Source: Escherichia phage 348Ecol098PP
Sequence record: OR062947.1
Direction: 5' to 3' (one strand)
DNA: 64,000 nt
Shown here: one piece after another, positions 1 through 64,000 of the stretch
How positions within the stretch are numbered: the stretch's first letter is position 1
How the letters are laid out: each line of letters opens with the position of its first letter
Notes under the pieces: generated by a model
Databases searched by the model: none
What the model was told of the DNA's origin: nothing
What the model saw: the letters and a program-made list of their open reading frames with translations, nothing else
Program-made: the position numbers and the translations under genes

Positions 1-46
1 TAACTACGTCCAGTGTATTGAACGTTTAAACAAATTTAATTAATTG

Positions 47-77
47 GTTTACACCAAAGTTAAAACAAGATACTATA
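47..77 (+). promoter_or_regulatory. T4-type early promoter (GTTTAC box, TACTAT -10-like)
   Basis: ggtttacacc...tactataaac read directly upstream of the first ORF; spacing about 18 nt. Confidence 0.4.
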
Positions 78-104
78 AACATAACAAATCAAGAGGAAAT
101 TAAC

Positions 105-353
105 ATGGAATTATTCGTAGCTAGTTCAGTAGCAGTTTTAATCGCAGGTATTGGTTCAATCATCATTTACATGTTGCCTTGGGTAATCGCACTTATTCGT
201 GGCACAAAAAGCACAACAGCAATCTTCTTTGTATCTTTACTCTTTAACTGGACGATGGTTGGTTGGATTGGAACTTTAATTTGGTCTATCGTTGCCGAAA
301 AGAAATCTGCTCAGCAGCCTCAACAAGTAATTATTATTCGCGAAAAAGAATAA
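105..353 (+). CDS. small hydrophobic membrane protein (two predicted TM segments), function unknown
   Basis: ATG at 105 preceded by aagagga SD; 82 aa; hydrophobic stretches; lies in the 61.x small-gene block upstream of primase. Confidence 0.5.
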   Translation: MELFVASSVAVLIAGIGSIIIYMLPWVIALIRGTKSTTAIFFVSLLFNWTMVGWIGTLIWSIVAEKKSAQQPQQVIIIREKE

Positions 354-357
354 ACTT

Positions 358-392
358 GTTTACATTATAGATGGACTATAGTATAGTAGTCC
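358..392 (+). promoter_or_regulatory. early promoter with inverted repeat around -10 (PeSL-like cassette)
   Basis: gtttaca at 358, then palindrome ggactatagtatagtagtcc at 373-392 enclosing a tatagt -10-like hexamer. Confidence 0.5.
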
Positions 393-416
393 TATCAAAT
401 CAACTAAGGAGTTAAA

Positions 417-710
417 ATGAAAAAGTTATCATTGGCAGCAATCTTACTTGCAGTATCATGTGCACCGGCTCCAGTTACGGCAGGTTATGATAAAGACCTC
501 TGTGAGTGGTCAATGACTGCAAATCAAGAAGATGTTGAACAACAAATCTTCTCTGATATCATGAACATCACTAAACGAGACCGTCCTAATATGGTTAATA
601 AAGTTGTTGAACAACTTAAGTCTGGCGGTATCATGCAGTACAACTATGTTTTGTATTGTGACCCTAATTTCGATAACAAAGATATCGTAACCGAAATCAC
701 AGGTGAATAA
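417..710 (+). CDS. sp: spackle-like periplasmic protein (secreted, signal peptide)
   Basis: 97 aa; N-terminal signal peptide MKKLSLAAILLAVSCAPA; aaggag SD; size and position upstream of gene 61 match T4 sp (61.3) as I recall it. Confidence 0.5.
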   Translation: MKKLSLAAILLAVSCAPAPVTAGYDKDLCEWSMTANQEDVEQQIFSDIMNITKRDRPNMVNKVVEQLKSGGIMQYNYVLYCDPNFDNKDIVTEITGE

Positions 711-711
711 T

Positions 712-1362
712 ATGATTTATTATATGCACAAAAATGCGCCATTTAAATATGGTAAATTTCCTAATGCACAATGTTATAATATAACGCCGAATGAAAATAA
801 TAACGGATACCATCTCGGTGTAATTTTTGTAATTGTTAAAGATAACGAAATCGTTGCCTGGGCAGATTTTAAAGGTACAACATACGATGTTAATCCTGTG
901 CCTTTCACATATTACAATATAATGGATTTGGCATATGATTATAATTGGTTTAATCATGACACGTTGGCTCATATTGAAGGTGTAGGATTTGACATCTCTT
1001 ATTCTAGCTATTCATTATGTCCTATGAGCCGAGCTCACGGTAAAGATGTATCATATCTTTCAATTCGGAAACGTGTAAACTTCAAACGTAGTACAGAGTA
1101 TGTTGGTGGACTCTTTGTTAAAGATAATAAAATAACCCGTATTAGTTATCCTTTAAGTGTGGGCCAAAAAGATGTTGATGTTGATTTGGACTTAACTGAA
1201 AATAACATTAATCGTATTGCTTCTGTATATTTTGATATCGATGAAAAAATTGTAGTGTGTGGATACGAATTACCACCTGAAGAAAAGGCTGAAGCAATTG
1301 AAGTCGAATTAGAAATTTCTGTTGATGACCAAATATTTAATGCATTTATGAATCGAGGTTAA
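712..1362 (+). CDS. hypothetical protein (61.2 position)
   Basis: ATG at 712 after aggtga SD; the ORF-track start at 703 is GTG overlapping the sp stop; 216 aa. Confidence 0.5.
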   Translation: MIYYMHKNAPFKYGKFPNAQCYNITPNENNNGYHLGVIFVIVKDNEIVAWADFKGTTYDVNPVPFTYYNIMDLAYDYNWFNHDTLAHIEGVGFDISYSSYSLCPMSRAHGKDVSYLSIRKRVNFKRSTEYVGGLFVKDNKITRISYPLSVGQKDVDVDLDLTENNINRIASVYFDIDEKIVVCGYELPPEEKAEAIEVELEISVDDQIFNAFMNRG

Positions 1363-1363
1363 A

Positions 1364-1561
1364 ATGACTACTGCAATTTGCACTGGTTCTAAAATTAGTG
1401 TTTTTACAAGTTTTGAAGATTATGAAGTTGTTTCAAAACACCAATGTCATATTAGCGTAAAAGCTAATGATGGTGTAATTTGGAATATTCCACAGTATGA
1501 AGGCACCACATATGAAGTCACAAATATAAATGGTGACAAAGCAATCTTTGTAATTGATTAA
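1364..1561 (+). CDS. hypothetical protein
   Basis: 65 aa ORF, ATG at 1364 with cgaggt SD, tightly packed between neighbours. Confidence 0.4.
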   Translation: MTTAICTGSKISVFTSFEDYEVVSKHQCHISVKANDGVIWNIPQYEGTTYEVTNINGDKAIFVID

Positions 1562-1580
1562 ATATACTCAGGAGGTACCT

Positions 1581-2048
1581 ATGGGTATTATTAACACTGC
1601 AATAGATTCTGTTTACGCATATAAGTTTATTCGACTAATGCAAAAACCTTTTACCGAATGGAAAGCATACGAAGCCAAAATCATCGATGAACGTGGAAGT
1701 GTTCTTAAACGTCCTTCTACTCCCGAAGAAAAAGCGGCGTATACACCTTTTCATGCTTCAGTTCGTTCAATGAAGCGAATGATGAGCACTGTTCCAGGTC
1801 TTAATGGAATGGCCTCAATGATGTCTGCCTGGAGTGCTGTAGCTTCACGCTATAACATTACTGAAGAACAACAGAAAGAAATATTTAAAGAACTCCCTTT
1901 ATTTGAGGATATGGTTGCTGGTGATTCAGGCGGCAGTCCTCAAGCTATTGCATCAGGAACAACTACAGGTGCAGTCGTAAATAAAGGTCCAGAACAAATT
2001 CCTTCCAAGAAAAGAAAGCGAATTAAAGTAAATATTAATAAGTTGTGA
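1581..2048 (+). CDS. hypothetical protein (61.1 position)
   Basis: ATG at 1581 with caggaggt SD; the track start at 1554 is TTG; 155 aa. Confidence 0.5.
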   Translation: MGIINTAIDSVYAYKFIRLMQKPFTEWKAYEAKIIDERGSVLKRPSTPEEKAAYTPFHASVRSMKRMMSTVPGLNGMASMMSAWSAVASRYNITEEQQKEIFKELPLFEDMVAGDSGGSPQAIASGTTTGAVVNKGPEQIPSKKRKRIKVNINKL

Positions 2049-2087
2049 TATGATGGCCTTAAATTAATAAGGCCTCTGGAGAATACT

Positions 2088-3110
2088 ATGGCTGAATGGA
2101 TAGATAATGAATTTGCTTATCGTGCGTTTTCTCACCTCCCTCGTTTTAGACAAATCAATAATTCAAGCACATTTAAATTAACATTTCGATGTCCAGTTTG
2201 TGGCGACTCTCAGACAGATGCAATGAAAGCTCGCGGATGGTATTACGGTGGTACTCCTGGTAATGTACATTGCTATAACTGTCAATACCACAATACAATT
2301 TCCGGATACTTAAAAGAGTATGATGAAGAGCTTTATCGCGAATATCTAATGGAAGTTCGTAAAGAAAAAGCTAGAATGGAACCAAAGATTGAAAAGGTTC
2401 CTGAAGCTAAGCCTGAGCCAGAGAAAAAGACTATAAATTCTTTGCCGTCTTGTTCTCGTCTGGACAAGTTGCCTGAAGAGCATCCTATTGTGAAATATGT
2501 TAAGTCTCGGTGTATTCCTAAAGAATCATGGAACAGATTATGGTTCACATTAGAATGGCCCAAATTGGTCAACAAGATTCAACCTGGTACGTATAAGAAA
2601 GAGATTCCCGAACCACGGTTAGTGATTCCTATTTTTAATAAAGATGGGAAGGCCGAGTCATTCCAAGGACGTGCACTTCGTAAAGATGCTCCTCAGAAAT
2701 ATATCACTATTAAAGCGTTTGAGTCTGCAACAAAAATTTATGGTGTTGAACGTGTTAAGGAAGGAGACGTCTGGGTAATGGAAGGCCCTATTGATAGTTT
2801 ATTCATACCCAATGCAATCGCTATTACAGGCGGCTCAATAGATTTAGACGTGGTACCATTTAAAGAACGTCGGGTATGGGTAATGGATAATGAACCTAGG
2901 CATCCGGATACTATAGCTCGCATGAAGCGATTAGTTGATGCAGGCGAACGTGTCATGTTCTGGGACCGAGCTCCATGGAGATCAAAGGATGTGAATGATA
3001 TGGTAATGAAAGAAAATGCAACACCACAAGAAATTTTAGAATATATGAAACAGAATATTTCAAGTGGGTTGCATGCTAAAATGAGATTATCTCGTTATTC
3101 GAAGATTTAA
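2088..3110 (+). CDS. 61: DNA primase gp61
   Basis: 340 aa; N-terminus WIDNEFAYRA..FKL.FRCPVCGDS..ARGWYYG and zinc-ribbon CxxC..CxxC closely match remembered T4 gp61. Confidence 0.9.
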   Translation: MAEWIDNEFAYRAFSHLPRFRQINNSSTFKLTFRCPVCGDSQTDAMKARGWYYGGTPGNVHCYNCQYHNTISGYLKEYDEELYREYLMEVRKEKARMEPKIEKVPEAKPEPEKKTINSLPSCSRLDKLPEEHPIVKYVKSRCIPKESWNRLWFTLEWPKLVNKIQPGTYKKEIPEPRLVIPIFNKDGKAESFQGRALRKDAPQKYITIKAFESATKIYGVERVKEGDVWVMEGPIDSLFIPNAIAITGGSIDLDVVPFKERRVWVMDNEPRHPDTIARMKRLVDAGERVMFWDRAPWRSKDVNDMVMKENATPQEILEYMKQNISSGLHAKMRLSRYSKI

Positions 3111-3304
3111 ACAAGCCCTATAATAGCAAAGGCCAAATCAACTACAGTATCCAATGGAACAGAAGGAACCATAACACCATGGGCAACTAACAATGGTGCA
3201 ATCCCGAAGTTCCATGAAATAATGCCACCTACAACTATTGCAGCGATAGCAGTTTTCTTTTTATTGCCTTTAATAGCGTTGATTAACGATGGAAGTTTAA
3301 ACAT
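3107..3304 (-). CDS. small hydrophobic protein on opposite strand, function unknown
   Basis: 65 aa minus-strand ORF between 61 and 56; strong aaggag SD upstream of its ATG; hydrophobic. Confidence 0.35.
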   Translation of the reverse strand: MFKLPSLINAIKGNKKKTAIAAIVVGGIISWNFGIAPLLVAHGVMVPSVPLDTVVDLAFAIIGLV

Positions 3305-3393
3305 AATATCTCCTTAGTTACCTATTATTTATTACGCTTTATAAAATTAATGTTAGAATTAACTTCTCTTATACTGAATTGAAAGGAAAAATA

Positions 3394-3915
3394 ATGGCAC
3401 ACTTTAACGAATGTTCACAACTTATTTCTGGTGTTGATAAAGCAGAAGAAGCTTATTTTAATGCTCTGATTCACGAAGATAAAGACCCACTGCAGGTAAT
3501 GCTTGATATGCAGAAATCTTTACAGGTTCGTCTGGCAAATGACAAGCCTGAACATAACAAACATCCTGATGAATTGGCCACTGCTGGCGATGTTGTTGAT
3601 TGGCTGCGTAATCAGAAAGATTATATTGATGATGAATTCCGTGAACTGCTGACTTCACTTGGTGGTATGAGCAATGGTGAAAAAGCCGCCAGCAGTGTAT
3701 GGAAGCCGTGGAAGGCACAACATGCTGAATATCGAAATCGTCGTATCGATGAACTGTCTCCTGAAGACCAGCTTGAAATTAAATTCGAGATGATTGATAT
3801 CCTCCACTTTGTTCTGAATATGTTCCAAGGTCTGGGTCTTTCCGCTGAAGAAATCTTTAAACTTTACTACTTGAAAAACCAACACAACTTTGAACGTCAG
3901 GATAATGGTTACTGA
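3394..3915 (+). CDS. 56: dCTP pyrophosphatase (dCTPase/dUTPase) gp56
   Basis: ATG at 3394 (track start 3379 is TTG); MAHFNEC...DPLQVMLDMQ...FRELLTSLG...SPEDQLEIKFE..FHFVLNMF matches remembered T4 gp56. Confidence 0.85.
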   Translation: MAHFNECSQLISGVDKAEEAYFNALIHEDKDPLQVMLDMQKSLQVRLANDKPEHNKHPDELATAGDVVDWLRNQKDYIDDEFRELLTSLGGMSNGEKAASSVWKPWKAQHAEYRNRRIDELSPEDQLEIKFEMIDILHFVLNMFQGLGLSAEEIFKLYYLKNQHNFERQDNGY

Positions 3916-3921
3916 TTAAGT

Positions 3922-3929
3922 TATAAATA
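3922..3929 (+). promoter_or_regulatory. T4 late promoter TATAAATA upstream of soc
   Basis: exact TATAAATA about 30 nt upstream of the soc ATG. Confidence 0.6.
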
Positions 3930-3960
3930 CACCTGTAATTAAACAACAAAGGAGTTAATT

Positions 3961-4197
3961 ATGGGTGGTTACGTTAATATCAAAACCTTTACACGTCCGG
4001 CTGGTGAAGGTAAAGAAGTTAAAGGTATGGAAGTTTCTGTGCCGTTTGAGATTTATTCAAACGAACATCGGATTGCAGATTCTCATTACCAAATCTTTCC
4101 ATCAGAAAAGGCAGCTTATTCTACTGTAGTTTCTGATGCAGCTGACTGGAAAACTAAGAACGCTGCAATGTTTACCCCTACACCAGTAAGTGGTTAA
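3961..4197 (+). CDS. soc: small outer capsid protein Soc
   Basis: 78 aa; GYVNIKTF...HYQ.FPSEKAAYSTV matches remembered T4 Soc. Confidence 0.85.
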   Translation: MGGYVNIKTFTRPAGEGKEVKGMEVSVPFEIYSNEHRIADSHYQIFPSEKAAYSTVVSDAADWKTKNAAMFTPTPVSG

Positions 4198-4206
4198 ATA
4201 ATTTAA

Positions 4207-4230
4207 GGAATCCTTCGGGATTCCTTTTTT
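4207..4230 (+). terminator. rho-independent terminator
   Basis: ggaatccttcgggattcc hairpin (UUCG loop) followed by tttttt. Confidence 0.8.
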
Positions 4231-4239
4231 GTTTCTACA

Positions 4240-4270
4240 GTTTACAACCGCTAAAAACTGTGTTAAGATA
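4240..4270 (+). promoter_or_regulatory. T4-type early promoter
   Basis: gtttac at 4240, taagat -10-like about 18 nt downstream. Confidence 0.45.
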
Positions 4271-4297
4271 TTTTTACTTACTCAAGAGGAGAACAAT

Positions 4298-4525
4298 ATG
4301 TTAAATCGTTGGATTAAACCTAATAACACATTAGGTGCTTTGATTGCTCAAGAAGTTTCGTTGAAATACGGTCTTGGATATTACGATGATGTAGTCGTAC
4401 ACTCATTCATGATGGATGGTGAAGACGTCAAATTTAATGCCGAAATCCGTTGGGATGATGGTGGTGTTCGTTTTGTTCGAGGAACAATTAATGCTTACGA
4501 TGCTGAAGAAGTTGTTTGCTGTTAA
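4298..4525 (+). CDS. hypothetical protein
   Basis: ATG at 4298 with caagaggag SD; 75 aa. Confidence 0.5.
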   Translation: MLNRWIKPNNTLGALIAQEVSLKYGLGYYDDVVVHSFMMDGEDVKFNAEIRWDDGGVRFVRGTINAYDAEEVVCC

Positions 4526-4727
4526 ACCAGGCGAAGGTATGATGCCTATTCCTGATACACACGAAAAAAGTTGGGAATACATTGGTGACGGCATGATGGA
4601 AGAAGTTATTCGTCCTAAGTCTGCTTCAAGCTCTTCCGATTATAATCATTCATACGTATCGTCTTGGCCTGGTGATTCTGGGTCAAGTTATTCTGATTGT
4701 GGTTCAAGCTCAGGGAGCTGCGAATGA
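4500..4727 (+). CDS. hypothetical Ser-rich small protein (start uncertain)
   Basis: ORF in frame of track ORF 4416..4727; candidate starts at 4500 or 4539; C-terminal Ser/Gly/Asp-rich tail. Confidence 0.3.
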   Translation: MLKKLFAVKPGEGMMPIPDTHEKSWEYIGDGMMEEVIRPKSASSSSDYNHSYVSSWPGDSGSSYSDCGSSSGSCE

Positions 4728-4903
4728 ACAGATTGGTAAGATGGTTTAAAAGCTGGGACGATGGTGTCGGTCCAGAAGATTGGCTGGATGTTCTTGAAGA
4801 GAATATGGCTAAAGAATTCCAGAAACATGAAGAAAAGCTCGTCGAAGATGAAGGCGAACGTATTGTAAAACTTTATATGGGTGAACCATCGAGGAAATTA
4901 TAA
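4724..4903 (+). CDS. hypothetical protein
   Basis: ATG at 4724 overlapping upstream stop (ATGA); 59 aa. Confidence 0.4.
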   Translation: MNRLVRWFKSWDDGVGPEDWLDVLEENMAKEFQKHEEKLVEDEGERIVKLYMGEPSRKL

Positions 4904-5367
4904 TGGATGCTATGTTATTTAAAATGTATTTGCTTGAAGCCAAGTCGTTTAAACATATACCAGTAGAAGATAAGACTCCACTAGAAATAGCTATTCTCAT
5001 TAACAAAAGTCTAAATAATCCGCAATATATCGTAGAAGAATTCTGCAAATTGCAGATTCCTAAAGGTTACAAAATTCGTGTAGAGCGAGTTGGAGCTATT
5101 ACTCGTTCTAAAAATTCTCCGTTTAGTCTTGAAGAAGGCATAAAGGACTTAGGTTATGAATCTACGGAAAATGCAGTTTATGTGAATCCTGAAAAGCGTT
5201 TAGACTTGTTTGAAAAGCGAGACCATAAGTATTTTGCCAAAAAATACTTTATTACGTCATTAGCAGATTTAATCCATTTGCAACGAGCTATTTGGAAATT
5301 TTTTAAGACAAAAGGTGTAGCGCTAGAAACATTCTCCGAGCAGCCTAGTTTTTATTTAGGTGAATAA
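4903..5367 (+). CDS. hypothetical protein (mrh region)
   Basis: 154 aa ORF; ATG overlaps upstream stop (TAATG). Confidence 0.5.
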   Translation: MDAMLFKMYLLEAKSFKHIPVEDKTPLEIAILINKSLNNPQYIVEEFCKLQIPKGYKIRVERVGAITRSKNSPFSLEEGIKDLGYESTENAVYVNPEKRLDLFEKRDHKYFAKKYFITSLADLIHLQRAIWKFFKTKGVALETFSEQPSFYLGE

Positions 5368-5368
5368 T

Positions 5369-5548
5369 ATGGACATTATGAGTATGTTTGACGAGCCTGA
5401 AGTTGAGGCTCCTAAAGTGCATCGTAGTGAACTTGTTGATGAACTAGATAGTATTATACAACGGCATGGCTTTAGTTTACCTGTTGAAGCCCTGAAAGAC
5501 CTTGCCTCTTATTATGACGACCCTCCACCATGGAGTCCTTGGAAATGA
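5369..5548 (+). CDS. hypothetical protein
   Basis: ATG at 5369 after aggtga SD (track start 5360 is GTG); 59 aa. Confidence 0.4.
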   Translation: MDIMSMFDEPEVEAPKVHRSELVDELDSIIQRHGFSLPVEALKDLASYYDDPPPWSPWK

Positions 5549-5709
5549 AAGAGAAATTTAAAGAGAAATTCTTACTAGAAATCAAGGAAAAAGACTTTGA
5601 GACATGGTATCGAATGGTGAAAGGGTTGACATTGCTTTTTAAAGCATCGTTATTCATGTTAGAACAACCTGGCCCTGATGGACCTTTAGTAGGAAAGCTT
5701 AAAAAGTAG
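5545..5709 (+). CDS. hypothetical small protein
   Basis: 54 aa ORF below the track cutoff; ATGA overlap with upstream stop. Confidence 0.3.
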   Translation: MKEKFKEKFLLEIKEKDFETWYRMVKGLTLLFKASLFMLEQPGPDGPLVGKLKK

Positions 5710-5738
5710 TTTACATTCCCTCCTCTCGTGTTATGATA
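5709..5738 (+). promoter_or_regulatory. T4-type early promoter
   Basis: gtttac at 5709, tatgat -10-like at about 5732. Confidence 0.45.
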
Positions 5739-5764
5739 GGCTTATCTTTAAATGGAGGTCTATC

Positions 5765-6346
5765 ATGACATGTCAATCTGAACTTCAAGAACGTGAATAC
5801 CTAACAAATCTGATTGATAGCAAATTCACCCGCCAAGAACAAAACATTCTCTGGGCTTGCACCGATTCTAAGGAAGACCCGGATTTCCACTATGAATTAG
5901 ACCATCTTGTTCGTAAGCATATGACTTCTACAGTACCAGTAGAACTCTACCGTGGTGTAACTCCAGAAGAAGTAGAACGTCTTTCCCTTCTTTCTGTTGG
6001 ATGTCATTGGTCTCCTGGACGAGTAACATCGTTCACAACTGATTTCAGTACAGCTCGTCAATTCTCTGGGAGATGGGAATATCAGACGTACACTATTCTT
6101 AGTCTCAGGAATGCTCCATTCATTTTTGATTACTACCAAAACATGGTTAACATTGTACTTGCCGGGAAGAACCCTAAGCATGTTATGGAAGAAAAGCGTG
6201 TTGACGTCCTAGATATGATTGAATCTGAACAAGAGTACATGGTCTCAGGTATCTCTAGATTTGAGATTGTGGAAATTGAAGACTTAGAATATGACCCTTT
6301 ATCTCGATTATACAAAATCATTCATTTGAAAATGTTGAATTTTTAG
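5765..6346 (+). CDS. modB: ADP-ribosyltransferase, Mod family (ModB-like)
   Basis: 193 aa; R (LYRG), S-x-T (SFTTDFSTA) and E-x-E (EQEY) motifs in ART order; position between soc and srd as in T4. Confidence 0.6.
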   Translation: MTCQSELQEREYLTNLIDSKFTRQEQNILWACTDSKEDPDFHYELDHLVRKHMTSTVPVELYRGVTPEEVERLSLLSVGCHWSPGRVTSFTTDFSTARQFSGRWEYQTYTILSLRNAPFIFDYYQNMVNIVLAGKNPKHVMEEKRVDVLDMIESEQEYMVSGISRFEIVEIEDLEYDPLSRLYKIIHLKMLNF

Positions 6347-6376
6347 TGTACAAACTCTTCCGATGATGATACTATA
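6346..6376 (+). promoter_or_regulatory. early promoter (GTGTAC variant box)
   Basis: gtgtac at 6346, tactat about 18 nt downstream. Confidence 0.4.
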
Positions 6377-6403
6377 CCTTTATCAACCACAGGAGAAACC
6401 TAA

Positions 6404-7012
6404 ATGTTTATGCCGTATAACGAGTGTGAAATTGAAGAAATGGTTCGTCGTGCCCAAAACCCTGAATATCAAGATGTATTGCAGTACGAAATTGATAGTC
6501 AATTCAGCGACATTGAACAAAGCATCCTTTGGCAGTGTATGGAAAACAAGCCAGACTGTATTCAACAGGAGTTAAGTTCAATCGTTCGTAGAAATTGGAC
6601 GTCTTCTGTTCCTGAGACAATGTATCGTGGAATCTCTAAGAAAACTATGGCCACACTCGATGATAAAGGTATTGGTAGTATTATTAAATTTGACAGAGTA
6701 ATGAGCTTCAGCCCAGTGTTCGGTGTAGCACGTAACTTTGCTTCGTATAATTTTTACGGAACATTTAATATGTTCTGCATCAAAGATGCACCATTTGCTT
6801 TCAACTTCCGTGAACATATGCTTAATATGATTCTGGCTGCACCATCTTGTGAGTTCAATGGAGCTTTCCCTGAAGCGACAAGACGGTCTAATGCTAGACT
6901 TATATCTGACGAATGTGAATTTATGCTCCCTATAGGGACTACACTGCGTGTAGATTCTATTATTCAAGATGGACGTTATACAATCTGGAATCTGTCTATT
7001 GTCAGTTACTGA
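6404..7012 (+). CDS. modA: ADP-ribosyltransferase, Mod family (ModA-like)
   Basis: 202 aa; paralogous to the upstream ORF; MYRG, SFSP and ECEF (R-S-E triad) motifs. Confidence 0.6.
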   Translation: MFMPYNECEIEEMVRRAQNPEYQDVLQYEIDSQFSDIEQSILWQCMENKPDCIQQELSSIVRRNWTSSVPETMYRGISKKTMATLDDKGIGSIIKFDRVMSFSPVFGVARNFASYNFYGTFNMFCIKDAPFAFNFREHMLNMILAAPSCEFNGAFPEATRRSNARLISDECEFMLPIGTTLRVDSIIQDGRYTIWNLSIVSY

Positions 7013-7086
7013 CTGAATTGGAATAACCGGATGGAACTCAGAACCATTATAACACATAAAAAATTAAAGCATTTTATGAAAAAAGA

Positions 7087-7118
7087 GTGTACACTACCTG
7101 AGGGCATGATATTATAAG
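7087..7118 (+). promoter_or_regulatory. early promoter (GTGTAC variant box)
   Basis: gtgtacactacctgagggcatgatattata upstream of srd. Confidence 0.4.
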
Positions 7119-7164
7119 CTTATCAGCTAAATGACCTAACGTCCGTAAGACAGAGGAAAATATT

Positions 7165-7911
7165 ATGTTGTCAAATAATAAAATTAACAAAATCAATCGT
7201 CGTCTTGACCACACCAGAGCTTCTGCGAAGAGACGCTCTAAGGATTTTAACTTAGACTTTAATTACCTTAAAAACATTCTTGATCAAAAGGTCTGCGCTT
7301 ACTCAGGTGAATCTTTTAATAACTCTGTTGAAGGTGAGAAATTATCCTTAGAACGTTTTAATAATGATATCGGCTACATTAAAGGTAATGTTATCCCAGT
7401 TAAGAAAAAATATAACACGGCTCGTTCTGATTTAACATTAGAAGAACTTATTGAAAAACGTGATGCCATTGCAAGACGTATCGCTAATCCTTCTGCCCGT
7501 AAAGTAGAGAAACTTAATCTCGACGAGAAGAAATGGGCCCAAATTAAAAAGGTTTATGGTACTATTTTAAAAATCCGAGCAAAACGTGAAAATCGTGTTA
7601 AGCATATGGCGAACATGATGAAAAATCAACCTTTATCTAACGAATCTAAACTTAGAATTGTTGCTTTGAAAGCACGCATTAATGGCTCACATCAAGCAGA
7701 AGGCCATGAACTTACTAAACTCAACGTTCTTCTTAAAGGCTCTGACTGGAAAACTAAAACTAAATTAACTGACGCTGAATCGCTTTTCGATACATATGAT
7801 AAAGTTATCCAAGGTCTGCAACGTTTTGAAAAGATTGGTTTCATTGGTAAATTAAAATTGAAACGTGGCTTACCACTTAGCGCATCATTATTCCAACTGA
7901 TTAAAGGTTAA
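7165..7911 (+). CDS. srd: Srd-like protein (similarity to rpoD)
   Basis: 248 aa basic protein directly upstream of dda.1/dda; size and position match T4 srd. Confidence 0.6.
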   Translation: MLSNNKINKINRRLDHTRASAKRRSKDFNLDFNYLKNILDQKVCAYSGESFNNSVEGEKLSLERFNNDIGYIKGNVIPVKKKYNTARSDLTLEELIEKRDAIARRIANPSARKVEKLNLDEKKWAQIKKVYGTILKIRAKRENRVKHMANMMKNQPLSNESKLRIVALKARINGSHQAEGHELTKLNVLLKGSDWKTKTKLTDAESLFDTYDKVIQGLQRFEKIGFIGKLKLKRGLPLSASLFQLIKG

Positions 7912-7913
7912 TT

Positions 7914-8225
7914 ATGGTTTATGTATATGCAATAGTTTATCGAGATATGGAAGGATTTACTGTCCCGGTTCCACTTGATGAGCATCGTCCTGCAGTATTT
8001 TTTAGAAAGGATATTGCAGATAAAGTTTTCGATACTTTGAAAACACAGTATAAAACAGATTTAAAAATGGGAGTTCTAAGAATGGTCGAAACTCCGCGTA
8101 AGTTCTGGTTTAATAAGCTTGAAATGAAACACGTTAAACTAGATGCGGAGACGCAAAGATTGTATCAACGAATCCTGGACACAGGCCGTATTGTTAGTAT
8201 TCCAATTGCAGGGACTTTACGATGA
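7914..8225 (+). CDS. hypothetical protein (dda.1 position)
   Basis: 103 aa; stop overlaps the dda start. Confidence 0.5.
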   Translation: MVYVYAIVYRDMEGFTVPVPLDEHRPAVFFRKDIADKVFDTLKTQYKTDLKMGVLRMVETPRKFWFNKLEMKHVKLDAETQRLYQRILDTGRIVSIPIAGTLR

Positions 8226-9535
8226 CATTTGATGATTTGACTGAAGGCCAGAAAAACGCCTTCAACGTTGTTATGAACGCTATTAAAGAAAAGAAACATC
8301 ACGTAACTATTAATGGGCCTGCTGGTACAGGTAAAACAACCCTTACTAGATTCATCGTTGAAGCCCTTATTTCTTCTGGAGAATCAGGTATTATTTTAGC
8401 AGCCCCTACACACGCCGCTAAAAAGGTTCTAAGCAAACTTGCGGGTCAAGAAGCATCGACTATTCATAGCATTCTTAAAATCAACCCAACTACATACGAA
8501 GAAAACGTATTGTTTGAACAGAAAAAGGTTCCCGACTTAGCCTTGTGCCGTGTACTGTTATTTGACGAAGCGTCAATGTGCGACCGTTCTCTGTTTAAAA
8601 TAATGTTAGCTAGTATCCCTAAATGGTGTACAGTAATTGGAATCGGCGACCGATGCCAGATTCGTCCGGTAGACCCAGGCGAATCAACTGCGTATCTAAG
8701 TCCTTTCTTCACTCACAAAGACTTCGTGCAATGCAATCTTACAGAAGTTAAACGTAGCAATGCACCAATTATTGATGTTGCGACTGATATTCGTAATGGC
8801 AAATGGATTTACGATAAAGTAGTTGATGGACACGGTGTTCACGGATATACAGACCTTAAATCGTATATGATGAACTATTTTAACGTCGTTAAAACTCCTG
8901 AAGACCTTTTCGAAAATCGAATGATGGCATTCACAAATAAGTCGGTGGACAAGTTAAATTCAATTATTCGCCGAAAACTTCTTGAAACAGAAAAACCATT
9001 TATTAAAGACGAAGTCATTGTTCTACAAGAGCCGTTTACTAAGACATATAAGCTAGATGGTAAAAATATGACCGAAATGCTTTTCAATAACGGCCAATTC
9101 GTTCGTATTCGAGATGCTGTAGAAACGTCTACATTCGTTAAAGCACGTGGTGTTTCAGGCGAATATATGATACGATACTGGAATCTTACAGTAGAAACAT
9201 ATGGGGATGATGAAGAATACATCCGCGAAGATATAAAGGTTATTTCTTCTGAAGAAGAGCTTTATAAATTCAATTTGTTTTTGGCTAAGACCGCAGAAAC
9301 ATACAAATTTTGGAATAAAGGTGGTAAAGCTCCATGGAGCGAATTCTGGGATGCTAAACGTATGTTCACTAAGGTGAAGGCGCTACCAGTATCAACCTTC
9401 CATAAGGCCCAGGGTATGTCTGTTGACACTGCCTTTGTTTATACACCGTGTATCCATTATGCCGATTCAGAATTAGCTAAACAGTTATTGTATGTCGGCA
9501 CAACTCGCGGTCGGTTTGACGTCCATTTTATTTGA
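8222..9535 (+). CDS. dda: Dda DNA helicase (SF1B)
   Basis: 437 aa; MTFDDLTEGQKNAFN...INGPAGTGKTT (Walker A) matches remembered T4 Dda. Confidence 0.92.
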   Translation: MTFDDLTEGQKNAFNVVMNAIKEKKHHVTINGPAGTGKTTLTRFIVEALISSGESGIILAAPTHAAKKVLSKLAGQEASTIHSILKINPTTYEENVLFEQKKVPDLALCRVLLFDEASMCDRSLFKIMLASIPKWCTVIGIGDRCQIRPVDPGESTAYLSPFFTHKDFVQCNLTEVKRSNAPIIDVATDIRNGKWIYDKVVDGHGVHGYTDLKSYMMNYFNVVKTPEDLFENRMMAFTNKSVDKLNSIIRRKLLETEKPFIKDEVIVLQEPFTKTYKLDGKNMTEMLFNNGQFVRIRDAVETSTFVKARGVSGEYMIRYWNLTVETYGDDEEYIREDIKVISSEEELYKFNLFLAKTAETYKFWNKGGKAPWSEFWDAKRMFTKVKALPVSTFHKAQGMSVDTAFVYTPCIHYADSELAKQLLYVGTTRGRFDVHFI

Positions 9536-9544
9536 GAGAAAATT

Positions 9545-10222
9545 ATGAGCACTGATGTTATTATAGATTTTGAAACATTCGGCAATACATCAAAAGCGGC
9601 TGTTATTGACCTTGCGGTTATTGCATATAATTCCGACCCTGAAGTTGTTGAATCATTTGAAGAACTTGTTCAACGAGGTAAGCGAATTAAATTTAATTTA
9701 GCTTCTCAGAAAGGGAAGCGAGTTTTCGCTAAATCCACTATGAAATGGTGGAAAGAACAATCGGCTGACGCACGTAAAAACTTGACTCCGTCTGAAGACG
9801 ATGTCACTACGCTTGAAGGCATTAAAATCTTTTTAGACTATTGCCGAGCTAATAAAGTTGACCAATGGAAATCACAGATGTGGTGCCGTGGTATGAGCTT
9901 TGACTTCCCGATCTTAGTCGATTTGATTCGTGACCTTTATCGTGATGAAGGTGTTCTTGAACCAGATATTGATACTGATAAATTAGAACCGGTTAAATTC
10001 TGGGCTCAACGAGATATTCGTACTGCAATCGAAGCTTACTCGTTGACACGAGGATTAAGTATGTGTCCATTACCGATGGGTACGCTAAAAGGATTCGTTG
10101 CCCATGATAGTATTCATGATTGTGCTAAAGATATTTTGATGTTAAAATATGCTCAGCGTTATGCGCTTGGCCTTGAAGATGTCCCTGAGAATCCTGACCC
10201 GTTAAGTGTAAAACAGCGATAA
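9545..10222 (+). CDS. dexA: exonuclease A (DexA)
   Basis: 225 aa; IIDFETFG DEDD-type exonuclease start; adjacent to dda as in T4. Confidence 0.8.
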   Translation: MSTDVIIDFETFGNTSKAAVIDLAVIAYNSDPEVVESFEELVQRGKRIKFNLASQKGKRVFAKSTMKWWKEQSADARKNLTPSEDDVTTLEGIKIFLDYCRANKVDQWKSQMWCRGMSFDFPILVDLIRDLYRDEGVLEPDIDTDKLEPVKFWAQRDIRTAIEAYSLTRGLSMCPLPMGTLKGFVAHDSIHDCAKDILMLKYAQRYALGLEDVPENPDPLSVKQR

Positions 10223-10227
10223 AACCA

Positions 10228-10258
10228 GTTTACAACCAAGGATGGTTGGAGTATAATC
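10228..10258 (+). promoter_or_regulatory. early promoter cassette (family A)
   Basis: gtttacaaccaaggatggttggagtataat; near-identical copies at 10786 and 59673. Confidence 0.55.
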
Positions 10259-10288
10259 TTTCTATCTTAACCAAACAGGAAAAACATT

Positions 10289-10783
10289 ATGAATATCAAT
10301 ACTATGGCTACTTACATCCTGAAAGACGAAAAACAAATCAACTGGTACGGTGCTTCAGTGCGAGCTTATGAAAAGTTTTGTGAAATTTTAGGTGCCACTC
10401 AAGGTAATAGTTTCACTATTGTTAACTTCATCAAACAAGTTGAAGGCCCTTGGTTATTCTTAGAAATTAAAAATTCATACGGTACAATTTCTACTACTGC
10501 CATTCCAAGCACCGACTTTGAACTGTTGATTGAAGAAGCACCTGTTAAAGATGGTCTCCACTTTGATATGGATATCGTTTGTATGTACGGTACTCTGATT
10601 AAGCCTATTGAGCCTACTGATTTGTTGTGTAAATATGTTTCAATTCGACGCCCATTCGATGGTCCGGTAAATGGATGGGTAACTGACCAGTGGATTGAAG
10701 ATGGGGTTGAACTTCTGAACGTTGTTCATGCCGGTGATTTTAGTGTGGTTCCACGTAGTGCAGTAGTTAATATTCTAAATTAA
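10289..10783 (+). CDS. hypothetical protein, paralog 1 (shares C-terminal domain with next two ORFs; motB region)
   Basis: 164 aa; C-terminus GWVTDQWIEDGVELLNVVHAGDFSVVP. Confidence 0.55.
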   Translation: MNINTMATYILKDEKQINWYGASVRAYEKFCEILGATQGNSFTIVNFIKQVEGPWLFLEIKNSYGTISTTAIPSTDFELLIEEAPVKDGLHFDMDIVCMYGTLIKPIEPTDLLCKYVSIRRPFDGPVNGWVTDQWIEDGVELLNVVHAGDFSVVPRSAVVNILN

Positions 10784-10784
10784 T

Positions 10785-10816
10785 GTTGTACATCCAAGGA
10801 TGGATGGAGTATAATG
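10785..10816 (+). promoter_or_regulatory. early promoter cassette (family A)
   Basis: gttgtacatccaaggatggatggagtataat. Confidence 0.5.
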
Positions 10817-10845
10817 AATTCAACTTAAACAAAGAGAGAAAAAAT

Positions 10846-11376
10846 ATGATTACTATTGGTGAAATCCTTCGTGTATCTCCTGCTTCTCGTTCTAAAGCTG
10901 CAGGTCGTCTGGTTGAAGTAGCAGGGCTTCGTACTAACGGCATGGGACGTGTTAAAGAAGTTAAAGTTCGAATCATCCCCAGTTTTGGCGGACAAGATGC
11001 CCAGTATGCTTACGTAAGTCCTAAATTCCTGGAAAAACATATACGAGTCCAATTTGCTTCAAGCGAAGAAGTTGCACCTGCACACTTTGCTTCTGTTGAA
11101 GAAGTTGAATCACGTGATGGATACGTATGTGAATCCACTGAGCCTAATGTACAGTTCAAATGGGCCCTTTGCAAAGGCGTTGAATTTATAACCGATAAAG
11201 AATTTGATTACATCGACGAATACGGTTATCCAAGCAAAACTGATACTATGTGCGGCTTCATCAGCGACCAATGGGTTGAAGATGGTAAAAAGCTATACAA
11301 TATTGTATTCTTAGGTGACTTCCGAGTTGTTGAAGAATCTGAAATCACTCGCTATGTGTCTCCACGTAAAGCTTAA
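10846..11376 (+). CDS. hypothetical protein, paralog 2
   Basis: ATG at 10846 downstream of the promoter (the track start 10783 lies inside the promoter); C-terminus GFISDQWVEDGKKLYNIVFLGDFRVV. Confidence 0.55.
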   Translation: MITIGEILRVSPASRSKAAGRLVEVAGLRTNGMGRVKEVKVRIIPSFGGQDAQYAYVSPKFLEKHIRVQFASSEEVAPAHFASVEEVESRDGYVCESTEPNVQFKWALCKGVEFITDKEFDYIDEYGYPSKTDTMCGFISDQWVEDGKKLYNIVFLGDFRVVEESEITRYVSPRKA

Positions 11377-11385
11377 GGAATTATT

Positions 11386-11805
11386 ATGAATATTGCAAAT
11401 CTCTCTATTGGTGATTATGTACACGTATCGGATGCTTCTCGCTCTAAAGTTGCTGGTAAGTTGGTCGAAGTTCTTTCTGTGAGTGATCCGGTTTTTGGAC
11501 GTAACGAAGTTAAAGTTAGTGACGCCGATGGTAACATTGGTTACGTTAAAAGCCAGTTCATCGAGCCAGAAGAACGCGCGTTCAAATGGAAACTGGGCAG
11601 ATCAGTTTTAGTTGTAAAAGACTACGAGTTCACCATTGCCGCTGCGACAGATGGAACACCGTGGACAACGAATCAAGTTGCTGGTTTTATTTCGGACCAA
11701 TGGGTAGAAGATGGTGTTAAGCTTTATAACATCGTTTTCGCTGGACAGTTCATGGTAGTTCCTGAGTTCCAAATCAAAAAATATTGTCCAGCATCTTTTG
11801 CATAA
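11386..11805 (+). CDS. hypothetical protein, paralog 3
   Basis: 139 aa; N-terminus resembles paralog 2 (SxASRSKxAGxLVEV); C-terminus GFISDQWVEDGVKLYNIVFAGQFMVVP. Confidence 0.55.
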   Translation: MNIANLSIGDYVHVSDASRSKVAGKLVEVLSVSDPVFGRNEVKVSDADGNIGYVKSQFIEPEERAFKWKLGRSVLVVKDYEFTIAAATDGTPWTTNQVAGFISDQWVEDGVKLYNIVFAGQFMVVPEFQIKKYCPASFA

Positions 11806-11809
11806 AGTT

Positions 11810-11860
11810 GTTTACTTCTCCTCTGGATTTGGTATTATATCCATATCAACCAGAGGAGAA
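11810..11860 (+). promoter_or_regulatory. early promoter with 10-bp inverted repeat spanning -10 to SD
   Basis: gtttac at 11810; tctcctctgg (11817-11826) is the reverse complement of ccagaggaga (11850-11859); tattat -10 between them. Confidence 0.5.
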
Positions 11861-11864
11861 TAAT

Positions 11865-12389
11865 ATGTTAGTTTACCGCGTAGAACGTAGTTTTTGTACT
11901 CAACGTGAATCATTACCAGGAATTGCTATCAAAGACGGTAAAGCCGTCAGAATTTGGGAAACCTCTTGGAATAAAGAACCTCGTTCGCCATACGGTTGGT
12001 CGGGCACCGACAACTCTGAAGAAACATGGGAGTTCCTTGATAAGCATGGAATACTCTCAGGTAACTTCTACCATCATGGCGACAACTATAATGTCCCTAA
12101 TCGTCCTACAGTAAATGAAGACAAACTCCTTGAACAAAATATCTTAAGATACTATAGAATTGATCACTCATTTGAATTGAGTGAAGATTGGGCCCAAGGG
12201 TTCTATTTTGGATTTGAAAGTGTTGACGCGGTTTATGCATGGTTTGATGACCAGGTGGATGTTGAACTCTTGAAAGCTAAAGGATACTACATCGCGGTCT
12301 ATGAAGCGCCTGATTTCATCCTCGGAAGTTGTCAATTAATGTTCAGACGTTCATTGGCAGAACAAGTTGATTTTATTTTGCTAAAATGA
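11865..12389 (+). CDS. hypothetical protein
   Basis: ATG at 11865 after cagaggag SD; 174 aa. Confidence 0.5.
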   Translation: MLVYRVERSFCTQRESLPGIAIKDGKAVRIWETSWNKEPRSPYGWSGTDNSEETWEFLDKHGILSGNFYHHGDNYNVPNRPTVNEDKLLEQNILRYYRIDHSFELSEDWAQGFYFGFESVDAVYAWFDDQVDVELLKAKGYYIAVYEAPDFILGSCQLMFRRSLAEQVDFILLK

Positions 12390-12423
12390 TGTACAACAAC
12401 TATGGTCTATGATACTATAGACC
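12388..12423 (+). promoter_or_regulatory. early promoter cassette (family C, ...tatagacctatcaa)
   Basis: atgtac box, tactat -10, inverted repeat ggtcta/tagacc flanking the -10. Confidence 0.45.
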
Positions 12424-12446
12424 TATCAAAACAAGAGGAGAATATT

Positions 12447-12674
12447 ATGAAACGTCAAATCATTAAAAACGTAACTACTGATTCAAACATCGATGAGTTT
12501 GAAGATGTTCTGTTTAATCCTGATTTAGTTGTTGTACAGAAAAACTGGACTGAATTTTTATGCTACACTGAAGTGGTTTACGTTTACGAAAAACTAGGCG
12601 ATGAAATGCCTATCTATGGTATCTTCCGTGAAATCACTGAAAATGGTACAACTTATTGGAAGGAAACTTACTAA
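12447..12674 (+). CDS. hypothetical protein
   Basis: ATG at 12447 after aagaggag SD; 75 aa. Confidence 0.45.
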
Positions 12675-13087
12675 TGGCTAATAAATTCCGCGTTAACTCA
12701 TGGTACCAATTTATAGATAAACGTGCCCAAGAAGAGTTTATTAAAGACCACACTGATAATGGGATTTATGCACGACGTCTTGGCATGGAACCATTTAAAG
12801 TATTAGATGTTGACCATCTCGGACGTCCTACTAAAATTTTAACATCTACTGGCACGGTTGGATACGCAACAGGCGGTGATATCCTTGATGAAAACTTTAT
12901 CTGGCTCTCCACGAATGAAGCAGAGTTCTTTGACGAAGTTGAAAATCCATATCAAGCGTCCGAAGAGCAAGATTCTAGTGAACTTGACGAATTGTCTGAA
13001 TTTCCGGTGATGACGATTACTATCGAAAATAACGACCAGGCATGGTCTTTGTATCAAATGTTGAAAGCCCACTTTAAGGAACAATAA
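12674..13087 (+). CDS. hypothetical acidic protein
   Basis: ATG at 12674 (TAATG overlap; track start 12656 is TTG); 137 aa. Confidence 0.5.
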
Positions 13088-13266
13088 TGCCGTTATACGA
13101 CTATAAATGTCAATCTGAAGATTGTGGTCATGAATATGAAAAAATTAAAAGGATTTCTGAACGAGAAAACGATGTTTGCCCTGAATGTCATCGTCTGTCT
13201 ACTCGTCGGGTTTCTGCTCCTAAACATGTGAACGGTGGTTTTTACGACTTACTTAAGAAGGGTTAA
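13087..13266 (+). CDS. small zinc-ribbon protein (CxxC-x17-CxxC)
   Basis: 59 aa ORF below the track cutoff; YKCQSEDCGH...CPECH motif; TAATG coupling to the upstream ORF. Confidence 0.45.
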   Translation: MPLYDYKCQSEDCGHEYEKIKRISERENDVCPECHRLSTRRVSAPKHVNGGFYDLLKKG

Positions 13267-13268
13267 TT

Positions 13269-13694
13269 ATGGCTTTTAAAGGTTTTGAAGTTGGTAAGAA
13301 ATATCGTATTATCAAAGGACAGGAAGATAATTTCTTGAGAATTCTTAATACGACTGGTAAGCGTCTTAATACTAATCTGCATACTACTTTATTGTCCAAA
13401 GATTTTATTGTGGAAGAGATGATTGGTTACGGCGTTTCGGTTATTGCTGTAGAAGCCGTAGGCGATTATGGCCGAACTATTCATAGTATGCAAGGTGATA
13501 TTCTGCTTTATGGTGCAGAATTTAAATTCTTTGAAGAAGTTCCGGAACCAGATACAGCTGTCGATTTCAAAAAAGGCTCTATAGAATTTGTTGATGGTTC
13601 GGTGATCGTATCAGGCGATGTGGTCATTACAGTTAAAAGTGAACAAGGGCGTTTAGCTGCAATTGATGCACTTCAGAAAATTAAATTTAAATAA
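13269..13694 (+). CDS. hypothetical protein
   Basis: 141 aa ORF immediately upstream of gene 39, followed by a terminator. Confidence 0.5.
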   Translation: MAFKGFEVGKKYRIIKGQEDNFLRILNTTGKRLNTNLHTTLLSKDFIVEEMIGYGVSVIAVEAVGDYGRTIHSMQGDILLYGAEFKFFEEVPEPDTAVDFKKGSIEFVDGSVIVSGDVVITVKSEQGRLAAIDALQKIKFK

Positions 13695-13711
13695 GGGCTT
13701 CGGCCCTTTTT
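13695..13711 (+). terminator. rho-independent terminator
   Basis: gggcttcggccc hairpin followed by ttttt. Confidence 0.75.
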
Positions 13712-13735
13712 GCTTTAGATTTCGGATGATAGAAT
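13708..13735 (+). promoter_or_regulatory. MotA-dependent middle promoter (MotA box TTTGCTTTA plus -10 TAGAAT)
   Basis: tttgcttta at 13708-13716, about 12-13 nt spacer, tagaat at 13730-13735, upstream of gene 39. Confidence 0.5.
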
Positions 13736-13757
13736 ACCTTCATAACGAGGAGACAAC

Positions 13758-15575
13758 ATGATTAAAAATGAAATTAAGGTATTGTCAGATGTAGAACATA
13801 TTAAGAAACGTAGTGGTATGTATATTGGTTCTTCTGCTAAAGAAGCACATGAGCGTTTTTTGTTTGGTAAATATCAACAAGTTGAATATGTTCCTGGTCT
13901 GGTTAAATTAATCGATGAGATTATTGACAACTCGGTTGATGAAGCTATTCGTACATCATTTAAGTTTGCAAATAAAATTGATGTGCAAATTAAAAATAAT
14001 CAAGTTTCGGTGGAAGATAACGGACGTGGTATTCCTCAAGGTTTAGTTACCGACCAAACAGGTGAACAAATTCCTGGGCCTGTAGCAGCCTGGACTATTC
14101 CAAAGGCCGGTGGTAACTTTGGTGATGACTCTGAACGCAAGACTGGTGGTATGAACGGCGTCGGGAGTAGTTTAACTAATATCTTCTCTACGTTGTTTAC
14201 AGGCATCACGTCAGATGGCGAAAATGAAATCACTGTTAACTGTTCAAACGGAATGGAAAACAAATCATGGTCTTCTAAGAAATCTAAAGGTAAAGGCACT
14301 AAAGTAATCTTCACTCCTGATTTCACTTCATTTGAAGAGCATAATTTATCTCAAATTTATTTAGATATTACTTTAGACCGACTTCAAACATTGGCAGTCG
14401 TTTATCCTGATATCAAGTTCACATTTAATGGTAAAAAGGTTGATGGTAATTTTAAACGATTTGCTAAACAATTTGGTGAAGATAACATCATTCAAGAAAA
14501 TGATAAAGTCTCTATAGCATTCACAACATCACCAGATGGCTTCCGTCATTTAACTTATGTGAATAACATCCATACTAAAAATGGTGGCCATCATGTTGAA
14601 TGTGTAATGGATGATATCTGCGAACATCTTTTGCCCGGTATTAAAAAGAAATATAAGGGTATTGAAGTCACTAAAGCTCGTGTTAAAGAATGCCTCACAA
14701 TGTTGATGTTTATTAGAGACATGAGCAACATGCGTTTTGATTCTCAGACTAAAGAACGTTTAACGTCAACGTATGGTGATATTCGTAATCATATCCAATT
14801 AGATGCTAAGAAAATTGCTCAGGCACTTCTTAAAAACGAAGCCTTGATTATGCCTATTGTTGAAGCCGCATTAGCTCGTAAATTGGCGGCAGAAAAGGCT
14901 GCAGAAACTAAAGCAGCTAAAAAGGCAACTAAAGCTAAGGTTCATAAACATATTAAAGCTAACCAATGTGGTAAAGATGCAGATACGACATTGTTCTTAA
15001 CAGAAGGTGATTCTGCAATTGGTTATCTCATTGATGTTCGTGACCGTGAACTACACGGCGGATTCCCATTACGTGGTAAGGTGATGAATAGCTGGGGTAT
15101 GTCATATGCTGATATGATGAAGAACAAAGAGCTCTTTGATATCTGTGCTATCACGGGTCTTATTCTTGGTGAAAAGGCAGAGAATACGAACTATCGTAAT
15201 ATTGCAATTATGACCGATGCCGATCATGACGGTCTTGGAAGTATCTATCCGGCTTTGCTTGCTTTCTTTAGTAATTGGCCTGAATTGTTTGAACAAGGAC
15301 GTATTCGCTTTGTTAAAACACCTGTAATTATTGCACAAATTGGCAAAGCTCAAAAATGGTTTTATACTGTAGCTGAGTATGAAGAAGTTAAAGATACACT
15401 GCCTAAGCATAGTATTCGATACATCAAGGGATTAGGCTCCCTTGAAAAGTCAGAATATCGTGAAATGATTCAGAACCCTGTGTACGACGTAGTTAAACTT
15501 CCTGAAAATTGGAAAGAACTCTTTGAAATGTTGATGGGTGATGATTCAGAACTTCGTAAAGAATGGATGTCCTAA
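13758..15575 (+). CDS. 39: DNA topoisomerase II large subunit (GyrB-like), fused gp39/gp60
   Basis: 605 aa; GHKL ATPase motifs (IDEIIDNSVDEA, EDNGRGIP) and Toprim region; the length implies the T4 gene 60 part is fused with no bypass element. Confidence 0.9.
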   Translation: MIKNEIKVLSDVEHIKKRSGMYIGSSAKEAHERFLFGKYQQVEYVPGLVKLIDEIIDNSVDEAIRTSFKFANKIDVQIKNNQVSVEDNGRGIPQGLVTDQTGEQIPGPVAAWTIPKAGGNFGDDSERKTGGMNGVGSSLTNIFSTLFTGITSDGENEITVNCSNGMENKSWSSKKSKGKGTKVIFTPDFTSFEEHNLSQIYLDITLDRLQTLAVVYPDIKFTFNGKKVDGNFKRFAKQFGEDNIIQENDKVSIAFTTSPDGFRHLTYVNNIHTKNGGHHVECVMDDICEHLLPGIKKKYKGIEVTKARVKECLTMLMFIRDMSNMRFDSQTKERLTSTYGDIRNHIQLDAKKIAQALLKNEALIMPIVEAALARKLAAEKAAETKAAKKATKAKVHKHIKANQCGKDADTTLFLTEGDSAIGYLIDVRDRELHGGFPLRGKVMNSWGMSYADMMKNKELFDICAITGLILGEKAENTNYRNIAIMTDADHDGLGSIYPALLAFFSNWPELFEQGRIRFVKTPVIIAQIGKAQKWFYTVAEYEEVKDTLPKHSIRYIKGLGSLEKSEYREMIQNPVYDVVKLPENWKELFEMLMGDDSELRKEWMS

Positions 15576-15597
15576 GCTCCTTCGGGAGCTTCATTTT
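15575..15597 (+). terminator. rho-independent terminator
   Basis: agctccttcgggagct hairpin followed by tcatttt. Confidence 0.65.
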
Positions 15598-15617
15598 AAT
15601 TTTAATAAGGCTTAATT

Positions 15618-16718
15618 ATGAAAGTTATGTTTATCCCATCTCGTGCAGTCCCATTTAACCCAGAACGTGTACAAGGTGGTCTTGAAGCAGTACATTTAAA
15701 TGTGTTGAAATATCTTGTGTCCATCGGTGCTGATATTGATTATATCGGCTTTGATAATGACACATTTGGTGATTGGAAGGTTAATCATCATCCTGTTGGT
15801 CATCTGACTAAATTCAGTCTAGGTATGAGTTATACTATGGCTCGTAAGATTGTTGAACTGGCCGGCATCCATGAATACGATTTTGTTGTTACTATGGAAC
15901 CGACTAAACTAACCGTTCAGGCAATTAAAGACGCAGGTCTCTCTAAAGTTCATAAGAATTTTATGGCAACACCATTTGAACCTGTATCTCGTGGCATTGT
16001 TCAAATTTGGGACCAGACTATTCAAATTCATAAGAATGGCGGTAAGAGTTATGCTCCTACTAAAGCCTTCCGTGAATTTGAACGCAAATATTGTTATATG
16101 ACTTCAGGTCTGACTGACAAAATCGATTATGATTATTGGCGAGCAAATCCGTTGTTTGAAGCCGAAGATTATCCGGTTATTTGTTTGAATGAGAAACCTG
16201 AAGTTCTTCCGGCGACGGATCTGATTATTAGTGCACAACGTTATGACACTAAAATGCGTCGTACTGATGTTGCTCTTGAAGCGATTAAAGCACTAGGCGA
16301 AAATGGTGCAGGATACTGTCCAAGCAAATGGGCGCCACCAGCTAAATATCCTGTTATTATCGATGCTCCACACAGTGAAATCATGGAACGTCTTAAAACA
16401 GCTAAAGCACTTATTAATACGTGTCCTGACACAGGTACGGTAGAGAATAGTTCTATTGAAGCCATCTCTAAAGGTGTCCCTGTAATCCAGTTAGTTTTTA
16501 AGGATTATCCTCATGCGACATTCGAATACGACCCAGATACTGTGCGTGTAGAAATTGATTCCTCTACTCCTAAGAAAGAAGTAGTTGCGCTTTACACAAA
16601 AGCTGTATTAGAATTCACTGACACATACGAAGCTCGAGTTAAACGTGCTGAAGCAGTATGGAAGAAGTATAACCGAGATGCAGTTGTTGCGATGTGGGAT
16701 AAAATCTTCACAGCGTAA
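15618..16718 (+). CDS. putative GT-B fold glycosyltransferase (candidate DNA hydroxymethylcytosine sugar transferase)
   Basis: 366 aa; C-terminal ENSSIEAISKGVPVI resembles the E...EA(M/I)xxGxPV(I/V) donor-binding motif of GT4-like glycosyltransferases; occupies the gene 60 / mobA slot between 39 and rIIA.1. Confidence 0.45.
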   Translation: MKVMFIPSRAVPFNPERVQGGLEAVHLNVLKYLVSIGADIDYIGFDNDTFGDWKVNHHPVGHLTKFSLGMSYTMARKIVELAGIHEYDFVVTMEPTKLTVQAIKDAGLSKVHKNFMATPFEPVSRGIVQIWDQTIQIHKNGGKSYAPTKAFREFERKYCYMTSGLTDKIDYDYWRANPLFEAEDYPVICLNEKPEVLPATDLIISAQRYDTKMRRTDVALEAIKALGENGAGYCPSKWAPPAKYPVIIDAPHSEIMERLKTAKALINTCPDTGTVENSSIEAISKGVPVIQLVFKDYPHATFEYDPDTVRVEIDSSTPKKEVVALYTKAVLEFTDTYEARVKRAEAVWKKYNRDAVVAMWDKIFTA

Positions 16719-16727
16719 ATCCTGAAT

Positions 16728-16790
16728 AGCCTGAGGCACTATTACACATAAGATGATAGATTATATGGTCTTTAGTAATAGTGCCCTAGG
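16728..16790 (+). promoter_or_regulatory. long inverted repeat enclosing an AT-rich -10-like region upstream of the rIIA.1-like ORF
   Basis: aggcactattac ... gtaatagtgcc arms of about 11 bp separated by about 30 nt containing tagattata. Confidence 0.35.
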
Positions 16791-16810
16791 AATCTACTGA
16801 AGAGAATATT

Positions 16811-17011
16811 ATGAGAACATATAACGTGGACTTGGAACTTTTTGATAAAGCGGTGCTCCGGGAATTCCGGCTTATCCAAAGATTTTTTGATATCGAATCA
16901 GCAGAGTCCTTTAAAGAACGCTTTAAAGAAATTCGATATAAAATACAAACCGATACAGCTACTAAAGAAGAACTTCTCGAAGTAGCAGAAATTTTTAAAC
17001 GTAACTTGTGA
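16811..17011 (+). CDS. rIIA.1-like small protein
   Basis: 66 aa; ATG at 16811 with gaagag SD; directly upstream of rIIA. Confidence 0.45.
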   Translation: MRTYNVDLELFDKAVLREFRLIQRFFDIESAESFKERFKEIRYKIQTDTATKEELLEVAEIFKRNL

Positions 17012-17023
17012 TGAGAGAAAAAT

Positions 17024-19237
17024 ATGATTATTGAAACGGCTAAAGAAACGATTATTGGTTCAGGCGGTAAGAGCACAGCATTCACTATTCAAGGCAATAG
17101 CAAAGTTTATAAGATTTTGTCTAATGACCTTTATACAAACAAAGAATTGGCTTGTGTACGTGAATTAATCACAAACTGTATCGATGGACAAATTCTTAAC
17201 GGTTGCACTGATAAGTTTATTGTTCAGGCTCCAGGTCGTTTAGACCCACGTTTTGTAGTTCGAGACTTTGGTCCTGGTATGAGTGATTTCACCATTCGAG
17301 GTAATGACGAAGAGCCAGGAATCTATAACTCATATTTTGCTTCAACTAAAACATCGAGTAATGATTTCATTGGTGGATTCGGACTCGGCTCTAAAGCTCC
17401 ACTAGCATATACCGATACGTTTAACCTTACGTCTTATCACAACGGTGAAGTTCGTGGTTACGTAATCTACCAAGATGACACAGGTCCACAAATTAAGCCA
17501 ACCTTTGTAGATAAGATGGGTCCTGATGACCGTACGGGTGTAGAAGTAGTTGTACCGGTTAACCCAGAAGATTTTGAAAAGTTCGCATCTGAAATTGCAT
17601 ATGTTATGCGTCCTCTAGGTGATATTGCAGAAGTTCGCGGTGTTAAAGATATTAAATACTTTCCTGAATTTGACGATGTATATTTGGCCAAGGAAGCTCC
17701 ATGGGGTGAACGTGGTAATATCATGGCCGTTTATGGTGGTATTGTATATCCAATCGGAAGTGTTATTAAAGAACAAACATGGATGATGACACGATGCACT
17801 ACAGCTTATATTAAATTCCCAATGGGTGAACTAGATGTTGCTCCGTCTCGCGAAGCATTGTCATTTGATAAACGTACAGTAGCAAATATCCATAAACGCG
17901 TTGCAGAAATCGATGCTAAATTGTTCGCTGAAGATTCTAAGAAATGGATTGATTGTAAATACCCACGACATGTGTTCCGCGAAATTGATTCTCTTGGCTA
18001 TACCGCTCGTAAATACATGGAAAAGGCCGGGTCTAATATTGAATCACTGAAATACTCTAAAGAACAACTAACTTATTCTGAGTTGTACAAACGTTTTAAA
18101 ATGGGACCTGAGTGGTGTAATCTTGGTGTCGTATACGATATCGTTGAATCCCCTCGTCTTCGTCGTATTCGTGAAAGTGGTAGCTCATCATCAACCATTT
18201 CAATTAACAGCCTGATTGGCATTAACATTAAAAACGTTGAAATTGTTATTGACGATGTTAAGGGACGCGTTCCATTAATGCGAGCTCTTAATTCAATTGA
18301 AATGTCTAAAGACGAGGTTAAATTATCCGGTAAAGTTCCACGCGGTTTTGGTAAAAGCGTACTATTCGTTGACCCTACAGACGAAGATGCAATGAAACTT
18401 CTGGAACGCCTTAAAGTTATCTTTGATGGCGACAACATTAACATATACAAGACTTCAGAGCTTTTACAAATCGTTAAGCCATGGATTGAAGTCAGGAAAC
18501 GGACTAATGAGCCTCGTCCTAAATCCCCGAGTGCTCATCGATTCTTTAAGAATGAAAACGATGTTTGGGTATCAGAAGACCTCTTTATTCCGGCAAGTGA
18601 AGCAGATGAAATCCAAGGTTATGCTATAGTTCGTAATCGTTCTAATGCTGAATGTCTTGACGCAGATAAAGGTTGGTTGAACTATGACTCCAATTTCTTG
18701 ACCCGTATTGCTGATTTGTCAGGTATTAAAGAGTTCACTGTAGTTCGTCCACAGATTGCTAAGAAAGTTCGTAAACTTGGTGAAGTAGAATGCTTGTTCG
18801 AAAAATCAATTAATGACTATATTACGCTAATTGATAAAGTGGATTATGATGAGTATGTATCACCAAGTCGTAGAGCACAGCCTTATTTGAATCATATTAC
18901 TCGTAACGAAGAGCTTAACTTCCTTAGTAAGTATTTTAGCTCTAAGAACAAAGAAATCAGTAAAGACTTTGCAAAACTCTCAACAGTAAATAATCGTTGG
19001 GGATGGAATCGATTCGCAGGTGCTACTAATACAGACCTGAATAAGAAGTTAGAATTGTGTGCTAAAATTTTCGATAAGCTTAAAGATAATGCTTACGATA
19101 ATGATGATAAAATGGTTATTGAATTCGAAACCAATTATCATATTGTGTCAGAATACATGGGACGACGTGGTACTCTTTCCAAAGAACAGGTCGCTCAAAT
19201 CGTTAAATTCGTGAAGGCCGTGGAAGCGGCCAAATAA
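17024..19237 (+). CDS. rIIA: rIIA protein
   Basis: 737 aa; N-terminal KAFTI...YKILS.DLYTNK...VRELITN...PGRLDPRFV.RDFGPGMSDF matches remembered T4 rIIA (HATPase-like). Confidence 0.9.
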   Translation: MIIETAKETIIGSGGKSTAFTIQGNSKVYKILSNDLYTNKELACVRELITNCIDGQILNGCTDKFIVQAPGRLDPRFVVRDFGPGMSDFTIRGNDEEPGIYNSYFASTKTSSNDFIGGFGLGSKAPLAYTDTFNLTSYHNGEVRGYVIYQDDTGPQIKPTFVDKMGPDDRTGVEVVVPVNPEDFEKFASEIAYVMRPLGDIAEVRGVKDIKYFPEFDDVYLAKEAPWGERGNIMAVYGGIVYPIGSVIKEQTWMMTRCTTAYIKFPMGELDVAPSREALSFDKRTVANIHKRVAEIDAKLFAEDSKKWIDCKYPRHVFREIDSLGYTARKYMEKAGSNIESLKYSKEQLTYSELYKRFKMGPEWCNLGVVYDIVESPRLRRIRESGSSSSTISINSLIGINIKNVEIVIDDVKGRVPLMRALNSIEMSKDEVKLSGKVPRGFGKSVLFVDPTDEDAMKLLERLKVIFDGDNINIYKTSELLQIVKPWIEVRKRTNEPRPKSPSAHRFFKNENDVWVSEDLFIPASEADEIQGYAIVRNRSNAECLDADKGWLNYDSNFLTRIADLSGIKEFTVVRPQIAKKVRKLGEVECLFEKSINDYITLIDKVDYDEYVSPSRRAQPYLNHITRNEELNFLSKYFSSKNKEISKDFAKLSTVNNRWGWNRFAGATNTDLNKKLELCAKIFDKLKDNAYDNDDKMVIEFETNYHIVSEYMGRRGTLSKEQVAQIVKFVKAVEAAK

Positions 19238-19246
19238 GGAAACATT

Positions 19247-20194
19247 ATGTACAATATTAAATGCTTGTCCCAAGAAGAACAGTTAGAAGCTTATGGCCTG
19301 GTTGAATCAGGCAAATGGACTCGTAAAGAAATTGCCGATTACTTCGACATTTCAACAGATACTCTTCGTAAGATTGTTAAGAATTTTAAAGCAGAAGGCG
19401 TTGTCCCTGAAGCAAACGATGCCTCTTATGTAATCGAAGAAGTTCCAGAAAATGATGAACCTATTATCGGCGGACATCGTCCTGAAATCGTATGGAACGC
19501 GTCATCTAAATTTATTTCAATTATTGAAGGACGCGTAGCATACAATGCGACTCCATCAAGTCATGCAAATTTTGAAGAAATTAAAGCTAATCTGGTCGCA
19601 GGAAACCTTAATAAAGCTGTCGAACTTATTAACATCAAGAAAGCTATTAGTAAGTTTGTTGACGGTAATGTTGTTATTGAAGGTGGTAGTTTATTTTATC
19701 AAGGTATAGAGATTCGTTCTGGTCTGGTTAATCGTATTATTGATTCTATGGAAAAAGGCGAAGACTTTAAATTCTATCTACCGTTCCTTGAAAACCTGTT
19801 AGAAAACCCAAGCGAAAAAGCTGTACAACGTTTATTCGACTTCTTGGTTGCAAATGATATTGAAATCACTGAAGATGGGCATTTCTACGCGTGGAAAGTA
19901 GTTCGTAAAGATTATTTAGATTGCTATAGCGGTACATTTGATAACTCACCAGGTAAAGTTGTTTCAATGCCTCGTACTCGTGTTAACGATGATGATACAC
20001 AAACCTGCTCCCGTGGTCTACATGTTTGCGCTAAATCTTATATTCGCCACTTTGGTTCAAGCTCAGATAAAGTTGTGAAAGTTAAAGTTCATCCACGTGA
20101 TGTTGTATCCATCCCGGTTGACTATGGTGATGCTAAGATGCGCACATGTCGTTATGAAGTAATTTCAGACGTTACTGAATTGTTTGCAGAATAA
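19247..20194 (+). CDS. rIIB: rIIB protein
   Basis: 315 aa ORF immediately after rIIA; size and position as T4 rIIB. Confidence 0.85.
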   Translation: MYNIKCLSQEEQLEAYGLVESGKWTRKEIADYFDISTDTLRKIVKNFKAEGVVPEANDASYVIEEVPENDEPIIGGHRPEIVWNASSKFISIIEGRVAYNATPSSHANFEEIKANLVAGNLNKAVELINIKKAISKFVDGNVVIEGGSLFYQGIEIRSGLVNRIIDSMEKGEDFKFYLPFLENLLENPSEKAVQRLFDFLVANDIEITEDGHFYAWKVVRKDYLDCYSGTFDNSPGKVVSMPRTRVNDDDTQTCSRGLHVCAKSYIRHFGSSSDKVVKVKVHPRDVVSIPVDYGDAKMRTCRYEVISDVTELFAE

Positions 20195-20199
20195 TAATT

Positions 20200-20222
20200 G
20201 GGGACTTCGGTCCCCTTTTTTC
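20200..20222 (+). terminator. rho-independent terminator
   Basis: ggggacttcggtcccc hairpin followed by tttttt. Confidence 0.8.
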
Positions 20223-20235
20223 TTTAGGGGTAATT

Positions 20236-20523
20236 ATGATTCATCCATTTGACGTATCAGAATCCAAAATTGCTAATCTTCGTGGTCATCATAAGTGTAA
20301 ATCAGTTTATTGTGCTAAATTGGTAAAACATCCTGGCGATGCACACTACGGCTGGTTAGAATGCGACGAAGTTGTTATTGAAATTCCGCCTGTAGATGCA
20401 GAATATCTTGAAGAAGGTGACCGCATTTATTTTGGCGAACTACACATCAGAGGTATCTATGGTAAAGACGAACTTGGGGCTGTTGAGGCTGAAGAATCTT
20501 CCGACATTTATCCTGTCGAATGA
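20236..20523 (+). CDS. hypothetical protein
   Basis: 95 aa; ATG at 20236 with aggggt SD. Confidence 0.45.
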   Translation: MIHPFDVSESKIANLRGHHKCKSVYCAKLVKHPGDAHYGWLECDEVVIEIPPVDAEYLEEGDRIYFGELHIRGIYGKDELGAVEAEESSDIYPVE

Positions 20524-20539
20524 GTTTTTGACTAGTGAA

Positions 20540-21016
20540 ATGAAGGTGAAGATTGCTGACACTGCTCGGTATTCCCTGAGCCAAAATCCTGGCCAAAACA
20601 AAGAAGATGTAGTTCGACGTTGTAAGGTTGCGGTCTTTGCAGAGTATGTAGTAGCAAATTGGCTAGACGGATATGTTAATAAAGGTATTGAAGATGTAGA
20701 AGACCCGTACACGTATGCATGGGACGTGTTAGCTCATCCTAAATACTGCGGGTTGCGTGTAGAAGTCAAGACACACCAGATAGATTCTAAATGGATTTCG
20801 GTTACCACAGGATACAGCGGTGATTATCCAGGTGGTAATGGAATCAATATAGGGCCCTTCTTGAACCATCGAGTCGCAGATTGCATTATTATATTAGATG
20901 TCAAAGAAACCTCACCTGACGTCTTCTCTTATTCTATAAAGTTCGTGGGAGACCATGAAGACCTAAAGAAAATCGTCCGCAAGAGCAACTACAACGGGTG
21001 GTATCTTCAACTTTAA
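20540..21016 (+). CDS. hypothetical protein (start uncertain; denB region)
   Basis: ATG at 20540 just after the upstream stop; the track ORF extends to 20396 in an overlapping frame. Confidence 0.4.
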   Translation: MKVKIADTARYSLSQNPGQNKEDVVRRCKVAVFAEYVVANWLDGYVNKGIEDVEDPYTYAWDVLAHPKYCGLRVEVKTHQIDSKWISVTTGYSGDYPGGNGINIGPFLNHRVADCIIILDVKETSPDVFSYSIKFVGDHEDLKKIVRKSNYNGWYLQL

Positions 21017-21028
21017 TTTCATAAAAGT

Positions 21029-21064
21029 GTTTACAACTAAGTAGGACTATGATATAGTAGTCCT
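21029..21064 (+). promoter_or_regulatory. early promoter cassette (family B, aggacta...tagtcct palindrome)
   Basis: gtttacaactaagtaggactatgatatagtagtcctatc; 7-bp inverted repeat around the -10. Confidence 0.55.
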
Positions 21065-21084
21065 ATCTAAAAGAGGATAACATC

Positions 21085-21348
21085 ATGAAATTTAAATTTT
21101 TCTACGCAAAACATAAAGTAACAGGCGAATTTGTTTCAATGTACAACACTGCAGATGACGAAGGGATGATTTATACCCATTTGGGTCTATCTCATTGGGA
21201 CTCAGACGTGCCTTATATGTCATCTGAAGCCGAAATAACTCGTCTGGTTAATGGACATATGAACGACCATTTTAGTGTTATTCTTTCTAAAGACCTTAAA
21301 GAGGTTATCAACAAAGGATATATGGAACTCGCGGAAGTTGAGATATGA
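21085..21348 (+). CDS. hypothetical protein
   Basis: 87 aa; aaaagagga SD. Confidence 0.5.
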   Translation: MKFKFFYAKHKVTGEFVSMYNTADDEGMIYTHLGLSHWDSDVPYMSSEAEITRLVNGHMNDHFSVILSKDLKEVINKGYMELAEVEI

Positions 21349-21538
21349 GCTCTAAAATGTGGATCGGAATATGGTTGCTTAGTATCCCTATGATTTGTAT
21401 AGTATTTTCAATTGTATTGAGGTACTTATGAAAAATGCACTTATTATTGTACTAAGAACAATTTGTGATACGGGTTTTTACATCGCATGTTCGTTCACTG
21501 GATCATGGTTGGCTTTAACATATTTTAATGTAATTTAA
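21345..21538 (+). CDS. two tiny overlapping hydrophobic ORFs (28 aa at 21345-21431 and 36 aa at 21428-21538), tentative
   Basis: ATGA-coupled mini-ORFs encoding hydrophobic peptides; no independent support. Confidence 0.2.
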
Positions 21539-21540
21539 TT

Positions 21541-21578
21541 GTTTACAACAAGGTAGGATTATGGTATAGTAGTCCTAC
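21541..21578 (+). promoter_or_regulatory. early promoter cassette (family B)
   Basis: gtttacaacaaggtaggattatggtatagtagtcctac. Confidence 0.5.
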
Positions 21579-21598
21579 TGAAACATGAGGAACACAAA

Positions 21599-21799
21599 AT
21601 GGCTAAGCTTTTTAAAGATGTTGAAATTGGTGAAAAATTTGTCCTGAATAATGGTCAGCAGCTTATTCGTGTAGCTTCTATCGCCGGACAAACTCATAAC
21701 TGTATCGCCCCAACGTGTTGGACTCGATTCTTTATTGAAGATGACACTGAATGTTTAACTGTTGAAGAGCTTTTTGAACGTTCTGATATAGCCGAATAA
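21599..21799 (+). CDS. hypothetical protein
   Basis: 66 aa; catgaggaa SD. Confidence 0.5.
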   Translation: MAKLFKDVEIGEKFVLNNGQQLIRVASIAGQTHNCIAPTCWTRFFIEDDTECLTVEELFERSDIAE

Positions 21800-21801
21800 A
21801 A

Positions 21802-21837
21802 TTGTACAAACTCTTGAGAGCAGAGTATAATGCTCTC
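21802..21837 (+). promoter_or_regulatory. early promoter cassette (family D, gagagca-tataat-tgctctc)
   Basis: ttgtacaaactcttgagagcagagtataatgctctc; near-identical copy at 52535. Confidence 0.55.
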
Positions 21838-21875
21838 ATGGATTACAAAAACATTAATCAATTGAGGAAATTAGC

Positions 21876-22322
21876 ATGTCCAAATATTTAACTCGTAAAG
21901 ACCTTCTGGCAGTTGGCGGTGAAGTTGTTGCAGTAGTTCGTAATGGCGAATACGGTTCTGAAGTTTCTAAAGAGTTTCGTTCTCGTGAAGGTTTTTACTT
22001 CTTTGTTAAAGGTTCATCTGACTGGCGTCAAGTTGCAGCACGATTCTTTGTAGGACGTCAACGTTCTAAACAAGGGTTGGATGCAATTCTTTCTCACATT
22101 CGTCAAGGCCGTTCGCAACTAGCCCGTACTATGGGCACTAACAATATTGAATATGATGTAATCTTTGTTGCAGCTAAGAACATGAAACCCCTGACTACTG
22201 GTTATGGTAAAGGACAATTGGCTCTGGCATTCACTCGCAATCATACATCAGAATATCAAACACTCACTGAAATGAACCGTCTTCTGGCAGATAATTTCAA
22301 ATTCGTTCTGCAGAGTTACTAA
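21876..22322 (+). CDS. ndd: nucleoid disruption protein Ndd
   Basis: 148 aa; GFYFFVKGS...[27 protein letters not shown]...[42 protein letters not shown] matches remembered T4 Ndd. Confidence 0.8.
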
Positions 22323-22330
22323 TTTATACG

Positions 22331-22362
22331 GGCCTATTAAGTTAGGCCTTTAATTTATTTTT
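22331..22362 (+). terminator. possible terminator
   Basis: ggcct attaagtt aggcc hairpin followed by a T-rich run (tttaatttattttt). Confidence 0.4.
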
Positions 22363-22374
22363 GAGGTAATTAAA

Positions 22375-22524
22375 ATGGTAGCATGGATTATTGCATTGCT
22401 GTGTTGGTCGTTTTTATTCGTTAACACTTTAGTTACAGGCGAAACAACAGTATTTCAACAGGCTGTGTCACAAGGTACCTTAGCGGTCTTAGCTCTTCTT
22501 AACGTATTAAAAGGCGAGCAATGA
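22375..22524 (+). CDS. small membrane protein (ac-like position)
   Basis: 49 aa hydrophobic ORF below the track cutoff; gaggtaat SD. Confidence 0.35.
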   Translation: MVAWIIALLCWSFLFVNTLVTGETTVFQQAVSQGTLAVLALLNVLKGEQ

Positions 22525-22661
22525 TTAAGAAAATCTTAGCAGGAGCCTTCGGGCTCTTGTTTTTGCTTACGGTTCTGTACTACGGTGTGATGTTTGGGCT
22601 AATCCAAGTAGTGCTTTTCATTTCAGATGTTATAATGGTTATTCGTTCATTAATATGGTGA
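22521..22661 (+). CDS. small membrane protein
   Basis: 46 aa hydrophobic ORF, ATGA-coupled; contains the terminator-like hairpin gagccttcgggctc and the putative middle promoter for 52. Confidence 0.3.
   Translation: MIKKILAGAFGLLFLLTVLYYGVMFGLIQVVLFISDVIMVIRSLIW
22611..22636 (+). promoter_or_regulatory. putative MotA-box middle promoter upstream of gene 52
   Basis: agtgctttt (MotA-box-like) then about 12 nt then tataat at 22631-22636. Confidence 0.35.
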
Positions 22662-22665
22662 AAAT

Positions 22666-23991
22666 ATGCAATTGAATTCTCGTAATCTAAAAAGTATTAT
22701 TGATAACGAAGCCTTAGCATATGCGATGTACACCGTTGAAAACCGTGCAATCCCAAACATGATTGATGGATTTAAGCCGGTTCAACGTTTTGTGGTTCAT
22801 CGTGCGTTAGATTTGGCTCGTGGTAATAAAGAAAAATTTCATAAACTTGCGTCAATTGCAGGAGGTGTTGCAGATTTAGGTTATCATCATGGCGAATCTT
22901 CTGCACAAGATGCAGGTGCATTGATGGCTAACACATGGAACAACAACTATCCGTTGTTAGATGGCCAAGGCAACTTTGGTTCTAGAACAGTCCAAAAAGC
23001 TGCAGCATCTCGTTATATTTTTGCTCGTGTAAGTAAAAATTTCTATAACGTATATAAAGATACTGAATATGCTCCAGCTCATGAAGATAAAGAACACATT
23101 CCACCAAAATTCTATCTTCCTATTATTCCGACAGTTCTTTTGAATGGTGTCTCTGGTATTGCAACCGGTTACGCAACAAATATTCTGCCTCATAGTTTTA
23201 AATCAGTCAAAAAGGCTGTATTACAAGCTCTTCAAGGTAAAAATGTCACTAAGCCAAAAGTTGAATTCCCGGAATTCCGTGGTGAAGTACATGAAGTTGA
23301 TGGGCGTTATGAGATTCACGGAACATATAAGTTCACATCTCGCACTCAAATGCAGATAACTGAAATCCCATATAAATTCGACCGTGAAACGTATGTGAGT
23401 AAGGTTCTTGACCCGTTGGAAGACAAAGGTCTAATCTCATGGGAAGATGATTGTGGTGAACACGGCTTTGGGTTTAAGGTGAAGTTCCGTAAAGAGTACT
23501 CGCTTCCTGATGATGAAGAGCTACGTCATGAAAAAATCATGAAAGATTTTAGTCTCATCGAACGTCGTTCACAAAACATCACAGTGATTAATGAAAAGGG
23601 TAAATTAGCAGTCTATGATAACGTAGTGGACTTAATCAAAGATTTTGTTGAAGTCCGTAAGACTTACGTTCAGAAACGTATTGACAACAAAATCCTTGAA
23701 TCTGAAAAAGCATTTAAACTGGCTTTTGCTAAGGCACACTTCATCAAAAAAGTTATTACAGGTGAAATTGTGATTCAGGGCAAGACCCGTAAAGCTTTGA
23801 CTGAAGAGCTAACACAAATCGAAATGTATAAAGAACATGTCGATAAACTGGTAGGTCTTAACATCTTCCATATCACTTCCGACGAAGCACGTAAACTAGC
23901 AGAAGAAGCTAAAGCTAAGAAAGAAGAAAATGAGTATTGGAAGTCTACTGATGTGGTAACTGAGTATGTTAAAGATTTGGAGGCTCTATGA
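22666..23991 (+). CDS. 52: DNA topoisomerase II medium subunit (GyrA-like) gp52
   Basis: 441 aa; N-terminus ...AYAMYTVENRAIPN.IDGFKPVQR... (GyrA-like catalytic region). Confidence 0.9.
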   Translation: MQLNSRNLKSIIDNEALAYAMYTVENRAIPNMIDGFKPVQRFVVHRALDLARGNKEKFHKLASIAGGVADLGYHHGESSAQDAGALMANTWNNNYPLLDGQGNFGSRTVQKAAASRYIFARVSKNFYNVYKDTEYAPAHEDKEHIPPKFYLPIIPTVLLNGVSGIATGYATNILPHSFKSVKKAVLQALQGKNVTKPKVEFPEFRGEVHEVDGRYEIHGTYKFTSRTQMQITEIPYKFDRETYVSKVLDPLEDKGLISWEDDCGEHGFGFKVKFRKEYSLPDDEELRHEKIMKDFSLIERRSQNITVINEKGKLAVYDNVVDLIKDFVEVRKTYVQKRIDNKILESEKAFKLAFAKAHFIKKVITGEIVIQGKTRKALTEELTQIEMYKEHVDKLVGLNIFHITSDEARKLAEEAKAKKEENEYWKSTDVVTEYVKDLEAL

Positions 23992-24092
23992 GCCTTGGAG
24001 TCGAGTTCTTGTTACTATGTATCTTTGCTGTTATTCTAGGCCTGGCGACAGGCTTAGCTATAGGTTTAATAGCAGCCCACTTTAAAAAGTAA
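23988..24092 (+). CDS. small membrane protein, tentative
   Basis: 34 aa hydrophobic ORF, ATGA-coupled to the 52 stop, ending at the terminator. Confidence 0.3.
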   Translation: MSLGVEFLLLCIFAVILGLATGLAIGLIAAHFKK

Positions 24093-24113
24093 GGAACCTT
24101 CGGGTTCCTTTTT
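24092..24113 (+). terminator. rho-independent terminator
   Basis: aggaaccttcgggttcct hairpin followed by ttttt. Confidence 0.8.
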
Positions 24114-24134
24114 GTGCATTTTTCTCACAAAACA

Positions 24135-24168
24135 GTTTACATGTGCTTCAAACATGATATTATAGACC
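24135..24168 (+). promoter_or_regulatory. early promoter cassette (family C)
   Basis: gtttacatgtgcttcaaacatgatattatagacctatcaa. Confidence 0.5.
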
Positions 24169-24202
24169 TATCAAAACAAAACAACCGAATTGGAGAAATA
24201 AA

Positions 24203-24835
24203 ATGTCTAAAGTTGCTTACATCATCAAAGCTTCCGAAAACGCTCTTAATGAAAAAACTGCTGCAATAATGGTTTACATCATTAAGAACAACTTCACCAC
24301 TGCTGCCAATGTCCGTGAAGCTCTGGAAGCGGAATACAATGCATCGGTTGTTAACTCTAACATTGGTGTATTGATTAAGAAAGGTTTAGTCGAAAAATCT
24401 GGTGATGGACTTATAGCAACAGGCGAAGCAATGGATATTATCCAAAAAGCTGCAGACCTCTTTGCCCAAGAAAATGCTCCAGAACTTCTTCAGAAACGTA
24501 ACACTAGAAAAGCACGTGGAGTTACTCCTGAAATGCATGAATTAGCAAACTTTGTTTTTGAAAATATTAAAGATAAAGTTGAAGTTAAAGAAATCGGTGA
24601 AAACCGTAGTAACTTGGAAGTTCGATTTGCAAAACGAGTTCTAGGTATTCGTCAGATCGAAATTCGTCGAGATGGTTCTCTTAGAATCTTTGCATACAAC
24701 ATGTCAGAAACTGAATCAAAGCTGTTTACTTCTCTTGAAAATGATGTTAAGATTAAGATCGGTGGTAAATATACTTACATTGACTTCCCTAATGTGTCCA
24801 AAGAAATCATTACCCTTGTAACTAACGTACTGTGA
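24203..24835 (+). CDS. motA: middle-transcription activator MotA
   Basis: 210 aa; MSKV.YIIKAS...LNEKTA...NSNIGVLIKKGLVEKSGDGLI.TGEA matches remembered T4 MotA. Confidence 0.85.
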   Translation: MSKVAYIIKASENALNEKTAAIMVYIIKNNFTTAANVREALEAEYNASVVNSNIGVLIKKGLVEKSGDGLIATGEAMDIIQKAADLFAQENAPELLQKRNTRKARGVTPEMHELANFVFENIKDKVEVKEIGENRSNLEVRFAKRVLGIRQIEIRRDGSLRIFAYNMSETESKLFTSLENDVKIKIGGKYTYIDFPNVSKEIITLVTNVL

Positions 24836-24845
24836 GGAATACATA

Positions 24846-25175
24846 ATGAATAAGCTGAATATTATTAACGAACTTCGTAAATGTGCAGAACCTACTCAGG
24901 AAGGATGGGATATTTGGTACCACGGGGCTTATTTAGGGACAATTGTAAAGATTAAAGCAGGCCAATATATGGTTATTCGTGAAAATAATGACGCACCATT
25001 TGGCCTTCGTAAAAACTACATGGCAGCGATCAGTTCATTTGTTGATGCCGCTTACGAAATCTATAAAGAAGATTATAAAGAATATCAGCAGTCACAACCG
25101 GTTATTCGTTCGATCGGTGTAAATAAACAAGCACAAAAATCTATTTGGCAACGTATTAAGGAATGGTTTAAATGA
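24846..25175 (+). CDS. hypothetical protein
   Basis: 109 aa ORF between motA and asiA. Confidence 0.5.
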
Positions 25176-25633
25176 AATCATTTAAAGAACGTTTAGAGCT
25201 ATTAGATTTGGCCTTGTCTCGTGAGACTCCTGAAAGTCTAGCAGAAAAATTCCAGTCCTACGGTTATAATTATTCTGCTGATGATGTAATGAATGAAGTT
25301 CCTGAAATCTGTTGGCAAACGTGCTATTGGAATAATGACCAAAAAGTTCAACGTGTTATAGTATGTGCAGCTAATAGGTTTAAATTGAAGAGTGGTGGAA
25401 CTCTGGTTATTCCTGGAGTTCGTCATTACTCTAAAGATATGGCTGAAGTACTTGATATAGTTGGTCCTCAATTAGTCTCGCAACAAGTTTGTGGCGACGA
25501 CCAAGGCTTTATTGACCAATACTCTAATTACTGGACTCGTGAAGAAGCAATGATTATTGCAACGTATGCTGGACAGGTACGTATTGAACGTGGCGGAAGC
25601 GAGAAAGAACTTTATTCAGAGGACCTTTATTAA
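25172..25633 (+). CDS. hypothetical protein
   Basis: 153 aa ORF, ATGA-coupled. Confidence 0.5.
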
Positions 25634-25914
25634 TGAATATTAAACAACTCCAGAAAGATGCTATTGAATCACGTATCCAAGATATCAAACGTCTTAATCA
25701 TATGATGGAAGAAAACTATGGTATGTATGCTAATCAGCCTGGTTGGGACGCTTTAGACCATCCTTATTTGGTTAATTTATGTAAAGGTGATACGTTAGCA
25801 ATTATTCGTGATGGGTTAAAACCTTTCTTGCGTGACATGTATATTAAAATGAACGAAGAAATTATTAGCTCGTTGCAATATCAATTAAGGAAATTAGATG
25901 ATGAGAATAATTGA
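25633..25914 (+). CDS. hypothetical protein
   Basis: 93 aa ORF. Confidence 0.45.
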   Translation: MNIKQLQKDAIESRIQDIKRLNHMMEENYGMYANQPGWDALDHPYLVNLCKGDTLAIIRDGLKPFLRDMYIKMNEEIISSLQYQLRKLDDENN

Positions 25915-26116
25915 TTCTAAAGTAGATTATTTTAATTCTGTTAATGATAAGAATAAAGCTTTAATTCGCCACTTTATTACTGAGATGGGATATACAGACT
26001 CTAAAGATTTGAAAGAGCACATTATCGAATGTTCTGTGGCTAAAAAGTTTTCTTTTACCGATAAATGTTTAAATGAGGTTATAAATCATTATGAACAATC
26101 TTGTAGCAAAACATGA
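25898..26116 (+). CDS. hypothetical protein
   Basis: 72 aa ORF overlapping its neighbours. Confidence 0.4.
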   Translation: MMRIIDSKVDYFNSVNDKNKALIRHFITEMGYTDSKDLKEHIIECSVAKKFSFTDKCLNEVINHYEQSCSKT

Positions 26117-26199
26117 TTTCAATAAGGCTTCTGTTCATAAGGACAAGAAGAAATCAGAACTTCAATCTAAACGTAAACAAAAACATAAGGGTAAAGACT

Positions 26200-26499
26200 A
26201 TGCTTACTAAAATCAAAGAAAATCCTGCAACTGAACTTGTTATTCGATGCGAAGAACTTGCAGAGCTTTATCAGGTTAACCGAGAAGTATATCGTAGTGT
26301 TGTTGCAGATATGGCAGACGAAGTATGTTCTCGTATTCCTTTTAGTGTTGATTTCAATCAAATGAAGCCTGGTGAAATCACTATCGTCTTTGGTTCTGAC
26401 TATACTGAAGAACGGGCTCTTAATGTCCTAGAATATGAAATGTCATTCTTTGACATACAGGATTACATTGATAGTTATAAGGAACGATATGAGTCATAA
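26200..26499 (+). CDS. hypothetical acidic protein (Arn-like position; possible DNA mimic)
   Basis: ATG at 26200 with aagggtaaag SD; 99 aa rich in Asp/Glu; lies between motA and asiA where T4 carries arn. Confidence 0.4.
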   Translation: MLTKIKENPATELVIRCEELAELYQVNREVYRSVVADMADEVCSRIPFSVDFNQMKPGEITIVFGSDYTEERALNVLEYEMSFFDIQDYIDSYKERYES

Positions 26500-26650
26500 T
26501 CTTCAGAACGTAGTAGAGGCCGAACGTGAGCGTGAGGCTTTAGTCTATAATGAACTATTAGTTCCGTTCTTGGCCTTACACTCGTACGAACAGGAAGACT
26601 ATACCAATTACGTTAAAAGCGTAGAAAAAGCCGTTTACAATCAACACTGA
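26489..26650 (+). CDS. hypothetical small protein
   Basis: 53 aa; aaggaa SD. Confidence 0.3.
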   Translation: MSHNLQNVVEAEREREALVYNELLVPFLALHSYEQEDYTNYVKSVEKAVYNQH

Positions 26651-26696
26651 TAATGGTACTATACTCATATCAATTAAGTGGAATGAATAAAACGTT

Positions 26697-26969
26697 ATGA
26701 ATAAAGACATTGAAATCGTACGTGAAATTATTACTATTGCTTCTATTTTGATTAAATTCTCTAGGGAAGATATTGTTGAAGACCGAGCAAGTTTCATCGG
26801 ATTCTTGAATGAGATTGGAATTAAAAAAGATGGTCGGCAGCTAAATCAGAATTCTTTTAGAAAACTAATTACAAATTTAACTGCCGAAGAAAAGAAAACA
26901 CTGATTAGTGAATTCAATGAAGGTTTTGAAAATATTTATCGTCATTTAGCGATGTATTCTAACAACTAA
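26697..26969 (+). CDS. asiA: anti-sigma70 factor AsiA
   Basis: 90 aa; MNK.I..VREIIT.ASILIKFSREDIVE.RA.FI.FLNEIG...GR.LNQNSFRK...L...K.TLI.EFNEGFE matches remembered T4 AsiA. Confidence 0.85.
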   Translation: MNKDIEIVREIITIASILIKFSREDIVEDRASFIGFLNEIGIKKDGRQLNQNSFRKLITNLTAEEKKTLISEFNEGFENIYRHLAMYSNN

Positions 26970-27629
26970 TTATTTAGCCCTTCCTAGTATTCGGACCGCT
27001 TGGTTGCATATAGCCGCTAAGCGATCTTCCTCAAGTATATTATTCCCCTTATACCAATACATCGTCACAGTTCCAGCATAGATGTTATCCAAATTAAAGT
27101 ATGGACAACTATACATATAAGAAAGTTCGGCAGTTTTAGATTTTGTAGGCAAAAATGCAAATTCTGATTTAGACGAGAAATGACGGCCACTTAAATGAAT
27201 TATATATTCATTGGCCGTTTTATCCACCGGGAACCCCCCAAGGGACTTTTCAGAAATTGTGCTAGGCAGTTTGCCTTCATAAGCTATAAGGTCGACGAAA
27301 TAATTTAAGTTTTTAGGTCTGAAAGAATACACAGCACTAAAATCTGCACCAGATGAGATATGAACTATTTGCAGTTGTTCTAGAGCCGCAGATTCAAAAC
27401 GTAAAGCTCGTTCTTTTTGGATTATTTCAGTATAAGTATCATACTTAGATCTTACATAATAATCCAGCAAAATACTTCCTTTGTACCATATTAGTGCCAT
27501 TAGGAACAAAAGAATAATTACCGCTACTCGGGACATTAAAACCTTTCCAGTAGCGTTATCTTTGAAAATACGATCTAGCAACCCAAATAGAATATCACTA
27601 GGCGAAAATGACACTTTTGGTGTTGCCAT
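26970..27629 (-). CDS. t: holin T
   Basis: 219 aa; ...SFSPSDILFG.LDR.FKDNATGKVL.SRVAV.ILLF...KNLNYFVD.IAYEGKLPSTISEKSLGG.PVDKT matches remembered T4 holin. Confidence 0.9.
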   Translation of the reverse strand: MATPKVSFSPSDILFGLLDRIFKDNATGKVLMSRVAVIILLFLMALIWYKGSILLDYYVRSKYDTYTEIIQKERALRFESAALEQLQIVHISSGADFSAVYSFRPKNLNYFVDLIAYEGKLPSTISEKSLGGFPVDKTANEYIIHLSGRHFSSKSEFAFLPTKSKTAELSYMYSCPYFNLDNIYAGTVTMYWYKGNNILEEDRLAAICNQAVRILGRAK

Positions 27630-27638
27630 AATACCTCC

Positions 27639-28190
27639 TTACTTAAAGATATTTATAATTCGTTTAACAAGTGATTTGCTTTCAAGGTCAGGGAATTTAG
27701 GGAATTCGCCGCCAAGATGTTCATGTTTTTCTAAAAGGGCAAAGAATTTTTTGAGCTCTTTAAATTTTCGTTTTTCTTCTCTATTAGCAACCTCTGCATC
27801 AATAAGAGAACTTAAAACGCTGAATAATTTATAGAGTTCATGAATTTTCTTATCACGTTGAACTACGCGTTTATATGCTTCATCTTCCTTCCACCCGTCG
27901 TCGGTCCAAATGTCAAATTCGCCAGGTTCTTCTGTAGTAACATTTTGAAGAGCACCTGGAGTGTCAATAACAATTTTTTGCTTATCATAAGTCCATACTG
28001 TTTTTCCACGATGGTCTTCAACGTATACCCATTCTTGTTCGCGTTCATCAAATACAACAGCATAGCCTTCTTTAGGGTCTAAAGGTTTTTTTGGTGTCGA
28101 ATGAGCCGGAAATCCTACGCCTTTTAATGGTTTATAATTTTCTTCTTTGTAAAATTCTTTTGTATCGAAATAAAAGTGATAAATTTTCAT
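27639..28190 (-). CDS. 38: tail fibre assembly/adhesin protein gp38 (T4 type)
   Basis: 183 aa; MKIYH.YFDTKEFYKEENYKP.KG.G.PAHST.KKPL.PKEGYAVVFDER...FALLEKHEHLGGEFP matches remembered T4 gp38. Confidence 0.9.
   Translation of the reverse strand: MKIYHFYFDTKEFYKEENYKPLKGVGFPAHSTPKKPLDPKEGYAVVFDEREQEWVYVEDHRGKTVWTYDKQKIVIDTPGALQNVTTEEPGEFDIWTDDGWKEDEAYKRVVQRDKKIHELYKLFSVLSSLIDAEVANREEKRKFKELKKFFALLEKHEHLGGEFPKFPDLESKSLVKRIINIFK
27650..27657 (-). promoter_or_regulatory. T4 late promoter TATAAATA (minus strand) upstream of t
   Basis: tatttata on the + strand is TATAAATA on the - strand, about 20 nt upstream of the t start, inside the 3' end of gene 38. Confidence 0.55.
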
Positions 28191-28198
28191 ATTCAGAA

Positions 28199-28214
28199 GG
28201 GGCCGAAGCCCCTC
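28199..28214 (-). other. intercistronic RNA hairpin between genes 37 and 38
   Basis: aggggccgaagcccct palindrome; no T-run on the transcribed strand, so an RNA structure rather than a terminator. Confidence 0.4.
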
Positions 28215-28217
28215 TCC

Positions 28218-31200
28218 TTATGCTAAACGAACGATATAGTTAAAAGCAATGTTTTTAACTGTGTTTTCTGTATTACCTGTACTATTTACAGTGATAGTAT
28301 GACCGTGCGAACCAATTGCTACCGAGTGGGTATGAGCACCAATACCTACAGTATGTGTATGGGCACCAATACCTACAGTATGCGCGTGGTTACCTGTGGT
28401 ATTTGTAGTTCCAGACCAAGAGTGCGTATGGTTACCTTCTGTCGATGACTTTGCAATATATTGGCCTATACCAGGCACGATTTTGTCGCTCGTGGCAAAA
28501 GAAAGAACCTGGGTTCCGCTAATTGCAGTAGCTCCATTAGGATATATTCCTGTTGGTTGATTATTAGGACCCCTTGGACCGGTCTGTGAGTGTTGGTGGT
28601 TCCCTGCTGCGCCAGTAGTACCACTAACGCTATGGTTATGGTTACCTGTTGTGTTGCTGGTTTTAGTACCATAATCGAATGATGAGGTGGTTTTAGTACC
28701 ATAATCGAATGATGAGGTGGTTTTAGTACCCAAATCTGTGCTTGATGCACTTGCACTATGGCTATGAGACTTAATACCATCAGCTTCTGTACTTAATACA
28801 GCACGCCCGGATGGTTTACCCTTGATAGTTTGACCACGCATATCAGGCAGAGCGCCGGAAGGATACACCGCAGCTAACTTAGGATACAAGTCAGTATCAA
28901 ACGTCTGGCCTTCCATGATGGCATAACCTTCAGGAGGTGTATCAGTAGGCCAAGGAATCGGAGCACCAATTGGGTAACTCGAGACAATATCCGTCTTAAG
29001 GTTATTTATTGTGGTATTCAAGTTAGCAAAATTACCAGTGCCGCCAGTGATGTTACCATCAGTACCGAATTGAGCATTACCAACTTTTAATGGTTTTGAA
29101 AAAAGAACATCGTCGGTTCTAAATGCAACCCCATGACCTAATGCATTATTATATAAGTTAAGTTCATCTGAACTACCACTCCCATTACCAACGTACCATT
29201 TAACCGTATTAGCTTTTTTACCCTGAATATAAACAGCGTTGGTCAATGAAGCCGAGTTAATAATAAGCGCGGCGTTATTAGCGTTAATTGTGATAGCTTG
29301 CCCTGATGTTGTTCCACTAGTTTCTACTTTAAATCTTCCACCACCGATATCAACATCATGATCCATGGAAACTTTACCAGTACTTAATGTAATATAGAAC
29401 GGACGTAAATTAGAAATACCACCTGATTCACCAGCATTCTGCGGGGTTGGAATAATATAAAGCTTATCTTCAGAACGACGGAAAATAGCACCGTATTCGG
29501 CATTCCAAATTCTTAATGCATCAGCAGTTCCGCCAATTTTAACTTGTCCAGTAATAGAAGAACCACCTTGGACAAACAAACCATTAGACATGGTAACATT
29601 ACCACCAAAAGAACCTGTACCAGAGGCACTTATATTTCCGAGCCCGACAATATGTCCAGTTTCTACAGTACCATTAAATTTAAAGTTAACCGGACCTACT
29701 GTTTGACCTGATGCAGGAGCAGTGCGTTGTGCATAAAAATAATATCCATGCCCGTCAGCTAATTCAAAAACTGTTTCACGAGTACGAGCGCCAGATGCGT
29801 TAAATGAATTACCCCACGCTTTAATAGATACATAACTTTTATTCTGACCTGCACGAGTACCACCAGCCCACAGTATAGTTTTAGTACCATCTACTGCTGT
29901 AGGAGCGTCAAGTTGAATACCATCGGGTCTAGCGCCAGTAAGAACTAATCCGTTATCAAATTTAATTCTTTGTATTGAAGATACTGTTCCGTCCGCTCTA
30001 ATAGCAACGCTATTGGAACCGGTTTTAATATCTAAAATTCCTGGGTCAACAATAAGCCCTTCGGCCATACTAACGGACATACGACCTGTACCACGGAAAT
30101 AGTGATACATTTTAGAATTACTGTTATAACCGATATGAGTTTGTCCATCACCGTTATTATTTCCATCAACATCAGTACGCGCAGTAAACATTGCTTGGTT
30201 GTTATTTGGGTAATCCCAAGTAGTACCAGAATTGCGGCTATAACCGACCATCAATTTCTTAGTGCTGTTAATACCGTTATTCAAAATGGTAGCGGATGAA
30301 ATACCGTTAGCCATGAAATCAATAACACCGTCGCGGACCCATTTAATACCTGTATCGTTATCACCAATGGCAATACCAATAGAAATAGCTGAATCCAAAG
30401 GATAACGTCCATTTGTACCATTATCAGGAAGACCTACTGAAATAGATTTACCTGCAGTAATACGCCCACTAGTATCAAACGCCCATTGGAAAGATTCCGG
30501 ACCTATACCAGTCCACCAAGAAATTTCTTGTGGCTTTCCTGAACGACAATCAGCTATTTCATGGAAAATACTAGAAGTATTCGAAGCCCGCATCTTACGG
30601 AGGTAGTTAAGACCATTTGTATTACGGTCAGAGCCATCTGCCGGTGGATTATAAATCCACATAGGTAAAGAAACCCAATCGTATCCAATGTTAGCATTAG
30701 CTACAAATGTTTTTGTACTAAAATTAATATTTTTAGTAACAATTTCAGGACCGGTGATAATACCATTAGCAGAGTTTATATTGCCTGAAGCAGAAATATT
30801 ACCGGTACGAACTTCAATACTACCAGAATCTACGATGAAATTACCATTTCGATTAAAAGTCCAATATTTCGAATCACCAGCTTCATTAATATAGTGAAAT
30901 TTAAAACTACCTTCGTTTACTAATGTACCAGCAGAAAAAGTACCGTCTTTATAACGCTGCTTAATCAGAGGATGGTATTCTGATACTGAGGTAGCAGAGC
31001 TCAAATCCGTAAAGATAGGAGCTTTATTTAGGTGTTGATTTGCCCACGCGCCATTTCCAGCAGTTTTTGGCAAGAATTCAATATACTTTCCTGCATAAAC
31101 AAACTGGTTTCCATTAAGATTATATGTACCGTTTTGTAAATAATCACCATTTTGAGTTACATTACCGTTAATATCCCCGCCCTTAGCAAAGCCTAGGCTA

Positions 31201-31343
31201 ATAATATTACCGAGGTCATCTTTAGTAAAAAGAGTTCGATCTTTTAAGTTTATCGCTAATTCGCCTTCGGCTAATTGTGCTGCAGTAGGATTAACTCCTG
31301 CCACTTTGCTTCTTTTAAATTGTATCTGTTTTAATGTAGCCAT
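28218..31343 (-). CDS. 37: long tail fibre distal subunit gp37 (receptor-recognising)
   Basis: 1041 aa; N-terminus [16 protein letters not shown]....[11 protein letters not shown]; C-terminal His-box repeats (GxHxHxV) and position between 36 and 38. Confidence 0.9.
28335..28382 (-). repeat. coding tandem repeat (27-nt period) encoding gp37 His-box motifs
   Basis: gcaccaatacctacagtatg repeated; encodes [21 protein letters not shown]. Confidence 0.7.
28659..28731 (-). repeat. coding tandem repeat, 30-nt unit, about 2.4 copies, inside gp37
   Basis: ggttttagtaccataatcgaatgatgaggt repeated head-to-tail; encodes [10 protein letters not shown] x2 plus a partial copy. Confidence 0.85.
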
Positions 31344-31351
31344 AAGTCCTC

Positions 31352-32017
31352 TTAATAATAGCCGAAATCTTGAACAGAATCCTTAATTACGATTTGGTCG
31401 AAACGAGGAACATGATTAGCCTCAGACGCCGGATTCTGTGAGAAAAAGTTTGGTGCTGTTAAAGTACCAGTCATGGTATCGCCAGAACGCAATACACGGG
31501 AATTTGCGTTATCCGTAACAATATTTATTCGTCCATCAACATAATCTTTTCTTGTGAGATCATTTGCTGCAACTGGAGCAGTCATATCGCTTCTTACTTG
31601 TCCTGAAGCAGATACAACGCCTTTTGTATTAATATCACCATTACGTGTATTGATTACTACAGTTCTACCCGCTGTTCCTTGTGATGATTTAAAACCAATA
31701 CCATACCATGAAACAATATCAATATTTGCTGTAACAAAAGTAGCTGCATCACCGTTACCAGGAAAAATACCGCTTTGGTTTGTATTGTTTATAGCATATG
31801 GTATTTGCACGCCACTGTTAAATGTTACCTTTGAAGCGTAAGTACCACCATTAGCTTTAGAAACGAAATCATTATCAGCAGCTTGCGGTTTATTATATTC
31901 TGAATAGAGTTTAAACGTTTTATACAGGACGTCATCACCTGCTGGCATTAAAGGGAAATTACCTTGATGCCATATAACAGCACCGCCAGTTGTACTACCA
32001 GCTTTTAAATCGGCCAT
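31352..32017 (-). CDS. 36: long tail fibre hinge protein gp36
   Basis: 221 aa ORF between 35 and 37; size as T4 gp36. Confidence 0.8.
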
Positions 32018-32041
32018 AGTTGTCTCCTTATATGTATACCA

Positions 32042-32049
32042 TATTTATA
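32042..32049 (-). promoter_or_regulatory. T4 late promoter TATAAATA (minus strand) upstream of gene 36
   Basis: tatttata on the + strand about 25 nt upstream of the gene 36 start. Confidence 0.55.
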
Positions 32050-32056
32050 CAAAAAT

Positions 32057-32074
32057 GGGAGACCGAAGTCTCCC
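32057..32074 (-). terminator. hairpin, possible weak terminator/attenuator between genes 35 and 36
   Basis: gggagaccgaagtctccc; on the - strand it reads gggagacttcggtctccc followed by atttttg; the same hairpin recurs at 41057 and 58090. Confidence 0.45.
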
Positions 32075-32079
32075 TAAAT

Positions 32080-33207
32080 TTATTCTGATGCTTCTTTAAA
32101 TTCTTGTCCAAATACCTTACCAGTATCAGTTGAAGATTGAGTAGGTAATGTCATTATGTCTGGGGCACTTAAAGACTCTGAAACATAATTTACACGAATA
32201 CCATTTATACCAAACTCGGCAGGTTTTGAAACGCTTCCATTACATGATACTTCAGTGAATATAACGTTTCTTAATCCACCTTGCCCGACTGGAGCTGTAC
32301 GATAACAATAAATCGTGAACCCGTCGGCATCAGCAGGAATTTCTATGTAGTCTTCATATATCTTCCATTCACCTGCAGTCCCATCAAAGTTTATATCCTT
32401 AAATGAAATAGGTGAAGTAGAAGGAGATTTAAAGAAACGAATAGAAAGTCGTGTCGTCCCTTGTGCTAACAAATCGGCATTGGCCATTAGTTGGAATTTC
32501 ATATAAAGGAAATCTCCAGGCTTCAATTTATACCCAGCGAGAGGTGTAATAATGGATGTTGTAGGCATCCTTTTAATTTCATTATTAGTACCTCCAATGG
32601 CAGATAAAAATGTGTCTGACGATTCATACGTACGACTAGGGAAGCCGGTAGCACCAATATCATCGATCGTGTCGTACACAACATCAAGTGGTGTACTATA
32701 GTCGGTTGAAGTTTTCTTATTACTATACTTAATATGTTCTAGTGCTATAGCATTCTTACCAGAAATATAAAATGCCGAATAAGAAATGTCCACTATATTT
32801 AAAACTTGTTGAGCTAATGGAATAGCAGAACTCCCAGCTTTAGTAAACCATGCGAGAACTTCAGGAGGAAAGTTTGTTTTAGCGTTAGTAACAAGAGCAA
32901 ATATAAAATTTGAAGCATATGTGTCCATGAAAGTAACAAATGCACTTGACGTGGCGTCGTTTTCAGTAGAGAAATTATATGACTTAGATTCAACTACTGC
33001 ACCTGTTGTAGGATTTATTACACGAACGTTTAATCCAACGGAAAAAACCTGGGACCCAAGTGGATTATCTTGGAACTTAATATAAGTAGGAGATGTTGAT
33101 AGCGGACAAGATCCCGCTATACTTAATTTAAATCGTACTGAATTGCTTTCCGATAAAAATGGCGTTTGGACGTATCCTTGTCCAAACTTAGCCATAAATT
33201 TTTCCAT
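32080..33207 (-). CDS. 35: long tail fibre hinge/connector gp35
   Basis: 375 aa ORF between 34 and 36. Confidence 0.8.
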   Translation of the reverse strand: MEKFMAKFGQGYVQTPFLSESNSVRFKLSIAGSCPLSTSPTYIKFQDNPLGSQVFSVGLNVRVINPTTGAVVESKSYNFSTENDATSSAFVTFMDTYASNFIFALVTNAKTNFPPEVLAWFTKAGSSAIPLAQQVLNIVDISYSAFYISGKNAIALEHIKYSNKKTSTDYSTPLDVVYDTIDDIGATGFPSRTYESSDTFLSAIGGTNNEIKRMPTTSIITPLAGYKLKPGDFLYMKFQLMANADLLAQGTTRLSIRFFKSPSTSPISFKDINFDGTAGEWKIYEDYIEIPADADGFTIYCYRTAPVGQGGLRNVIFTEVSCNGSVSKPAEFGINGIRVNYVSESLSAPDIMTLPTQSSTDTGKVFGQEFKEASE

Positions 33208-33215
33208 AATACCTC

Positions 33216-36200
33216 TTATTCAATCCACTCGAATTTAACAGATTTATTCACAGGGTCTGGAATAATGCGGACATTACCAATCCTTAAGAAATCCCTTATT
33301 GTCAAGTTTCCGATTGTTGCATTATCAGAAGGTAAAGCACCAATATCAGAAGGTTGAGGAGGGTTTCCACCATCAAATACCTGAACAAAACTTGACCAAG
33401 AATTTTTAGTTTTCTGCCATGTACGTGTCCAACGGGTTGTACGTGCTTCTGGAGTTGTTGGATAAGTAATCCAATCTTGGTAAAGTGAATCAAGTGTATT
33501 ACCAAACTGAGTCAATGTACCAGGAGATTTAACTTCTTCGCCACGTTCTAAGTATGGAAGCCCGGTCACTTCATTAGTTTTTTCAACCATTTTAAAATAA
33601 CCTGGGAACTGGTTATAAGTAGCTGAATCGTTAATATCGATTGACCAGAATCCTACAGTATCAGATGTTGGCGCACGAGTATATAAATCAGATGTTTTAA
33701 TACCCTGAGAACGAATTCTCGAGTTAACTGTTAAACCACCTGAATTTATAGTAGCACCTTTGGCAATGATTAAGCCTTCAGCAATCGTTACTTGGCCAGA
33801 TACATTATTAATAGCTAAAGGACGTAATCCACTAAATCCACCAGTCTGGCCTCCTGGATGGGTTAGCAAAAAATAGGTATTAGTGCCATCATTGCGAATA
33901 AGGAATCCGTAATCACCACTAATTGCTCTGAAAGCATTTGCAGACTTGCTAATGAATTCACCATTGGCTGTAACTGAACTACCAAATGTTGCAACGCCAT
34001 TCGCATTTAAAGAACCTGAAGCGTTAACATTTATCGGCATCACAGTACCGTTAACGCTAAACGTTATATTCCCAGCTTTATTACGTTGAGAATAAAAGTG
34101 ATTAGACGTTTCATCGCCAACTTCAAATATCGTAGAACGACTTGTATCAGAACCACCAGCGAATTGGTTACCCCATACTCTGATATTCATAGTTTGAAAC
34201 GGGTTATTTCCAGTTTGTGGTCCTTTTTCAAATATCAAACGAGTTGAAGCACCTGTATTACGAATAGTAAATGTGCTATTAGCAGCTAAAGAACCACCAA
34301 ATTCACCAGTACTAGATGATACAAGAGGGGCACTCAGATTCGTTTGTTGGGTTAAGGTTAGTGAACCATTAACTGTCTGGGCGATGTCCCTACGAATGAA
34401 CTGAGATGAATCTAGACCATCCAATAAATTACTATCTACAGCTTTTGCTTTTAATGGCAGATAATTTGCTAATACACGGTTTAATTCATATGGTGATACT
34501 GCATAGCTATTTTTCTCATATGATTCTAATGGCTGTGTTGAACCTACCGTATCATTACCAATGAACGTAATTGAACCAGATGAAGTTTTAACAAAACCTC
34601 TTATCGCAGTAGTAGCAGCCCATGTTGGTTCGTTCTGGACAATCCATTTTAAATTCTTAGGAGATACAGCAGTATTAGCAGAAGTTCCTGTTATAGTTTC
34701 AGCCTGAGTAGCAACCTTAATTACGCCTTCAGACGTTTCAGTGGACTTAGTCCCTAAAAGCTTTTTAGGAGTAATAAGAACATCATCTAAAGTTCCTGCA
34801 TTAGATTCTGCCTGGGTCGCTACGCGAAGTGTACCACGTTGTGTTTCATTTGCTTTAGAAATATCAAGAGTATAATGGTTCCACAAGGTTCCTTCTTCAA
34901 TAAGTCCGGAATCAGAATTAACACTGGTACGGTCAGAAGAATCAAAATGAGTTTTAATTTTCAGTGGAGTCGAGATACGAGTATCATCAGTTCCAGTATC
35001 AAATTCAACTTGCGTAGCAAGTTCGGCTATGCCGGATAATCCTTCCGTAGCTTTCCTATCATTTAACGTCTTAGGCGTTACTGCACGTGTATAATCAGTC
35101 CCAGCATTAGTTTCTGCTTGCGTAGCAATTTCAATTAAACCAATACGTCCATCAGTAGAAGTTTTCTTATGTAGTGTTTCAGGAGTTACTACAGCGTGAG
35201 AATAACCTGCTTGTGATTGGCCAGCAATTACTTCACTATCGACAGCTAAAATTACTGCACCTTGTTGAGCATAAGTTGCTTTATATTGGTCAAGGGCTTT
35301 AGGAGAAATAGTTAAATTATTTACGGTTTTATTATAAACGTTAGTGCCTGCAGCCCCACGAGTTTCAGCAGGAGTGGCAGAAGTAGTTGATACATATTTA
35401 ACTATACCCGATAGTGTTTCGGAACCCTGACGTGCCTGTAATTTCTTAGGTGTAATAATCGTTGTGTCATCAAGACCAGCATCGGTTTCAGCCTGAGTAG
35501 CAATTTCAGCAAGACCGCGACGAGTTTCAGTTGCTGTACGCTCATTTAGTTTTTTAGGCGTAACAATAGTATCGTCCACAAATGCTGCTGTGGAATTCTG
35601 GTTAACTTGTGCTGTTGTAGCAATTTTAGCGATACCACGTCGAGCTTCAGTTGCTGTACGATTTGCCAACGTTTCAGGAGTAATAGCCACTTCTTTAGCT
35701 GGAGTATTCTCTAAATCAACATTTGCTTGCGCTTGAGTAGCAAGAGCAATAACACCTAAACGAGCTCGTGTAGCATCAGTTCCAGCATCAACACGTTCTA
35801 CCGTAGGGACATTCTGTTGCACAACCCAATAACGTGTACCAGCAACGGTGTCTTCGATATACGCTAATTCTAATACAGGAACATATGAAGTAGTGCCATT
35901 GAATTCTAGTTCAGTAACAGAGACCCATTGAGCATCAGGTGGATATTCAGAACGTTTAGGGAACTGAAGCAATGCAACAGAAGAAGCAATTGTATCACCT
36001 TCGGCAGCTTTAATTTTTACTGTTTGGCCTTTACGCATGTAGTTCATTGAAATTTTAACAGTGTCACCACTCAAAATTCCGGAAGGCAGCGTAAGATTAA
36101 TAGTTCCGGCTGTAGCGTTATTTGTGCCAAAAATAAGAACTTCTTCATTTGGACGAATATTTGAATCCGCACGGATAATACGAAGACGCGATTTCTGGTC

Positions 36201-37091
36201 GCCTTCCCATATACGCCATAAACTATTTGCAGCATCAAAAACAAAAAACGCGTCAGAGTCATTTCTGCCTTCGGCAATATGAGTCCCGACTTCACCAATA
36301 GACGTTGTATCATCAAATGTTTTAACAATTGTATGATACAGTGGGTTTAATTTATCTAAATCAACTAGGTGGATTATATCACCATTGTTAGCATTACGTG
36401 GAAGTGTAATGTTGATTGGCGCTGCACTAGTAAAACGACGAACGATAAAATCATTTGCTTGTGCTTGATATGGTGCCGCAGGTGTAACAGTGATTGATTC
36501 TTTACCATAATCTATAATATACATCTGCCACAAACGATTACTAAACACAAACAATAGTTGTGAACGCGGACGCGTCATTAAAACTGTACGAACCTGTTCA
36601 CCTCTAAAGTTTAAAATACTCTGCACAGACGCGTTAATCTGTACTTTAACTGTCCCGGTTCTTCCACCAATATCAGCCAAAACAATAGTGTCACCATCAA
36701 CCGGCGCATTTGGCAACGTGAAAACCATATCATTGCCGGCACCAGTGTTAACCGAAATAGATTCACCTGAAGAAAGTTGATAAGTCCCAGAAGCGACAGT
36801 TATCCATTGTGCATCAGTACGAACTGCACGCCATTGTAAAAGGTTAAATGCCCCGGAAGGAGACACGATATCATTTATTGCTTGATATAAACGGTTGTCA
36901 TAAAGAACAACAAATCCTTTGTTATATCCACGCGTAGAATCATATACTTGAACGGTGTTTTCTTGTACCAGGAAGTCAACGTTTACGCCATCAGTACCTA
37001 CTGTACGGTCGGCTAATGCTACGTTAACAATCTTGTCGCCACCGGCGTCCAGACCGTCTTCGGCTCTGAACTTACGTTTGATGTCGGCCAT
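33216..37091 (-). CDS. 34: long tail fibre proximal subunit gp34
   Basis: 1291 aa (T4 gp34 is about 1289 aa); first gene of the late fibre operon; late promoter immediately upstream. Confidence 0.9.
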   Translation of the reverse strand: MADIKRKFRAEDGLDAGGDKIVNVALADRTVGTDGVNVDFLVQENTVQVYDSTRGYNKGFVVLYDNRLYQAINDIVSPSGAFNLLQWRAVRTDAQWITVASGTYQLSSGESISVNTGAGNDMVFTLPNAPVDGDTIVLADIGGRTGTVKVQINASVQSILNFRGEQVRTVLMTRPRSQLLFVFSNRLWQMYIIDYGKESITVTPAAPYQAQANDFIVRRFTSAAPINITLPRNANNGDIIHLVDLDKLNPLYHTIVKTFDDTTSIGEVGTHIAEGRNDSDAFFVFDAANSLWRIWEGDQKSRLRIIRADSNIRPNEEVLIFGTNNATAGTINLTLPSGILSGDTVKISMNYMRKGQTVKIKAAEGDTIASSVALLQFPKRSEYPPDAQWVSVTELEFNGTTSYVPVLELAYIEDTVAGTRYWVVQQNVPTVERVDAGTDATRARLGVIALATQAQANVDLENTPAKEVAITPETLANRTATEARRGIAKIATTAQVNQNSTAAFVDDTIVTPKKLNERTATETRRGLAEIATQAETDAGLDDTTIITPKKLQARQGSETLSGIVKYVSTTSATPAETRGAAGTNVYNKTVNNLTISPKALDQYKATYAQQGAVILAVDSEVIAGQSQAGYSHAVVTPETLHKKTSTDGRIGLIEIATQAETNAGTDYTRAVTPKTLNDRKATEGLSGIAELATQVEFDTGTDDTRISTPLKIKTHFDSSDRTSVNSDSGLIEEGTLWNHYTLDISKANETQRGTLRVATQAESNAGTLDDVLITPKKLLGTKSTETSEGVIKVATQAETITGTSANTAVSPKNLKWIVQNEPTWAATTAIRGFVKTSSGSITFIGNDTVGSTQPLESYEKNSYAVSPYELNRVLANYLPLKAKAVDSNLLDGLDSSQFIRRDIAQTVNGSLTLTQQTNLSAPLVSSSTGEFGGSLAANSTFTIRNTGASTRLIFEKGPQTGNNPFQTMNIRVWGNQFAGGSDTSRSTIFEVGDETSNHFYSQRNKAGNITFSVNGTVMPINVNASGSLNANGVATFGSSVTANGEFISKSANAFRAISGDYGFLIRNDGTNTYFLLTHPGGQTGGFSGLRPLAINNVSGQVTIAEGLIIAKGATINSGGLTVNSRIRSQGIKTSDLYTRAPTSDTVGFWSIDINDSATYNQFPGYFKMVEKTNEVTGLPYLERGEEVKSPGTLTQFGNTLDSLYQDWITYPTTPEARTTRWTRTWQKTKNSWSSFVQVFDGGNPPQPSDIGALPSDNATIGNLTIRDFLRIGNVRIIPDPVNKSVKFEWIE

Positions 37092-37121
37092 TCGTTTTTC
37101 CTTTATTGTTTCAATAATACT

Positions 37122-37129
37122 TATTTATA
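37122..37129 (-). promoter_or_regulatory. T4 late promoter TATAAATA (minus strand) upstream of gene 34
   Basis: tatttata on the + strand about 30 nt upstream of the gene 34 start. Confidence 0.6.
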
Positions 37130-37132
37130 CCA

Positions 37133-37175
37133 GTTTACGCTTTCAAATGAGTGTGTTACTATAGTCAAGTTGACT
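37133..37175 (+). promoter_or_regulatory. early promoter for rnh with palindrome at the start region
   Basis: gtttac at 37133, tactat -10, then agtcaa-g-ttgact palindrome. Confidence 0.45.
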
Positions 37176-37194
37176 AACTGAACAAGAGGTTCAT

Positions 37195-38112
37195 ATGGAT
37201 TTAGAAATGATGTTGGATGAAGATTACAAAGAAGGTATTGCACTTGCTGACTTTAGTAACATTGCATTAGCAGCCGCGTTAAACAACTTTGAAGACGGTG
37301 ATAAAATTACTGTTCCAATGGTTCGACATGTAATCTTGAATTCAATTCGTAAAAACGTAGTGATGTTCCGTAAGCAAGGCTATACAAAATTTGTATTGTG
37401 TATGGATAATGCTACTTCAGGTTATTGGCGTCGTGACTTTGCTTACTATTACAAGAAAAATCGTAAAACCGATCGTGAAGCTTCAAAGTGGGATTGGGAA
37501 GGATATTTTACTGCACTCCATCAAGTTGTTGATGAGATTAAGAAATACATGCCATACGTTGTAATGGATATTGACAAGTATGAAGCGGATGACCATATTG
37601 GTGTATTAACTAAATATTTGTCATTAGCTGGTCATAAGGTATGTATTGTTGCATCAGATGGTGACTTTACACAATTACACAAATATCCTAACGTTAAACA
37701 GTGGTCGCCACCACAGAAAAAATGGGTTAAAATTAAGAACGGTTCTGCTGAAATTGATTGCATGACTAAAATTCTTAAAGGTGACCGTAAGGATGGTGTC
37801 GCATCGGTTCGAGTTCGTGGCGACTTCTGGTTTACCAGAGTTGAAGGTGAACGAACTCCAAGCATGAAAACATCAATTATTGAAGCAATTGCTAACGACC
37901 GTTCTCAAGCTGAAGTATTATTAAGTGCAGAAGAATATAAACGGTATCAAGAAAATTTGGTTCTCATTGATTTTGATTATATCCCTGATAATATTGCTTC
38001 AACCATTATAGAGTATTATAACTCATATAAACCACAACCTAAAGGCAAGATTTATTCATACTTTGTAAAATCTGGTCTTTCTAAATTAACAAGTGTAATT
38101 AATGAATTCTGA
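37195..38112 (+). CDS. rnh: RNase H (5'-3' exonuclease, FEN-1 family)
   Basis: 305 aa; MDLEMMLDEDYKEGI...SGYWRRDFAYYYKKNR...YEADDHI..L...SDGDFTQLHKYPNVKQWSP..KKWVKIK.GSAEIDCMTKILKGD matches remembered T4 RNase H. Confidence 0.9.
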   Translation: MDLEMMLDEDYKEGIALADFSNIALAAALNNFEDGDKITVPMVRHVILNSIRKNVVMFRKQGYTKFVLCMDNATSGYWRRDFAYYYKKNRKTDREASKWDWEGYFTALHQVVDEIKKYMPYVVMDIDKYEADDHIGVLTKYLSLAGHKVCIVASDGDFTQLHKYPNVKQWSPPQKKWVKIKNGSAEIDCMTKILKGDRKDGVASVRVRGDFWFTRVEGERTPSMKTSIIEAIANDRSQAEVLLSAEEYKRYQENLVLIDFDYIPDNIASTIIEYYNSYKPQPKGKIYSYFVKSGLSKLTSVINEF

Positions 38113-38119
38113 GGTAAAC

Positions 38120-38389
38120 ATGGCTAAGAAAGAAGCAGTTGAATTTAATCAAGATGTGCATGGTGAAGAACTGGCTAAACTAGTCAAGGAAGCTTCCGAT
38201 AACAAACTTAAAATTTCTGGTTATAATGAACTGATTAAAGACATTCGTACTCGTGCTAAAGAAGAGCTTGGTGTCGATGGAAAAATGTTTAATCGTTTGT
38301 TAGCTCTTTATCATAAAGACGCTCGTGACCAATTTGAAGCTGAAAATGAAGAGGTAGTCGAGCTTTATGACACAGTTTTCACTAAGTGA
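38120..38389 (+). CDS. dsbA: dsDNA-binding protein DsbA (late transcription enhancer)
   Basis: ATG at 38120 with gaggt SD; 89 aa; MAKKE.VEF...KLKISGYNELIKDIR.RAK.ELGVDGKMFNRLLALYHKD matches remembered T4 DsbA. Confidence 0.8.
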   Translation: MAKKEAVEFNQDVHGEELAKLVKEASDNKLKISGYNELIKDIRTRAKEELGVDGKMFNRLLALYHKDARDQFEAENEEVVELYDTVFTK

Positions 38390-38705
38390 TATTAAACCGG
38401 TTGATGAGGCCGGTTTATCTGAACAAGAATTAGCAGTAAAACACGATAAAGATGATATCGCTAAATTGCTTGACCGACAAGAAAACGGATTCATTATAGA
38501 ATCCATGGTTGAACAATTTGGTATGTCTTATTTAGAAGCAACAACTGCGTTCTTGGAAGAAAATTCTATTCCAGAAACACAATTTGCTAAATTTATTCCT
38601 ACAGGAATTGTTGAAAAAATTACAAGCGAAGCAATTGACGAAAACATGCTTCGCCCGTCAGTTGCTCGTGGTGAAAAAACTAATACGTTAGATTTCTTAT
38701 TATGA
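38367..38705 (+). CDS. 33: late transcription co-activator gp33
   Basis: 112 aa ORF between dsbA and the 59/32 region. Confidence 0.75.
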   Translation: MTQFSLSDIKPVDEAGLSEQELAVKHDKDDIAKLLDRQENGFIIESMVEQFGMSYLEATTAFLEENSIPETQFAKFIPTGIVEKITSEAIDENMLRPSVARGEKTNTLDFLL

Positions 38706-39385
38706 AATACGTTGTGTATAAAACTACCAATAAAATAAATGGTAAAATTTATATAGGCGTACACAAAAAACATAAAGAGAAAGATTGGTATATTGGATCA
38801 GGCCGCGCTATATTAGCGGCCAAAGCTAAATATGGACTAAAAAATTTTTATACCGAAATTCTTTATGAATATGATAATGACAAGGACGCCTATAAAAAAG
38901 AAGCAGAATTGGTTAATGAAGATTTTGTTTTGCGAACTGATACTTATAACTTAGTTCCCGGTGGTAAAGGTGGCCCTGGTAAAAAACAAAGTGATGAAGC
39001 TAAAAGGGCTATTTCACTTTCTAAATTAGGTAAACCTAGATCTGAAGAGACTAAGGCTAAAGTATCTAAAACCAGATTAGAAAGAAAAATACCATCCCCT
39101 AATAAGGGTAAGAAACTATCTGAAGCTCATAAATTAGCTTTGAGTAAAGTCCGAAAAGGGCGAAAAACGAATAAGCCGATGCCTGATTCAACCAAAGAAG
39201 CTCTTAGAATAGCAAATTCAAAGCCGCATTCTAAAGAAAGAACTATTAAAAAACAAAAACCTATAATTATTGATGGTATAAAATACTCATCATGCACAGA
39301 AGTTTCGGATGTTTTTAATATTTCTGCATCTCTAGTTACGTATAGACTTAAATCTTCAAAATGGCCTGGATGGAACTATGATTAA
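38702..39385 (+). CDS. free-standing GIY-YIG homing endonuclease (Seg-like)
   Basis: 227 aa; N-terminal YKTTNKINGKIYIGV GIY-YIG module; basic C-terminal DNA-binding tail; inserted between 33 and 59. Confidence 0.75.
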   Translation: MKYVVYKTTNKINGKIYIGVHKKHKEKDWYIGSGRAILAAKAKYGLKNFYTEILYEYDNDKDAYKKEAELVNEDFVLRTDTYNLVPGGKGGPGKKQSDEAKRAISLSKLGKPRSEETKAKVSKTRLERKIPSPNKGKKLSEAHKLALSKVRKGRKTNKPMPDSTKEALRIANSKPHSKERTIKKQKPIIIDGIKYSSCTEVSDVFNISASLVTYRLKSSKWPGWNYD

Positions 39386-40031
39386 AATACGCATGCCTCC
39401 TGACGGAGAACGTTATATTAACGGTAAATCAGTATATAAACTATACTTGATGTGCAAAAACCACTTTGGTGGTCGGTATGACGTAATCAAATATAACTGG
39501 TGCATGCGTGTTTCGGATAATGCGTATCAAAAACGTCGAGATAAATATTTCTTTGAAAAACTAGCAGAGAAATATAAATTGAAGGAACTCACCTTGATAT
39601 TCATAAGCAACTTAGTTGCTAACCAAGACGCATGGATTGGTGAGATATCAGACGCTGATGCATTAGTTTTCTATAGGGAATATATTGGACGACTAAAACA
39701 AGCTAAAGAGACGTTTGCTGAAGACGTACGTAACATCTACTATTTCAGTAAGAAAGTTGAAGTTAGTGCGCTTCAAGAGATATTTGATTATAATAATAAA
39801 GTTCAGTCGAGCTACATATTTAAATTGCTACAAAGCAATATAATTTCATTTGAAACTTTCTTATTGTTGGACTCGTTTTTGAATATTATAGATAAGCACG
39901 ACGAACTCACCGATAACTTAGTCTGGCAAAATTATTCTACCAAATTAAAGGCATATCGAAAAATACTTCAAATCGATAGAAATGCTGCTAAGAAATTGTT
40001 CATAGAAACAATCAAATCATGTAAGTATTAA
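39378..40031 (+). CDS. 59: helicase loader gp59
   Basis: 217 aa; MIK.RMP..GERYI.GKSVYKLYLM.K.H..G.YDVIKYNWCMRVSD.AYQKRRDKYFF.KL.EKYKLKEL matches remembered T4 gp59. Confidence 0.9.
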   Translation: MIKIRMPPDGERYINGKSVYKLYLMCKNHFGGRYDVIKYNWCMRVSDNAYQKRRDKYFFEKLAEKYKLKELTLIFISNLVANQDAWIGEISDADALVFYREYIGRLKQAKETFAEDVRNIYYFSKKVEVSALQEIFDYNNKVQSSYIFKLLQSNIISFETFLLLDSFLNIIDKHDELTDNLVWQNYSTKLKAYRKILQIDRNAAKKLFIETIKSCKY

Positions 40032-40060
40032 GCTTTATTTCTTGTGTGTTAAAATTACTT

Positions 40061-40068
40061 TATAAATA
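40061..40068 (+). promoter_or_regulatory. T4 late promoter TATAAATA upstream of gene 32
   Basis: exact TATAAATA at 40061-40068. Confidence 0.5.
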
Positions 40069-40078
40069 AAACATACCA

Positions 40079-40147
40079 GCTACGAGGTATAAGTGTCGTA
40101 GCAACCAACTGTAAATAAATTAAATAATCTAAATAAAGGTAAATATA
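40079..40147 (+). promoter_or_regulatory. gene 32 mRNA leader: hairpin plus A/U-rich unstructured tract (candidate gp32 translational operator)
   Basis: gctacga...tcgtagc stem (40079-40102) followed by an about 45-nt A/U-rich tract up to the AUG. Confidence 0.55.
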
Positions 40148-41050
40148 ATGTTTAAACGTAAATCTACTGCTGACCTCGCTGCTCAAATGGCTAAACTGAA
40201 TGGTAACAAAGGTTTCTCTTCAGAAGATAAAGGCGAATGGAAGCTGAAGCTAGATGCATCCGGTAATGGTCAAGCGGTAATTCGTTTCTTGCCAGCAAAA
40301 ACTGATGATGCACTACCATTTGCAATTCTTGTTAACCACGGTTTCAAGAAAAATGGTAAATGGTATATTGAAAATTGCTCTTCTACACACGGTGATTATG
40401 ACTCTTGTCCTGTATGTCAGTACATTAGTAAAAATGACCTGTACAATACTAACAAAAATGAATATTCTCAACTGAAACGTAAAACTTCTTATTGGGCTAA
40501 TATTCTGGTTGTTAAAGACCCTCAAGCTCCAGATAACGAAGGTAAAGTATTTAAATATCGTTTCGGTAAAAAGATTTGGGACAAAATCAATGCAATGATT
40601 GCTGTTGATACCGAAATGGGTGAAACTCCAGTTGATGTTACTTGTCCGTTTGAAGGTGCCAACTTCGTTCTGAAAGCTAAGCAGGTTTCTGGTTTTAGCA
40701 ACTATGACGAATCTAAATTCTTGGGTCAATCTGAAATTCCTCGTATTAATGACGAAGCATTCCAGAAAGAACTATATGACCAGATGGTAGATCTTACTAC
40801 TTTGACGGCTAAAGACCAGTTCAAATCCTTTGAAAAATTAAATGAATCTTTCGCTAAGGTTCTTGGTACTGCCGCTCTTGGTGGTGCAGCAGCCGCAGCA
40901 GCTTCTGTTGCAGATAAAGTTGCTTCTGACCTTGACGATTTTGATAAAGACATGGAAGCCTTTAGTTCTGCAAAAACTGAAGATGACTTCATGAGCTCTA
41001 CCTCATCCTCTGATGATGGTGACCTCGATGACCTGTTAGCTGGTCTATAA
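40148..41050 (+). CDS. 32: single-stranded DNA-binding protein gp32
   Basis: 300 aa; [16 protein letters not shown]...FLP; acidic C-terminal tail. Confidence 0.92.
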
Positions 41051-41056
41051 TAAATT

Positions 41057-41078
41057 GGGAGACTTCGGTCTCCCTTTT
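41057..41078 (+). terminator. rho-independent terminator
   Basis: gggagacttcggtctccc hairpin followed by tttt. Confidence 0.8.
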
Positions 41079-41105
41079 GAGTATCTGTAAATTGCCGAAA
41101 AAGTT

Positions 41106-41136
41106 GTTTACTTCTTCCCTGGATGTGTTAGTATAG
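41106..41136 (+). promoter_or_regulatory. early promoter cassette (family C)
   Basis: gtttacttcttccctggatgtgttagtatagacctatcaa. Confidence 0.5.
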
Positions 41137-41163
41137 ACCTATCAACAACATGAGGAAATCAAA

Positions 41164-41568
41164 ATGGAAATCGGAAAATCTTATATCATTAACCCTTTAT
41201 TTAAAGATGACTTTGTTCAAGAAGCACCACACAATAACGCTAAGATGTTAAAATTGATTGAACTCCACGGGCCTAGTTTTGTTGTAAACGGAATGGAACC
41301 TGATTATGATAGCGATACGTCAAACGTAGTAAGTGTAACTATGGAAGATGGTACTGTATGTTCTGCCGGTGGTGAAATTGAAACTTATTTTGAGATTTAT
41401 CCTGACGAGTTCAAATACTTTATTGAGTACTTTACTGAGGTAACTTTAGAAAAGCCTCAACCTACTAACGAAGGTATAACTTTAGGTGTAACAAAAATCC
41501 ATTGTATCGTAGATGAAACCAACGTCGACGAAATCATCAAACTTTTGCAAAAAACTTTTAAAAAGTAG
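41164..41568 (+). CDS. hypothetical protein
   Basis: 134 aa; catgaggaa SD. Confidence 0.5.
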   Translation: MEIGKSYIINPLFKDDFVQEAPHNNAKMLKLIELHGPSFVVNGMEPDYDSDTSNVVSVTMEDGTVCSAGGEIETYFEIYPDEFKYFIEYFTEVTLEKPQPTNEGITLGVTKIHCIVDETNVDEIIKLLQKTFKK

Positions 41569-41604
41569 TGTACAATCAGATAGGGTTATGTTATAGTAGC
41601 CCTA
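41568..41604 (+). promoter_or_regulatory. early promoter cassette (family B)
   Basis: gtgtacaatcagatagggttatgttatagtagccctatcaa. Confidence 0.5.
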
Positions 41605-41632
41605 TCAAATCAAAAGTGAAGCGGAGAATAAA

Positions 41633-41881
41633 ATGAGATTGCAACGCCAGAGCATCAAAGATTCGGAAGTTAGAGGTAAATGGTACTTCAACATCGTCGG
41701 TAAAGACGCTGAACTCCTTGAACAAGCTGAAGAAGCTTTACGAGAAATGGGTTGGAACGAAGAATGTGATGGATGTCCACTCTACGAAGATGGTGAAAGT
41801 GCAGGATTCTGGATTTATCATTCTGACGTCGATCAGTTTAAAGCTGATTGGAAAGTTGTTAAGAAAAATCTGAGGAAATAA
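41633..41881 (+). CDS. hypothetical protein
   Basis: 82 aa; gcggagaa SD. Confidence 0.5.
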   Translation: MRLQRQSIKDSEVRGKWYFNIVGKDAELLEQAEEALREMGWNEECDGCPLYEDGESAGFWIYHSDVDQFKADWKVVKKNLRK

Positions 41882-41883
41882 TT

Positions 41884-42132
41884 ATGAATGTTGTTGTTGA
41901 ATACTCTCAAGGCGCTGATGTCGGATATGAAGTTTATACTTCAGTTAATTTAGACCATCCGGATTTGGCCGAATTCATTGGCGACGCATTTGATTTGTCT
42001 GGGCGATACACAACAAAACCTCGCGTTTGTGTTATAACATTTGACCCGACCGACGGCTGTCAAATCCAGACTGATTTGGTTTCTTCTAAATCACAAATCC
42101 AAAAAGTTATTAAAGGACTTAAAAATGCTTAA
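41884..42132 (+). CDS. hypothetical protein
   Basis: 82 aa; stop overlaps the frd start. Confidence 0.5.
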   Translation: MNVVVEYSQGADVGYEVYTSVNLDHPDLAEFIGDAFDLSGRYTTKPRVCVITFDPTDGCQIQTDLVSSKSQIQKVIKGLKNA

Positions 42133-42712
42133 ATTAGTATTCGCATGTGCTCCGACTAAAACAGTTGATGATAAGCTGGAATATGCTTTTGGATTAGGTG
42201 ATGGACTTCCATGGAAGCATATCAAACAAGATATGAGTAACTTTGTTGCTCGCACTAAAAACACTGTAATGGTTATGGGTGCTAAGACTTTTGCATCATT
42301 ACCTCGTCTACTCCAAGACCGTACTCATGTGGTTGTCACTGATATGGCCAGAAAACTGCCTAGGACTAAAACCAACGAACTTGCACGGTTCTATATCACC
42401 CAATCTGAATTTATTACCTTGGTAACAGGTGGTGAAATTAACCTGTTTAGCCCTGCAACTGATGTACCGTTTAAACTTTCTACTGAACATGTTGATGTAT
42501 CTGTTATCGGCGGTCCTGCTTTATTAAAACAAGCACTGCCTTATGCCGATGAAATCGTGATGACTAAAATCATTAAGAAATGTCGTGTTAATTCCGATGT
42601 TCAACTTGATAAAGATTTCGTCCAAGATATTATGCTTCAACGTTCTATGGTAGAATCTCATTACTACAGAATCGATGAACTCACCGAAATTACTGAGAGC
42701 GTGTATAAATGA
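42125..42712 (+). CDS. frd: dihydrofolate reductase
   Basis: ATG at 42125 (track ORF extended upstream to 42041); MLKLVFA... DHFR-like; directly upstream of td as in T4. Confidence 0.8.
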   Translation: MLKLVFACAPTKTVDDKLEYAFGLGDGLPWKHIKQDMSNFVARTKNTVMVMGAKTFASLPRLLQDRTHVVVTDMARKLPRTKTNELARFYITQSEFITLVTGGEINLFSPATDVPFKLSTEHVDVSVIGGPALLKQALPYADEIVMTKIIKKCRVNSDVQLDKDFVQDIMLQRSMVESHYYRIDELTEITESVYK

Positions 42713-43257
42713 AACAATACCAATACCTGATTAATGATATCCTAGAAAATGGTTATGAAACAGACGACCGTACAGGTACCGGCACTATTGCCCTGTTCGG
42801 AACTAAATTGCGATGGGATCTGACTAAAGGATTCCCTGCGGTAACAACTAAGAAATTAGCATGGAAAGCTTGTATTGCCGAGCTATTATGGTTCATGTCT
42901 GGTTCTACCAATGTTAATGATTTGCGTATTCGTACTCATGGTAGTCTTATTCAAGGTAAAACTATTTGGGACGACAACTATGAAAATCAGGCAAAAGACC
43001 TTGGATATCATAGCGGCGAACTTGGTCCTATTTATGGTAAGCAATGGCGTGATTTCGGCGGTGTAGACCAATTGGTCAAAACTATCGACCGTATTAAAGC
43101 TCTTCCTAATGATCGTCGTCAAATAGTTTCTGCATGGAACCCGGCCGAAATTGACCAAATGGCTCTTCCTCCTTGTCATATGTTCTATCAATTTAATGTG
43201 CGTAATGGTCATCTTGATTTACAATGGTACCAACGAAGTGTTGATGTTTTCTTAGGT
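42709..43257 (+). CDS. td: thymidylate synthase, exon 1
   Basis: N-terminal TS sequence ...QYL.LI.DIL.NG....DRTGTGT...FG...R.DL...FP..TTKKL; exon ends ...VDVFLG at ttaggt, where the intron begins. Confidence 0.85.
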
Positions 43258-44273
43258 TAATTTAGGCCTAGGTATAAGGCGACTTATACTTGTAATCTAT
43301 CTAAACGGGGAACCTCTCTAGTAGACAATCCCGTGCTAAATTGTAGGACTACCCTTTAATAAATACTTCTATATAAAAAGAGGTGTTTATGAAAAGCGGA
43401 ATTTATCAGATTAAAAACACTTTAAACGGTAAAGTGTATGTTGGAAGTGCTAAAGATTTTGAGAAAAGATGGAAGAGACATTTTAAAGACCTTGAAAACG
43501 GTGTTCACTCTTCTATAAAATTTCAAAGGTCTTTTAATAAACATGGTAATGTTTTTGAATGCTCTGTACTGGAAGAAATTCCATATGAGAAAGATTTGAT
43601 TATTGAACGAGAAAATTTTTGGATTAAAGAGCTAAATTCTAAAATTAATGGATATAATATTGCTGATGCGTCTTTTGGCGATGTGCTTTCAAATCATCCA
43701 TTAAAAGAAGAAATTGCTAAGAAACGAGCTGAAACTGTTAAAGCTAAGATGCTTAAGCTTGGTCCTGATGGTCGGAAAGCTCTTTATGGTAAACACGGAA
43801 GTAAAAATGGCCGATGGAATCCAGAAAACCACAAGTTTTGTAAATGCGGTGTTCGCATACCATCTTCGGCCGATACTTGTGGAAAGTGCCGAAAACGTTC
43901 AGGTGAAAATAACCCGTTCTTTAATCACAAACATTCAGAAAAAACTAAAACTAAACTATCTGAAAAGATGAAAGGCAAAAAGCCAGCTAACATCAAAAAG
44001 ATTTCATGCGATGGGATTATTTTTGAATGTGCAGCCGATGCGGCTAGACATTTTGAAATTTCATCAGGATTAGTTACTTACCGTGTAAAATCTGATAAGT
44101 GGAATTGGTTCTACATAAATGCCTAACGACTATCCCTTTAGGGAGTAGGGTCAAGTGACTCGAAACGATAGACAACTTGCTTTAACAAGTTGGAGATATA
44201 GTCTGCTCTGCATGGTGACATGCAGCTGGATATAATTCCGGGATAAGATTAACGACCTTATCTGAACATAATG
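43258..44273 (+). mobile_element. group I self-splicing intron in td (1016 nt) carrying I-TevI
   Basis: starts taatttaggcctaggtataaggcgacttatacttgtaatctatctaaacggggaacc (matches remembered T4 td intron 5' end) and ends ...aacataatg before the exon 2 ctaccg; 5' splice site follows U. Confidence 0.85.
43389..44126 (+). CDS. I-TevI: intron-encoded GIY-YIG homing endonuclease I-TevI
   Basis: 245 aa from ATG 43389 (track start 43383 is GTG); MKSGIYQIKNTLNGKVYVGSAKDFEKRWKRHFKDLE...SSGLVTYRVKSDKWNWFYINA matches remembered I-TevI. Confidence 0.9.
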   Translation: MKSGIYQIKNTLNGKVYVGSAKDFEKRWKRHFKDLENGVHSSIKFQRSFNKHGNVFECSVLEEIPYEKDLIIERENFWIKELNSKINGYNIADASFGDVLSNHPLKEEIAKKRAETVKAKMLKLGPDGRKALYGKHGSKNGRWNPENHKFCKCGVRIPSSADTCGKCRKRSGENNPFFNHKHSEKTKTKLSEKMKGKKPANIKKISCDGIIFECAADAARHFEISSGLVTYRVKSDKWNWFYINA

Positions 44274-44585
44274 CTACCGTTCAACATTGCCTCGTACGCT
44301 GCCTTGACGCATATTGTAGCGAAGATGTGTAACCTTATCCCAGGTGATTTAGTGTTCTCAGGCGGCAACACGCATATCTACAGCAATCATGTAGAACAAT
44401 GCAAAGAAGTTCTTCGTCGTGAACCTAAAGAGTTATGTTCTCTTGAAATTAATTGGCCTAGTAATTTTGAGAATTGGCCTACAAAAATCCAAATGGACTG
44501 GGTTACTGGAACGATGACATATTCTGATTTCGTTCTTAAAAATTACGAATCACATCCAGCTATCAAAGCTAAAATGGCGGTATAA
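44274..44585 (+). CDS. td: thymidylate synthase, exon 2
   Basis: continues LPFNIASYA...; exon 1 plus exon 2 give 286 aa, the T4 TS length. Confidence 0.85.
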   Translation, partial: LPFNIASYAALTHIVAKMCNLIPGDLVFSGGNTHIYSNHVEQCKEVLRREPKELCSLEINWPSNFENWPTKIQMDWVTGTMTYSDFVLKNYESHPAIKAKMAV

Positions 44586-44586
44586 A

Positions 44587-44841
44587 ATGATTTTACGTTT
44601 TATTAATTCATATGGCACCACAATTTTTGAAATGAAAAATCCTACCGAACTAGATATCCCTTCACCGAATAGTGAAATCACAGTCAAAGGTGAACGATTC
44701 ATTTGCTATTCACATGAACGAATTTATGAATATCGTGAATTTTGTGGTGGTTACGGTATGGAAAAAGAACCATTGGTTTATTTCGATATCACGGTCTTGA
44801 CACCTAAAGAATACGAAGAAATTATTGCTGAGGATAATTAA
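44587..44841 (+). CDS. hypothetical protein
   Basis: 84 aa ORF between td and nrdA. Confidence 0.45.
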   Translation: MILRFINSYGTTIFEMKNPTELDIPSPNSEITVKGERFICYSHERIYEYREFCGGYGMEKEPLVYFDITVLTPKEYEEIIAEDN

Positions 44842-44928
44842 CGCTTCAGTTTAAAAGTGTATAATAAATTAACGGGATAAATACTATCCCGTTTGGAGTA
44901 ATGTCTATCAACCTATACTGAGGACTAT

Positions 44929-47184
44929 ATGCAAGTAACTAAGAGCAGTGGTGTATCCCAAAATTTTGATGCACAGAAAATTATTCAAGTCTTAACTTGG
45001 CAATGTGAAGGAACACAAATTGACCCATATGAATTGTACGAAGAAATTAAGACCCATCTTGTTGACGGGATGAGCACCAAAGATATCCAGAAGATTTGTA
45101 TTAAAGTTGCAGCTAACTCGATTTCTGTCGAAGAACCTGATTATCAGTATGTCGCCGCCAAAGGGCTAATGTTTGCACTTCGTAAAGATGTATATGGGCA
45201 GTTTGAACCGCCTGCTTTTATCGACCATATTTCTTATTGTGTTAATGAAGGCAAATATGACCCTGAGCTGTTGTCTCAATATTCAGCAGAAGAAATCATT
45301 TATCTCGATTCACAGATTAAACATGAGCGAGATTTTGACCTGACTTATGCTGGTGCTATGCAGCTTAAAGAAAAATACCTGGTTAAAGATAAAACAACTG
45401 GGAAGATTTATGAAACTCCCCAGTTTGCTATCATGGCCATTGGCATGGCCTTACACCAAGACGAAACTCATGACCGTTTGAAACATATTATTCGTTTTTA
45501 TGATGCCGTTTCTACTCATCAAGTTTCATTGCCTACCCCAATTATGGCAGGTGCTCGTACTCCAACTCGCCAGTTCTCTAGTTGTGTAGTTATTGAAGCA
45601 GGTGATTCGTTAAAATCTATTAACAAAACTTCAGCATCAATTATTGAATATATTTCTAAACGAGCTGGTATCGGTATCAACGTTGGTATGCTTCGTGCAG
45701 AAGGTTCTAAGATCGGTATGGGTGAAGTTCGACATACAGGTGTTATTCCATTCTGGAAACATTTCCAAACTGCAGTAAAATCTTGTTCTCAAGGTGGTAT
45801 TCGTGGTGGTGCTGCTACAGCGTATTATCCGATGTGGCACTTAGAAGTAGAGAACCTATTAGTTCTGAAAAATAACAAAGGCGTGGATGAAAACCGTATT
45901 CGTCATATGGACTACGGAATTCAGATTAATGACCTTATGATGGAACGCCTTGGTAAAAATGATTATATTACTTTATTTAGCCCTCACGAAATGTCAGGCG
46001 AACTATACTACTCGTTCTTTGAAGATCAAGATAAATTCCGTGAGCTTTATGAGAAAGCTGAAAAAGACCCGTCAATCAGAAAGAAAAGAATCAAAGCACT
46101 AGAACTCTTTGAATTGTTCATGACTGAACGTTCTGGCACTGCTCGAATTTATCCACAGTTTGTTGATAACACGAATAACTACACTCCATTTATTCGTGAA
46201 AAAGCTCCAATTCGTCAGAGTAACTTATGTTGTGAAATCGCTATTCCAACTAATGATGTGAATGGTCCTGATGCTGAAATTGGTTTATGCACATTATCTG
46301 CTTTTGTATTAGATAAATTTGATTGGCAAGACCAAGATAAAATTAATGAACTTGCTGAAGTACAAGTACGTGCACTTGATAACCTGTTAGACTATCAAGA
46401 TTATCCGGTTCCAGAAGCTTTAAAAGCTAAAAAGCGTCGAAACCTCGGTGTTGGTGTTACGAACTATGCCGCATGGTTAGCTTCCAACTTTGCTTCATAT
46501 GAAGACGCTAACGATTTGACTCATGAATTGTTTGAGAGATTGCAATATGGCCTTATCAAAGCATCAATCAAACTCGCCAAAGAAAAAGGATGTTGCGAGT
46601 ATTATTCAGACACTAAATGGTCTAGAGGCGAATTACCTATCGACTGGTACAATAAAAAGATTGACCAAATCGCAGCCCCGAACTACGTCTGTGACTGGGA
46701 AGAACTTCGAGCTGAACTCAAAGAACATGGAATTCGTAACTCAACGTTGTCTGCACTCATGCCTTGTGAGTCAAGCAGTCAAGTATCGAACTCTACAAAT
46801 GGGATTGAGCCACCACGCGGTCCAGTAAGTATTAAAGAATCTAAAGAAGGCAACTTCCGACAGGTTGTTCCTAATATCGAACATAACATGAGTCTTTACG
46901 ACTATGCGTGGAAACTTGCTAAGAAAGGTAATAAACCTTATTTGACCCAAGTTGCTATCATGTTGAAATGGGTGTGCCAATCTGCTTCTGCTAATACTTA
47001 CTATGACCCTGCAGTATTTGAGAAAGGTAAAGTGCCAATGTCAGTAATGCTTGACGATCTGCTTTACTTCTGGTACTTTGGCGGAAAAAACCTCTACTAT
47101 CATAACACTCGTGATGGGTCTGGTACAGACGACTATGAATTAGAAACACCTAAAGCAGAAGATTGTTCTGCTTGTAAGCTTTAA
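44929..47184 (+). CDS. nrdA: aerobic ribonucleotide reductase large subunit NrdA
   Basis: 751 aa; class Ia RNR catalytic motifs (e.g. NLCCEI active-site region, C-terminal redox cysteines ...CSACKL). Confidence 0.92.
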   Translation: MQVTKSSGVSQNFDAQKIIQVLTWQCEGTQIDPYELYEEIKTHLVDGMSTKDIQKICIKVAANSISVEEPDYQYVAAKGLMFALRKDVYGQFEPPAFIDHISYCVNEGKYDPELLSQYSAEEIIYLDSQIKHERDFDLTYAGAMQLKEKYLVKDKTTGKIYETPQFAIMAIGMALHQDETHDRLKHIIRFYDAVSTHQVSLPTPIMAGARTPTRQFSSCVVIEAGDSLKSINKTSASIIEYISKRAGIGINVGMLRAEGSKIGMGEVRHTGVIPFWKHFQTAVKSCSQGGIRGGAATAYYPMWHLEVENLLVLKNNKGVDENRIRHMDYGIQINDLMMERLGKNDYITLFSPHEMSGELYYSFFEDQDKFRELYEKAEKDPSIRKKRIKALELFELFMTERSGTARIYPQFVDNTNNYTPFIREKAPIRQSNLCCEIAIPTNDVNGPDAEIGLCTLSAFVLDKFDWQDQDKINELAEVQVRALDNLLDYQDYPVPEALKAKKRRNLGVGVTNYAAWLASNFASYEDANDLTHELFERLQYGLIKASIKLAKEKGCCEYYSDTKWSRGELPIDWYNKKIDQIAAPNYVCDWEELRAELKEHGIRNSTLSALMPCESSSQVSNSTNGIEPPRGPVSIKESKEGNFRQVVPNIEHNMSLYDYAWKLAKKGNKPYLTQVAIMLKWVCQSASANTYYDPAVFEKGKVPMSVMLDDLLYFWYFGGKNLYYHNTRDGSGTDDYELETPKAEDCSACKL

Positions 47185-47238
47185 GACTTTTTATTATAAT
47201 TTACTCATGGATGAGTTAATAACTAAGTGAGAAATATA

Positions 47239-47914
47239 ATGAGTACAGTTTTTAACACACAACAAGTCGATGTTTTGAATGAACCGATGTTCTTTGGTTC
47301 TGGTCTTGGCCTTGCACGTTACGATATTCAACGACATAAAGTTTTTGAAGAGCTTATCGAAAAGCAGCTCTCGTTCTTTTGGCGTCCCGAGGAAGTAAAC
47401 TTGATGTTGGATTCGGCCCAGTTTAATAAGCTTCCACAGTTCCAACAGGACATCTTTACCAACAACCTTAAGTATCAATCATTATTAGATTCTATCCAAG
47501 GTAGAGCACCATCTGCGGTACTTATGTCATTGCTTTCAGACCCTTCATTAGATACATGGGTTGCTACATGGACTTTCAGTGAAACTATTCACTCTCGTTC
47601 ATATACTCATATTATGCGAAATCTTTATACAGATCCATCGAAGGTGTTTGATGAGATTGTATTAGATGAAGCTATTATGAAGCGTGCCGAATCTATCGGA
47701 CGATATTATGATGATGTTCTGGTTAAAGCTCGTTATTGGGAAAACGCTAAAGCTGATATCGAATACCAAAAAGAAATTAATGCAGACGAAGACGTTATTG
47801 AAGATGCTATTGAGCATGAGACATATTGGAAGCGTGAGCTAATGAAATCTCTTTACCTTTGCCTCCATGTAATCAACGCATTGGAAGCTATTCGTTTTTA
47901 TGTATCTTTTGCGT
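47239..47914 (+). CDS. nrdB: ribonucleotide reductase small subunit NrdB, exon 1
   Basis: ATG at 47239 (MSTVFNT...; track start 47227 is GTG); exon ends ...RFYVSFA plus the first base of the Cys codon. Confidence 0.85.
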
Positions 47915-48024
47915 AAAATGCGCCTTTAAACGGTAACGTTTATCGAAAACTCCTTTAATTGCTGGAAAGTCCTTTATAGGAAAACTAGCAGCCAAGGTTT
48001 TGCTTGCACCTTTAATTAGTATAA

Positions 48025-48032
48025 TATAAATA
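48025..48032 (+). promoter_or_regulatory. late promoter TATAAATA inside the intron upstream of the endonuclease ORF
   Basis: tataaata about 28 nt upstream of the endonuclease start. Confidence 0.45.
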
Positions 48033-48059
48033 TGATTATACTTTTAAGAGGATGCACAA

Positions 48060-48869
48060 TTGAACTATAGAAAAATTTGGATAGATGCTAACGGACCTAT
48101 ACCTAAAGATTCTGATGGAAGAACATACGAAATCCATCATAAAGACGGTAACCGTGAAAATAATGATTTAGATAATTTGATGTGCCTTTCTATACAGGAA
48201 CATTATGATATACATTTAGCTCAAAAAGATTACCAGGCTTGTCATGCTATAAAGCTTAGAATGAAATATTCTCCTGAAGAAATTTCTGAATTAGCTTCTA
48301 AAGCCGCAAAATCTAGAGAAATCCAGATTTTTAATATCCCTGAAGTACGAGCTAAAAATATTGCCTCTATTAAATCTAAGATAGAAAATGGTACATTTCA
48401 TCTTTTAGGTGGTGAAATACAACGTAAATCTAATTTAAATAGAGTTGCATTAGGTATACATAATTTTCAACAAGCTGAGCATGTTGCAAAAGTCAAAGAA
48501 CGTAATATTGCAGCTATAAAAGAAGGTACTCATGTATTTTGCGGTGGTAAAATGCAGTCAGAAACTCAATCAAAACGGGTAAATGACGGTTCACATCATT
48601 TCTTATCAGAAGACCATAAGAAAAGAACATCAGCAAAAACATTAGAAATGGTTAAGAACGGGACCCATCCTGCACAAAAAGAAATCACATGTGATTTCTG
48701 CGGTCACATTGGTAAAGGTCCTGGATTTTATCTAAAACATAATGACAGATGTAAATTAAATCCAAATAGAATTCAATTGAATTGTCCATATTGTGATAAG
48801 AAAGATTTATCACCATCAACATATAAACGATGGCACGGCGACAATTGCAAAGCAAGGTTCAACGACTAG
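48060..48869 (+). CDS. I-TevIII: intron-encoded HNH homing endonuclease (I-TevIII-like, full length)
   Basis: 269 aa; HNH motif EIHHKDGNRENNDLDNLMCLSIQEHYDIH; C-terminal Zn-finger-like CDFCGH...CPYCDKK; apparent TTG start at 48060 after aagagga SD (no in-frame ATG upstream). Confidence 0.7.
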   Translation: MNYRKIWIDANGPIPKDSDGRTYEIHHKDGNRENNDLDNLMCLSIQEHYDIHLAQKDYQACHAIKLRMKYSPEEISELASKAAKSREIQIFNIPEVRAKNIASIKSKIENGTFHLLGGEIQRKSNLNRVALGIHNFQQAEHVAKVKERNIAAIKEGTHVFCGGKMQSETQSKRVNDGSHHFLSEDHKKRTSAKTLEMVKNGTHPAQKEITCDFCGHIGKGPGFYLKHNDRCKLNPNRIQLNCPYCDKKDLSPSTYKRWHGDNCKARFND

Positions 48870-49005
48870 TCTTCGGACGTAGGGTCAAGCGACTCGAAAT
48901 GGGGAGAATCCCTCTGGGATTGTGATATAGTCTGGTCTGCATAGTAATATGTAGCAGTTCATAAGAGAACGGGTTGAGAATTAGCGAGCTCAATCGAACA
49001 TAACG

Positions 49006-49508
49006 GTACCTTTAACTTCCATAAGAACATGGAAATCATGGAAGGTAATGCCAAGATTATGAAGTTCATTGCTCGTGATGAACAGCTCCACCTCAAGGGC
49101 ACTCAATATATTATTCGTGCTTTACAAGATGGCGAAGACGGTGATGAATGGGTCAAAATTGCTCAAGAGTGTGAACAAGAAGCAGTTGATATTTTCATGG
49201 AAGTTAACGCTCAAGAAAAAGAATGGGCTGAACACTTGTTTAAAGATGGTGCTCTTCCAGGTCTAAATGTTAAAATCCTAAGTGAATTTGTGGATTATCT
49301 TACCGTGTCTCGTATGCGTAGTTGTGGTCTGCCATGTCCTCTTAAAGACGTATCAACTCGTCATCCTATTCCATGGATTCGTGAGTATTTGAACTCTGAT
49401 TTGGTTCAAGCAGCTCCTCAGGAAGTTGAAATCAGTTCTTATCTTGTCGCACAAATTGATAATGATGTAGACCAAAATGTAATCAATTCATACAAAAAAT
49501 ATTTCTAA
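49006..49508 (+). CDS. nrdB: ribonucleotide reductase small subunit NrdB, exon 2
   Basis: (C)TFNFHKNMEIMEGNAKIMKFIARDEQLHLKGTQYII... in frame with exon 1 after intron removal. Confidence 0.85.
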
Positions 49509-49512
49509 GGAC

Positions 49513-49533
49513 GGGACTTCGGTCCCACTTTAT
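49513..49533 (+). terminator. probable terminator
   Basis: gggacttcggtccc hairpin followed by actttatt. Confidence 0.55.
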
Positions 49534-49534
49534 T

Positions 49535-49945
49535 ATGAAAGATATTGCCGCCGAATATTCCTTTATTAAATATACAGAATTGGAGCTATTAGAAGATGCA
49601 ACAATTAAAACAGTTGATGTCCCTAATAAGAAAAATGTCATATACGCTATTGCTATAGATGACGAACTTGTGTATATTGGTAAAACCAAGAATTTAAAGA
49701 AACGCATTAACTATTATCGAACAGCCATAAATCGAAAAGACCAGACTTCAGATTCAAGAAAATCACTTATGATTTTGGATGCCTTAATGCAAGGCAAAAA
49801 GGTTGAATTCTGGGCCCGCCAATGTTTTGACCTTTCAGTCACCAACGAACTTGGTTCAATGACCATCGCAACAATGGACCTTGAAGAACCGCTTTTTATC
49901 AAAAAGTTCAACCCGCCTTGGAATATCCAACATAAGAAAAAGTAG
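49535..49945 (+). CDS. denA: endonuclease II DenA
   Basis: 136 aa; MK.IA.EYSFIKYTELEL...NVIYAIAI.DELVYIGKTKNL.KRINYYRTAINRKD.TSDS...EEPLFIK.FNPPWNIQHKKK matches remembered T4 DenA. Confidence 0.8.
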   Translation: MKDIAAEYSFIKYTELELLEDATIKTVDVPNKKNVIYAIAIDDELVYIGKTKNLKKRINYYRTAINRKDQTSDSRKSLMILDALMQGKKVEFWARQCFDLSVTNELGSMTIATMDLEEPLFIKKFNPPWNIQHKKK

Positions 49946-49974
49946 TTTACATACCACAAGGATTGTGGTACAAT
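49945..49974 (+). promoter_or_regulatory. early promoter with spacer palindrome
   Basis: gtttac at 49945; ccacaa-gga-ttgtgg palindrome; extended -10 tggtacaat. Confidence 0.5.
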
Positions 49975-49992
49975 TTAAAAAAAACTAACTGA

Positions 49993-51126
<1,134 letters not shown>

Positions 51127-51188
51127 TGGTTTACAAACACCAAGGAAGGTGTTACTATGGCTTTTATCAACAACACGAGGAGAAAATT

Positions 51189-51689
51189 ATGAATATGCAA
51201 TTGATTACTAACGATATGGTCGTAACCGCTTTTGGAGACACAACTGACGGAATCCGGGTCTTTAAGAAAGGACGTCCAGTTGGTTATCTTACGGACCTAC
51301 GTGTTACACTAGCGAAAAATGCTAAAAAGAAGTTAAAGCAAAAGGAATATTCAACACGTTACACCGAAGAGAAACGTGAAGCGATGCCGGAAGCAGTTAA
51401 TGCCATGGTAGAATTTCTTCAAAACAATTTGACTAAATATGACGCTAATGTGTTCATTAATATTAGTCAACCAAACGTACATATCGCAGGTATAAAATTC
51501 TACATTATTTGCGACCCTCTTACCGACAAATTCAACCGTCTCGGAATCTCAAGTCCATATCATACAGCAGAAGAGTTGTGTGTATTGTTTGAATCGTACA
51601 AAATCCAGTGTGATGGTTTGAAAACCGTTCTTATCAATGGATTGTCCCGAGATGAAATCATTGAGATTATTAAAACATGCTTAAAGTAA
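51189..51689 (+). CDS. alc: Alc (transcription termination on cytosine-containing DNA)
   Basis: ATG at 51189 with cgaggag SD; 166 aa; position between 63 and the spanins as in T4. Confidence 0.65.
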   Translation: MNMQLITNDMVVTAFGDTTDGIRVFKKGRPVGYLTDLRVTLAKNAKKKLKQKEYSTRYTEEKREAMPEAVNAMVEFLQNNLTKYDANVFINISQPNVHIAGIKFYIICDPLTDKFNRLGISSPYHTAEELCVLFESYKIQCDGLKTVLINGLSRDEIIEIIKTCLK

Positions 51690-52033
51690 ATCCTATTTAC
51701 GCTATAGTAGCAGCTTTTGCTCTAGTTTCTACGGTAACAATAGTTGTCTTAAACAACAAAGTTGATTCGTTGAATACTGAATTAGCTTCTGTCAAAGAGA
51801 CCGCTAAAAACAATGCTAAAGTATTAGACGACTTCAAGGTTCAATATCAGTCAATCGAAGAAATGACTTATAAGAACCGTGTTTTAGTTGACCAACTTAA
51901 GGCCGAAAATGAAAAGCTCCGTAAGGATTCGAAGAAGAAGAACGTGGTGGCAAGTAAACCAGGATTGGTCGAAAAACAAATCAACAGGTCCTTCGATTCC
52001 TTTGCAGAAGACCTCAGGAAGCTCTCAGAATGA
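51677..52033 (+). CDS. i-spanin (inner-membrane spanin, PseT.3-like)
   Basis: 118 aa; N-terminal TM helix then a charged coiled-coil-like periplasmic domain; immediately followed by the lipoprotein ORF. Confidence 0.6.
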   Translation: MLKVNPIYAIVAAFALVSTVTIVVLNNKVDSLNTELASVKETAKNNAKVLDDFKVQYQSIEEMTYKNRVLVDQLKAENEKLRKDSKKKNVVASKPGLVEKQINRSFDSFAEDLRKLSE

Positions 52034-52320
52034 TTAAATTAACCGCAGTTGTATTATCTATTGGCATTTTGGCTGGATGTGCCCAGGATGTGCCCTTAAG
52101 CCCTAAAGAAACTTTACATCCGCCATGGCCAGAATCTATTGTTGAATATAACCAGAAATGGCAAGTAAAGGTTATTGATGGTAATCCGTGGGTTGGAATG
52201 CCATTTGAAGACTCTCAAGAATTTCGTATCTGGTTAAACGACGTAAAAAGATATGTACATGACCAGAAGACTATGTTATGTTATTATCGTAGTGGTTTAA
52301 AAGAGGAAAAATGTCAATGA
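52030..52320 (+). CDS. o-spanin (outer-membrane lipoprotein, PseT.2-like)
   Basis: 96 aa; signal peptide with lipobox LAGC; ATGA-coupled to the i-spanin. Confidence 0.6.
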   Translation: MIKLTAVVLSIGILAGCAQDVPLSPKETLHPPWPESIVEYNQKWQVKVIDGNPWVGMPFEDSQEFRIWLNDVKRYVHDQKTMLCYYRSGLKEEKCQ

Positions 52321-52535
52321 CTAAAGAACAGCATGAATACATTAAAGGGCTTATCTATGAATCTGAAATGGCGGCTATGATTTATGGACGCCAGATTCAA
52401 CGATTAGAATCTTTGCCTCCGACTAATGACCGCTTGTTAGTTCAGTCTCGTGCTAATCTGAAAAATGAATATCAGAATAAGTGGGCAGTAGCGACTAAAG
52501 CTCTTCATGAGTATATTGAATCTTTAGTAAAATAG
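52311..52535 (+). CDS. hypothetical protein
   Basis: 74 aa ORF. Confidence 0.45.
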   Translation: MSMTKEQHEYIKGLIYESEMAAMIYGRQIQRLESLPPTNDRLLVQSRANLKNEYQNKWAVATKALHEYIESLVK

Positions 52536-52569
52536 TTTACAAACTCTCGGGAGCAGAGTATAATGCTCC
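52535..52569 (+). promoter_or_regulatory. early promoter cassette (family D)
   Basis: gtttacaaactctcgggagcagagtataatgctcc; palindrome ggagca/tgctcc around tataat. Confidence 0.55.
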
Positions 52570-52592
52570 TATGGATAATTGAGGAAATCTAA

Positions 52593-52891
52593 ATGAAAAC
52601 ATTACTAGAGAATTACATCAAACGGTCTGATGAGTATATTGATATCTGCCGTGGAATGTCACTTGTCGATTATGACAAAGATGCAGCAAAGGCACTAGAT
52701 GAAGCAGGTAAAGCTCTTCGTAAAGCTGCTAAAGAAAAAGGGTTGGATTTGCAACAACTCAAAAGTCATATGATTAAATTTATTTCTTCAAACGTTAGAA
52801 GTACGTCAATTAATAAAAACGTTGCTGAAATTAATAAAGACCGGCGCGAGCATAACATTCGTATTCTTGAAACTTTCTTAGGAATAAAATA

Positions 52892-52892
<1 letters not shown>
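52593..52892 (+). CDS. hypothetical protein
   Basis: 99 aa ORF. Confidence 0.5.
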
Positions 52893-53978
<1,086 letters not shown>

Positions 53979-53979
<1 letters not shown>

Positions 53980-54170
53980 TGAAACGATTATATGAAGTGA
54001 TTGAGGCCATCGAACGGCATAAAGAATATTTGTTTGTAGCCTGGCCTTTAGTAAATGGACAGTTCGGTATTGATGTGCTGGACTATGAGCATGAAGAACG
54101 TTTGGACGGTGGTATATTTGATAACGTCGACCAGGCAATTGAATGGTTAAATGAAAACTATGTACGATAA
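53979..54170 (+). CDS. hypothetical protein
   Basis: 63 aa ORF. Confidence 0.4.
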
Positions 54171-54375
54171 ACATCATGAAATCGAAGATGAAGCATACAA
54201 AATGCTTCGTAAACTAGTGGGACTTAATATGAGTCCTACATTAATCAACAAACTCGCAGGAATTCGTAATGATCTGAATACTCGTTACAAAGGCGAATAT
54301 CATGTAGAGTTTGTTCCTGTAGGTGAACCGACCGAGCGATTTGTTGTTCGAGTTAAAGTAAATACTGTACACTGA
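54151..54375 (+). CDS. hypothetical protein
   Basis: 74 aa ORF. Confidence 0.4.
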   Translation: MKTMYDKHHEIEDEAYKMLRKLVGLNMSPTLINKLAGIRNDLNTRYKGEYHVEFVPVGEPTERFVVRVKVNTVH

Positions 54376-54382
54376 GGTAATT

Positions 54383-54658
54383 ATGTTCCCAACTTATTCT
54401 GAAATTGTAAAGGTAGTCTTCAGTCAGATTATTGCTAATAATATGTTTGAAGTGCTTGATAATGCAGCCGAACTCAGAGTTCATGCTCAACTAACTCATG
54501 TACTCAATGCTTTGCTCCCAGACCAAGTAGATTCTATTGCTATTACTCTTCTCCCTGGGTCTGCACACGTCATAGTGGTATTTGATCTTGACGGCGATTT
54601 AGTTATCCAATGTGATATCAATTTCGGTACACAAAAAATTGAATGCAAAGCAATTTAA
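54383..54658 (+). CDS. hypothetical protein
   Basis: 91 aa ORF; gaggtaat SD. Confidence 0.45.
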   Translation: MFPTYSEIVKVVFSQIIANNMFEVLDNAAELRVHAQLTHVLNALLPDQVDSIAITLLPGSAHVIVVFDLDGDLVIQCDINFGTQKIECKAI

Positions 54659-54660
54659 TG

Positions 54661-54699
54661 GTTTACAACATGGTGGAGTTGTGATACTATAACTCTACC
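54661..54699 (+). promoter_or_regulatory. early promoter with imperfect 9-bp inverted repeat around -10
   Basis: gtttac at 54661; ggtggagtt ... aactctacc flanking tactat. Confidence 0.5.
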
Positions 54700-54718
54700 A
54701 ACAAATGAGGAAATAGAA

Positions 54719-54955
54719 ATGCTAAGTGAAAACCCAATTACAGTACACGAATTTCAGATTAAAGTAAAAGAATTTGCTCAAGCACTCATCAATAAAGTGT
54801 CTGAACGTTTCCAAGATGCAACATTACGAGTTATTCAAGAATCTCCACGTTCTTTTCTCATAATCGTTAATCCTAAAGATGGTGACCAAATTACTAATCT
54901 TAAATTAGGCAGTGATGGTCTTGTTGAAGCAACTCGAGTATATGGAACACTATAA
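54719..54955 (+). CDS. hypothetical protein
   Basis: 78 aa; gaggaaat SD. Confidence 0.45.
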   Translation: MLSENPITVHEFQIKVKEFAQALINKVSERFQDATLRVIQESPRSFLIIVNPKDGDQITNLKLGSDGLVEATRVYGTL

Positions 54956-55075
54956 TGAGAGCTATCTCATTACTATCGAGAATGGTCATAAATCTGAGCA
55001 CTACCAACTTAGCCTGTCTAATCCGGTTAAAGGTATTGTTGAATCAGAATCTGTTTATATCTCCTAAGGATTGTT

Positions 55076-56068
55076 ATGTTACCTGTCGTCAGAAAACTTA
55101 TTTCTCCAAAAGAACTGGCTGAGATTATTCCTTTGTCGGAAGCTTACGCATCACAAGTGGCTTCTCATCGTGAACAAGTTAATTCGATTATGAACGGTGA
55201 AGACCCACGCAAACTTATTGTTGTAGGTCCTTGTTCAATTCATGACCCTATTGCTGCTGTTGAATACGGCAAACGTCTGGCTGAACTTCAAACTCGTCTT
55301 CCTAATGTTCTGTTAGTGATGCGCGTTTATTTTGAAAAGCCTCGAACTACCGTAGGTTGGAAAGGTCTTGTAAATGATCCATATCTTGACGGAAGTTTTG
55401 ATATGAACCACGGTCTTATAGTTGCACGAACATTGTGTCGTAAACTTCTACGTATGGGACTTCCATTAGCAACTGAAGTATTAGACCCATTCACGATTAA
55501 GTATCTTTCTGGTATTTTCTCATGGGTTGCTATTGGCGCCCGTACGACTGAAAGTCAGACACATCGTGAAATTGCTTCAGGTCTACCGATGTGCGTAGGC
55601 TTCAAGAACGCAACCAGTGGTTCTATTAAAGTAGCTACAGACGCGATGTATAGTGCCGCCTGGCCTCATCGGTATATGGGTATGGACGTCGATGGTACTG
55701 TAGGCATTGTTGAAGCTGAAGGTAATCAGAATACGCATATCATATTGCGTGGCGGGACCAACGGCCCGAACTATCATTCTTCTGATATTCAAGAAGCTTC
55801 TAACAAAGCAAGTGCAGTAGGTCTGAATCATTATGTAATGGTTGACTGTAGCCATGCAAACGCTGCTGGGCATTATAGCAATCAAATTGGTATTGGTAAA
55901 AATTTAGCAGCTAATGATTTGGTCAAAGGAATTATGATAGAATCATTCCTACATGAAGGAAATCAAAAAATTTCTGATAATATGTCCTATGGCGTTTCCA
56001 TTACCGATGCGTGCATCAGTTGGGAACAAACTAAAGAGCTGTTAACTTATATTAATAAGGTTCAATAA
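55076..56068 (+). CDS. 3-deoxy-D-arabino-heptulosonate-7-phosphate (DAHP) synthase, AroG/AroF-like class I
   Basis: 330 aa; VVGPCSIHDP, LLVMRVYFEKPRTTVGWKGLVNDP, WVAIGARTTESQTHREIASGL, VGFKN, HIILRGG, SITDACI align by eye with E. coli AroG. Confidence 0.8.
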   Translation: MLPVVRKLISPKELAEIIPLSEAYASQVASHREQVNSIMNGEDPRKLIVVGPCSIHDPIAAVEYGKRLAELQTRLPNVLLVMRVYFEKPRTTVGWKGLVNDPYLDGSFDMNHGLIVARTLCRKLLRMGLPLATEVLDPFTIKYLSGIFSWVAIGARTTESQTHREIASGLPMCVGFKNATSGSIKVATDAMYSAAWPHRYMGMDVDGTVGIVEAEGNQNTHIILRGGTNGPNYHSSDIQEASNKASAVGLNHYVMVDCSHANAAGHYSNQIGIGKNLAANDLVKGIMIESFLHEGNQKISDNMSYGVSITDACISWEQTKELLTYINKVQ

Positions 56069-56649
56069 TGAAAGCTAGCACATATCTTCAAATTGCTTAT
56101 TTGATTTCTCAAGAATCAAAATGTTGTTCATGGAAAGTTGGTGCCGTCATTGAAAAAGATGGACGCATTATTTCTACAGGTTATAATGGCTCTCCTTCAG
56201 GTGGTACAAACTGTTGCGAACATGCGTCCGAAAACGGCTGGTTGAAGAATAAACCAAGCCCGGTCATCGTTGCTGGGCATAAAGAAGGCACTACAGCATT
56301 TGGACGGGCAGATAATTTTGTTTTGGCTAAAGAACATCGGGCTGCTCATAGTGCATGGTCTGCTAATAACGAAATCCATGCAGAATTGAATGCAATTTTG
56401 TTCGCAGCTCGTAAAGGTAATTCTATTGAAGGTGCTACGTTATATACTACGCTTTCTCCGTGTCCTGATTGCACTAAAGCTATCACACAATCAGGCATTA
56501 AAAAGGTCGTATATGCAGAATTATATGACCGGTCTCCTGAAAATTGGGCAGACATTCTAAAACAAGCTGGTATTGAAGTAATTCAGTACTCTCGTAATAA
56601 TCTTCGTTCTCTGAATTGGGAACAAATCCGAAACTTTTGTGGTGAATAA
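56068..56649 (+). CDS. cd: dCMP deaminase
   Basis: 193 aa; ...LQIAYL.SQESKCCSWKVGAVIEK.GRIISTGYNGSP...HAELNAILFAAR.G.SIEGAT.Y.TLSPCPDC.KAI.QSGIKK matches remembered T4 Cd. Confidence 0.88.
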   Translation: MKASTYLQIAYLISQESKCCSWKVGAVIEKDGRIISTGYNGSPSGGTNCCEHASENGWLKNKPSPVIVAGHKEGTTAFGRADNFVLAKEHRAAHSAWSANNEIHAELNAILFAARKGNSIEGATLYTTLSPCPDCTKAITQSGIKKVVYAELYDRSPENWADILKQAGIEVIQYSRNNLRSLNWEQIRNFCGE

Positions 56650-56650
56650 T

Positions 56651-56947
56651 ATGATTTTAACTGAACAAGAAACTATGGTTCTTCGTGAACGTATTAAAAC
56701 TATTCTGTCTGTAGGCGTTCATCGTGTTGTATTTGAAAAGGCTAATGGTGATGTTCGTACGATGTTTGCTTCTCGTGATGAACTTGAAGTCAAATATGAA
56801 AATAGAAATCCAGCAACAGAAGTTCGTTCTGAACCTCGTGAATCAGTTCGAGCATTCGATACCGAGTTAGGTCAGTGGCGTTCTTTCCGCCTTGATAAAG
56901 TAATTTCGGTTGATGGTACTCCGGTAGAACGTTTGCTTCTTATGTAA
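56651..56947 (+). CDS. hypothetical protein
   Basis: ATG at 56651 after ggtga SD (track start 56639 is GTG); 98 aa. Confidence 0.5.
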   Translation: MILTEQETMVLRERIKTILSVGVHRVVFEKANGDVRTMFASRDELEVKYENRNPATEVRSEPRESVRAFDTELGQWRSFRLDKVISVDGTPVERLLLM

Positions 56948-56949
56948 TA

Positions 56950-56974
56950 TGCTTTACGAATAGTATGGTATTAT
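56950..56974 (+). promoter_or_regulatory. MotA-dependent middle promoter upstream of gene 31
   Basis: MotA box tgcttta at 56950-56956, 12 nt spacer, tattat at 56969-56974. Confidence 0.5.
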
Positions 56975-57004
56975 TAATCTATCGTCAAACAACAAGGAAA
57001 TAAG

Positions 57005-57337
57005 ATGTCTGAAGTACAACTCCCAATTCGTGCTGTTGGTGAATATGTCATTCTGGTTTCTGAACCCGCTCAAGCAGGTGATGAAGAAGTTACCGAATCA
57101 GGACTTGTGATTGGTAAACGTGTTCAAGGTGAAGTTCCTGAACTATGTGTAGTTCATTCTGTAGGTCCTGATGTTCCTGAAGGTTTTGTTGAAGTTGGTG
57201 ATTTGACTCCACTACCAGTTGGACAAATTCGAAATGTTCCACATCCATTTGTGGCTTTGGGACTTAAACAACCTAAAGAAATTAAACAGAAATTCGTAAC
57301 ATGCCACTATAAAGCTATTCCGTGTCTTTATAAGTGA
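57005..57337 (+). CDS. 31: co-chaperonin gp31 (GroES analogue)
   Basis: 110 aa ORF; position between cd and rIII as in T4. Confidence 0.8.
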
Positions 57338-57345
57338 TATAAATA
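57338..57345 (+). promoter_or_regulatory. late promoter TATAAATA downstream of gene 31
   Basis: exact tataaata immediately after the gene 31 stop, followed by a gaagag-aaca-ctcttc hairpin. Confidence 0.4.
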
Positions 57346-57461
57346 ACTATATGAAGAGAACACTCTTCTAAGCGGTAGCCTACAACTGAGAGACTTGTCG
57401 AAAGAAGGTGAAATTCAGACGAACGTGGCTACTAAATATTATCTCGAATTGAGAATTTAAA

Positions 57462-57710
57462 ATGATTAAACAATTACAACACGCTCTTGAACTGCAACGA
57501 AACGCATGGAATAATGGTCATGAAAACTACGGCGCATCTATTGATGTTGAAGCCGAAGCTCTTGAAATCCTTCGTTATTTCAAACATCTGAACCCGGTCC
57601 AGGCAGCTTTGGCTTCTGAACTTGAAGCAAAAGATGAACTGAAATATGCTAAGCCTTTGGCTTCTGCAGCTCGTAAAGCAGTACGTCATTTTGTTATTAC
57701 CCTGAAATAA
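57462..57710 (+). CDS. rIII: rIII lysis-inhibition accessory protein
   Basis: 82 aa (T4 RIII is 82 aa); position after gene 31. Confidence 0.75.
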   Translation: MIKQLQHALELQRNAWNNGHENYGASIDVEAEALEILRYFKHLNPVQAALASELEAKDELKYAKPLASAARKAVRHFVITLK

Positions 57711-57904
57711 GTGTTAGGTGAGTCACTACCTTAGTGCGAAGTTAAAATCGAGGAGCCGTCGAACTATGTTTTACGGTGTACCTCTTGAATGTTGACGAGG
57801 TTTATGGTTATCCTGTCGTTAAATATCCAAAACCTATGTTCCCTTCGAGGGCTTGCGCAGGCAATGTCAATAAGTCCTGCATTTTCATTTAAAGAGAATT
57901 TATA

Positions 57905-58084
57905 ATGGCAAAACAAGCTAAAGCAAAGAAAGCAGTTGAAAAGAAAGTTGATGGTACCTCTAAACGCGCTGGATACAAGCGTGGGTCGAACTATCGTATT
58001 AATCAAACAGTTGAGAAGATCATGCGCAGAGCACGTGCAGTTCTTCGAGATGATGCTTCTCGTTTTGGAAAGGTTATTGCATAA
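57905..58084 (+). CDS. small basic protein, tentative
   Basis: 59 aa Lys/Arg-rich ORF below the track cutoff, ending at a terminator. Confidence 0.35.
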   Translation: MAKQAKAKKAVEKKVDGTSKRAGYKRGSNYRINQTVEKIMRRARAVLRDDASRFGKVIA

Positions 58085-58089
58085 TTTTA

Positions 58090-58111
58090 GGGAGACTTCG
58101 GTCTCCCTTTT
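58090..58111 (+). terminator. rho-independent terminator
   Basis: gggagacttcggtctccc hairpin followed by tttt. Confidence 0.8.
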
Positions 58112-58143
58112 GTGCGTTTAGGGCAGAAAAAGTTTAAAAAGAT

Positions 58144-58175
58144 GTTTACTCTCCTGTAGGATGTGTTACTATAGA
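58144..58175 (+). promoter_or_regulatory. T4-type early promoter
   Basis: gtttac at 58144, tactat -10 at 58167 (17 nt spacer). Confidence 0.5.
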
Positions 58176-58214
58176 CTTGTACCACCTAATCGATAAAACA
58201 AACCGGAGAACAAA

Positions 58215-58583
58215 ATGAAAATCAATCTGAACTCATACATCAAATGTAAAGACCACGACGGTTATAAAGCTATCGAAATTAAAGAATTCCAGTGGATGTT
58301 ATACAAAGAGCAATTTGAGTTCGTAGGTTGTATGACCCCTGAAGGACCTTCAGATGATTTCTCTTGGAAAATTGTGTTAGCAAACTTTTTCACAGGTGAC
58401 ACATACGAATTAAAAACTATTATTACCGGTAAAATTCGTTCAGAAACATATGTTGACGAAGAAACTGGTTACTCTGAAGATGTTACATGGTATCAAAATG
58501 GACGCATTACAGCAGATAACCTGATCGAAAAAATGAAAGCCAAAGGTGTTTTAAATTTAGACAATTGGATTAAAGTTGCATAA
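58215..58583 (+). CDS. hypothetical protein
   Basis: 122 aa; ccggagaa SD. Confidence 0.5.
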   Translation: MKINLNSYIKCKDHDGYKAIEIKEFQWMLYKEQFEFVGCMTPEGPSDDFSWKIVLANFFTGDTYELKTIITGKIRSETYVDEETGYSEDVTWYQNGRITADNLIEKMKAKGVLNLDNWIKVA

Positions 58584-58587
58584 AACA

Positions 58588-58627
58588 GTTTACTTTGGTA
58601 CAGGTTATGTTATTATAGACCTGTACC
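58588..58627 (+). promoter_or_regulatory. early promoter with 8-bp inverted repeat flanking -10
   Basis: gtttac at 58588; ggtacagg ... cctgtacc flanking tattat. Confidence 0.5.
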
Positions 58628-58657
58628 AACAAACAACTTAAACATCTGGAGAATAAA

Positions 58658-59023
58658 ATGAACTACATCAACTTCGAACGTAAATATGTTTCTAACGGTA
58701 TCGCTGGTTCTTCTGAAGTTATTTGCTTATGGAAACACGAAAACGGTACAGTTTGTGAAATCGAACAGTGCATGACTCCTAATTACGTTTATATGCGATT
58801 TGAAAACGGCATCACGGTTTCAATCACGATGGAAGGTTCAAATTTTAAAATTGCATTAGATGATGATTTCCGTCAGCGTGATTTAGGTACTCATCCTTGC
58901 TGGAACGGTGTTAATCGTAAACTTCTGGTTAAAACTTGGATTCGTCATATCCTGAGTAACCGAGCTAAACCTGAACATCTCGAAGCAATCTTTGATGTAG
59001 TTCTTAATGAATTCGATATCTAA
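58658..59023 (+). CDS. hypothetical protein
   Basis: 121 aa; ctggagaa SD. Confidence 0.5.
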   Translation: MNYINFERKYVSNGIAGSSEVICLWKHENGTVCEIEQCMTPNYVYMRFENGITVSITMEGSNFKIALDDDFRQRDLGTHPCWNGVNRKLLVKTWIRHILSNRAKPEHLEAIFDVVLNEFDI

Positions 59024-59030
59024 TTTAACT

Positions 59031-59046
59031 GGGAGCCGAAGCTCCC
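59031..59046 (+). other. RNA hairpin (CGAA loop) in the intercistronic region
   Basis: gggagccgaagctccc; no T-run follows. Confidence 0.35.
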
Positions 59047-59058
59047 ACTGAGGAAATT

Positions 59059-59673
59059 ATGTTTAAAGTTAATACTTTTTATAAAATGAATTTTAAAAAT
59101 GGGGATATTACTCCACGCCTTAAAAACATGTTCTCATATGACCTTATCGAGCCTTTTGAAGTTTTAGAAGTTACTGATGCCGGCTCGGTTTGTGAAATTA
59201 GAACTTCTGAAGGTAAAATTTATCAGGCAGGTGTTGGTAAATTCAGTAATTGTTTTTCTTTAATATTCTCGACCGATTTAGATGAGCATTTTATTGAATG
59301 TCCTAACCCTAAGGTCTATGAAGTTCCACAACAAGAAACTAAGAAAAATGGTCCGCACGAATATACGAAGGTTGAAACTCCTCATGGCGTGATGTGGCGT
59401 CATAACTCTCCTTTTGGAAGTAAAGGAACATTTGCTCAACCGTCTAAACCGTATGACGATGAAAAATACGTCGTCGTCTTTTTATCTGAACAGGGCACTC
59501 AAGACCGTGGATGCCAACGAAGTGGTTTACTAAGTGAACTTGAAGCTCATAACCAAGCACGTGAATTCGTTGAGAAAAATCCTGGTTCTGAAGCTCTAGT
59601 CATGAAAGCAATTACTCAATATATCACTGCTCAACCTGTTGTTCATCCGGTAGAAATTAATTTCGTTAAGTAG
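59059..59673 (+). CDS. hypothetical protein
   Basis: 204 aa ORF. Confidence 0.5.
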   Translation: MFKVNTFYKMNFKNGDITPRLKNMFSYDLIEPFEVLEVTDAGSVCEIRTSEGKIYQAGVGKFSNCFSLIFSTDLDEHFIECPNPKVYEVPQQETKKNGPHEYTKVETPHGVMWRHNSPFGSKGTFAQPSKPYDDEKYVVVFLSEQGTQDRGCQRSGLLSELEAHNQAREFVEKNPGSEALVMKAITQYITAQPVVHPVEINFVK

Positions 59674-59703
59674 TTTACATCCAAGGACGGATTAGAGTAT
59701 AAT
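59673..59703 (+). promoter_or_regulatory. early promoter cassette (family A)
   Basis: gtttacatccaaggacggattagagtataat. Confidence 0.55.
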
Positions 59704-59727
59704 GATTTCTTTAGTAAGTGGAAAAAT

Positions 59728-59925
59728 ATGAAATTTTTAATAGCACAAACGGTCCAATTAAAAGGTGTTGGAATCCCTGGGATGATTTTTAAAGTTCTCC
59801 ATGAATTTAAAACCGCCGCTGTAATTATCAATGAAGCGTATGCTGTTCAATGGGTTGATGGGACTTCTGACATACGTATGGGTAAAGAGTTATCTCCTAT
59901 TAAAGGGTTGAAACATGTTGAATAA
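59728..59925 (+). CDS. hypothetical protein
   Basis: 65 aa ORF. Confidence 0.4.
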   Translation: MKFLIAQTVQLKGVGIPGMIFKVLHEFKTAAVIINEAYAVQWVDGTSDIRMGKELSPIKGLKHVE

Positions 59926-60127
59926 ATTAATCCAGAAATTGTTAGGCACGGAAATGGTCGAAGTTACTTATCGTGTGACTGACTGCTCGCCTATTCATCC
60001 ACAGGATGAACCGTATATCAAGACAATTAAAATGCTTAAAAATGACGGTGGTTTATCCATTGAAGACCGTCTGCCTAGTTACGGTCATTGGGCAGATGTT
60101 GAAATTATAAGTGTTAAAGATGCCTGA
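59915..60127 (+). CDS. hypothetical protein
   Basis: 70 aa ORF. Confidence 0.4.
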   Translation: MLNKLIQKLLGTEMVEVTYRVTDCSPIHPQDEPYIKTIKMLKNDGGLSIEDRLPSYGHWADVEIISVKDA

Positions 60128-60578
60128 ATTAGAAATAAGAAGTAATTTCAAGTGGCCGTCATGCGCATTAAGTAACTTTGCTCAATGGCCTTTTGTTATG
60201 GATGGTATTCAATTCGGAGGTCTTGAAGGATTTCTCCAAGGATGTAAGGTGAAAAATGTTGAACAACAAAGACGTATATTTGGGTTGTCTGGATTGGCTG
60301 CACAGCAAGCTGGAAGGTCTTATGCAAGAGCTCAGGACCGTGGGACCCTCTTCTGGTTAGGAGTTCCATTTTCAAGATACTCTGAAGCGTGGAAAGAATT
60401 ATACACAAATGCATATTTTGAAGCCGCGATCCAAAACAAGGGGTTTCGTGATGCCTTACAAGCCTCTAAAGGAAAAATTTTGAAGCACAGCATGGCCAGC
60501 CACCTAACAAAAGATGATACAATACTAACCGAAGCTGAATTTATTGATGTGTTAAACCTATTAAGAGACTCTTTATGA
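60120..60578 (+). CDS. NADAR (YbiA-like) domain protein
   Basis: ATG at 60120 (track start 60111 is GTG); LSNFAQWPFVMDGIQFGGLEGFLQGCK resembles the FSNFAAWP...HYFQAQK core of E. coli YbiA. Confidence 0.5.
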   Translation: MPELEIRSNFKWPSCALSNFAQWPFVMDGIQFGGLEGFLQGCKVKNVEQQRRIFGLSGLAAQQAGRSYARAQDRGTLFWLGVPFSRYSEAWKELYTNAYFEAAIQNKGFRDALQASKGKILKHSMASHLTKDDTILTEAEFIDVLNLLRDSL

Positions 60579-61399
60579 AGCCTACTATTTTGACTGATAT
60601 TGATGGTGTATGTTTAAGCTGGCAATCTGGACTTCCTTATTTTGCCCAAAAATATAATCTTCCATTAGAACATATTTTAAAAATGATTCAGGACGAAAAA
60701 TTTATTTCTCCTGGTAAACTATTCAATACCGACGATAACCTTGGTAAACAATTAATAGAAAAATATAATCGCTCTGATTTTATTCGTTACTTAGCGCCTT
60801 ATTCGGATGCTCTTCGAGTTATCAATAAACTAAAAGAAGACTATAATTTTGTAGCCGTGACGGCGCTAGGTGATTCAATTGATGCTCGATTGAATAGACA
60901 ATTTAACTTGAATGCTTTGTTCCCAGGCGCTTTCTCTGAAGTAATGATGTGTGGTCATGATTCTTCAAAGGAACAATTATTTGAACTAGCTAAAACAAAA
61001 TATAACGTGATTTGTTACGTTGACGATTTAGCTCATCATTGTGACCATGCGGCAGAAATTCTTAATGTACCGATTTATTGGTTGGCTCGTGGTGAACGTG
61101 ATGCCATTCCTCGTACTGCACAACGTGTACACACGTGGGATGATATTGAATCTCGTTTGGTTCCACCTGAGCATAATTCAGATTCAGATCGTGAAGACCT
61201 TTTAAAACGATTGGCGGATTTGCTTAAAGAATCTGGTGCAACAAGTCCAGGCGCATGGCCTAATCAAATTGGTGGCCCCTCGACAACACGTACTCCATAT
61301 ACCTGGCGAACCCCAGGACCAACCGATATGCAGCCATGGTGGACGATTCAAAACTTTCCTTTAGATTCGTCCAAATGGACTTGGTCTACAAATTGTTAA
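60575..61399 (+). CDS. HAD-superfamily hydrolase-like protein
   Basis: 274 aa; N-terminal ILTDIDGV (DxDG, HAD motif I) and a later CYVDD motif. Confidence 0.45.
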   Translation: MKPTILTDIDGVCLSWQSGLPYFAQKYNLPLEHILKMIQDEKFISPGKLFNTDDNLGKQLIEKYNRSDFIRYLAPYSDALRVINKLKEDYNFVAVTALGDSIDARLNRQFNLNALFPGAFSEVMMCGHDSSKEQLFELAKTKYNVICYVDDLAHHCDHAAEILNVPIYWLARGERDAIPRTAQRVHTWDDIESRLVPPEHNSDSDREDLLKRLADLLKESGATSPGAWPNQIGGPSTTRTPYTWRTPGPTDMQPWWTIQNFPLDSSKWTWSTNC

Positions 61400-61408
61400 G
61401 GGTTAATT

Positions 61409-61678
61409 ATGTTTGTAGTTCATGATATTACAGATGGCAAAAACACAACGCGTGACTACGGTCACGTTAACATGTTCTTTCGAGACTGGCCAATGTTTCG
61501 TTCAGTAAAAGACGCAGAAATATTTAAAGAGTGTGTTGAACAAGGGTTCATCTACATTTCAGAATATTATGTTGAAGGTCTCGGTAAATGGATTACCACT
61601 TATCAGAAAACGCTGAAATCGCTTCTAGATGAAGTGGCTTATAATAGAACCGTAACCAAAATCGAGGACATCAAATGA
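61409..61678 (+). CDS. hypothetical protein
   Basis: 89 aa ORF upstream of ligase. Confidence 0.45.
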   Translation: MFVVHDITDGKNTTRDYGHVNMFFRDWPMFRSVKDAEIFKECVEQGFIYISEYYVEGLGKWITTYQKTLKSLLDEVAYNRTVTKIEDIK

Positions 61679-63168
61679 TTTTAGATATTTTAAACCAAAT
61701 AGCTGCGATCGGTTCTACTAAAACAAAACAAGAAATCCTTAAGAAAAATAAGGACAACAAATTACTTGAACGTGTGTATCGTTTAACATATGCACGTGGT
61801 ATCCAGTATTATATTAAGAAATGGCCAGGACCGGGTGAAAGGTCTCAAGCATATGGTCTTCTTGAATTAGATGACATGTTGGATTTTATTGAGTTCACAT
61901 TAGCCACTCGTAAACTCACCGGTAATGCTGCAATTAAAGAGCTCATGGGTTATATCGCTGATGGTAAACCTGATGATGTAGAAGTCCTTCGTCGTGTAAT
62001 GATGCGCGACCTTGAAGTAGGTGCTTCAGTGTCTATCGCGAATAAGGTGTGGCCTGGACTTATTCAATTGCAACCACAGATGTTAGCATCTGCATATGAT
62101 GAGAAATTGATTACTAAAAATATTAAATGGCCCGCATTTGCCCAATTAAAAGCAGATGGTGCTCGTTGTTTCGCTGAAGTTCGCGATGATGGTGTTCAAT
62201 TCTTTTCTCGTGCTGGTAACGAATACCATGGTCTTACTCTATTAGCGGATGAACTAATGGAAATGACTAAAGAAGCTCGTGAAAGACACCCTAATGGGGT
62301 TTTAATCGACGGTGAATTAGTTTATCATTCATTCGATATTAAAAAGGCTGTGAGCTCAGGAAATGACCTGTCGTTCTTATTTGGTGATAATGAAGAATCC
62401 GAAGAAGTACAAGTTGCAGACCGTAGCACTTCAAATGGTTTAGCAAATAAATCTCTTCAAGGGACTATTTCTCCTAAAGAAGCGGAAGGTATGGTTCTTC
62501 AAGCCTGGGACTATGTTCCTTTAGATGAAGTCTATTCTGACGGCAAAATTAAAGGTCAGAAATACGATGTTCGTTTTGCTGCTCTTGAAAATATGGCTGA
62601 AGGCTTTAAGCGAATTGAGCCAATTGAAAATCAGTTAGTTCGTAATCTTGACGAAGCTAAAGTAGTTTATAAAAAATATGTTGACCAAGGTCTTGAAGGT
62701 ATTATCCTTAAAAACCGTGATTCATATTGGGAAAACAAACGCTCTAAGAACCTAATTAAATTTAAAGAAGTTATTGATATCGCTTTAGAAGTTGTAGGAT
62801 ACTATGAACACTCTAAAGACCCTAACAAATTAGGTGGTGTCGAACTCGTATCACGTTGTCGTCGTATTACAACCGATTGTGGTTCAGGGTTTAAAGATAC
62901 AACTCATAAAACAGTTGACGGTGTAAAGGTTCTTATTCCTTTAGACGAGCGTCATGATTTAGACCGTGAACGATTAATGACCGAAGCTCGTGAAGGTAAA
63001 TTAATTGGACGTATCGCTGATTGTGAATGTAATGGTTGGGTTCATTCTAAAGGCCGTGAAGGTACTGTAGGTATTTTCCTTCCAATTATTAAAGGGTTCC
63101 GTTTTGATAAAACAGAAGCGGATTCGTTTGAAGACGTATTTGGACCGTGGTCCCAGACAGGTTTATAA
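61675..63168 (+). CDS. 30: ATP-dependent DNA ligase gp30
   Basis: 497 aa; adenylation motif KADGAR (motif I) and OB-fold region; N-terminus MILDILNQIA... as remembered for T4 ligase. Confidence 0.9.
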   Translation: MILDILNQIAAIGSTKTKQEILKKNKDNKLLERVYRLTYARGIQYYIKKWPGPGERSQAYGLLELDDMLDFIEFTLATRKLTGNAAIKELMGYIADGKPDDVEVLRRVMMRDLEVGASVSIANKVWPGLIQLQPQMLASAYDEKLITKNIKWPAFAQLKADGARCFAEVRDDGVQFFSRAGNEYHGLTLLADELMEMTKEARERHPNGVLIDGELVYHSFDIKKAVSSGNDLSFLFGDNEESEEVQVADRSTSNGLANKSLQGTISPKEAEGMVLQAWDYVPLDEVYSDGKIKGQKYDVRFAALENMAEGFKRIEPIENQLVRNLDEAKVVYKKYVDQGLEGIILKNRDSYWENKRSKNLIKFKEVIDIALEVVGYYEHSKDPNKLGGVELVSRCRRITTDCGSGFKDTTHKTVDGVKVLIPLDERHDLDRERLMTEAREGKLIGRIADCECNGWVHSKGREGTVGIFLPIIKGFRFDKTEADSFEDVFGPWSQTGL

Positions 63169-63356
63169 TGAAAGCTTATTTAGAAACAGTTATTGTAGCT
63201 AAGAAGGATGGTGGAGATGTTTCCACCTCTTGCTCTCAGATTATATTAGATTTTCCTAATAACGATTCCTATCATATTTTTATGGACAATTTCGATAAGT
63301 ACGAAAAAGGCTCTAATTTTGAAGTTTATCGTACTTTGCTTCCGATTGTGGATTAA
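63168..63356 (+). CDS. hypothetical protein
   Basis: ATG at 63168 (TAATG coupling to ligase); 62 aa. Confidence 0.4.
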   Translation: MKAYLETVIVAKKDGGDVSTSCSQIILDFPNNDSYHIFMDNFDKYEKGSNFEVYRTLLPIVD

Positions 63357-63375
63357 GAGCCTTCGGGCTCTTTTT
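63357..63375 (+). terminator. rho-independent terminator
   Basis: gagccttcgggctc hairpin followed by ttttt. Confidence 0.8.
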
Positions 63376-63383
63376 GGCATAAA

Positions 63384-63391
63384 TATAAATT
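63384..63391 (+). promoter_or_regulatory. late-promoter-like TATAAATT upstream of alt
   Basis: one mismatch to TATAAATA, about 20 nt upstream of the alt start. Confidence 0.35.
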
Positions 63392-63411
63392 ATTACTAAA
63401 AGGAAAACACT

Positions 63412-64000
63412 ATGTCTGAACAATTAAATGAAGTGTTTGAATCTGAAGGCAGTCTTCCTGTCGTCAATTTGAACCCTAAAGCTAAAGTTCCACAAGTCTG
63501 GAAAATTGGTGATATCGATACAAATATTGTAGTTCGTTTATTCTCTTACCTTTCCGAAGGCGACGCTGTAAAACAAGTTAAACTTGGCGACAAATACGCT
63601 CATGTTGTTATTATGAGTCTGTCTGAAAAGGGTAATCTCGCTGAATTGAAAAATGGCCTTGGTCCTGCTCCTATTGATGCAATCAACACCATTTTCAATA
63701 CAGTATATGAACAAGTTAAAGCTCTTCGTATGGATGCAGTTCTGTTCCGATTCCCTACCAAGAAATTGAAAGGACGTGGACAACAGCTTCAAACTCTTCT
63801 TGCTCGTTTAGTTTCTACTAAAACCGGTGGTCGTTTTAAAGTATTGTCGGCAATGTATCAATTCACAGGTAAACACACCTATGTGATGATGGTTCGTAAA
63901 AATGCCAACATTGAAGATATTAAAGGCGTCCCTAACATTAATACAGAGTTATACACGAAAGTAGATTCTGATGTTGGCGAAGTTTATGTGAGTAAAAAGA
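63412..64000 (+). CDS. alt: Alt ADP-ribosyltransferase (packaged virion protein), N-terminal part; continues beyond window
   Basis: ORF open to the window end; ...LGPAPIDAINTIF...RFPTKK...LVSTKTGGRF.VL resembles the remembered T4 Alt N-terminus; position after ligase. Confidence 0.6.
   Translation, partial: MSEQLNEVFESEGSLPVVNLNPKAKVPQVWKIGDIDTNIVVRLFSYLSEGDAVKQVKLGDKYAHVVIMSLSEKGNLAELKNGLGPAPIDAINTIFNTVYEQVKALRMDAVLFRFPTKKLKGRGQQLQTLLARLVSTKTGGRFKVLSAMYQFTGKHTYVMMVRKNANIEDIKGVPNINTELYTKVDSDVGEVYVSKK

Follow-up and report, generated by a model that had tools for sequence, protein, structure and literature searches.

Stem-loops predicted around the -10 box of early promoters in a Mosigvirus, and recombination junctions at their cores

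Near the start of the 64,000-nt stretch of phage DNA analysed here (the window), at position 358, what reads as an early promoter is overlain by a short inverted repeat, and closely similar elements recur at 21029, 21541 and 41568. The question raised by this locus is whether the four are members of a discrete family of repeated cassettes or cases of a more general property of early promoters, and at what level, DNA or RNA, the inverted repeat would act. The window comes from a Mosigvirus, an RB69-like T-even phage, and is 98% identical to Mosigvirus genomes; its first 6 kb show 98% identity to many Escherichia phages, and the annotated record NRG-P0074 allowed us to place it in the Straboviridae, Tevenvirinae, Mosigvirus. 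Early transcription runs along the + strand of the window, on which imm, sp, 61, 56, soc, mrh, modA/B, srd, dda, dexA, motB, cef, 39, rIIA, rIIB, denB, ndd, 52 and motA are followed by tail-fibre genes on the opposite strand and then by 32, frd, td, nrdAB, pseT, cd, 30 and alt. No Rfam family matched anywhere in the window, and a terminator scan revealed CTTCGG-loop terminators in it.

Promoter parts and inverted repeats of the four copies

A sequence-only reading of the window had grouped the four elements as a promoter family (family B), and all four are present at those coordinates. When the window was searched with TATAGTAGYCCTA, allowing at most one mismatch, four matches were returned, all on the + strand, where 0.08 would be expected, and none of 100 shuffles reached four. 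Judged from the arrangement of their parts, the copies can be read, as had been proposed, as T4-type phage early promoters, with an UP region, GTTTACA, a 17-nt interval and TATAGT in place; the -35 element is TTTACA or TGTACA, the spacer is 17 nt long and the -10 box is TATAGT in 4/4 copies. The heptamer GTTTACA, which had been given as common to all, is found in copies 1-3 and is GTGTACA in copy 4, and the spacer, which had been given as about 12 nt, is 8 nt when taken from GTTTACA to GGA and 17 nt between the -35 and -10 elements. A TGn motif at -15/-14 is present in copies 2-4 (TGa, TGg and TGt, respectively), the corresponding bases of copy 1 being TAg, and the two copies that lie in the stretch scanned for sigma-70 hexamers match at 10/12 positions.

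Copy 1 (358..398, +), the predicted promoter of the spackle gene (sp, 417..710, +) directly downstream, has its -35 element GTTTACA at 358-364 and its -10 box TATAGT at 382-387, with the arms of the inverted repeat at 373-379 (GGACTAT) and 386-392 (GTAGTCC). Copy 2 (21029..21069, +; -35 at 21029-21035, -10 at 21053-21058) lies downstream of denB, and its arms are GTAGGACTAT (21041-21050) and GTAGTCCTAT (21057-21066). Copy 3 (21541..21581, +; -35 at 21541-21547, -10 at 21565-21570) is a direct repeat of copy 2, 512 bp further downstream, with the arms GGTAGGATTAT (21552-21562) and GTAGTCCTACT (21569-21579). Copy 4 (41568..41608, +; -35 GTGTACA at 41568-41574, -10 at 41592-41597) is found between the frd.2-like and frd.1-like genes, and its arms are GATAGGGTTAT (41579-41589) and GTAGCCCTATC (41596-41606). 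Deduced from this spacing, the start site would be the A of CCT-A-TC, that is, A394, A21065, A21577 and A41604 for copies 1-4. The sequence upstream of all four is A/T-rich, and 20-30 nt downstream there is a Shine-Dalgarno sequence with an ATG (at 417, 21085, 21599 and 41633). The genes that follow are spackle and three small ORFs of unknown function: an 87-aa ORF (PHROG 2390, 21085-21348), a 66-aa ORF (PHROG 2183, 21599..21799, +), of which copy 3 is the predicted driver, and an 82-aa frd.1-like ORF (PHROG 1254, 41633..41881, +), which copy 4 is predicted to drive. Two of the copies lie within the denB-ndd region.

The inverted repeat is present in all four copies, although its extent had been understated, since it comprises 7-11 pairs when G.U pairs are included. 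The motif that had been said to follow each copy is found exactly, as CCTATCAA, after copies 1 and 4, with CCTATCTA after copy 2 and CCTACTGA after copy 3. Folded as RNA, the hairpins of copies 1-4 have energies of -11.1, -13.2, -13.6 and -16.3 kcal/mol, with z values against dinucleotide shuffles of -3.6 to -6.6 (copy 1, -3.57; copy 2, -4.08; copy 4, -6.62), and that of copy 3 is far more stable on the sense strand (-13.6 kcal/mol) than on the antisense strand (-6.3 kcal/mol). The stem of copy 4 differs from those of copies 1-3 by a compensatory A-T to G-C change.

The stem among early promoters of the window and of other phages

The early promoters of T4 are known as 'uber' promoters (UP/-35/TGn/-10), in which further positions are conserved as well (Liebig & Ruger 1989; Hinton 2010, PMC2988021), and in the RB69 early promoter logo C is preferred at -3..-1 (Nolan et al. 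2006, PMC1524935). The window promoters agree with them in GTTTAC at -36..-31, an A-rich stretch at -40..-44, TGn, TAnnnT, C at -3..-1 and the existence of extra conserved positions; they differ in their dyad symmetry and in the covariation of spacer and discriminator, neither of which is mentioned in the passages of PMC2988021 and PMC1524935 that were consulted. We curated a set of 23 early promoters on the + strand of the window, to which a 24th (21803) was added later, and the consensus of the 23 consists of an a-rich stretch, GTTTACA, ....Ga.taTG., TAttAT and Ag.ccTATcaa. The features GTTTACA, TGn and downstream cTATCAA, which had been taken as marks of a family, are part of this consensus and therefore belong to the general T-even early promoter. 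The palindrome, in keeping with what had been claimed for it, is an extra feature past the -35 and -10 hexamers and goes beyond the generic T4 consensus.

It is not, however, peculiar to family B. To score stems, we matched a left arm out of the spacer with a right arm out of the -10 box plus discriminator, the control being arms paired across different promoters; a score of at least 6 was reached by 11/23 promoters, compared with 3.3 in the cross-pairing permutations (P<0.0005), and the stem sequences differ (GGACTAT, GGTCTATG, GGGAGCA, TGGTGGAGTTGTG, TGGTACAGGTT and TGGAT). A separate class of promoters, at 10228, 49945, 51129 and 59673, has the stem inside the spacer with a loop of the AAGGA type. 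The promoter cores (-31..+8) have a mean z of -2.7 as RNA.

Several of the other promoters illustrate this variety. The ndd promoter (21802..21840, +), with TGTACA, 17 nt and TATAAT, has the -10-box stem GAGAGCA/TGCTCTC and is a sequence relative of a promoter at 52535..52575 (+; -10-box stem GGGAGCA/TGCTCCT), which heads a cassette with two small ORFs (to ~53083) that T4 does not possess; the two stems (P21803 and P52535) differ by a double change of G-C to A-T. The cd.3/cd.2 promoter (54661..54701, +) has a 13-pair -10-box stem and is orthologous to T4 Pe133331 and to a promoter of Dhakavirus VR5, the stems being GGTGGAGTT/AACTCTACC in the window, GGTAGAGTT/AGCTCTACC in T4 and GGTAGGACT/AGTCCTACC in VR5, and all differences among them are G.U or compensatory. 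The promoter at 58588..58630 (+), orthologous to T4 Pe129918, has the -10-box stem GGTACAGGT/ACCTGTACC. A second proposed family (family C, TATAGACCTATCAA) does recur, with cores at 12416, 24161 and 41132 (three matches, 0.04 expected). Its copy at 12389..12429 (+) has a -10-box stem of its own, in which GGTCTATG (12404-12411) pairs with TATAGACC (12416-12423; -9.5 kcal/mol, z -4.35), while neither the copy at 24135..24174 (+), directly preceded by a CTTCGG-loop intrinsic terminator, nor that at 41106..41145 (+), with a terminator-like hairpin upstream, after gene 32, has a -10-box hairpin.

The proposal that most early promoters of the window fall into a few repeat families is not borne out by the set, in which 13/23 are singletons at 70% identity over -24..+6. 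Pairs at least 70% identical number 14, compared with 7.3 under a position-independent model, which is a weak excess (P=0.076). Identity between family B copies over the same positions is 73-83%, where the mean is 50%. The UP regions and 5' UTRs of the four copies, positions that lie beyond promoter or hairpin constraint, are mutually unrelated, so that much of the likeness is attributable to shared constraints and not to recent duplication. In addition, the right arm is in essence the consensus discriminator, to which the left arm is complementary, so that every promoter in which the two occur together will resemble family B.

The same architecture is found in other phages. T4 has it in Pe20612, Pe133331, Pe129918, Pe146143 and Pe8218; Pe20612, ahead of dmd, contains GCTGACAAGACTATGGTATAGTAGTCTTGTCGGT (-21.7 kcal/mol) with the core ACTATGGTATAGTAGT as in the window, and Pe146143, the ortholog of copy 4, has a different stem with its axis near -14. 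Acinetobacter phage Acj61, from a different subfamily, also shares the architecture (for example, GATAGGACTATGATATAATGGTCCTATC), and a stem around the -10 box is present in about half of the early promoters of the window, T4 and Acj61. With a 45-nt family-B query, Mosigvirus genomes gave 7-11 places each, some Tequatroviruses 1-2 and Acj61 seven. The strict core (22 bp) stands ahead of at least 11 different genes in IMG/VR, and many of those contigs share with the window only promoter-sized islands of 40-90 bp; an IMG/VR search with the Ndd protein returned three loci, too few for ortholog statistics.

Covariation was assessed in a gap-free alignment of 71 distinct promoters that had not been chosen for hairpins, with a 12-pair helix about an axis at -11.5. 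Pairing cells amounted to 59.7%, compared with 55.9+-0.9 when partners were shuffled (0/500), and changes on both sides were seen in 77 cells, compared with 41.5 in the shuffles (0/500), these P values being optimistic because the pooled promoters include orthologs; sliding the partner by 1-3 columns reduced pairing to 29-48%. Since shuffled columns still pair and the observed pairing exceeds that of the shuffles, the consensus itself is dyad-symmetric and single promoters covary on top of it. A fixed dyad axis was considered as a sign of a promoter-mechanistic role and was dropped, as the axis moves in T4 Pe146143 and some stems lie within the spacer.

Sense-strand folding and the relation to terminators

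Among 47 promoters from the window, T4 and Acj61, folding of the sense strand is favoured over that of the antisense strand by about 2.5 kcal/mol once composition is corrected for (P=6e-9, a value made optimistic by pooled orthologs), and G.U pairs make up 58/398 of the sense pairs compared with 25/372 of the antisense pairs; part of the G.T excess could stem from mutation with a strand bias, C to T on the non-template strand. The hairpins are marginal when folded as single-stranded DNA (-3 to -6 kcal/mol, with a z of -1.25 for copy 3). Since the right arm reaches its end at about -2 to +5, the promoter's own transcript would not contain the stem, and the whole hairpin would form only in RNA reading through from upstream. 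A core hairpin of -7 kcal/mol or lower was found in 0/8 promoters that follow a canonical intrinsic terminator and in 32/61 others (Fisher P=0.006), a comparison of 69 distinct promoters whose effective sample is smaller because orthologs are included and in which the eight terminators are mostly of the CTTCGG-loop type. The link is clear solely under this explicit definition of a terminator, the folding energies of the cores and of the whole 64-nt upstream stretches showing no significant correlation (rho -0.05). Taken together, the sense-strand bias, the G.U pairs and the absence after canonical terminators indicate an RNA hairpin in read-through transcripts.

The hairpins do not themselves have the form of canonical terminators. 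The tails behind the stems of copies 1-4 are ATCAAATC, ATCTAAAA, CTGAAACA and ATCAAATC, none of which is a U-tract, so that canonical intrinsic termination is not predicted, and identification of the stems as intrinsic (rho-independent) terminators was rejected on this ground. The terminator scan, which listed the genuine CTTCGG terminators, did not list the family B stems on the + strand. In the record of phage SA35RD, the orthologs of copies 2 and 3 are nevertheless annotated as rho-independent terminators (WebGeSTer/TransTermHP). A literature search for Term-seq or TSS maps of T4 produced nothing usable.

REP/BIME palindromes and the intercistronic C(UUCG)G hairpins of T4 are short intergenic elements that act in the sense RNA as 3'-exonuclease barriers or weak attenuators for the upstream cistron. 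The same role is proposed for the window hairpins, and promoters that follow CTTCGG terminators are without an embedded hairpin; the REP and CUUCGG elements, on the other hand, are not known to be embedded in promoters, whereas some nucleotides of the window hairpin belong also to the -10 box and the discriminator. The promoters of the phage N4 virion RNA polymerase also have a short inverted repeat in the promoter region, and there the hairpin forms by extrusion of the DNA, and the polymerase that recognises it is a single-subunit enzyme encoded by the phage. The window elements, in contrast, are predicted to be standard sigma-70 duplex promoters, and the evidence favours pairing of RNA and not of DNA.

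In each copy, the 3' half of the spacer is complementary to the discriminator and start region, which places the -10 box in the loop and inner stem. The right arm is little more than the generic promoter consensus, and the left arm, in an otherwise free part of the spacer, has evolved to pair with it, so that promoters with both features look like one 'family'. As to mechanism, the stem would act in sense-strand RNA reading through from the upstream gene. Its most likely task there would be to define where the upstream unit ends on its 3' side, as an attenuator, a barrier to 3'-exonucleases or both, and it would replace a canonical terminator where the intergenic space is very short. The start sites are predictions from the sequence, and so is any influence that the hairpin may have on RNA 3' ends.

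Recombination junctions, known elements and rival readings

The suggestion that the palindromes might coincide with recombination junctions in related genomes proved correct for JM10, Av-05/phiE142, L017 and the comparison of T4 with the window. In a collection-wide search with 20700-21900 as the query, one Mosigvirus, JM10, gave a match that spans 689 bp instead of 1201. JM10 has a single chimeric promoter here, whose sequence agrees fully with copy 2 as far as GGACTATGATATAGTAGTCCTAT and, from TGAAACATGAGG on, with the downstream side of copy 3, placing the crossover in or at the edge of TATAGTAGTCCTA, common to copies 2 and 3. It is thus without exactly 512 bp between direct repeats, a unit that in the window runs between equivalent points of copies 2 and 3 (21067..21578, +) and contains the 87-aa ORF, a spacer and one promoter. 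Av-05 and phiE142 share a 358-bp unit (family-B core, ORF, family-B core) that is 99.7% identical between them, with both flanks unrelated. At the site of copy 4, L017 has an extra frd.2 paralog with its own promoter, and the upstream side of copy 4 is like one of the L017 promoters and its 5' UTR like the other.

In the comparison of T4 with the window, homology is interrupted at 21035, 403, 58588, 24120 and 52528, all of which are promoter edges: it stops at 21035 inside the -35 element of copy 2, starts for sp at 403, directly past the palindrome of copy 1, starts exactly at the -35 element of P58588 and stops 7 nt before P52535. RB14 and VR5 have an extra ORF inserted directly after the cd.3 promoter and ribosome-binding site. 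NRG-P0074, at 98% identity, differs from the window by seven indels, mostly of homing-endonuclease or tail-fibre genes and none at these promoters, which indicates that promoter-mediated exchange is occasional; as this genome is uninformative at family B, the junction evidence comes from more distant relatives and the collection-wide search. These comparisons show that the conserved cores of 13-45 bp are homology patches at which promoter-plus-ORF cassettes have been deleted, inserted or swapped.

Such behaviour is known from the PeSL (promoter-early stem-loop), a composite cassette of early promoter and stem-loop described in phi1/RB49 (Arbiol et al. 2010, PMC2839356), in which the stem lies between -35 and -10 or overlaps the -10 box. 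PeSLs occur preferentially ahead of ORFans in hyperplastic regions, deletions, insertions and replacements take place through them, and in phi1/RB49 they were shown to form mini-circles (PMC2839356). Comeau et al. (2014, PMC4122927) applied the concept to PST/T4 and nt-1/KVP40 as well, the PST/T4 stems being of the form AGNA-loop-TCNT, with one example in the ndd region. The window copies have the A/T-rich region, the sigma-70-type early promoter, the stem-loop and the Shine-Dalgarno sequence with ATG; their stem overlaps the -10 box, with 7-11 pairs and -11 to -16 kcal/mol as RNA, and its AGGA...TCCT fits AGNA-loop-TCNT. They are also dispersed, with four strict copies in 64 kb, of which three precede small ORFs of unknown function and two lie in the hyperplastic denB-ndd region, and they stand at junctions of deletion, insertion and replacement. 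Of the excision of mini-circles, the matching deletion product is what is seen, in JM10. On the other hand, the stem tested experimentally in phi1 is G/C-rich (GGGG...CCCC) and behaved as a strong terminator would, whereas those of the window are richer in A/T, contain 3-4 G-C pairs and are not followed by a U-tract; the window -35 element is GTTTAC, of the T4 type, rather than TTGACA, and the PeSL descriptions do not explicitly cover RB69-like phages. As far as sequence can define it, the window elements have all of the defining features of PeSLs, and, on that footing, they are known biology.

We consider it likely, then, that the four copies are sigma-70 T4-type early promoters with a built-in PeSL hairpin acting in read-through RNA, and that their cores serve as recombination patches. 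Some of the evidence could instead be read as a few discrete families of recently duplicated or mobile cassettes, in which common descent would account for the sequence that they share and for its palindrome: no pairs in the window are more alike than those of family B, TATAGT never occurs without AGTCC or AGCCC, one 22-bp core is found before at least 11 different genes in IMG/VR, Mosigvirus genomes have 7-11 matching places each and the movement of cassettes is directly visible. This reading is unlikely, given that the copies are unrelated beyond the constrained positions, that singletons prevail with only a weak excess of similar pairs, that -10-box stems of unrelated sequence occur at many other promoters and that the near-identical cores of a distant Acinetobacter phage (GGACTATGATATAATGGTCC) are fitted at least equally well by shared constraint. 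The covariation that runs from coliphages to the Acinetobacter phage about the -11.5 dyad might also mean that the hairpin is a dedicated regulatory device and not a passive barrier at 3' ends, being either a recognition structure, in read-through RNA or in DNA, for shut-off or insulation of early promoters, or the target of a structure-specific factor that actively catalyses the exchange of cassettes, which we regard as a decidedly long shot.

Readings at the level of DNA have still less in their favour. An A/T-rich loop containing the -10 box, junctions in or at the edge of palindromes, and the speculation of the PeSL authors on a stem-loop-recognising protein (PMC2839356) would suit a DNA hairpin or cruciform that aids melting of the -10 region or is a substrate for a structure-specific nuclease, endonuclease VII for instance, whose cut would initiate the recombination of cassettes; we think this very improbable, because the structures are weak as single-stranded DNA, A.C mismatches between the antisense arms disfavour a cruciform and ordinary homologous recombination over 13-45 bp is sufficient for the junctions. 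There is, if anything, slightly less to be said for a double-stranded DNA operator, bound by a dimeric phage or host protein such as an early shut-off factor that would block RNA polymerase at the -10 box 2-3 min after infection. The consensus is indeed dyad-symmetric about -11.5 (shuffled columns pair at 55.9%, compared with ~37% when slid) and how early promoters are shut off is reported not to be understood, but the arms covary instead of holding one sequence, a sense-strand G.U asymmetry is meaningless for duplex DNA, the axis moves in some orthologs (T4 Pe146143, near -14), some promoters have the stem inside the spacer and the half-site centres, ~15 bp apart, would face opposite sides of the helix. 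We give the same very small probability to the palindromes having no function and being a side effect either of a consensus that is in part its own complement or of template-switch (quasipalindrome) mutation: column composition does account for much of the pairing and only half of the promoters have a stem, yet covariation exceeds the shuffles (0/500), stems are kept across genera through compensatory changes, the strand asymmetry is strong and hairpins are missing after canonical terminators.

To the known PeSL, the present analysis adds that the palindrome occurs generally, in about half of the early promoters of different genera, that it covaries and is a feature of the sense strand, that the hairpin is missing from promoters that follow a canonical terminator, and that a deletion junction lies, at base level, exactly between two of the reported copies. 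The promoters with built-in hairpins explain the repetitive look of the intergenic regions of RB69-like phages. The same 35 bp is annotated by pipelines as a promoter in one record and a terminator in another. For engineering, they are compact promoters, predicted to be strong, with a possible built-in insulator and foreseeable sites of deletion, and the strand asymmetry and the absence after canonical terminators make the RNA role of the stem testable. For the T4-type phages as a group, the cores are seams for the gain, loss and swapping of small early genes, many of which are likely to serve host adaptation or anti-defence.

Non-orthologous promoters ahead of orthologous genes

Comparison of window positions 1-420 with T4 at 19.7-20.7 kb (locus L022) showed that the promoters here are non-orthologous, whereas the genes are orthologous. 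A promoter like those of family B, in which the -10 box lies inside a hairpin-forming palindrome, stands ahead of dmd in T4 but ahead of sp in the window, and the T4 sp promoter, which is hairpin-less, is similar to the imm promoter of the window at 47. In the collection-wide search with the 1.2-kb query (window 20700-21900), the ndd promoter (21800-21849) was the sole part of the query matching some records, at 90-93% identity; Salmonella phage vB_SenS_Jbel is one record that shares only this promoter with the query. The ndd promoter match is a promoter-sized island of homology.

The T4 record describes positions 133300-133313 (locus L023) as 'inverted complement of previously reported sequence; corrects the early promoter Pe133295', and we found these 14 nt to coincide exactly with the stretch that the corrected promoter's stem arms, GGTAGAG and CTCTACC, enclose. 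The earlier T4 sequence report came either from a sequencing artefact linked to the hairpin or from a genuine inversion of the DNA that the arms enclose.

Other promoter arrangements and terminators

A second class of early promoter, at 10228, 49945, 51129 and 59673, carries its whole stem within the spacer that separates the -35 box from the -10 box, with an AAGGA-type loop between the arms (for example, TACCACA-AGGAT-TGTGGTA), and T4 Pe167086 resembles this class. The promoter at 37133, the first early promoter past the tail-fibre block, has no stem around its -10 box; a palindrome, AGTCAAGTTGACT, lies right at its start region (37163-37175).

Intrinsic terminators of the canonical type, each with a T-run and a CTTCGG tetraloop, were located at 20200-20215, 22538-22561 and 24091-24110, with others of the same kind at about 4195-4215 and upstream of 58144. 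The promoters downstream of these terminators have no hairpin around the -10 box.

Extra, replaced and divergent segments

Between pseT.1 and pseT, the window contains a promoter and two small ORFs of 99 and 63 aa (52535-53083), and this segment looks like a promoter-plus-ORF cassette, because T4 is contiguous at this place. A 227-aa ORF between genes 33 and 59 (38702-39385) has a GIY-YIG-like N-terminus (KIYIGVHKK...) and probably encodes a Seg-type homing endonuclease; alignment of T4 and of the annotated, 98%-identical Mosigvirus NRG-P0074 with the window showed it to be absent from this position in both.

Two short segments are replaced relative to NRG-P0074, one at 11035-11134 (99 bp against 24 bp) and the other at 23992-24092 (100 bp against 75 bp), the latter in the terminator region directly upstream of the promoter at 24135. 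The distal tail-fibre region (28419-29725) diverges strongly from NRG-P0074, with gaps and blocks of 89-92% identity, whereas outside it the two are 95-98% identical, and this divergence probably represents host-range variation.

Follow-up and report, generated by a model that had tools for sequence, protein, structure and literature searches.

Three short promoter-like sequences recur almost unchanged at distant loci of the 64,000-nucleotide stretch of phage DNA analyzed here (the window), and they raise the question of whether such sites arose independently or are copies of one sequence through which early genes are exchanged. Around these sites the window is 96 to 98% identical to the RB69-like coliphages ST0, HX01, NBG1, F2, and a20, and we assign it to a Mosigvirus (an RB69-like, T4-type phage). 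Early transcription runs along the + strand of the window. The first two sites, copies 1 and 2, lie in the gene order dda, dexA, motB.1-like, motB, second motB-like, motB.2-like, and the third, copy 3, belongs to the gene 30.x region, which separates genes 31/rIII from gene 30. We refer to the repeated sequence as family A.

Copy 1 (GTTTACAACCAAGGATGGTTGGAGTATAAT; 10228..10257, + strand) starts 6 nt past the dexA stop codon and comprises a −35 element, GTTTACA (10228-10234), a 17-nt spacer, ACCAAGGATGGTTGGAG, and a −10 element, TATAAT (10252-10257), with a predicted transcription start at about A10264. The 5'UTR and ribosome-binding site that follow (10258..10288, +) resemble the 5'UTR after the nrdC.3 family A copy of relatives (tctatcttaac...) and lead into the motB.1-like gene (10289..10783, +; 164 amino acids [aa]). 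Copy 2 (TTGTACATCCAAGGATGGATGGAGTATAAT; 10786..10815, +), directly after the motB.1 stop codon, has the −35 variant TTGTACA, a 17-nt spacer, TCCAAGGATGGATGGAG, and TATAAT at 10810-10815; its predicted start is at about A10822, and it is the predicted promoter of motB (10846..11376, +; 176 aa). Copy 3 (GTTTACATCCAAGGACGGATTAGAGTATAAT; 59673..59703, +) shares its first base with the last base of the upstream stop codon, that of a 204-aa ORF (59059..59673, +; phrog_17531). It has a −35 element GTTTACA, an 18-nt spacer, TCCAAGGACGGATTAGAG, TATAAT at 59698-59703, and a predicted start at about 59710, and it is the predicted promoter of a 65-aa gp30.5-like ORF (59728..59925, +; phrog_1690). Thus, all three of the near-identical promoter sequences described in an earlier note on this DNA are present at distant loci, each 30 to 31 nt long and each just 5' of an early-strand gene. 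The degenerate pattern given there matched copy 1 exactly; copy 2 matched with two mismatches and in a register one base off the position 10785 given for it, and copy 3 was missed by an ungapped search because its spacer is one base longer.

An exact 12-mer core, CCAAGGAYGGWT, occurs in the window only at the three copies, and 100 dinucleotide shuffles gave no expectation of pattern matches by chance. When the copies were aligned with 100-nt flanks, as the earlier note had proposed, similarity was limited to the block from −35 to −10 and to a patchy likeness of the 5'UTRs and ribosome-binding sites; neither the upstream flanks nor the coding sequences are related. Judged by eye only, the gene 5' of each copy ends in A/T-rich sequence (aaaacagcgataaaacca, aatattctaaattaat, and gaaattaatttcgttaagta). 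Two candidate elements within the spacer were rejected: a palindromic operator, CCAAnnATnnTTGG, is intact in copy 1 but disrupted in the other two copies, and a mini-ORF or strong ribosome-binding site, AAGGATGG, is not conserved, copy 3 having ACG.

Next, the status of the copies as early promoters was considered. Like T4-type early promoters in general, they have a GTTTAC-type −35 element (GTTTACA in copies 1 and 3, with the weaker TTGTACA in copy 2), spacers of 17, 17, and 18 nt, which fit the 17 ± 1 rule, a −10 element of the TAnnAT type (a perfect TATAAT in all three), and a placement 5' of early genes. A same-strand ATG lies about 25 to 35 nt downstream of each copy, at 25 to 32 nt past the −10 element, preceded by a purine-rich ribosome-binding stretch (AGGA for the gene after copy 1). 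T4-type early promoters typically carry a TGn extended −10 element, whereas in all three family A copies TGn is absent and GAG precedes TATAAT. Most of the other early promoters of the window have GTTTAC(A/T), a 16- to 17-nt spacer, TGt or TGa, and TA(C/T)TAT.

For RB69, 58 early promoter sites were predicted by a hidden Markov model (HMM), among them Pe:8947, Pe:8387, Pe:51019, and Pe:52042 (Nolan et al. 2006, PMC1524935). The RB69 family A sites at 8904-8933 (the equivalent of copy 1), 50976-51005, and 51999-52028 fall inside Pe:8947, Pe:51019, and Pe:52042, respectively, and the RB69 motB site, the equivalent of copy 2, falls inside Pe:8387, whose HMM score, 6.2, is low. Support for these as early promoters comes from T4-type anatomy, location on the early strand, and the RB69 equivalents of copies 1 and 2; copy 3 has no RB69 equivalent. 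No transcription-start map or 5'-end data for the RB69 group were found in the literature searched, and we infer promoter activity for family A from its sequence. A search of the whole window against Rfam at gathering thresholds returned nothing.

Whether the three sites are more alike than promoters of their class need be was addressed with the spacers. For the 18 + strand early promoters of T4 type in the window, pairs of spacers scored a mean of 6.55 (standard deviation, 2.22), while the family A trio scored 15, 14, and 13 of 17 positions; under a conservative null that preserved column frequencies, such a triple arose in 9 of 2,000 simulated sets. The complete a20 genome gave the same picture: spacer pairs from its 38 early promoters scored 6.94 ± 2.22, and family A pairs scored 13 to 17. 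In a20 there are five family A copies, the three of the window (that at motB having TATAGT as its −10 element) and two more, 1,020 bp apart, 5' of nrdC.5 and nrdC.3. The assertion that the copies are too similar to be independent was thus borne out, and spacer matches so far above those of other early promoters indicate that the three sites are copies of one sequence. Chance resemblance has a probability close to nil: the three sites do share the hexamers that any strong promoter needs, but no match is expected in shuffled sequence and the spacer scores are outliers, which refutes it.

Only one other pair of promoters in the window, at 21826 and 52559, has spacers that score as high. These belong to a second repeat, family B, found at 21801-21838 and 52533-52571 with the sequence (G/T)T(T/G)TACAAACTCTYGRGAGCAGAGTATAATGCTCYY and present in four copies in a20. 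In family B an inverted repeat brackets the −10 box, and its arms covary between copies and genera; arms of this type include GAGAGC/GCTCTC, GAGAGA/TCTCTC, GGGACC/GGTCCC (the T4 motB promoter), GAGAGCC/GGCTCTC (Dhakavirus), and variants containing G·T pairs. This inverted repeat may form a hairpin in read-through RNA or serve as an operator in DNA.

The genes 3' of the family A copies (motB.1, motB, 30.5, nrdC.5, and nrdC.3) are unrelated save for a distant paralogy of motB.1 and motB, and nrdC.5 and nrdC.3 showed no similarity at an E value of ≤1e−3. Unrelated downstream genes imply that the promoter spread without its genes. Copies 1 and 2 could nevertheless be alike only because a promoter and its gene were duplicated in tandem to give the motB.1/motB paralogs, with no process specific to promoters. 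The genes after both copies match Pfam motB and have a common C-terminal domain (located at the C terminus in the motB.1-like protein, which is also assigned to phrog_2333 and is 38% identical to T4 MotB.1), and a third paralog at 11386-11805 follows motB, so that the MotB family is matched by three tandem genes (10289-10783, 10846-11376, and 11386-11805). A single-protein query for MotB homologues reached three loci only, and an alignment query was then used. The proteins, however, are only 32% identical, compared with ∼90% for the promoters; the genes that follow copy 3 and the nrdC copies are unrelated; and in T4, Dhakavirus, and the genome designated teqhad, motB.1 lacks a promoter of its own and motB has a promoter of a different type. 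The family A copies therefore came after the gene duplication, and joint duplication of gene and promoter, which we regard as very improbable, was rejected as the cause of copies 1 and 2.

Other features of this gene cluster were observed along the way. A 1-nt frameshift truncates T4 motB.1 in comparison with the 164-aa form of the window, and RB69 motB.1 is annotated as two ORFs. A motB.2-like module at 11810-12389 consists of a promoter (GTTTACT-16-TATTAT) and an ORF (11865-12389) whose product is 34% identical to T4 MotB.2. In T4 and Dhakavirus, dexA and motB.1 are separated by the motB.2 module and its promoter, and in Mosigvirus this module comes after the motB paralogs; by comparison of these gene orders, this promoter-plus-gene module has changed place.

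Comparison of junctions across relatives revealed exact promoter-to-promoter differences at two loci. The motB.1-like gene is bracketed by copies 1 and 2, which form a pair of direct repeats at a distance of 558 bp, and a search with this region found Mosigviruses in which the match is shorter by ∼558 bp. In phi25-307 and RPN187, the junction consists of the dexA flank and the GTTTACA of copy 1, followed by the spacer of copy 2 and the motB 5'UTR; in PTK, copy 1 extends through its spacer and is followed by the 5'UTR of copy 2 (motB). All three phages lack motB.1 and retain a single hybrid promoter, and phi25-307 and RPN187 differ from PTK in the crossover point inside the repeat. The hybrid junction marking motB.1 loss was found in 19 of 155 matching Mosigvirus records (∼12%). 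At the second locus, which lies outside the window, F27 and AV109 lack exactly the 1,020 bp between the nrdC copies and have a junction of the nrdC.6 flank and ATGTACA followed by the nrdC.3 5'UTR; we found this nrdC.5-loss junction in 21 of 169 records. Some isolates carry one of the two deletions and others carry both, and the deletions assort independently. For motB.1, deletion is more likely than insertion because of synteny with T4 and Dhakavirus, from which we infer both the direction of events and the parental sequences. A deletion or an insertion alike would imply crossing-over within the promoter repeat.

The distribution of family A among genera was also determined. The 30-mer was found in 225 phage records; Mosigviruses have family A at two to four places each, and phages of the JS10/IME08/Bp7/VR5 type (Dhakavirus) have it at one place. 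The Dhakavirus place is 5' of a gene syntenic with nrdC.3, and its spacer, TCCAAGGAYGGATGGAG, is that of copy 2 of the window. Between a20 and a Dhakavirus contig, the nrdC.3 promoter is identical at 28 of 30 positions and is the only detectable DNA similarity at the site, whereas the surrounding proteins are only 21 to 34% identical (23% for the flanking proteins). The promoters at the dexA and motB sites of T4 are of other types. At motB, the promoter core differs from that of the window in Tequatrovirus (including T4), in two other T4-type contigs, in Dhakavirus, and in teqhad; in these non-Mosigvirus promoters an inverted repeat brackets the −10 element, as in GGGACCagagTATAATGGTCCC or GAGAGCCatgtTATAATGGCTCTC. 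On either side of the replaced core, the sequences (the 3' end of motB.1 on one side and the motB 5'UTR and ribosome-binding site on the other) are homologous to the window. Comparison of these alignments indicates that the motB promoter core has been exchanged between genera within homologous flanks. In RB69, the motB site shows a seam, TTGTACATCCAAGGACGG|ATGGAGTATAAATCTTAACAACAAAGAGAG, and from ATGGAG onward the sequence, joined to a family A spacer, is the older-type 5'UTR (in teqhad, ...ggctctcATGGAGAATAAATCTTAACAACAAAGAGAG). A family A promoter appears to have been patched into the RB69 motB site via short homologies at the −35 element and at ATGGAG(T/A)ATAA.

Copy 3 gave a different result. 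Relative to the T4-like phage Shfl2, window positions 59066-59727 (the 204-aa ORF, copy 3, and the 5'UTR) replace gene 30.6, and homology resumes exactly at the ATG of the gp30.5-like ORF, which shares 69% DNA identity with Shfl2 gene 30.5. Relative to RB69, which has neither copy 3 nor 30.5, positions 59066-59911 replace 30.6. The 204-aa ORF and copy 3 thus fill the place that gene 30.6 has in T4-like phages and in RB69. The copy 3 sequence is also present in Tequatrovirus BP32 and, with a −35 element of GTGTACA, in a20. When window positions 58588-61150 were compared, the 30.x module including copy 3 was 92% identical in BP32 (L019), and such identity in another genus indicates that the module moved between genera. 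Copy 3 was rejected as a breakpoint: a deletion in G2285 (58775-59801) removes it and has its ends inside ORFs, not at promoters; the difference from RB69 ends at gene starts; and a right-hand boundary at the edge between the promoter/5'UTR and the ATG was seen only against Shfl2. On these comparisons, copy 3 is part of a mobile module, and no crossover within copy 3 was seen. A G+C-rich hairpin, gggagccgaagctccc, lies at about 59030-59045 between gene 30.7 and the next ORF and is kept with an altered stem in Shfl2 (gaggggcttcggcccc) and RB69 (gggagcttcggcttccc).

Exact deletions that leave hybrid promoters, together with replacement of the motB promoter, support a reading of family A as a recombining promoter cassette. 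The earlier note's mobile regulatory cassette is upheld in that sense, by the hybrid junctions and the cross-genus exchange of the motB core; nothing points to autonomous mobility, and no breakpoint at copy 3 was seen among the genomes compared.

The likeness to PeSL elements, which had also been proposed, holds in part. A PeSL consists of an early promoter and an adjacent stem-loop that terminates transcription (PMC2839356, PMC4122927), and such cassettes have been described in the T4-type phages RB49/phi1, PST/T4, and nt-1/KVP40 (Arbiol et al. 2010, PMC2839356; Comeau et al. 2014, PMC4122927). Both PeSLs and family A are repeated early-promoter modules (−35, −10, ribosome-binding site, and ATG, after an AT-rich region in the PeSLs) in variable early regions; the motB, 30.x, and nrdC.x regions all vary among Mosigviruses and between genera. 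In both, neighboring copies recombine, the ORF between them is lost or gained, and a chimeric element remains, and published PeSL crossovers also lie between the −10 element and the ribosome-binding site or ATG. The PST/T4 PeSL pattern TTTACW-N17-TAYWAT fits the family A copies. The two differ in that PeSLs have a stem-loop/terminator and family A does not: folding of upstream and downstream segments and a terminator scan found no stem-loop or terminator beside any copy, and the 60 nt upstream of copies 1, 2, and 3 folded no better than shuffled sequences (−4.0, −4.7, and −3.1 kcal/mol; z = +0.97, +1.63, and +1.09). They differ further in that the homology used by family A is only the ∼27 to 30 bp of the promoter core and in that family A is one tight subfamily (15 to 17 of 17 spacer positions identical) within a looser promoter population. 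Were the sites complete PeSL cassettes, with promoter and terminator stem-loop, they would be transcriptionally insulated. That they share the PeSL order of promoter, ribosome-binding site, and ATG, the variable setting, and recombination between copies accords with such an identity, but the folding results oppose it, and with only 0 to 6 nt between the preceding stop codon and the start of each copy, a stem-loop would not fit. We consider it exceedingly unlikely that these are complete PeSLs.

Family A can also be compared with the short-homology deletions of T4, for which patches of <50 bp suffice (Arbiol et al. 2010, PMC2839356). Exact deletion between direct repeats of ∼30 bp is common to both. 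Unlike the T4 cases, the family A repeats are predicted promoters, so that the product keeps a promoter for the next gene. Recombination at repeated promoters is thus already known for T4-type phages. RB69 is not named in the text of the 2010 PeSL paper (PMC2839356), and no description of the repeat-family relationship or of the recombination products in Mosigviruses was found in the PeSL and T4 early-promoter papers examined here.

A reading in which selection, not copying, keeps the sites alike was weighed against the recombination data. The spacer would then be a functional cis-element, perhaps an extra contact for RNA polymerase or a site bound by a regulator, of phage or host origin, of a coregulated early subregulon. 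The spacer is more constant from copy to copy than the −35 heptamer (GTTTACA, TTGTACA, TTTTACA, GTGTACA, or ATGTACA), and this, together with the 28-of-30 identity of the nrdC.3 promoter across diverged genera, hints at a functional constraint beyond copying. Additional consensus regions have been recognized in T4 early promoters (Hinton 2010 review, PMC2988021). Two early-promoter architectures are present in the window, a majority with TGn and TA(C/T)TAT and, in families A and B alone, GAG with a perfect TATAAT and no TGn, which would suit a separate class. Many spacers of other early promoters share a (C)AAGGA/GGA motif; many 5'UTRs share agacctATCAAC...GAGGAG; and two a20 promoters, at 143426 and 10684, have identical 33-nt 5'UTRs. 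On the other hand, the core motif CCAAGGATGG is offset by 3 nt in other promoters, such as that at window position 51153, and no palindrome is conserved across the family A copies. The promoter concerned (51124-51158, GTTTACAaacaCCAAGGAAGGtgtTACTAT) has this family A core motif as CCAAGGATGG in a20, where it also occurs in another promoter, at 143426. Moreover, the hybrid junctions and the promoter replacement show copying and recombination directly, and selection alone would not give 15 to 17 of 17 identical positions at unrelated genes. Selection as the sole cause of the likeness is, in our judgment, unlikely.

A more specific proposal, somewhat less probable again, is that the spacer WCCAAGGAYGGWTGGAG is a cis-element (an RNA polymerase contact, possibly Alt dependent, or an operator for an early protein) that defines a separate immediate-early class of motB.1, motB, 30.5, nrdC.3, and nrdC.5. 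If true, it would explain the survival of the spacer between genera whose neighboring genes have diverged hugely. MotB is reported to bind DNA nonspecifically and its knockdown to hardly alter the T4 transcriptome (PMC7827196); given the nonspecific binding described there, MotB is unlikely to be the specific regulator. The constancy of the spacer may reflect recent exchange or an added spacer function.

We favor, with a probability of roughly 80%, the reading that family A is a lineage-specific subfamily of early promoters that has spread by copying and serves as a set of recombination points without a stem-loop. Family A would be a subfamily of T4-type early (host sigma-70) promoters with at least five members in the full genome. 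Each copy most likely fires right after infection and would drive the small gene downstream of it (motB.1-like, motB, or gp30.5-like). Near-identity that extends to the normally unconstrained 17-nt spacer would have arisen by short-patch homologous recombination or gene conversion, not by independent evolution. As direct repeats on the early strand, the copies would act as portable homology; crossing-over between neighbors would remove, or in reverse insert, a gene module and leave one functional hybrid promoter. The process would resemble PeSL modular shuffling but with the promoter alone. Counting against this reading are the weak −35 element of copy 2, the low published HMM score of its RB69 equivalent, the lack of a breakpoint at copy 3 among the genomes compared, and the constancy of the spacer relative to the −35 element.

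These results reveal no new kind of system; they offer a clean case from nature of the gain and loss of small early genes by T4-type phages. A promoter core of ∼30 bp without a terminator hairpin appears to be enough homology for exact deletion or insertion of a module, with a product that keeps a predicted working promoter, which suggests that such recombination can proceed without the stem-loop and would extend the PeSL idea to the RB69-like genus. For annotation and engineering, motB.1 and nrdC.5 emerge as naturally dispensable modules, and deletion hot spots of this kind should be predictable.

What the first reader, a model, noticed from the sequence alone, without database searches (positions are those of the whole stretch)
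10289..11805. Tandem triplet of paralogous ORFs sharing a C-terminal D-Q-W-(V/I)-E-D-G ... G-D-F domain
Three consecutive early ORFs end with nearly the same ~30-aa segment (GWVTDQWIEDGVELLNVVHAGDFSVVP, GFISDQWVEDGKKLYNIVFLGDFRVV, GFISDQWVEDGVKLYNIVFAGQFMVVP). The second and third also share an N-terminal motif (SxASRSKxAGxLVEV). The first two are each preceded by a near-identical promoter cassette. A locally amplified family with variable N-termini on a conserved module is typical of host-interaction or anti-defence factors. This is the region where T4 carries motB.
Basis: seen in the sequence. Interest (0 to 1): 0.6.

Follow-up and report, generated by a model that had tools for sequence, protein, structure and literature searches.

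The report
MotB.1 plus two MotB genes

Summary
Three consecutive + strand genes (10289-10783, 10846-11376, 11386-11805) end in the same module, with pairwise BLASTP E-values of 6e-10, 4e-11 and 2e-27. There are exactly three copies in the 64-kb window.

The window is a Mosigvirus (RB69-like, about 97% identical to phages 308Ecol101PP and ST0). ORF1 is full-length MotB.1 (phrog_2333, 6e-81). ORF2 and ORF3 are two copies of MotB (Pfam PF17613, 6e-36 and 8e-25).

The shared MotB/MotB.1 C-terminal domain is already published (Patterson-West et al., Viruses 2021, PMC7827196). So is the fact that RB69 carries two motB genes plus motB.1.

What I add is incremental:
- The paralog modules are saturated at synonymous sites, so the copies are ancient, not a recent amplification.
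- The module is neutral to acidic. Positive charge sits in the KOW head of ORF2 and is lost in ORF3.
- The 119-aa T4 reference MotB.1 and RB69's "29-aa peptide" are frameshift products of the intact gene seen here.

There is no evidence for an anti-defence role. Interest is low.

The parts
10229..10257 (+). Early-type sigma-70 promoter in front of ORF1 (TTTACA-17-TATAAT)
   Evidence: 11 of 12 consensus positions. Part of a 57-nt repeat shared with the ORF2 promoter.
10289..10783 (+). ORF1 = full-length MotB.1 (164 aa). N-terminal LSm-like head is residues 1-85 (10289-10543). The low-confidence linker carrying the DMDIVCMYGTLIKP motif is residues 86-107 (10544-10609). The shared C-terminal barrel is residues 108-164 (10610-10780).
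   Evidence: phrog_2333 at 6.4e-81 and Pfam PF17613 at 2e-08 on residues 88-159. 47% identical, E=6e-46, to the intact 143-aa T4-type MotB.1. AF2 mean pLDDT 78.9, with residues 86-106 below 50.
10787..10815 (+). Early-type promoter in front of ORF2/ORF3 (TGTACA-17-TATAAT)
   Evidence: 26 of 29 positions identical to the ORF1 promoter.
10846..11376 (+). ORF2 = MotB ortholog (176 aa). Basic KOW-like head is residues 1-62 (10846-11031). The acidic, length-variable linker is residues 63-102 (11032-11151) and contains an 11-codon tandem duplication. The C-terminal barrel is residues 103-176 (11152-11373).
   Evidence: Pfam PF17613 at 5.8e-36 over the full length; phrog_1671 at 3.9e-63. 42% identical to T4 MotB, E=7e-42. 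Head net charge +6, linker -6, CTD -4. Linker repeat at 11050-11074 / 11083-11107.
11386..11805 (+). ORF3 = second, short MotB paralog (139 aa). KOW-like head is residues 1-60 (11386-11565). There is almost no linker. The C-terminal barrel is residues 65-139 (11578-11802). It lies 9 nt after the ORF2 stop with its own AAGGA ribosome-binding site, so it is probably co-transcribed with ORF2.
   Evidence: Pfam PF17613 at 7.8e-25; phrog_1671 at 7.7e-51. 39% identical to T4 MotB, E=4e-31. AF2 pLDDT 85.7. Homologs of 139 aa at 81-100% identity. About 207 phage records have a copy at >=80% identity.
11811..11838 (+). Context: third early-type promoter (TTTACT-16-TATTAT) in front of motB.2
   Evidence: 9 of 12 positions.
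11865..12389 (+). Context, not a family member: MotB.2 homolog (174 aa). It lacks the shared module.
   Evidence: phrog_1106 at 1.9e-45, no Pfam hit. No hit to the module HMM. RB69 motB.2 lies at the same position.

Best explanation
The three genes are the motB.1-motB-motB' block of an RB69-like (Mosigvirus) T4-type phage. They are transcribed early from two nearly identical sigma-70 promoters.

Each protein has two small beta-barrel domains:
- a variable N-terminal head, LSm-like in ORF1/MotB.1 and KOW-like in ORF2 and ORF3;
- a common C-terminal SH3/Tudor-like barrel carrying the invariant G-[WFY]-[IV]-[TS]-D-Q-W-[VI]-E-D-G...L.N.V..G..xVV core.

By homology with T4 MotB, ORF2 is a non-sequence-specific DNA-coating, nucleoid-associated-type protein. 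In T4 it remodels H-NS/StpA-DNA complexes early in infection and modestly raises phage yield. This is shown for T4 and inferred here.

My inference, not shown, is a division of labour. The basic KOW head would supply most of the nucleic-acid contact. The conserved neutral-to-acidic C-terminal barrel would be the family's common module for self-association or for contacting a shared partner such as H-NS/StpA. That would explain why it is kept almost unchanged under different heads.

ORF3 is an old, conserved duplicate that has lost both the linker and the positive charge of the head. It is therefore probably sub- or neo-functionalised rather than a redundant DNA binder. ORF1 (MotB.1) has no known function.
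For: Identity:
- Pfam PF17613 and PHROG hits.
- 97% DNA identity to Mosigvirus genomes in which the three genes are annotated 'transcription regulator MotB'.
- Synteny dda-dexA-...-cef-goF with T4 and RB69.
- ORF2 and ORF3 against T4 MotB give E=7e-42 and 4e-31. ORF1 against intact T4-type MotB.1 gives E=6e-46.

Published:
- Shared CTD, RB69 copy numbers and KOW head (PMC7827196, sections 3.1-3.2).
- MotB DNA binding, toxicity, H-NS/StpA co-purification and 2-fold burst effect (PMC6070864).
- LSm-like head of MotB.1 (PMC12152347).

Structure:
- AF2 models have pLDDT 85.7 and 78.9. The CTD has the same five-strand pattern in both, with a short helix between strands 4 and 5.

Old paralogs under purifying selection:
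- pS 0.82-0.87 against pN 0.22-0.37.
- ORF3-type copies at 81-100% identity across many genomes.

Modularity: the same CTD occurs behind KOW, LSm-like and doubled LSm-like heads.

Charge:
- T4 MotB has pI 9.2 with a head of +5.
- ORF2 head is +6. ORF3 head is -2.
- The CTDs range from 0 to -4 here, and +1 in T4.
Against: No experiment separates the two domains, so the division of labour (head binds DNA, CTD binds a partner or itself) is inference from charge and conservation only.

PWWP, some Tudor and KIN17-type SH3-like barrels do bind DNA, so the fold does not exclude DNA binding by the CTD. The published HHpred analysis called the CTD an OB-fold, cold-shock-type DNA-binding domain (PMC7827196).

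Whole ORF2 is acidic (pI 5.4), unlike T4 MotB (pI 9.2). Even the transfer of 'DNA-coating' from T4 to this ortholog is therefore not guaranteed.

Confidence: 0.8

Rival explanations
1. The shared C-terminal module is itself the DNA-binding domain (OB-fold or cold-shock-like, as published). All three proteins would then be DNA-binding nucleoid proteins whose heads merely modulate that activity.
Confidence: 0.3
2. The block is an anti-defence locus. Local gene amplification would have produced variants, each neutralising a different host immune system.
For: Early expression from strong promoters. Location in the dispensable, plastic early region. Modular family restricted to T4-type phages, with only 30 clusters at 50% identity among 1.84 billion proteins. 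Amplification of anti-defence loci is documented in T-even phages, though at a different locus (PMC13096335).
Against: Synonymous sites between the copies are saturated, so there is no recent amplification. The gene set is fixed, not variable, across about 200 Mosigvirus-type genomes. The characterised member acts on DNA and H-NS, not on a defence system (PMC6070864, PMC7827196). No anti-defence claim for MotB or MotB.1 appears in the papers found.
Confidence: 0.08
3. ORF3, and possibly ORF1, are redundant decaying copies with no function of their own.
For: ORF3 has lost the linker and the basic charge of the head. T4 motB.1 is dispensable in the laboratory (PMC12152347). The reference records of T4 and RB69 show broken motB.1 reading frames.
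Against: ORF3 homologs keep an intact 139-aa frame at 81-100% identity in many genomes. pN is well below pS. The T4 frameshift is confined to the reference record: 13 other T4, T4T, RB55 and RB59 records lack the extra base. The intact 143-aa protein is seen on 256 contigs.
Confidence: 0.05
4. The shared motif is a chance or low-complexity resemblance.
For: None beyond the shortness of the ORF1/ORF2 and ORF1/ORF3 BLAST alignments (30-36 aa).
Against: E-values of 6e-10 and 4e-11 for single comparisons. Pfam and PHROG cross-hits. The same predicted five-strand domain in both models. The sequence is not compositionally simple.
Confidence: 0.01

Closest known systems
T4 MotB (gene motB, NP_049626; Pfam PF17613)
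   Same: ORF2 and ORF3 align over the full length (42% and 39% identity). They have the same KOW-like head with the SRSKAAGxLVEV motif and the same C-terminal barrel. They occupy the same genomic neighbourhood between dexA and cef and have an early promoter.
   Different: This phage has two copies. ORF2 has a longer, acidic linker with an 11-codon duplication, and the whole protein is acidic (pI 5.4 against 9.2). ORF3 lacks the linker and the basic head. Gene order also differs: T4 has motB.2-motB.1-motB, whereas here it is motB.1-motB-motB'-motB.2.
T4 MotB.1 (gene motB.1; phrog_2333)
   Same: ORF1 is its ortholog: 47% identity to the intact 143-aa form, with the same LSm-like head and the same C-terminal barrel.
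   Different: ORF1 has an extra ~22-residue linker segment (DMDIVCMYGTLIKP motif) that T4 lacks. The T4 reference record encodes only 119 aa because of one extra G, so ORF1 represents the complete architecture.
RB69 motB.1 + RB69p012 + motB + RB69p010 (NC_004928)
   Same: Same genus and same gene order. There are two MotB copies, of which RB69p010 is the ORF3 ortholog. This exact arrangement is described in PMC7827196, section 3.2.
   Different: In the RB69 record motB.1 is split by two single-base insertions into a 132-aa ORF and a 29-aa ORF. The latter is the 'Category 3 peptide' of the 2021 paper. Here it is one 164-aa gene. RB69 MotB is 151 aa; ORF2 is 176 aa.
Tandem SH3-like barrels: Spt5/NusG KOW domains and the 53BP1 tandem Tudor
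   Different: The resemblance is at fold level only (7-23% identity) and no sequence relationship is detectable. An aromatic cage or other functional site was not examined. This is an analogy, not membership.
Other phage proteins that counteract H-NS (for example T7 gp5.5 and T4 Arn; recalled from memory, not checked here)
   Same: Early phage proteins that interfere with H-NS-mediated silencing or nucleoid organisation.
   Different: They have unrelated sequences and folds. As I recall, they bind H-NS directly or mimic DNA, whereas MotB binds DNA itself.

Membership tests
MotB family (Pfam PF17613, 'Modifier of transcription') | Score above Pfam's gathering threshold (25 bits) | tested here: met
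   ORF2 scores 124.2 bits, ORF3 88.1 bits and ORF1 34.7 bits, the last on the C-terminal half only.
MotB family (Pfam PF17613, 'Modifier of transcription') | N-terminal KOW-like head with the V-S-x-x-S-R-S-K-x-A-G motif | tested here: met
MotB family (Pfam PF17613, 'Modifier of transcription') | C-terminal domain with the D-Q-W-[VI]-E-D-G ... L-x-N-x-V ... G core | tested here: met
   All three ORFs carry it.
MotB family (Pfam PF17613, 'Modifier of transcription') | Position in the early dda-dexA ... cef-goF block of a T4-type phage | tested here: met
MotB family (Pfam PF17613, 'Modifier of transcription') | Non-specific DNA binding, toxicity to E. coli, co-purification with H-NS/StpA | not testable with these tools
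   Shown only for T4 MotB (PMC6070864, PMC7827196). The charge profile of ORF2 and ORF3 differs from that of T4 MotB.
MotB.1 family (phrog_2333; 'Category 2' of PMC7827196) | Full-length match to the MotB.1 profile, with an LSm-like head followed by a MotB-type CTD | tested here: met
   ORF1 matches phrog_2333 at 6.4e-81 over residues 1-164. It is 47% identical to the 143-aa T4-type protein. The AF2 head has strands plus one helix, followed by a linker and a five-strand CTD. The LSm-like label itself comes from PMC12152347.
OB-fold, cold-shock DNA-binding domain (published prediction for the CTD) | Five-stranded Greek-key barrel with the helix between strands 3 and 4, and structural neighbours among CSD/S1/eIF5A-C domains | tested here: not met
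Tudor / chromo / PWWP 'Royal' superfamily | Sequence-detectable homology and an aromatic cage for methyl-lysine or methyl-arginine | not tested
Phage anti-defence proteins | Demonstrated or homology-inferred inhibition of a bacterial immune system | not tested
   No such annotation was found in Pfam, PHROG or the papers read. No dedicated anti-defence library was available.

The most novel reading that the evidence does not exclude
The C-terminal barrel could be a dedicated targeting module, through self-assembly on the nucleoid or docking to H-NS/StpA. T4-type phages would combine it with interchangeable nucleic-acid-binding heads: KOW for DNA, and LSm-like possibly for RNA. The three genes would then form a small toolkit that delivers different activities to the same host structure. 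On this reading the charge-neutralised ORF3 acts as a modulator or capping subunit of ORF2 filaments rather than as a DNA binder.
Probability: 0.2. Interest if true: 0.45.

Novelty: already known. Interest (0 to 1): 0.15.

Why it matters
MotB is one of the few phage-encoded nucleoid-associated proteins with some experimental characterisation, and how it works at domain level is still open. This window adds no new kind of system.

It does offer a clean natural comparison set in one operon-like block:
- an intact MotB.1;
- a MotB with a basic head and an acidic linker;
- a linker-less, non-basic MotB.

That set is convenient for asking which domain binds DNA and which binds a partner.

It also shows that two reference annotations used in the literature are frameshift products of one complete gene: the T4 119-aa MotB.1, and the RB69 132-aa MotB.1 plus a "29-aa peptide". 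This matters for anyone expressing or modelling MotB.1.

Tried and rejected
1. Programmed frameshifting in T4 motB.1. The rest of the module is intact in the next frame of the T4 reference. I rejected this because the extra G is present only in AF158101/NC_000866. It is absent from 13 other T4, T4T, RB55 and RB59 records, and the intact 143-aa protein is on 256 contigs.

2. Recent local amplification or gene conversion between the modules. Rejected: nucleotide identity is 53-65% and pS is 0.82-0.87, which is saturated.

3. Further copies elsewhere in the window. None found.

4. A structured RNA in the block. There is no Rfam match at gathering thresholds in 9500-13800.

5. A solved structure of a relative. 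None by sequence; the best PDB E-value is 0.62.

6. A wider distribution of the module. A profile search of 1.84 billion representatives gave only 30 clusters (23 at E<=1e-10). Three weak hits to 800-aa repeat proteins were not pursued.

7. A fold search against viral models returned only family members from other T4-type phages, and nothing with a known function beyond MotB.

8. The NAR 2021 paper on MotB-driven DNA compaction (PMC8450097) is not held. I rely on how later papers cite it.

9. I considered arguing for an exposed D-W-E binding patch on strand 2. I dropped it because I could not inspect model coordinates.

Full report
WHAT IS THERE

The window is a T4-type phage of the genus Mosigvirus (RB69-like). 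The 3-kb stretch around the finding is 95-97% identical to phages 308Ecol101PP, ST0, HX01 and many others.

On the + strand the order is:
- dda (8222-9535)
- dexA (9545-10222)
- ORF1 (10289-10783, 164 aa)
- ORF2 (10846-11376, 176 aa)
- ORF3 (11386-11805, 139 aa)
- a MotB.2 homolog (11865-12389)
- cef, goF, a zinc-ribbon ORF and a second GoF-family ORF

The minus strand holds only short mechanical ORFs, and no Rfam family matches.

CHECK OF THE OBSERVATION

The quoted C-terminal strings are present.
- BLASTP gives ORF1/ORF2 E=6e-10 (16/36 identical).
- ORF1/ORF3 gives E=4e-11 (18/30 identical).
- ORF2/ORF3 gives E=2e-27 over the whole length.

An HMM of the module finds exactly three copies in the six-frame translation of the 64-kb window, and nothing else better than E about 1.

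The two promoters are real consensus matches: TTTACA-17-TATAAT at 10229-10257 and TGTACA-17-TATAAT at 10787-10815. They share 26 of 29 positions and lie within a 57-nt repeat of 77% identity. A third early-type promoter precedes motB.2.

ORF3 follows ORF2 after 9 nt and has its own AAGGA site, so it is probably co-transcribed with ORF2. This is read from the sequence.

ORF2's true start is ATG 10846. The longer mechanical ORF from 10783 would run through the gene's own promoter. The shorter start also matches residue 1 of T4 MotB and the annotation of relatives.

IDENTITY

ORF2 and ORF3 are full-length members of Pfam PF17613 'motB' (5.8e-36 and 7.8e-25) and of phrog_1671. ORF1 is phrog_2333 (6.4e-81) and hits PF17613 only with its C-terminal half (2e-08, 34.7 bits against a cut-off of 25).

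Comparison with T4:
- ORF2 is 42% identical to T4 MotB (E=7e-42).
- ORF3 is 39% identical to T4 MotB (E=4e-31).
- ORF1 is 47% identical to the intact 143-aa T4-type MotB.1 (E=6e-46).

T4 has dexA-motB.2-motB.1-motB-cef. RB69 has dexA-motB.1-(29-aa ORF)-motB-MotB-like-motB.2-cef, which is the arrangement of this window. In close relatives the three genes are already annotated 'transcription regulator MotB' three times.

THIS IS PUBLISHED

Patterson-West et al. (Viruses 2021, PMC7827196, sections 3.1-3.2 and Discussion) state the following:
- MotB and MotB.1 share a conserved C-terminal domain but have different N-terminal domains.
- One gene probably arose from duplication of the other.
- 40 phages besides T4 carry both genes.
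- RB69 has two copies of motB, one motB.1 and a 29-aa peptide matching the CTD core.

Kim et al. (2025, PMC12152347) assign an LSm-like fold to the MotB.1 head. They also report that a T4 motB.1 deletion has no laboratory phenotype.

T4 MotB binds DNA without sequence specificity, is toxic to E. coli and co-purifies with H-NS and StpA. It alters H-NS footprints, de-represses part of the H-NS regulon and doubles burst size (PMC6070864, PMC7827196). It is cited as compacting the nucleoid (PMC13096335, citing Son et al., NAR 2021, which I could not retrieve).

WHAT THE TOOLS ADD

(a) Age of the copies. Across the 32-codon core the paralogs are 53-65% identical in DNA. The proportion of synonymous differences is 0.82-0.87 (saturated) and of non-synonymous differences 0.22-0.37. 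These are old paralogs kept by selection on the protein, not a recent amplification or gene conversion. The short ORF3-type copy is found as an intact 139-aa protein at 81-100% identity. It occurs at >=80% identity in about 207 of the 743 phage records that carry a MotB-type CTD. The MotB.1-type CTD is also in 743 records.

(c) Modularity. The same CTD sits behind several heads:
- KOW heads (MotB);
- LSm-like heads (MotB.1);
- divergent single or doubled LSm-like heads (the 180-aa and 250-aa 'Category 4' proteins);
- in more distant T4-type phages, KOW heads joined to the MotB.1-type CTD.

The family is tiny. It comprises 30 clusters at 50% identity among 1.84 billion representatives, of which 23 have E<=1e-10. 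Fold neighbours among viral models are the same family in other T4-type phages.

(d) Charge.
- T4 MotB is basic (pI 9.2, head +5).
- ORF2 keeps a basic head (+6), but its linker (-6) and CTD (-4) make the whole protein acidic (pI 5.4).
- ORF3 has lost the basic head (-2; pI 5.1).
- ORF1 is acidic throughout (pI 4.6).
- The shared CTD is neutral to acidic in all of them.

MECHANISM

Shown in T4 and transferred by homology to ORF2: an early, abundant, non-specific DNA-binding protein that remodels H-NS/StpA-DNA complexes.

Inferred by me: the basic KOW head supplies most of the DNA contact. The invariant, non-basic C-terminal barrel is the family's common self-association or partner-binding module. 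That would explain why it is conserved more strictly than any head and is reused under different heads.

On this reading ORF3 has diverged in function, as it has no linker and no basic head but is strongly conserved. It may act together with ORF2, with which it is probably co-transcribed. ORF1 (MotB.1) remains without a known function.

The main rival is that the CTD is itself the DNA-binding domain. The fold does not exclude this, since PWWP and some Tudor barrels bind DNA. Domain-separated EMSAs would decide it.

The anti-defence idea has no support. The copies are old and fixed, and the one characterised member acts on DNA and H-NS.

SIDE FINDINGS

The T4 reference record (NC_000866/AF158101) carries one extra G (ATTGGAAG against ATTGAAG, near position 7305). 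This truncates MotB.1 to 119 aa (13.80 kDa). Thirteen other T4, T4T, RB55 and RB59 records lack the extra base and encode 143 aa. The rest of the module lies intact in the next frame of the reference. The mass of 13.8 kDa quoted for MotB.1 in PMC12152347 corresponds to the truncated form.

In the RB69 record, two single-base insertions split motB.1 into a 132-aa ORF and the 29-aa 'Category 3 peptide' of the 2021 paper. That peptide is simply residues 136-164 of the intact protein seen in this window.

VERDICT

The thing itself is already known. Interest is low.

Noticed in passing
L003 (NC_000866.4) about 7305; compare L005 (MT984581.1) 310-741: The T4 reference genome has one extra G inside motB.1 (ATTGGAAG against ATTGAAG). 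This truncates the protein to 119 aa (13.8 kDa) in the middle of the DQWIEDG motif. Thirteen other T4, T4T, RB55 and RB59 records lack it and encode 143 aa. The 13.8 kDa mass quoted in PMC12152347 matches the truncated form.
   Followed up: yes
L004 (NC_004928.1) locus 3377-3873, against window 10289-10783: RB69 motB.1 (132 aa) and the 29-aa ORF RB69p012 are one gene broken by two single-base insertions relative to the window. RB69p012 is the 'Category 3 peptide' of PMC7827196. Whether the insertions are sequencing errors or real was not resolved.
   Followed up: partly
window 11050-11074 and 11083-11107 (ORF2 linker): An 11-codon tandem duplication (QFASSEEV.. / HFASVEEV..) lies in the acidic linker of ORF2. 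The linker length varies among close relatives: MotB is 151 aa in RB69, 165 aa in PNJ-6 and 176 aa here.
   Followed up: partly
window 10565-10606 (ORF1 residues 93-106): A short motif, D-x-D-[IV]-x-x-M-Y-x-x-x-[IV]-K-P, is predicted to be disordered (pLDDT below 50). It recurs just upstream of the CTD, or at the N-terminus, in many family members (P0029, P0039, P0078, P0170, P0176-P0180). It resembles ETIDTSHVGV in the T4 MotB linker and is absent from ORF3 and from T4 MotB.1. It may be a docking peptide.
   Followed up: no
protein P0149 (163 aa): This is a chimeric MotB. It has a T4-type head and linker joined at the FKWKL junction to an ORF3-type CTD. This suggests recombination between the two MotB paralog lineages or between phages.
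   Followed up: no
window 12674-13087 and 13269-13694: A second paralog pair lies just downstream. GoF and another ORF both match phrog_622 (4.8e-39 and 7.3e-22), although direct BLASTP between them is insignificant (E=0.017). They are separated by a 59-aa FmdB-like zinc-ribbon ORF (13087-13266). GoF is reported to share the LSm-like head fold with MotB.1 (PMC12152347).
   Followed up: partly
window 10783-10845: The mechanical ORF2 extension (MLYIQGWMEYNEFNLNKERKN) overlaps the ORF2 promoter. Some database proteins (P0147, P0151) are called with this spurious N-terminal extension.
   Followed up: partly
proteins P0183, P0188, P0189 (829-862 aa): Three long proteins matched the CTD profile weakly in 4-7 short stretches each (E of 4e-10 to 7e-4). 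They are probably repeat proteins matching by composition. They were not examined.
   Followed up: no

Follow-up and report, generated by a model that had tools for sequence, protein, structure and literature searches.

An inverted repeat embedded in the motB.2 early promoter of a Mosigvirus-type phage pairs the promoter spacer with the Shine-Dalgarno sequence and may confine translation to the gene's own transcripts

Results

Features of the motB.2 locus

The DNA analyzed here is a 64-kb stretch of Escherichia phage 348Ecol098PP (record OR062947.1, hereafter referred to as the window), which comprises the early region of a Mosigvirus, i.e. a T4-type coliphage resembling RB69 and JS09. A 1015-bp query taken around the site of interest matched 154 phage records with 80-99% identity, nearly all of them Mosigvirus-type phages of Escherichia or Shigella. 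Following the annotation of JS09, the genes on the plus strand are ordered dda, dexA, motB.1, motB, a MotB-like paralogue, motB.2, cef, goF, 39.2 and topoisomerase, and both Pfam and PHROG scans agree with this order, placing MotB-family open reading frames at positions 10289, 10783 and 11386. The MotB-like paralogue and motB.2 are separated by a 59-nt gap, which is occupied by the cassette described below (Table 1). The ATG at position 11865 is confirmed as the start of motB.2 by the N-terminus M-x-x-Y-R-V-E, which is conserved in MotB.2 homologs. The MotB.2 protein has no match in Pfam and no sequence match in the PDB, and the T4 records NC_000866 and AF158101 annotate no promoter features at motB.2.

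Table 1. Features of the motB.2 cassette and of the region upstream (positions in the window)
Feature	Position	Strand	Description
Upstream co-oriented early-type promoter	10228-10257	+	GTTTAC-N18-TATAAT; 11 of 12 sigma-70 consensus matches
Second upstream co-oriented promoter-like site	10787-10815	+	TGTACA-17-TATAAT; ahead of the MotB gene
MotB-like gene upstream of the cassette	11386-11805	+	TAA stop codon at 11803-11805 is the left boundary of the intergenic cassette
-35 element GTTTAC	11810-11815	+	T4-type early; sigma-70 register TTTACT at 11811-11816
Left arm TTCTCCTCTGG	11816-11826	+	Bulk of the promoter spacer; anti-Shine-Dalgarno; predicted in read-through RNA only
Inner 7-bp helix	11829-11835 / 11843-11849	+	TTGGTAT / ATATCAA
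-10 hexamer TATTAT	11833-11838	+	Top of the hairpin; runs from the last bases of the inner helix into the loop
Right arm CCAGAGGAGAA	11850-11860	+	Holds the Shine-Dalgarno sequence GAGGAG (11853-11858)
motB.2 homolog	11865-12389	+	174 aa; phrog_1106; gene proposed as translationally gated

The cassette contains a predicted early promoter, in which GTTTAC is followed after 17 nt by TGgTATTAT; the promoter scan lists the same site as TTTACT-16-TATTAT with a TG. The 5' strand of the inner helix covers the TG of the extended -10 element (11830-11831) and reaches into the -10 hexamer. The -10 reads TAYTAT in all genera sampled, and among 15 sequences from four to five genera it is invariant and the -35 nearly so, the exception being Tequatrovirus L021 with ATTTAC. 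From the promoter consensus, transcription is predicted to start at A 11845, 7 nt past the -10 and within the 3' strand of the inner helix. The predicted start lies in a TATCAA motif that is also found behind the -10 of other early promoters of the window. A displacement of ±2 nt would not alter the outcome, as any start located 6-9 nt past the end of the -10 at 11838 (i.e. at 11844-11847) falls between the arms. The left arm forms most of the spacer between the -35 and -10 elements, upstream of the predicted start, and should therefore be absent from RNA produced by the proximal promoter.

RNA that contains the left arm would have to originate further upstream. Judging from their sequences, the two co-oriented promoters at 10228 and 10787 are likely sources of such read-through RNA, and a terminator scan revealed no terminator-like site between them and position 11865. 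A pattern search of positions 8000-11865 found no middle promoters with a MotA box, and our literature search found no genome-wide start-site map for T4 or RB69. In T4, middle-promoter starts at 10058 and 11138 have been mapped that are located upstream of, and co-oriented with, dexA and motB.2 (PMC2988021), which makes read-through into T4 motB.2 realistic.

The inverted repeat is predicted to form an 18-bp hairpin that contains the Shine-Dalgarno sequence

An earlier note on this DNA described two 10-mers that are perfect reverse complements, flank the -10 hexamer and carry the Shine-Dalgarno (SD) sequence of the downstream gene in the right arm. Its coordinates are correct and each of these observations is borne out, but the repeat is in fact 11 bp long, with 23 nt between its arms (Table 1). 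The SD sequence sits 6 nt ahead of the ATG. Together with the inner 7-bp helix, the 11-bp outer helix produces an 18-bp hairpin with a folding energy of -22.5 to -23.5 kcal/mol and a z-score of -4.3 to -5.05 against dinucleotide shuffles; 0-1 of 200 shuffles are equally stable. The bare 11-bp repeat is only mildly unusual, as the window contains three perfect inverted repeats of at least 11 bp with loops of at most 40 nt, and dinucleotide shuffles contain 0.78 ± 0.89. It is the fold that is unusual. What counts is the placement of the repeat, and since it is positioned on the SD sequence, is conserved and covaries, it is not a chance occurrence. A scan of positions 11000-12600 against Rfam matched no curated family, yielding a single sub-threshold chance match elsewhere (26 bits versus a gathering score of 94).

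To describe how accessible the ribosome-binding site is, we used the energy needed to unpair positions -15 to +3 (the opening cost), calculated for read-through RNA in the window within a 180-nt context. In the predicted folds, the opening cost of motB.2 is 18.1 kcal/mol in read-through RNA, versus 1.5-1.6 kcal/mol in RNA that starts 6-9 nt past the -10. The former value is the highest among the 75 SD-bearing gene starts of the window (median 5.6, sd 3.7), and the predicted pairing probability of the SD sequence (about 1.0) is also the highest of the window's starts when an 86-nt context is used. In other genera that possess the hairpin, opening costs are 13.5-20.3 kcal/mol in read-through RNA and, in most, 1.5-4.2 kcal/mol in proximal RNA. 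The gap is narrower in phage L018 (18.6 kcal/mol in read-through and 6.3-8.7 kcal/mol in proximal RNA), and two relatives that lack the hairpin display no gap between the two forms.

Translational coupling, in which a ribosome that terminates on the upstream gene melts the stem, was also considered and appears unlikely. The stop codon and the first base of the stem are separated by 10 nt here and by 8-14 nt in other genera and, considering the size of the ribosome footprint, a ribosome terminating at 11803-11805 should melt at most 1-2 bp of the stem.

The earlier note also suggested that the element couples promoter architecture to translation initiation. Coupling is the reading that is best supported, but in a modified form, since the hairpin does not lie within the gene's own mRNA: the left arm precedes the predicted start at ~11845. 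A start downstream of the left arm was one half of what the note had named as evidence against coupling; it does not count against it here, because read-through RNA from the upstream promoters would carry the left arm. The evidence partly supports coupling in the sense that promoter choice would set translatability, with the SD sequence open in proximal RNA and masked in read-through RNA, and both the start and the effect on translation are predictions.

The stem is conserved and covaries between genera

The layout found in the window, referred to as type A, is present upstream of motB.2 in Mosigvirus (the window, JS09, RB69, PhAPEC2 and metagenomic contigs), Tequatrovirus (T4, PhiZZ6, IsaacDaniel and others), Dhakavirus (IME08), a VR5-like lineage and Karamvirus (CkP1). 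Across these genera the inner stem pairs vary yet remain complementary (TCTGG/CCAGA, TCATG/CATGA, GTTTGG/CCAAAC and CGGTTAG/CTACTG). Kanagawavirus-like phages contain a second layout (type B) in which the hairpin is relocated and the SD sequence is again located in the right arm; the left arm (AUGACCUCCU in PEi20) begins with the final two -10 bases and reaches approximately to the predicted start. As judged from the sequences, types A and B share a common logic, in which the SD sequence lies in the 3' arm and the 5' arm is positioned upstream of the predicted start.

A plain MAFFT alignment lost the register of the 3' arms between genera, and all type A units were instead aligned with a covariance model derived from the Mosigvirus and Dhakavirus members. 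In this alignment 92.1% of the cells are paired, versus 40-59% when the partner column is slid. Ten of the 18 pairs exhibit changes on both sides, and none of 500 shuffles reached the observed pairing or covariation score; this covariation is drawn from ~4-5 independent lineages and from an alignment that is fitted to the structure. Because the SD sequence itself constrains the outer CTCC/GGAG pairs, only the inner pairs are informative. As the covariance-model alignment leans toward structure, alignment-free folds were also calculated for each lineage, yielding z-scores of -5.33 (T4), -4.40 (CkP1), -5.42 (IME08), -3.22 (PEi20) and -4.22 (L018), and of -1.0 and +0.75 in relatives without the hairpin. 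The stem is not uniformly perfect, as that of JS09 contains a C-A mismatch, and masking is dispensable, since some relatives (L031 and Serratia SP1) keep the promoter without the hairpin.

A perfect 11-bp inverted repeat that overlaps a promoter could also act in the DNA, either as an operator whose two half-sites are bound by a protein or as a cruciform that modulates the promoter. Several features of the site argue against such a role: the half-site centres are 34 bp apart, it is complementarity and not sequence that is conserved between genera, and a 23-nt loop is unfavourable for cruciform extrusion. In addition, several stem positions are occupied by G-U pairs, which correspond to A-C mismatches on the opposite strand and in a symmetric DNA site, and thus favour a structure in the sense-strand RNA. 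We consider a function at the level of DNA extremely improbable.

A similar arrangement is present upstream of regB

A short-query search identified a Gelderlandvirus regB cassette with a layout like that of motB.2; regB itself is absent from the window. In the 1986 T4 record X04567, the corresponding region is annotated as "imp. inverted repeat D", "pot. -10 region" and "imp. inverted repeat D'", with the ribosome-binding site of ORF 61.9 (regB) inside D'. This layout (an arm, a potential -10 and a second arm with the ribosome-binding site) is identical to that of motB.2 at a different gene, and the record labels the D/D' repeat as a potential transcription terminator of the upstream ORF. The spacer pairs with the SD sequence as TTTTCCTCTTGACTG : CAGTTAAGAGGAGAA in T4 (Tequatrovirus) and as TTCTCCTCTAGTT : AACTAGAGGAGAA in ATK48 (Mosigvirus), with opening costs in read-through and proximal RNA of 18.5 and 3.6 kcal/mol, and of 17.5 and 4.6 kcal/mol, respectively. 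Pairing is weaker in AS6 (Karamvirus; 8.1 and 3.6 kcal/mol), KP179 (Jiaodavirus; 8.9 and 5.3 kcal/mol) and CF-SP2 (Gelderlandvirus; 11.9 and 4.9 kcal/mol). In Mosigvirus, the left arm of the regB cassette, GTTTACTTCTCCTCTAG, is nearly that of the motB.2 cassette. Transcription of T4 regB is known to begin at an early promoter located just upstream, and the regB SD sequence is cut by the RegB endonuclease (PMC3014915); the review that describes this does not mention the repeat or link it to translation.

The SD sequence of T4 motB.2 is also a RegB target: it is one of only two intergenic GGAU sites that are efficiently cut by RegB in vivo (PMC1702504). RegB sites consist of GGAG or GGAU followed by seven A-rich nucleotides without C, and RegB is inhibited by secondary structure (PMC1702504). 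In the window, the GGAG at 11855-11858 is followed by AAUAAUA at 11859-11865, which matches the RegB/S1 target rule. Because RegB cuts these SD sequences and structure inhibits RegB, leaders with an open SD sequence must occur in infected cells, which is what proximal transcripts would provide. Durand et al. note, however, that in vivo RegB can cleave some sites within structures while the RNA is still nascent (PMC1702504).

These properties raise the possibility that the hairpin serves as an element of RNA stability or processing, as a shield against RegB, a block to 3'-5' exonucleases or an RNase III site. In favour of this possibility, the window's SD sequence has the form of a canonical RegB site, the stem measures 18 bp and, in T4, 16 GGAG sites that resist RegB are located in stable structures (PMC1702504). 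An SD sequence that is hidden from RegB is also hidden from ribosomes, making such a role hard to separate from masking; it is taken up in the Discussion as a second layer of the proposed mechanism. The RNase III variant is further weakened by the stem, which is short and interrupted for a typical substrate of that enzyme. As the main function of the hairpin, we view stability or processing as quite unlikely.

The motB.2 cassette is one of many early promoter units and behaves as a module

The plus strand of the window contains 23-24 early-type promoter units, most of which have a stem-loop enclosing the -10; one of these hairpins corresponds to a second perfect 11-bp repeat at 58595-58629. 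In most units the stem ends near the predicted start and leaves the SD sequence free, whereas the stem of the motB.2 unit reaches it. Since the hairpins of most other promoters in the window miss the SD sequence, hairpins at early promoters may have been selected for another reason, and pairing with the SD sequence may be a by-product of the short leader. Strong anti-SD 5-mers are present in only 3 of the 24 early-promoter spacers in the window (background of 0.46 ± 0.67). An anti-SD sequence as part of the early-promoter consensus was rejected on the basis of this count and because 4-mer cores are not enriched (3 observed versus 1.78 expected).

A rival function is transcription termination: the stem-loop could act mainly as a terminator or attenuator for RNA from the upstream genes, in which case pairing with the SD sequence is incidental or both roles coexist. 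Consistent with this idea, most early promoters of the window have a hairpin at the -10 whether or not it involves the SD sequence, and the label in X04567 calls the regB repeat a potential terminator. In addition, the stem-loop of one promoter-early stem-loop (PeSL) cassette of RB49 is reported to lower downstream lacZ to a degree comparable with rrnB T1 (Arbiol et al. 2010, PMC2839356), and termination or attenuation is the role that the authors of the PeSL papers assign to such stem-loops. However, the stem is not followed by a U-tract in any lineage (the 3' flank is AAUAAUAUG here and UAAUAAAAUG in T4) and the terminator scan was blank at the site on both strands, and an intrinsic terminator was rejected on these grounds. 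Moreover, the Kanagawavirus hairpin has moved relative to the promoter and still contains the SD sequence, which is expected of masking and unneeded by a terminator, and complete termination would presumably be costly, as cef, goF and 39.2 lie close downstream. Termination or attenuation as the main role is, in our estimation, unlikely.

Several observations indicate that the cassette behaves as a module. The covariance model also matches a paralogous cassette at 41102-41166. In T4, Dhakavirus, Kanagawavirus and Karamvirus, motB.2 and its cassette are located after dexA, and in Mosigvirus after the MotB paralogues. Shigella phage phi25-307, a Mosigvirus without motB.2, contains a single cassette upstream of cef. 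Up to and including GTTTACTTCTCCTCT this cassette has the sequence of the motB.2 cassette, and from TACTATAGACC on it has that of the cef cassette. This switch in identity places a crossover in the zone of the spacer and -10, and represents the kind of PeSL-bounded indel reported by Arbiol and Comeau. In the hybrid, TTCTCCTCT still pairs with the AGAGGAGAA of cef.

In another explanation, the complementarity has not been selected for any function: cassettes of a recombining PeSL family would share TTCTCCTCT-type spacers and AGAGGAGAA-type SD sequences, and their pairing would persist by homology and shuffling. The nearly identical left arm of the Mosigvirus regB cassette, the phi25-307 chimera, whose motB.2-type left half pairs with the SD sequence of cef, and the paralogous cassette are all compatible with this explanation. 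However, both strands of the inner stem differ between genera and nevertheless continue to pair, which is not what inheritance alone predicts, and the anti-SD words are confined to the three spacers noted above. We give inheritance without function very little probability.

Discussion

We think it probable that the motB.2 cassette is of the PeSL type and that its stem, by pairing the promoter spacer with the SD sequence, permits motB.2 to be translated only when it is transcribed from its own promoter. RNA polymerase starting at ~11845 would produce a 20-nt unstructured leader with a free SD sequence, from which motB.2 would be translated in the first minutes of infection. RNA initiated at the upstream early or middle promoters would include the spacer, so that the 18-bp hairpin could form once the SD sequence has been transcribed and bury the ribosome-binding site. 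As a result, motB.2 would be translated from own-promoter RNA only, and read-through RNA would be silent at the motB.2 cistron. By analogy with T4, a second layer likely exists, in which the exposed GGAG and the A-rich tract that follows it form a RegB site, and proximal transcripts would soon be inactivated. In read-through RNA, the hairpin would hide the GGAG from RegB, leaving the long transcript intact for the expression of cef, goF and the topoisomerase.

More tentatively, the promoters of motB.2, regB and possibly a ModA/B-type gene may form a conserved class among the immediate-early promoters of T4-type phages, whose members are self-licensing. The members of this possible class would function as a two-layer timer composed of an anti-SD sequence encoded in the spacer and an SD sequence that is a RegB site: the gene's own first-minute RNA would be translated and then destroyed by RegB, and later read-through RNA would be untranslatable at the cistron but shielded from RegB, keeping the downstream genes expressed. 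The usual crossover zone of PeSLs lies between the anti-SD arm and the SD sequence, and recombination of the cassette could therefore pass this insulation to another gene. The pairing of a motB.2-type left arm with the SD sequence of cef in phi25-307 would be an example of such a transfer.

If the proposed mechanism is correct, a single gene would have a strictly immediate-early window of translation even though nearly all genes of the densely packed early region are also transcribed by read-through, flagging MotB.2 as a protein whose dosage or timing is tightly controlled by the phage. It would also give PeSL stem-loops a second function that was not considered by those who described them and, in two or more genes of the T4 family, would tie the layout of the promoter to the masking of the SD sequence and to its targeting by RegB. 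The cassette would constitute a compact natural part of ~55 bp for insulating a gene against transcription from upstream, of use in the design of synthetic operons.

Both the class of mechanism and the class of cassette are already established. PeSLs have been described in the phage pairs RB49/phi1, PST/T4 and nt-1/KVP40, and consist of an AT-rich lead, a sigma-70-like early promoter, a stem-loop, an SD sequence and an ATG (PMC2839356; PMC4122927), all of which are present at motB.2. The PeSL promoter in its T4/PST form, TTTACW-N17-TAYWAT, is matched by the predicted promoter GTTTAC(T)-N16/17-TATTAT with its TGn; the PeSL stem-loop, which lies between the two promoter elements or overlaps the -10, by the 18-bp hairpin (-22.5 kcal/mol, z-score of -5.05); and the intergenic position, with the SD sequence and start codon at the 3' end, by the GAGGAG and ATG of Table 1. 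A genome further contains many PeSLs, and these are linked to indels and to the shuffling of genes, which have counterparts here in the 23-24 units, the paralogous cassette, the phi25-307 chimera and the shifted location of motB.2. Where motB.2 differs is in the stem, which in most PeSLs of the window stops at the start site. The portions of the PeSL papers covered here interpret the stem-loop as a terminator or attenuator and as a recombination site and contain no description of PeSLs in RB69-type phages, and that of Arbiol et al. 2010 (PMC2839356) mentions neither 'ribosome' nor 'translation' and does not discuss pairing with the SD sequence. More generally, no statement that early-promoter stem-loops mask an SD sequence was found in the parts of the literature covered, and an older description may exist in the early T4 promoter papers that lie outside them. 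The hairpin resembles a Rho-independent terminator in being a stable intergenic structure at the end of a gene, but differs from it in the missing U-tract and in a 23-nt loop that contains an inner helix.

The closest precedents for the mechanism are the hairpins of T4 e, soc, 49 and I-TevI and of Aeh1 mobE, in which the SD sequence and/or the AUG lie in a helix whose 5' strand is only present in RNA started upstream (PMC3014915). In the T4 genes, a promoter that starts inside the hairpin produces an open, translatable leader (PMC3014915); at motB.2 the corresponding start is predicted. The promoters of the T4 genes are late promoters (TATAAATA) that delay translation to late infection, whereas that of motB.2 is an early promoter of the sigma-70 type, and the TATAAATA motif is absent from its cassette. 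In addition, at motB.2 the spacer itself is the anti-SD sequence, and translation is predicted to be confined to immediate-early transcripts, which is the opposite timing. A further parallel is found in the CT-rich insulators of sigma-54 promoters (Levy et al. 2017, 10.1101/086108), where an anti-SD sequence encoded in the promoter, ahead of the transcription start, silences the translation of read-through RNA and leaves the promoter's own transcripts unaffected. These insulators are 3-5 nt motifs in bacterial promoters and are located within 25 bp upstream of the SD sequence, whereas the anti-SD core of motB.2 lies ~30 nt upstream in an 11-bp arm, and belongs to an 11+7 bp helix in a phage promoter of the sigma-70 type that is conserved with covariation.

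Stem-loops and anti-SD elements at early promoters

The + strand of the window carries 23-24 early-type promoters that conform to the pattern GT[TG]TAC-N17/18-TAnnnT, and in the majority of them the -10 box is enclosed by a stem-loop that ends close to the predicted start. By sequence, this arrangement is the layout of PeSLs, the promoter-early stem-loop cassettes of T4-type phages (Arbiol 2010, PMC2839356; Comeau 2014, PMC4122927), and its presence in RB69-type phages is apparently new to the literature.

Features of the window
Feature	Coordinates	Details
Stem-loop early promoters (examples)	promoter starts 358, 12390-12446 (cef), 21029, 21541, 41568, 54661, 58588, others	+ strand
-10-enclosing promoter stem-loop	58595-58605 / 58619-58629	perfect 11-bp inverted repeat
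Paralogous early-promoter cassette	41102-41166	GTTTACTTCTTCCCTGGATGTGTTAGTAT...GAGGAA; upstream of phrog_622 gene
phrog_1507 gene	58215-58583	early-promoter region 58144-58217
ModA/ModB-type ADP-ribosylase gene, phrog_832	5765-6346	region 5709-5770
Inverted repeat	16735-16745 / 16775-16785	perfect 11 bp, GGCACTATTAC ... GTAATAGTGCC; loop 29 nt
Inverted repeat	23641-23650 / 23685-23694	perfect 10 bp, AT-rich

The cassette upstream of the phrog_622 gene, a member of the goF-region paralogue family, scores 34 bits against the covariance model of the motB.2 cassette (an early promoter with a spacer that pairs with the SD of the motB.2 homologue); its SD masking is predicted to be weak (SD unpaired 0.43 in the long RNA). 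Weak masking is also predicted for the phrog_1507 gene, where the promoter spacer opens with TCTCC, the complement of a GGAGA SD located 45 nt downstream. The ADP-ribosylase gene has a very high computed opening cost in read-through RNA (the energy needed to unpair its RBS) of 17.1 kcal/mol, which ranks third among 75 gene starts. Its promoter spacer contains CCCTCCTCT, its SD-ATG region (GGTCTATCATGA) is predicted to be paired by the -10 region (TGTTATGATAGGC), and in this folding model it may represent a further promoter-gated start. On the minus strand, the putative gene starts at 40992 and 40729 have predicted opening costs that are also high (17.2 and 15.3 kcal/mol, respectively).

Two further inverted repeats were found. 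The 11-bp repeat is intergenic, with ORF 15618-16718 on one side and a small ORF (16811-17011) on the other, and has neither a GTTTAC-type promoter nor an obvious U-tract. The 10-bp repeat lies within coding sequence 22666-23991 and is probably a chance occurrence, as about 3.4 such repeats are expected per window.

Comparison with related phages

The Mosigvirus Shigella phage phi25-307 (L040) lacks motB.2. Comparison of its positions 1481-1583 with window positions 11780-11880 and 12362-12462 revealed a chimeric cassette in the space separating its MotB-like gene from cef: the left part corresponds to the motB.2 cassette and the right part to the cef cassette, with the crossover located in the spacer/-10 zone. 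In folding calculations, the hybrid retains anti-SD:SD pairing, now with cef (-14.1 kcal/mol, z -2.3).

An anti-SD-spacer promoter like that of motB.2 is also present at regB in T4 (L043, 443-501) and in the Mosigvirus ATK48 (L044, about 330-403), and weaker versions occur at regB in Karamvirus, Jiaodavirus and Gelderlandvirus. For T4 and Mosigvirus regB, the computed opening cost is about 18 kcal/mol in read-through RNA versus about 4 kcal/mol in proximal RNA; the 1986 T4 record (X04567) already marks this element as an inverted repeat, named D/D', and labels it a potential terminator.

Window positions 10289-11805 hold three tandem MotB-family paralogues (motB.1-like, MotB and MotB-like), flanked by dexA and motB.2. 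For the ORF with a listed start of 10783, the probable start codon is ATG 10846, which follows the promoter-like site 10787-10815. The paralogues precede motB.2; T4 has a different order (dexA, motB.2, motB.1, motB).
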